DNA from: Candidatus Diapherotrites archaeon CG10_big_fil_rev_8_21_14_0_10_31_34
GTDB lineage: Archaea > Iainarchaeota > Iainarchaeia > Iainarchaeales > 1-14-0-10-31-34
DNA length: 12,617 bases
Reading direction: 5' to 3'
Assembly: GCA_002763225.1 (NCBI GenBank)
Contig: PFAI01000036.1
Span: 19,544-32,160, forward strand
The translations under genes and the position numbers were made by a program. Below, one piece after another: positions 1 through 12,617 of the stretch. The stretch's first letter is position 1; each line of letters opens with the position of its first letter. Under the pieces are notes generated by a model. That model worked only from the letters and a program-made list of their open reading frames with translations, was not told the origin of the DNA and made no database searches.

Positions 1-2
1 GC

Positions 3-869
3 AAGTCATCTGAAGAACAGGAATTATGGAAAAAAATAGAAGATTTAGAGTCTTCTTTAAAATCAACTGAAACATCAAATAAAGCCGAAATTGAAATCAA
101 GTTAGCAAGACTTAAATGCCAGTTAACTGAAATCCAGATTCCTGTTAAAAAAAGAAACACTGATTTTGAAAATGAATTAGGAAAAAAAAAGTCACAGTAT
201 GATGCTTTATATGAAAAATACTCTATGCTAAGGCAGGCCCTGGGCTCAGTTTCAGGAATAGAAGACAAACAAACTGAAAAAGACCTTAAAGACAAACTCC
301 ATAAATTTTTGCTTCAAAAATACTCTGAAGTAATAAATGAAAAAGAAAAAAAAACTATTGGAGAAATCAAAGGCCTTATAGATCCGGATGATTTAAGCAT
401 TCAGTCTCTTTTAGCTGAATTAATCACAGAAAATTATTCTTTTGAAAAAAACTATTTGTCAGTTGCAAAAGAAGCTTATTCTTTTGTTTCAAAAGAAATC
501 TCTTTTGTTGAATCCGATGTAAGAATTAATTTCTGGCTTACCCCGACAGAAATAATTAAGCACAAAATGGCAGATGATGAAGATTTAGCTGTATTTCTCT
601 GCACTATTTTGTATGCTTTAGGAGACGAAAACGCTTTTGTTGTTGTGGCAGAAATGGAAAACCTTTCAACTCATGCTTTTGTAATAACTGAATTCAAAAA
701 CAATTTTTATTTGTTTGACCCGTCCCAAAAAAAGCCTTTTGAAGAATTTTCCGGAAAAAAAGAAGAAGCTTTAGAAAAATATTCTTTTAAAGAGTCAAAA
801 ATCAAAAGATTTTTGTATAGATTTAATTCAACTGAATACGAGCAGTTTGCAGAAGAAAAAAATGAATAA
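3..869 (+). CDS. Coiled-coil plus transglutaminase-like (papain-fold) domain protein, catalytic Cys replaced by Asp; 5'-partial
   Basis: The frame of ORF 225..869 is open back to nt 3 (KSSEEQELWKKIEDLESSLK...), so the true start is probably upstream of the window. The C-terminal region has FWLTPTEII..ADDEDLAVFLCTIL...HAFV...YLFDP, matching the W-x-x-P-x-E...GDCED-x-A...HA-x-V...D pattern of transglutaminase-like cysteine proteases. Confidence 0.7.
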   Translation, partial: KSSEEQELWKKIEDLESSLKSTETSNKAEIEIKLARLKCQLTEIQIPVKKRNTDFENELGKKKSQYDALYEKYSMLRQALGSVSGIEDKQTEKDLKDKLHKFLLQKYSEVINEKEKKTIGEIKGLIDPDDLSIQSLLAELITENYSFEKNYLSVAKEAYSFVSKEISFVESDVRINFWLTPTEIIKHKMADDEDLAVFLCTILYALGDENAFVVVAEMENLSTHAFVITEFKNNFYLFDPSQKKPFEEFSGKKEEALEKYSFKESKIKRFLYRFNSTEYEQFAEEKNE

Positions 870-950
870 ATTATGTATATTTTTCATTTTGTTTTTAAAC
901 TCTTTTTTCTTTAACCTAATATAATTCATATTTTTTATGAAAATTTTTTT

Positions 951-956
951 GGGGGA
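951..956 (+). promoter_or_regulatory. Shine-Dalgarno site for gap
   Basis: GGGGGA 4 nt before the ATG at 961, supporting 961 over 937 as the start. Confidence 0.6.
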
Positions 957-960
957 TTTT

Positions 961-1947
961 ATGGTTAAAGTTGCAATAAATGGTTTTGGAAGAATCGGAA
1001 GAATTCTTTTAAGAGAAGGTGTAAACAGAAAAAACTTGGAGTTTGTTGCAATAAACGATTTAACTGACAACAAAACCCTTGCTCATTTATTCAAACATGA
1101 TTCAGTTCACGGAGTCTTTAAAGGAGATGTTTCTTCTGATGAAAAAAGCATTTCAGTTAATGGAAAAAAAATAAAGGCTTTTTCTGAACCCAATCCAGAA
1201 AAACTTCCCTGGAAAGAGTTAGGTGTTGATGTAGTTTTTGAATGCACTGGCAGACTAAGAAAAAACGAGGACTTCAAAAAGCATTTAACTGCTGGCGCAA
1301 AAAAAGTTATTGTTTCTGCTCCGGCAGACGGAGTTGATTCAACAATTGTTTTAGGAGTCAACAACAAAGACATAAAAGAAAGCCATAAAGCTTTCTCTAA
1401 TGCTTCTTGCACCACAAATTGTTTGGCTCCGGTTGCAATGGTTTTAGAAAAAGAATTCGGAATAATTTCTGGAATGATGAATACAATTCATGCTTTTACC
1501 AGCGACCAGGTTTTATTGGATGGCCCTCACAAAGACTTAAGAAGAGCAAGAGCTGCTTCTCTTTCAATTATTCCTACTACAACTGGCGCAACAAAAGCAG
1601 TTGGAAAAGTCCTTCCTGCAGTTCAGGGAAAACTAGATGGAGTTTCTTTAAGAGTTCCAGTTCCAACTGGCTCAATAACTGATTTTGTCTGTTTAGTTAA
1701 AAAAGAAACAACAATTGAAAAAGTAAATTCTGCTTTAAAAAAAGCTTCTGAAACTTATCTAAAAGGCATTCTTCAATATACTGAAGAACCATTAGTTTCT
1801 CATGACATTATTGGAAGCAATTATTCCAGTATTGTTGATTCAGAATTAACTCAAGTAGTAAACAAGAACATGGTCAGAGTTCTTTCATGGTATGATAATG
1901 AATGGGGTTATTCTGCAAGAATGCTTGATTTAGCTGAAAAACTTTGA
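961..1947 (+). CDS. gap: Class I (bacterial-type) glyceraldehyde-3-phosphate dehydrogenase
   Basis: MVKVAINGFGRIGR, INDL, catalytic ASCTTNCLAP, DLRRARAA, RVPVPTGS and WYDNEWGYS. Start placed at 961 from the SD site and the typical N-terminus. Confidence 0.97.
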   Translation: MVKVAINGFGRIGRILLREGVNRKNLEFVAINDLTDNKTLAHLFKHDSVHGVFKGDVSSDEKSISVNGKKIKAFSEPNPEKLPWKELGVDVVFECTGRLRKNEDFKKHLTAGAKKVIVSAPADGVDSTIVLGVNNKDIKESHKAFSNASCTTNCLAPVAMVLEKEFGIISGMMNTIHAFTSDQVLLDGPHKDLRRARAASLSIIPTTTGATKAVGKVLPAVQGKLDGVSLRVPVPTGSITDFVCLVKKETTIEKVNSALKKASETYLKGILQYTEEPLVSHDIIGSNYSSIVDSELTQVVNKNMVRVLSWYDNEWGYSARMLDLAEKL

Positions 1948-1957
1948 AAGTGAGAAA

Positions 1958-3166
1958 ATGCTTAAATCAATTAGTTCAGTTAAAATCAAAGGAAAAACTC
2001 TTTTAGTCAGAGTTGACTTGAATTCAAATATTCAGAATTCAAAGCCTGTTGTTGGAGCAAGGCTAAAAGAGCATTCCAAAACAATAAAACTTTTTTCATC
2101 CAAAAAAGCAATAACGGTTGTTTTAGCTCATCAGGGAAGAAAAGGTCAGGAAGATTTTGTTTCATTAAAAAATCATTTGCCTTTACTGGAAAAATTAATC
2201 GGAAAAAAAATCTTTTTTTCAACCTGGGCAGAAGATTTCAAGAAAAAAATTTCTTCTTTAAAAGAAGGAGAAATTTTATTAATGGAAAACACCAGATTTT
2301 TGGATTTTGAATCAGAAGAAAAAACTCCTGAAGAGCATTCCAAACAGCCTTTAATCAAAGACCTTGCTTTAGTTTCTGATGCATTTGTTTTGGATGCCTT
2401 AAGTGTTTCTCACAGAAGCCATGCATCTGTTGTTGGCTTTATTCCTTTACTTCCATCTTATTCGGGCCCTGTTTTAGATGCAGAAATAACTAATTTAGAT
2501 AAAGCACTGAATTTTCAAGAACATCCAAGACTGCTTTTTTTAGGGGGAGCAAAACCAGAAGATTCACTGAAAACACTTTCTTTTTTTCTGAAAGAAAACA
2601 AGACAGACAAAGTTTTGGTTTCAGGAATTTTTGGAGAATTATTTTTAGTTGCTTTAGGAAAAAAATTCGGCAAAAAAGATGAATTCTTTGAATCAAAAGG
2701 CTTTTTTTCTCTGCTTCCTGAAATAAAAGGATTATATGAAAAATTCAGGGAAAAAATTGTTTTGCCAAAAGATTTTGCTTTAGATAAAAACGGAAAAAAA
2801 GCAAATATTTCAGTTGAACAGCTTCCTTTAGATTTTATTTCAAAAGACATTGGAGAAAAAACTATTCAGGATTTTTCAAAAGAAATTTCTAAAGCAAAAC
2901 TAATTGTGTTTAATGGTCCTCCAGGAGTATTTGAAGAAAAAGCATTTTCTCTTGGAACAAAAGCAATTCTTAAAGCAATGTCAGAGAGTTCTGCTTTTAC
3001 TTTTCTTGGGGGAGGAGACACAGGAACTGCATTAGAATCTCTTGGTTTTTCCTCAAAACAATTTTCTTTTGTTTCGCTTAGTGGCAAGGCTTCTTTAAAT
3101 TATTTGTCCGGAAAAAAATTAGTGGCAGTTGAAGAACTAAAAAAAGCAAAATTAGAATTAAAGTAA
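1958..3166 (+). CDS. pgk: Phosphoglycerate kinase, archaeal-like
   Basis: RVDLNS, LAHQGRKG, MENTRF, SHRSHASVVGF, GGAK, DIG, NGPPGVFE and GGGDT motifs; 402 aa; 10 nt downstream of gap with GTGAG upstream of the ATG. Confidence 0.95.
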   Translation: MLKSISSVKIKGKTLLVRVDLNSNIQNSKPVVGARLKEHSKTIKLFSSKKAITVVLAHQGRKGQEDFVSLKNHLPLLEKLIGKKIFFSTWAEDFKKKISSLKEGEILLMENTRFLDFESEEKTPEEHSKQPLIKDLALVSDAFVLDALSVSHRSHASVVGFIPLLPSYSGPVLDAEITNLDKALNFQEHPRLLFLGGAKPEDSLKTLSFFLKENKTDKVLVSGIFGELFLVALGKKFGKKDEFFESKGFFSLLPEIKGLYEKFREKIVLPKDFALDKNGKKANISVEQLPLDFISKDIGEKTIQDFSKEISKAKLIVFNGPPGVFEEKAFSLGTKAILKAMSESSAFTFLGGGDTGTALESLGFSSKQFSFVSLSGKASLNYLSGKKLVAVEELKKAKLELK

Positions 3167-3182
3167 TTTTTTTAGAAAAAAA
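3167..3182. terminator. Candidate bidirectional oligo-T terminator
   Basis: T7-AG-A7 directly after the pgk stop, between two convergent genes. Archaeal intrinsic termination occurs at T tracts, but such tracts are common in this AT-rich DNA. Confidence 0.35.
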
Positions 3183-3199
3183 GCTGAACAAGAATTAAT

Positions 3200-3703
3200 T
3201 CATTCCATGCAGACTGCTTCAATGCAGTTGCAGTTTCCGTCGCATGCTTCAAAGCCATTGTTTTCATTGCAGGTTTCATCAGTGCAATCACATCCATGAA
3301 CTGCACAATGCTGTGATTCGCATAAAGGGGCATTTATTCCATTGGTTAATTCTCCGATTTCATTGTAAATGCATGGCCCGACTGCATTTGGCCCCTCGCA
3401 GTTATTGTATACAACAAAATTATATATTCCTAAAACAGAATAAGCAAAACTAATAATCATTATTGCAGTGAAAATCCATGAAATTAATTCAAAGTTCCTG
3501 AAAACAATTCCCCCTGTTTTTGGGCTGGTTTTCATTAATTTTCCTGTTACTTTCATTTTCATTTTCTTATCAAAAGCAGTTGTGCATTTTCTTAAAGTCA
3601 TTCTTCTGAAAACACAGTCAAATGCTTCTTTAGCATAATTCCTGTATTTAGCTGAAAAAATCCCTAAAACTGCAAAAACAATTAATGCAATAAAACAAAT
3701 CAT
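3200..3703 (-). CDS. Hypothetical membrane protein with two hydrophobic segments and a Cys-rich C-terminal tail
   Basis: 167 aa; hydrophobic aa ~2-17 and ~73-98; 14 Cys, 9 of them in the last 40 aa; AAGTGAT SD-like site upstream of the ATG. Confidence 0.8.
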   Translation of the reverse strand: MICFIALIVFAVLGIFSAKYRNYAKEAFDCVFRRMTLRKCTTAFDKKMKMKVTGKLMKTSPKTGGIVFRNFELISWIFTAIMIISFAYSVLGIYNFVVYNNCEGPNAVGPCIYNEIGELTNGINAPLCESQHCAVHGCDCTDETCNENNGFEACDGNCNCIEAVCME

Positions 3704-3773
3704 TTAAATCACTTAAACAGAATTAATATTGAATCAGTAAAAGTTTTTTAACCCGCTGTTTTAATTAGAAAAA

Positions 3774-6557
3774 TCATTCAACCAAAATAGCAGGCTTTAA
3801 CGGAAAAGCATTCAAAGCCTTTTTTTCTTCACTTTTTTCTGCTTCAATTACCTGAATTTCAGCTGAAAACTCTTTTTGCAGTTCACCTGAATTTTCTTTC
3901 AATGTTTTTATTTCATTTAATTCAATGAATTCATTCATTTCATTAAGTTTTTTTACTGCAGCCATAACAAATCCTTTGATTTCTTGTGCATGCTGTTTAT
4001 CGAACTCAATTGCTTTTTTCATTGCTTCTCCAAACTCGATTCTTTTGTTTTCATTTTTTTCTTTTACTTCAAACAATTTTTTTAATAAAATCCATTTCCA
4101 TTTTGGTGCAGTAAAAATTTTTATTCTTTTAATTTCTTCTTTTTGCATTTTTTCAGCTAATTTTGTTTGTTGTTTGATTATTGAATCAATTGGAGCACTG
4201 GTTTCTTTTTGCATTTTTTCAATAAATTTTTTTGGCTGTTCTGATATTAAATCAGTTATGTGCAGGATATCTTTTTGAATCCTTTCAATGAATTCTTCTT
4301 GTTTTTCTGCTTTTAAATCAATTTTTTTCTCTTCAAATTCAGGCCATTTTCCTAAACTGGAAAAACCTTTTCCCCCAATTTTTTCCCATAATTCTTCGCT
4401 TAAATGCGGGGCAAAAGGGTTTAACATTAAAACAAGTTTTTCAATCCCAATCCAAAAAACTGGGCTTTCTTTTTCTTCAAATTTCTGCAATGCATTAGTT
4501 AACTGCATTAATTCTGCAATAGCCTTGTTTAATTCAAGTTTTTCAATTAATTCTGAAGTATTTTTTATTATTCTCTGAGTTTTTGACTGAAGTAATTTTT
4601 CTTTTGAATTTAATTCCTTTTTGTGTTCAGCCTTTTTTTTGTTGTCTCCAACAAGTGAAAAAATTTTATTTAAGAATTTAAATGAATTTTCTGCTCCTTT
4701 TTCATCCCATTCCATTTCGCTTTCAGGATTTGATGCAGACAAAATAAATACTCTTGCAGTGTCTGCTCCAAACTTTTCAATTATTTCTCCTGGGTCAACC
4801 ACATTACCCAAACTTTTGCTCATTGCTTTTCCGTCTTTTAAAACCATTCCTTGTGTAAGTAATTTTTCAAATGGCTCGTCAATTTTCAATAACTTCAAGT
4901 CTCTTATTGCTTTAGTGAAAAACCTTGCATACATTAAATGAAGTATTGCGTGTTCAATGCCTCCAATATACTGGTTTACAGGCATCCAGTATTCTGCTTC
5001 TTTTTTTTCAAACACTGAATTTGCTTTTGGCGAGCAATACCTTAAAAAATACCAGCTTGAATCAAAAAAAGTATCCATTGTGTCTGTTTCCCTTTTTGCT
5101 TTTCCTTTGCATTTAGGACAAGATGTTTCAACAAAATCTTTTATTTTATTAAGTGGATTTCCTTTTCCAGTAAACTCTGCTTTTTCAGGAAGCCTGACAG
5201 GCAACTCTTTTTCCGGCACCAACTGAATTCCGCATTTCTCACAATAAATAACAGGAATTGGCGTTCCCCAAAATCTTTGCCTTGAAATCAGCCAGTCCCT
5301 TAACTTGTAATTAACTGTTTTTTTTCCCCATTTTTGTTTTTCTAAAAAATCACTTATTTTTTCCATTGCATCTAATGAATTCATTCCATTAAATTTGTCT
5401 GAATTAACCATTATTCCTTTTTCAACAAAAGCTTTATTTATTTTTTCAGCATCTAATTCTTTTCCTTTTGGCTGAATCACTATTTTGACTGGCAGTTTAT
5501 ATTTTTTTGCAAACAAGAAATCTCTTTGGTCATGTGCCGGAACAGCCATTACTGCTCCTGTTCCATAATCCATTACCGCATAATCTGCAACAAAAATCTT
5601 GCATTCTTCTCCATTAACCGGATTAATAAAATGTTTTCCAATAAAAATTCCTTTTTTTTCTATTCCTTCTGAAGTTCTTTCAATTGCAGTCTGCTTTTTC
5701 ACTTCAGCTAAAAACTCATCTAGTTTTTTTTCATATTCAGTTCCTTTAACCCATTTTCTTATTTTTGGGTGCTCTGGAGCAAAAACTAAATAAGTTATTC
5801 CAAAAACAGTATCAGGACGAGTAGTAAAAGTTGAAATTATTTCTTTTGTTTCTTTTACTTTAAAATAAATTTCTGTTCCAAAACTTTTTCCAATCCAGTT
5901 TTTTTGCATTAATTTAACTCTTTCAGGCCAGTCCTTTAATTTATCCAAGTCTTCCAGTAATTCATCTGCATAATCAGTTATCTTCAGAAACCATTGCTCT
6001 AATTCTTTTTCTTGAACAATATTTTTGCATCTCCAGCATTTTCCGTTTTCAACTTGTTCATTAGCCAAAACTGTTCCACAGTCATCACACCAGTTAACAC
6101 TTGCCTTTTTTTTGTACACTAATTTTTTTTCAAAAAATTTTTCAAACAGCCATTGATTCCATTTGTAATAACTTTCATCTGCAGTAGCAAAACTTCTGTT
6201 CCAGTCATAGCTGAATCCAAGCATTTCCTGCTGTGATTTCATTTCATCAATTCTAGAATACGTCCACTCTTTTGGATTAACTTTTCCTTTTATTGCAGCG
6301 TTTTCTGCCGGCAAACCCAATGCATCATAACCCATTGGGTACAAAACATTAAATCCTTTCATTCTTTTGTATCTTGCAAGCGAATCTCCAATAGAGTAAT
6401 TTCTTACATGCCCCATATGAAGTTTTCCTGATGGATAAGGAAACATTTCTAAAACATAATATTTTTTTTTCTCTGAATTCATTTTTGCTTCAAAGACTTT
6501 TTCTTGTTTCCATTTCTTTTGCCATTTCTCTGAAATCTTTTTATAATCTGCTTCCAT
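3774..6557 (-). CDS. leuS: Leucine--tRNA ligase (bacterial-type core, archaeal-type C-terminal domain)
   Basis: [13 protein letters not shown] (HIGH motif), TFTTRPDT and [15 protein letters not shown] editing domain, [28 protein letters not shown] (KMSKS motif); C-terminus FTAPKWKW...[11 protein letters not shown]. Confidence 0.97.
4137..4221. repeat. 19-nt direct repeat inside leuS
   Basis: TTCTTTTTGCATTTTTTCA at 4137-4155 and 4203-4221 (66 nt = 22 codons apart), encoding EKMQKE twice. Confidence 0.75.
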
Positions 6558-6669
6558 TCAATCACTTTAATGCTTTAATTATTAGTTTAATAAGAATTTT
6601 TAATATCAACTTAATTCTTTCCACTTTAAAAATATTTTCTATTCTTTTTTTGTTTAAGAGGAGTTTTTT

Positions 6670-6849
6670 TTGAGTGAATTAAGGTTTCCAGAATATGATC
6701 CAGAAATATGCGCTTACTGTGGGGCATGTGTTGCAGTTTGCCCTGCATTGGCTTTGGATTTAAAAGAAAAAAGAATTGTTTTTAATAAAGAGAAATGCAG
6801 GCAATGCCTTGCATGCACTAAAATTTGTCCTGTAGGAGCATTAAAATAA
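6670..6849 (+). CDS. 2x[4Fe-4S] dicluster ferredoxin, 59 aa (absent from ORF track)
   Basis: Manual translation from TTG at 6670: MSELRFPEYDPEICAYCGACVAVCPALALDLKEKRIVFNKEKCRQCLACTKICPVGALK*. Two CxxCxxCxxxCP motifs; AGGAG SD at 6659-6663. Confidence 0.93.
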   Translation: MSELRFPEYDPEICAYCGACVAVCPALALDLKEKRIVFNKEKCRQCLACTKICPVGALK

Positions 6850-6877
6850 ATTAGTTGTTTGGTTATTTGGCGGGAAA

Positions 6878-9214
6878 ATGGAAAAAGAATTTGATGTAAT
6901 TATTGTCGGCGGAGGCCCGGCAGGTTTAAGGGCAGCAGAAAAAACCGCTGAAAAAGGATTAAAAGTTTTATTATTAGAAAAAGACCAGGAAATAGGTTCT
7001 CCGGTAAGATGCGGTGAAGGACTTGGACTAGGCTGGTTTAACAGATTAGGGATTGAACCAAAACCAGAGTTTGCTGTTCAGCCAATGTATGGAGCAGTAT
7101 TGTATTCTCCTTCGGGAAAAGAATTAGTGGTTAGGTTTGACAGAATAACAGGTTATATTATTGAAAGAAGGATTTTTGAAAAGCATTTAGCAAGAGAAGC
7201 AGCAAGAAAAGGAGCAAGAATTATTGCTAAAACAACTGCAATAGATGTATTAAAAGAAGGAAATCAAATTACAGGAGTAAAAGCTTTAATTGATGGAATA
7301 GAAACTGAATTAAAAGCAAAAATTGTTATTGCAGCAGACGGCGTAGAATCAGTTATTGCCAGAAAAGCAGGATTAGACACAACTAACTCATTATATCACG
7401 TTGATTCAGGTTATCAATATGAAATGGCTGGAGTTAAAATTTCTCATCCTGATTTAATTGCATTATATTTTACAAACAATTATGCTCCAAGAGGATATTG
7501 TTTAACCGGAGACACAGAAATTTTTGCAAGAAACACTGTAAAAAAAATTTCTGATGTTGGAATTGGAGAAGAAGTTTTAACTTTGGATGGCTGGATGCCG
7601 GTATCAGATGTTTCTGAAAGAGAGTATGCTGGGGAAATAGTTTCTGTCACTCCAACTATGTTAAATAAAGAAGCCAAGCTAACTGCAGACCATTTGGTTT
7701 ATGTTTGGAATAAAAATAATGGCTTTGAGTGGAAAAAAGCAAAGGATTTGATTGAAACTAAAAAAGAACTTCGCGGAAAAGGGGATTATTTGGTTTTTCC
7801 CATAGCCGAAGAAAAAAAGCAGAAATTTATTGATGTTTCAAAATATTATGAAGGAATAGAAAAAAATGGTTTAATTTATCCAAAAGGAAGAAACCAGTTT
7901 GGAAAAGAATTTCCTTATAGACACGGGATTCCCAGAGACTTAGAATTTTCTGAAGAATTAATGGAGTTTTTTGGTTATTATGTTTCTGAAGGAAGCATTA
8001 ATTCCAATGGAGTAATTATTCCAAACACAGATAAAAAAATAATTAAGCGCTTAATGCGTATAGGAAAAAAAGTATTTGGTTTTCAGCCAAATTTGTGGGT
8101 TCAAAAAAGGCAAGAGTATTCTTATAAAGACTGTATTCAAGTTAATTTCGGTTCAAAGATTGTAAAAAAATTAACTTTTTCGTTGTTTGGAAAAGGTTCA
8201 AAGGAAAAACACTTGCCTAAATTTGTTTATGGTTTGACTAACAGACAAAAACTTGCGTTTTTGAAAGGCTGTTTTAGAGGGGATGGTTCTGTCTTTAAGT
8301 CAAGTGAAGGTTTAGATGTTTTATCTTATACAACTTCTTCTAAGTCTCTTGTTTATGATTTATGGTATCTTTTGGCTTCAATGAATATTGTTGCAGCAGT
8401 CAGCCATAAAAAAAAGAAAAATTCATTTCAGTTAAGAATCAGAGGAAAACAATTAGATAAACTTTCAAGTATTTTTGGAGAATTAAATCATGGAAATGCC
8501 GAAAGAAACACAGGATTCTTAATTAAGAATAATAAAGTTTTTTTAGGAATCAGAAAGCTGAATTCAGAGTATTTTTCAGGAAAAGTCTATGATATTCAGA
8601 CAACAGGTTCTTTTTGCCCTTTCTTTGCTGTTCACAACTGCTGGATCTTTCCAAAAGGAAAAGATTATGCTAACATAGGTGTTGGAATTCTTGGTTCTGA
8701 TATTAAAACAGCAAAAAAATACTTGGATGAATGGCTTGAAACCCAGCCTGAACTAAAAAATGGCAGTAAAATCATTGTAAATGCTGGTTGCATTCCTGTC
8801 GGAGGCTTTTTAGACAAAATGACTTTAAATGGCTTAATTGTTGTAGGAGATGCAGCTCATCAGGTTAATCCGATTCATGGCGGGGGAATGGGAATTGCAA
8901 TGGAAGCAGCAGATATTGCAGCAGAAGTAATCAAAGAAGCTTTTGAAAAAAACGATTTTTCTGACAAATTCCTTTCACAGTATACTTCTAAATGGTATGA
9001 AAAAAGAGGAAACAAATTAAAGAATATTTTAAAGAAAAGAAAAATGCTTGAATCAATTTCAGATAAAGACTTTGAAGTTTTAGTTAACTCTTTAAGCGGA
9101 GAAGATGTACTAAAATTAGCTGAAGGCGAATTAATTGAGTCAGCCAAAATTTTAACAAAAAAGCTGGTAAAAAACCCTAAACTTGCAATGCTGATGGTTA
9201 AGTATTTAAAATAA
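6878..9214 (+). CDS. Digeranylgeranylglycerophospholipid (geranylgeranyl) reductase family flavoprotein, intein-containing precursor
   Basis: FAD motif DVIIVGGGPAG, PVRCGEG, ERRIFEKHLA, IAADGVES, reconstituted APRGY|CWIFPKG, and GDAAHQVNPIHGGG. 778 aa minus a 380-aa intein gives a 398-aa mature protein, a typical size for the family. Confidence 0.92.
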   Translation: MEKEFDVIIVGGGPAGLRAAEKTAEKGLKVLLLEKDQEIGSPVRCGEGLGLGWFNRLGIEPKPEFAVQPMYGAVLYSPSGKELVVRFDRITGYIIERRIFEKHLAREAARKGARIIAKTTAIDVLKEGNQITGVKALIDGIETELKAKIVIAADGVESVIARKAGLDTTNSLYHVDSGYQYEMAGVKISHPDLIALYFTNNYAPRGYCLTGDTEIFARNTVKKISDVGIGEEVLTLDGWMPVSDVSEREYAGEIVSVTPTMLNKEAKLTADHLVYVWNKNNGFEWKKAKDLIETKKELRGKGDYLVFPIAEEKKQKFIDVSKYYEGIEKNGLIYPKGRNQFGKEFPYRHGIPRDLEFSEELMEFFGYYVSEGSINSNGVIIPNTDKKIIKRLMRIGKKVFGFQPNLWVQKRQEYSYKDCIQVNFGSKIVKKLTFSLFGKGSKEKHLPKFVYGLTNRQKLAFLKGCFRGDGSVFKSSEGLDVLSYTTSSKSLVYDLWYLLASMNIVAAVSHKKKKNSFQLRIRGKQLDKLSSIFGELNHGNAERNTGFLIKNNKVFLGIRKLNSEYFSGKVYDIQTTGSFCPFFAVHNCWIFPKGKDYANIGVGILGSDIKTAKKYLDEWLETQPELKNGSKIIVNAGCIPVGGFLDKMTLNGLIVVGDAAHQVNPIHGGGMGIAMEAADIAAEVIKEAFEKNDFSDKFLSQYTSKWYEKRGNKLKNILKKRKMLESISDKDFEVLVNSLSGEDVLKLAEGELIESAKILTKKLVKNPKLAMLMVKYLK
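7499..8638 (+). mobile_element. Intein with LAGLIDADG homing endonuclease (aa 208-587, 380 aa)
   Basis: Block A CLTGDTEI, block B LTADHLVYV, block C FFGYYVSEGS (~7961-7999), block E FLKGCFRGDGS (~8255-8290), block F VYDIQT, block G AVHN followed by +1 Cys. Confidence 0.95.
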
Positions 9215-9248
9215 AAACCGAATATTTAAAAGAAAAATAAAAACTGGT

Positions 9249-9785
9249 TTAAGAATTATATAAATTTGTTATGCTGTCAGCTGAAATTTGTTGTGTATTG
9301 TAAATTTTTAATCCAATTAATTGTTCGTTTTTTTTCAGGAATTCAGCATTATAATTTCCTTTGCTTATTTCTTGGTATTCATTAAAATTTTTTAGCTGAA
9401 TTATTTTTTCGCCCATGGTTATTGAAGCAGTATTTGAACTAGTGTAATTTATCACTGCCTTTTCATGAAACCAATATGAATCAGCACTTTCGCCAATATT
9501 TAATGGTTGAGGTAAAATTAATTCATAAATAAATGCATATTGTGGAATTCCTCTTTTGTTTACTTCAACTGAAATTTTTTCTCCTGTTTTCAAAAAAGCA
9601 AGTTCATTTGAAGTTAAAACAAATTTTCCATTTCCTAATCCGCTGATATAATCTTTTAGTTCAACAGGGTAATTGACATGAATTTCCTTTACTGTAATAG
9701 CCTGTCCTGTAGCTTCATTTTCTTTTTGAGTGCAGCCGGCAAACAACAGAATTAAAGGAATTAAAATTATTAAAACTTTATTCAT
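9249..9785 (-). CDS. Putative lipoprotein / secreted protein
   Basis: MNK plus hydrophobic stretch plus lipobox-like LFAGC; GAGGTGG SD on the minus strand at 9790-9796; no recognisable domain. Confidence 0.7.
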   Translation of the reverse strand: MNKVLIILIPLILLFAGCTQKENEATGQAITVKEIHVNYPVELKDYISGLGNGKFVLTSNELAFLKTGEKISVEVNKRGIPQYAFIYELILPQPLNIGESADSYWFHEKAVINYTSSNTASITMGEKIIQLKNFNEYQEISKGNYNAEFLKKNEQLIGLKIYNTQQISADSITNLYNS

Positions 9786-9894
9786 TTTTCCACCTCAACA
9801 AAATATGTTATGTATTAAACTATATCTTTTCGCCTTTTTATATTTATTGTTTTAACCTTTTTGCTGTTTCTTATATTATTTAAGGAGAAAAATT

Positions 9895-11010
9895 ATGCAG
9901 TTGCTGAATTTAACTTTAAGCTACCTTTTACAGGAAACCAGTTCTTTAATTGAAAATTCTTTTATTAACAAACTGCAGGAACTGGATAATGATAAATTTA
10001 AGTTAAAGTTAAGAACAGCTAATGGAACAAAAAATCTTTTTCTTTTCCCTTTAGCAGTGTTTTTTTCTGAATACAAAATTGATGCAAAAAAACAGACATC
10101 AGGGTTTGGTGCATTTTTAAGAAAAAGGATTGAAGGAAAAAAAATTCTTGCAGTCTCTCAGCATAACTCAGACAGAATTATTCAGATGGAATTGCAGGAC
10201 TATTATTTAATCCTTGAATTATTTTTGAATGGAAATATTATTTTAACAGACAAGGAATTCAAAATAATTTCTGCTTTTAAAAAAGACGAAAACAAAAACA
10301 GAAAAATCTCTAAAGGAGAACTTTATTTGTTTCCTGAATCAGCCAAACTAAATCCAAAAGAAATGGGTTTTGAAAACTTCAAACAAAGTTTTGAAAAAGA
10401 TGACAAAGAAAATTCAGTTCTTTCAGTTATTTCTTGTTTAGAGATTGCACCAATTTTTGTTGAAGAAATATTTTTCAAGCTTAATCTAAAAAAAGAAAAA
10501 AAATTAACTGAAAAAGATTTAAAAAAAGTTTTTGATGAAATCAAAAAAATGTATTCATTAAAAGAAAAATCAAATCCAGTTAAGGTTCAAAAAGGAAAAG
10601 AATTTTTTATTATTCCTTTTCCTTTAACTTCAGTTAAAAAAACAGAAAAAATTAATTCAATTAACTCTGCTTTAGATGAATTTTATTCAAAAGAGTTTTT
10701 TTCTGAAAACCAGCCGGAAAAAAAATCAAAAAAACTAATTGGTTTAGAGTACAGCTTTGGACAGCAACTTGATGCAGAAAAAAAACTAAAAGAACAAATT
10801 GAATTAAACAAAATCAAGGCAGAAGCAATTTACTTAAATAATTTGTTGATTCAGGAAATAATTGACTCAGCAAAAAAAGGTTTATCTAAGGATTTAAAAG
10901 AAAAAGAAATAAAAGAAAAAATTAATGTTTACTTAAAAACAAATAATAAAGAAATAGAATTAATTTCTTTAACCAGAAACAAAGTATTACTTAACTTGAA
11001 AGAAAAATAA
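9895..11010 (+). CDS. rqcH: NFACT/Rqc2 (RqcH, FbpA-like) N-terminal half
   Basis: SGFGAFLRKRIEG, NSDRII, LILELFLNGNIILTD, IAPIFVEE (HhH-like), SINSALDEFY and a following coiled coil; AAGGAG SD; no NFACT-R domain recognisable. Confidence 0.8.
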   Translation: MQLLNLTLSYLLQETSSLIENSFINKLQELDNDKFKLKLRTANGTKNLFLFPLAVFFSEYKIDAKKQTSGFGAFLRKRIEGKKILAVSQHNSDRIIQMELQDYYLILELFLNGNIILTDKEFKIISAFKKDENKNRKISKGELYLFPESAKLNPKEMGFENFKQSFEKDDKENSVLSVISCLEIAPIFVEEIFFKLNLKKEKKLTEKDLKKVFDEIKKMYSLKEKSNPVKVQKGKEFFIIPFPLTSVKKTEKINSINSALDEFYSKEFFSENQPEKKSKKLIGLEYSFGQQLDAEKKLKEQIELNKIKAEAIYLNNLLIQEIIDSAKKGLSKDLKEKEIKEKINVYLKTNNKEIELISLTRNKVLLNLKEK

Positions 11011-11011
11011 A

Positions 11012-11281
11012 TTACTCGCTTTCGATTGCACTTAATTCTCTTTCATCGACGATAAACACATCGCTTACTGCTGTTACAGCAGAATAAGGAATGTTTATTA
11101 CTCTGTCTTTTGAACCGATTTTTTTGATTACTTTACTGTCTCTGTCAACTTCAACTAACAAGGTTTCAATGTCTCCTGTTACTTCATTTACAATTAAATC
11201 GGTTAGTTTTCCTACTTCGTCTCCTCTGTTTGTAATGACCCTTTTAGTGGCCAACTGTCTTGCTACAGTGTATTTATACAT
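11012..11281 (-). CDS. Stand-alone PRC-barrel protein (CdpB-like)
   Basis: LATKRVITNRGDEVGKLTDLIVNEVTGDIETLLVE...IPYSAVTAVSDVFIV fits the PRC-barrel pattern; 89 aa. Confidence 0.85.
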   Translation of the reverse strand: MYKYTVARQLATKRVITNRGDEVGKLTDLIVNEVTGDIETLLVEVDRDSKVIKKIGSKDRVINIPYSAVTAVSDVFIVDERELSAIESE

Positions 11282-11329
11282 TTTAATCCATCCAAATTAT
11301 TTTGTTATAATCTATAAAGGCTTTACAAG

Positions 11330-11337
11330 TTTATAAA
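11330..11337 (-). promoter_or_regulatory. Candidate TATA box for the PRC-barrel gene
   Basis: TTTATAAA preceded on the minus strand by a purine-rich BRE-like stretch (GAGAAAGA), about 50 nt upstream of the ATG. A second candidate (TTTATAG) lies at ~11312-11318. Confidence 0.3.
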
Positions 11338-11483
11338 TCTTTCTCTAAAACAAATTATACATAAATTTTTCTTTAAAAATCGCCGTCAAAATCCTGTTTT
11401 TGTTATTTTGGTTGTTTCTTGAAATTTCTTTAAATTATGGAAAATCAAAAAACAATTTGTTATGTATAATTGTGTTTTTTGGC

Positions 11484-12617
11484 TTATTTTATTTTGAATT
11501 TTGTTATTGCAAAGATAATTATGCCTATTATTAGTATTCCTGCCAGAATTATTGTTGTTGTGTTTGTTGGTGTTTCTGTTGTTGGGCAGTTGTCGTTTGG
11601 GGTATCAGTACAAGAACTCCAACTACTGTTGATGCATGTTTGTGTTCCTGGGCATGAATTTGTTTTGCAGTCTTTTGTTGTTCCTTCAATGCATGTTGTT
11701 GTTGGGTTGTATTCTTTTGTTGTTATTGTGTAACCGAGTTTTTCTGCTGTGATGTTTTGTGTTTGGTTTTGTTCTGTGAAGTCTACTATTCCTTGTGTGT
11801 TTGTGTATTTTGTTTGTGTTCCGTAAGTTACTTTTGCGTTTTCTATTTCTTTTCCTTGTAAGTCAGTTATTTTTACGACTAGTGATCCTTCTTTTTTGAA
11901 TATATATATTTCTAGTTTTTGTTCGGGGGTTGTTGTTTTGCAGTCTGCTGGGCAGTTTGTTATGTTTTCAAATTCTTGTTCGCATACTTCATTTCCGCAT
12001 TCGTCTGTTCTGAAAACCAAAATAATGGTTTGTTTTTTGTATCCGCTTGCCGATATTGTTATTTCTGTAAATTCTTTTTGTGTTTTGAGTTTTACTGTTC
12101 CTGTGTTGTTTGTGGTGTATGTTTTTGTTGTGTATCTTATTTTTGCTCCTTGTAGTGCATTATTGTTTTCATTTAAAATTGTTATTGTGATTGTTTCTCC
12201 GTCTTTGATTTTGTTTGGTTGAAGGTTTGTTGTGAAGTTTTTTAGTGTGGTTGTTCCTGTGTTGGATGTTGTTGGGCAGTTGTCGTTTGGGGTATCAATG
12301 CAAGTATTCCAATTGCTATTAACACATGTTTGTGTTCCTGGGCATGATTGTGTTGTAATACAACTTTGTGTTTGTTGTTCTGTTGTGCAGTTTCCGCATG
12401 ATTGGATTAGGTCTGGAATAAATTGTGTTGTTCCACAGTCGTTTTCTTCTGTGCATGTTCTATTTTGTTTTCCATCTAAACAGGTTGTCCAGTTTTCGCA
12501 GGCCCAATATTCTTCGCAGGGAGTTATGCATTCTATTGTTTGGTATTCTGCATTACAGCAGTATCCTGAATTATATATGTCTGTTCCACAATAGCATTCT
12601 TCTGTTATTTCTCCGTC
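11484..12617 (-). CDS. Modular Cys/Thr-rich membrane-anchored surface protein, 5'-partial (last 377 aa)
   Basis: The frame of ORF 11484..12020 has no stop up to the window end, so the gene probably starts beyond 12617. It contains Cys-rich modules, two beta-rich domains, a C-terminal TM helix (IILAGILIIGIIIFAIT) and a basic tail (KFKIK). Confidence 0.88.
   Translation of the reverse strand, partial: DGEITEECYCGTDIYNSGYCCNAEYQTIECITPCEEYWACENWTTCLDGKQNRTCTEENDCGTTQFIPDLIQSCGNCTTEQQTQSCITTQSCPGTQTCVNSNWNTCIDTPNDNCPTTSNTGTTTLKNFTTNLQPNKIKDGETITITILNENNNALQGAKIRYTTKTYTTNNTGTVKLKTQKEFTEITISASGYKKQTIILVFRTDECGNEVCEQEFENITNCPADCKTTTPEQKLEIYIFKKEGSLVVKITDLQGKEIENAKVTYGTQTKYTNTQGIVDFTEQNQTQNITAEKLGYTITTKEYNPTTTCIEGTTKDCKTNSCPGTQTCINSSWSSCTDTPNDNCPTTETPTNTTTIILAGILIIGIIIFAITKFKIK
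11577..12347. repeat. 81-nt direct repeat pair (11577-11657 and 12267-12347)
   Basis: 71/81 identical by manual alignment, offset 690 nt; encodes SCPGTQTC(V/I)NS(N/S)W(N/S)(T/S)C(I/T)DTPNDNCPTT. Confidence 0.92.

Follow-up and report, generated by a model that had tools for sequence, protein, structure and literature searches.

Geranylgeranyl reductases (GGRs) carry a short motif, YxWxFP, that passages of two papers assign to the substrate site (PMC4244643, PMC6309074). In the stretch of DNA analysed here (the window: 12,617 nt of contig PFAI01000036.1, assembly GCA_002763225.1, from an Iainarchaeota genome), a gene of this family has the motif split by an insert. The open reading frame, insert included, encodes 778 amino acids (6878-9214, plus strand; all coordinates are window positions). 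The tyrosine of the motif is residue 207; the residue that should follow it is Cys588. What is the intervening sequence, and is it really there? How did it enter a motif in which most related genes lack the residue that it would need to leave the protein again?

The flanks are two halves of one enzyme. The N-extein (residues 1-207; 6878..7498, plus strand) has a Rossmann motif and the redox Cys45 (7010-7012) and ends on Tyr207. It matches positions 1-198 of TIGR02032 and 2-209 of NF041160 and aligns to residues 4-211 of the structure 3OZ2. The C-extein (residues 588-778; 8639..9214, plus strand) starts with Cys588, the +1 residue and the x of YxWxFP, and continues with WxFP-x8-GxG, a GGG motif (8879-8887) and the C-terminal helices. 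It matches GGR_cat and positions 200-297 of TIGR02032, 211-389 of NF041160 and 213-393 of NF041080, and aligns to residues 211-376 of 3OZ2; in TIGR02032 and NF041160 the parts matched by the two halves adjoin. Even with the insert in place the protein scores 221.8 on TIGR02032, over the cut-off of 158.8. All the family motifs, as defined in literature passages (redox Cys45/47, YxWxFPx7-8GxG, GGG), are present: Cys45, Y207-C588-W-I-F-P-x8-G-V-G and G668-670. C45, G206 and Y207 are invariant in 66 sequences. The assignment of the host to the GGR family, made in an earlier note on this DNA, holds.

The gene has a likely partner. A 59-residue 2x[4Fe-4S] ferredoxin (6670..6849, plus strand; Pfam Fer4 twice, E 2.9e-14) is encoded 28 bp upstream, and paired ferredoxin motifs occur at 24 of 29 intein-free orthologue loci (L011-L039). 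This small protein is the probable electron donor of the reductase; a GGR-ferredoxin pair in M. acetivorans provides a precedent in the part of PMC4244643 consulted.

Is the substrate a membrane lipid, as the earlier note had it? Here the family assignment is firmer than the substrate. The window protein misses the equivalog cut-offs of three DGGR models (251 of 780 on NF041160, 213 of 580 on NF041080, 100 of 700 on NF041385), two of which are named for lineages. Even an intein-free congener, P0069, misses them, at 262, 239 and 133. Such scores would suit a GGR paralogue acting on another prenyl substrate, such as a quinone or polyprenol. Two further GGR-family genes in the window genome (G000) fit that reading, as do the congener G005, which retains PcrB/GGGPS but has no reductase cassette, and the failure of PcrB to pass its cut-off in G000 (81% complete). 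We nevertheless think it rather unlikely. In both sequence and structure the T. acidophilum DGGR 3OZ2 is the best match, DGGR models lead among the profiles, Nitrososphaerota alleles score highest on NF041080, and the upstream ferredoxin recalls M. acetivorans. Given that ferredoxin, CarS and three UbiA genes in G000 and PcrB in 5/5 congeners as context, the enzyme probably reduces a membrane lipid.

The insertion itself is real. Four congener genes, 77-91% identical to the exteins, have the two halves directly joined, and the same insert recurs at this junction in 49 of 49 aligned homologues, which rules out a chance insertion. Contigs from other sequencing runs cross the 5' junction (X2, 6600-7590; X7, 7070-7677) and the 3' junction (X2, X7, X8 and X11). 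No single contig piece among those listed in these runs covers the whole stretch, and the runs listed as containing it include no RNA data set. The junction-bridging contigs and the 49 homologues together rule out a chimeric assembly, the artefact that the earlier note had named as a possible refutation. One joint in X2 that skips 7432-8642 is too weak (one contig, depth 2, a 21-letter side) to be taken as a sign that an empty allele co-occurs.

What, then, is the insert? Positions 7499-8638 (plus strand) are free of stops and translate to 380 amino acids, from Cys208 to His-Asn587, with Cys588 at +1. The flanks read APRGY and CWIFPKG. Coordinates, residues and the split between Tyr207 and Cys588 are all as first described. 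The N-terminal splicing region (7499..7790, right edge approximate) contains block A with Cys208 and block B with Thr269 (7682) and His272 (7691); a Hint match covers intein residues 1-80. The C-terminal region (8534..8638) consists of a short block F (Asp572 at 8591) and block G (His586, Asn587). The block F-G region of the usual intein consensus is longer than that of the intein at this position, which we call site a. Between the splicing regions, at residues about 355-533 (7940..8476, edges approximate), lies a LAGLIDADG homing endonuclease with two motif helices bearing acidic residues (Glu371, Asp469) and a block-D lysine, Lys444. Pfam LAGLIDADG_3 matches residues 457-529 over its cut-off (E 1.7e-17), and a predicted structure model contains the endonuclease helices.

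Seventy-five alleles of this intein, a set selected partly by its His-Asn-Cys junction, all have Cys1, the block-B Thr and His, the terminal His-Asn and Cys+1; the block-F Asp is kept in 74. The endonuclease residues are less uniform (Glu in 65, Lys in 70, Asp in 63). Two Pfam splicing profiles stay below their gathering cut-offs: Intein_splicing (E 1.4e-5, 25.4 against 35.8) and Hint (E 0.005, 16.9 against 29.7). We read this as insensitivity of the profiles, because the predicted fold clearly matches solved inteins, with TliVMA (7QSU) at a Foldseek E of 4.7e-18. Cys1 and the block-F Asp rule out a class-3 mechanism. The insert is thus confirmed as a class-1 LAGLIDADG intein that is predicted to splice.

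If the conserved residues act as known intein chemistry predicts, Cys208 would undergo the N-S shift, Cys588 would take over the N-extein and Asn587 would cyclise. The product would be a 398-residue reductase with YxWxFP regained. It is plausible that reductase activity depends on this reaction.

The insert is thus of a textbook type. It shares Cys1, TxxH, the block-F Asp, His-Asn, Cys+1, a double LAGLIDADG motif and a common fold (Foldseek E 4.7e-18 to 7.7e-12) with TliVMA/PhoVMA (7QSS, 7QSU, 7QST), PI-PkoII (2CW7) and PI-PfuI (1DQ3), at just 12-18% identity in structural alignment. Those inteins reside in an ATPase, a polymerase and a ribonucleotide reductase; this one sits in a flavin prenyl reductase. 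The host in turn has the fold of T. acidophilum DGGR Ta0516 (3OZ2; TM 0.89 over the chain), and shares Cys45, YxWxFPx8GxG, GGG and the upstream ferredoxin with this enzyme, the S. acidocaldarius GGR (3ATQ) and the M. acetivorans pair. These relatives have no intein, and Ile or Trp at the x position.

How unusual is such a host? Section 6 of PMC4760082, the part drawn on here, places 67% + 8% of archaeal inteins in replication and nucleotide proteins, which thus dominate the host list. A lipid enzyme as host is less exceptional than the earlier note held, for it is not unprecedented: NCBIfam already contains NF045703, 'tetraether lipid synthase Tes, intein-containing'. Tes too is an archaeal membrane-lipid enzyme, and NF045703 is the best NCBIfam match of the GGR intein (E 9.8e-19). 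Tes, however, is a radical-SAM enzyme, and its intein is non-allelic and distantly related (the score on the model is 67, where the cut-off is 1700). We found no description of a GGR intein in the literature searched, and a flavin prenyl reductase seems to be an undescribed host. The proposal of a new insertion site stands to that extent; the site is no one-off, for at least 75 distinct alleles exist, some automatically annotated as intein or homing endonuclease.

These alleles come from Iainarchaeota, Micrarchaeota, Aenigmatarchaeota and Nitrososphaerota records. Among 215 genomes of the phylum Iainarchaeota, 5 have the intein and 99 an empty site. In three genomes where the intein-bearing gene is known to be present, a protein search at E 1e-15 failed to recover it, so searches for such split genes undercount. 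About 95% of orthologues, the closest congeners included, are free of the intein. Viral carriers were sought as well: no junction matched in viral contigs, none of 23 candidates was confirmed, and named phages gave just 5 weak non-allelic matches (25-30% identity).

Has the intein simply been inherited from an ancestor and mostly lost, with little current homing? The window intein and that of L106 are sisters in both intein and extein trees, with similar dS (0.72 and 0.89), and the window allele may therefore have been inherited within the genus and lost in sister lineages. The Nitrososphaerota alleles likewise form one clade in both trees. For the family as a whole, comparison points elsewhere. 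In quick or FastTree trees, the 19 intein alleles of a 141-row clade require 18 changes, as many as shuffled labels do on average (18.0), so that the roughly 5% occupancy shows no phylogenetic clustering. Of the intein clades put to AU tests on the exteins, three are rejected (p 1.7e-4, 2.8e-6 and 3.7e-21) and two are not (p 0.28, 0.13). Between L084 and L104 the exteins are 94% identical (dS 0.37) and the inteins only 66%, with saturated dS, and between L062 and L072 the exteins are 95% and the inteins 73% identical; both pairs look like replacement of the intein allele in near-identical hosts. Endonuclease dN/dS is 0.15 between the window and L106 and 0.04-0.19 in most pairs, rising to 0.29-0.38 in one decaying clade. 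Purely vertical descent is improbable and, for the family, largely refuted. At the level of the family, then, the alleles are mobile and their endonuclease is under purifying selection; the window allele itself may not have moved recently.

The position of the insert inside a substrate motif raises another thought. Conditional splicing of other inteins is known, and the host might have domesticated this one as a switch, with redox, heat or stress acting through Cys1, Cys+1 and the block-F Cys580 to control lipid saturation. The block-F cysteine is present, by eye, in 43 of 49 aligned alleles. A switch is hard to square with the intein-free state of 95% of orthologues, and a 96%-complete congener (G005) has no host gene at the syntenic place. 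Allele replacement and an endonuclease under selection are what a parasite would leave. We regard a switch as very improbable.

By far the likeliest explanation, in our judgement, is a selfish, still-mobile class-1 intein at the Y-x bond of YxWxFP in a ferredoxin-coupled GGR-family gene. The predicted endonuclease would cut intein-free alleles at the conserved stretch, and repair would copy the intein in. Later, the endonuclease would decay or be deleted, and the intein would be lost or replaced; a mini-intein of 198 amino acids and degenerate alleles exist.

This cycle meets an obstacle at +1. In most empty alleles this position is taken by Val, Leu, Ile or Ala, residues that would be incompetent for splicing; in the four empty congeners they are Val, Ala, Leu and Leu. 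Since most empty sites could not splice, successful invasion would take either a minority allele that already has Cys or a transfer in which the Cys codon of the donor is copied together with the intein. The haloarchaeal MCM-d intein is a precedent for such co-conversion on invasion (PMC10643990, as far as the portion consulted goes): the nucleophile is always at +1 in invaded alleles and mostly absent from empty ones. In that case the contrast is between Pro and Ser, the helicase is essential and the rate is low; in the GGR genes Val, Leu, Ile, Ala or Gly stand against Cys, in four phyla and in a gene that one congener lacks.

Could invasion of Cys alleles be the whole story, with a fast, nearly neutral +1 position and non-Cys neighbours arising by later or independent drift? 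Suitable targets exist. Cys occupies +1 in 24 of 126 empty alleles, scattered over the tree, and by eye in 17 of 100 Iainarchaeota rows, in 5 of 130 from a sample of a Nitrososphaerota order and in 8 among the 150 Micrarchaeota matches listed. When each of 70 empty alleles is paired with its nearest empty neighbour, 44 pairs disagree in this residue. Five other aliphatic columns have Cys at 12-33%, so its presence at +1 needs no intein explanation; after this column control we dropped abnormal Cys frequency as an argument. Intein/empty pairs have no significant excess of flank divergence near the site (permutation p 0.14; 15 against 70 pairs), nor do Cys-empty alleles lie significantly nearer to those with the intein (p 0.18). 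The low rate reported for MCM-d in the portion consulted points the same way (PMC10643990).

Other observations resist drift. For 11 of 15 intein alleles, the closest empty allele has a residue other than Cys. P0009 lies within a 15-row Val/Leu clade, at a branch length of 0.03 from a Val allele. It takes two base changes to turn a Val, Leu, Ile or Ala codon into one for Cys, and no Phe intermediate occurs at +1 in 100 empty-site rows of Iainarchaeota. Although it lies between invariant residues, +1 is the most homoplastic position of the protein: among 317 minor states ranked on held-out trees, +1 Leu is first and +1 Cys eleventh, while eight other Cys states rank 96-317. Against empty L014, the L106 exteins match at 78-93% in 15-codon bins but at 67-78% between codons -15 and +30; the mosaic could lie on the L014 side, because synonymous identity in the flank is 53% against 72-77% elsewhere. 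On balance we lean towards frequent co-conversion, because the nearest relatives of intein alleles are mostly non-Cys. Invasion of Cys alleles without rewriting or escape is the less probable account, though a serious one.

Site a has neighbours. A paralogous family has a sister intein three residues upstream (site b) and two further sites (c and d) whose inteins do not group with a and b. A first tree, with one long site-b row, nested b within a; with seven site-b rows b became sister to a, and descent of b from a was dropped. Among the best matches listed for 301 genomes from one order of Nitrososphaerota (a further 393 rows were unlisted), none has a site-b intein. Eight genes of G000 contain inteins; one encodes a NifU/IscU scaffold and another a heavy-metal P-type ATPase. 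Glycosyltransferases, an epimerase and an oxidoreductase are among the hosts of the nearest non-GGR inteins.

A bolder picture, which we offer only tentatively, would make the +1 codon the site of an arms race between intein and host. Inteins would routinely rewrite it to Cys and hosts escape to Leu, Val, Ile or Ala, which would make +1 so homoplastic. An ancestral intein would have shifted by three codons between this family and the paralogous one, and the GGR superfamily, with at least 4 sites, would be a hotspot of inteins that has gone unrecognised, in a family of lipid-metabolism genes that is partly dispensable.

Some intein-bearing GGR genes go under the name 'LAGLIDADG family homing endonuclease', and because of this naming surveys of lipid pathways in DPANN and Nitrososphaerota can miss them. 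A flavin prenyl reductase joins the list of intein hosts; its one site is widespread, and a paralogous family adds at least 3 others. The 75 filled and hundreds of empty alleles, with at least 5 states at +1, offer a natural test of how inteins enter sites that lack a nucleophilic +1 residue, and the sister inteins three residues apart one of how inteins found new sites.

The GGR-family reading frame of the window (6878-9214, plus strand, 778 aa) contains a complete intein, as the earlier note had proposed. The intein spans 380 residues without a stop (7499-8638, plus strand), from Cys208 to His586-Asn587, with Cys588 as the +1 residue. In a profile search its two flanks tile TIGR02032 without overlap (positions 1-198 and 200-297). 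The whole protein, intein included, scores 221.8 bits, where the cut-off is 158.8, and in alignment the exteins pair with adjoining halves of the Thermoplasma acidophilum DGGR 3OZ2. The joined exteins belong to the GGR family. The earlier note had raised the possibility of a chimeric assembly. Contigs in two other sequencing runs (X2 and X7) bridge both the 5' and the 3' junction, and the 3' junction is also found in X8 and X11; this check covered 4 of 24 listed runs, all as Logan contigs labelled groundwater metagenome, three of them sharing one year and possibly a single campaign. The intein is real and canonical and belongs to a mobile family.

An AlphaFold2 model (mean pLDDT 87.8, pTM 0.54) is of low confidence at the junctions (204-207, 576-578 and 581-587) and nowhere else. 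Its structural matches are, in order, 3OZ2 (TM 0.89 over the target), the S. acidocaldarius GGR and the TliVMA intein. Because 16 of the 66 rows in the input alignment are intein-free, the model is no proof of a folded or an inactive precursor. The block F-G region (8591-8638) is short and modelled with low confidence; by eye, its Cys580 is conserved in 43 of 49 alleles, with Thr in five and Val in one. Between block B and the endonuclease the model places a beta-rich insert (about 7790-7939), possibly an accessory DNA-binding domain. Within it, the stretch YPKGRNQFG is conserved and common to the inteins of site a, the Y|C junction of the YxWxFP motif, and of a second site, b.

What does the host enzyme do? 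According to part of a review (PMC4244643), GGR holds its substrate with YxWxFPx7-8GxG, and the M. acetivorans enzyme requires its upstream ferredoxin. Here the gene 28 bp upstream of the reductase encodes a di-cluster ferredoxin of 59 aa, and ferredoxin motifs occur at 24 of 29 intein-free orthologue loci. The reductase has Cys45/47, YXWXFP and GGG, all three of the features that active GGRs share in the account consulted from PMC6309074. The source genome (81% complete) encodes CarS and three UbiA proteins; its PcrB is below cut-off, and PcrB is above cut-off in all five congeners. A firm DGGR label is weakened because even an intein-free congener scores below the equivalog cut-offs and because the source genome encodes two further GGR-family genes. 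The cassette can be absent: in one congener (G005, 96% complete; L239:876-1501, contig G005:C9) leuS stands directly beside the next gene, with the ferredoxin-GGR cassette gone and PcrB kept. In the window, the leucyl-tRNA synthetase (3774-6557, minus strand) is of bacterial type (TIGR00396, 994 bits, versus 296 for the archaeal model), and all five congeners have it. Other neighbours include a transglutaminase-like protein (3-869, plus), GAPDH-like and PGK-like genes identified by eye (937-3166, plus), a 371-aa RqcH without the C-terminal part of its 645-position model (9895-11010, plus) and a PRC-barrel protein (11012-11281, minus).

The intein is not confined to this gene. A protein search gave 66 matches, 49 of which, the window's own included, are GGR proteins with an intein, inserted at the same Y|C junction in every case. 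In GTDB genomes the junction pattern found 22 loci, 6 of them chance bacterial matches and 16 real: by record title, 2 in Iainarchaeum, 3 in Micrarchaeota/Micrarchaeales, 1 in Aenigmatarchaeota, 6 of Nitrososphaerota type and 4 given as archaea. Metagenomes gave 46 such loci (31 real, 11 chance, 4 not parsed); none came from viral contigs. After removal of identical inteins and fragments, 75 distinct alleles of 198-440 aa remain, the smallest a 198-aa mini-intein. Their splicing residues vary little or not at all. The endonuclease acidic residues are retained in 65 and 63 of the 75 and elsewhere substituted or deleted.

Each of the four states, empty, active, decaying and mini, represents a stage of the homing cycle. 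In the phylum of the source genome the intein occurs in at least 5 of 215 genomes and the empty-site pattern in at least 99, both lower bounds, since some genomes are incomplete and the pattern can miss sites. When 197 extein rows were placed on a tree with the flank columns left out, the intein alleles appeared one by one at scattered tips; the window's own clade of 141 rows has 19 of them, which require 18 changes, and shuffled labels give a mean of 18.0. Six intein clades, picked from the intein tree and tested with quick trees on 30 extein sequences, gave three rejections and two non-rejections, and the sixth (window plus protein P0004) is in both trees. Some hosts are 94-95% identical while their inteins are just 66-74% identical, with dS saturated or nearly so, which amounts to replacement at the same site. 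Among pairs above an identity filter from 38 loci, endonuclease dN/dS is 0.15 for the window against L106, a related intein-bearing locus, and 0.29-0.38 within one decaying clade. For the window allele itself, inheritance within the genus with loss in sisters is possible.

Splicing requires Cys, Ser or Thr at +1, the x of YxWxFP, which is usually aliphatic. The best 120 intein-free homologues have Val (64), Cys (18), Leu (13), Ile (9), Ala (7) or Gly (1), with 8 unparsed. Counted by eye, Cys occupies +1 in 17 of 100 empty-site rows from the source phylum, in 5 of 130 from a Nitrososphaerota order sample and in 8 of the 150 Micrarchaeota rows listed, 37 more lying outside that list. All four congeners have a residue other than Cys, as does the nearest empty allele for 11 of 15 intein alleles. 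Among 317 minor states, ranked for homoplasy on trees with each block held out, Leu at +1 is first, Val at +3 fourth and Cys at +1 eleventh; eight other Cys states rank 96-317. One pair is mosaic at the insertion site. Co-conversion, in which the donor Cys codon is copied in with the intein, is thus likely. We go no further than this since excess flank divergence at the site (p 0.14) and a proximity test (p 0.18) gave null results and Cys is equally common at five other columns. The MCM-d intein offers a precedent: in the part of PMC10643990 consulted, empty alleles with Pro are co-converted to Ser upon invasion, at a low rate.

Further sites lie in a paralogous family. A search of 50%-identity representatives returned 18 proteins at E values up to 1e-30, among them P0190, a divergent GGR-like protein below the TIGR02032 cut-off (E 2e-9). 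Site b, where its 40%-identical intein sits, is three residues upstream from site a. Of the nine site-b proteins found, eight have Ser at +1 and one has Cys; P0343, one of the nine, has another intein at the redox Cys. In three other proteins an intein interrupts the GE motif, which precedes the GGG-equivalent loop; these have Cys at +1, versus Ser in the empty relatives displayed. Together these divergent proteins (P0190 and P0336-P0346) have three intein sites and are widespread in a Nitrososphaerota order, in a sample of which the site-b host family is matched in 268 of 301 genomes. In five members of that family (P0347-P0351), about 120 aa of non-intein sequence are inserted before the GE motif. 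Inteins of sites a (28 rows) and b (7 rows) form one group, as sisters (SH-aLRT 99); those of sites c and d are unrelated to them in the tree.

The earlier note considered a lipid enzyme an unusual intein host. That view is weakened: NCBIfam has a model for an intein-containing Tes, so an archaeal lipid enzyme has already been noted as a host. Among 29 scanned intein relatives, the hosts outside GGR that could be matched to a family include six glycosyltransferases, an NAD-dependent epimerase, a Gfo/Idh/MocA oxidoreductase and an AMP-binding enzyme. The source genome, 1.04 Mb, has eight intein-bearing genes. One (L248:1238-2743, contig G000:C22, minus) encodes a NifU_N/IscU Fe-S scaffold, interrupted at a conserved Cys, NPV|CGD, by a full LAGLIDADG intein; genomes G050 and G058 have a similar match. 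Another encodes a heavy-metal P-type ATPase with YHS, HMA and E1-E2 domains (L246:134-3907, G000:C13, plus), whose intein ends right before CVGAVGDGIND, adjoining the hinge motif. Five others (L245, L247, L249, L250 and L251, on G000:C3, C15, C25, C35 and C55) have as hosts a type II/IV secretion ATPase, MCM, EF-2 and two gene products, HerA-like by eye, with exteins that have no Pfam match at E 1e-7. In this the genome resembles the intein-rich genomes that, in the portion of PMC10710043 consulted, extend the host range.

Is the insertion site new, as the earlier note suggested? To our knowledge, InBase has no GGR host. The open full-text literature yielded no paper describing a GGR intein, and the text searched in the supplement of PMC4760082 names no GGR, COG0644, flavoprotein or lipid host. 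Site and host family are apparently undescribed. What raises the case above routine is a testable turnover of the +1 codon, together with two sister sites three residues apart.
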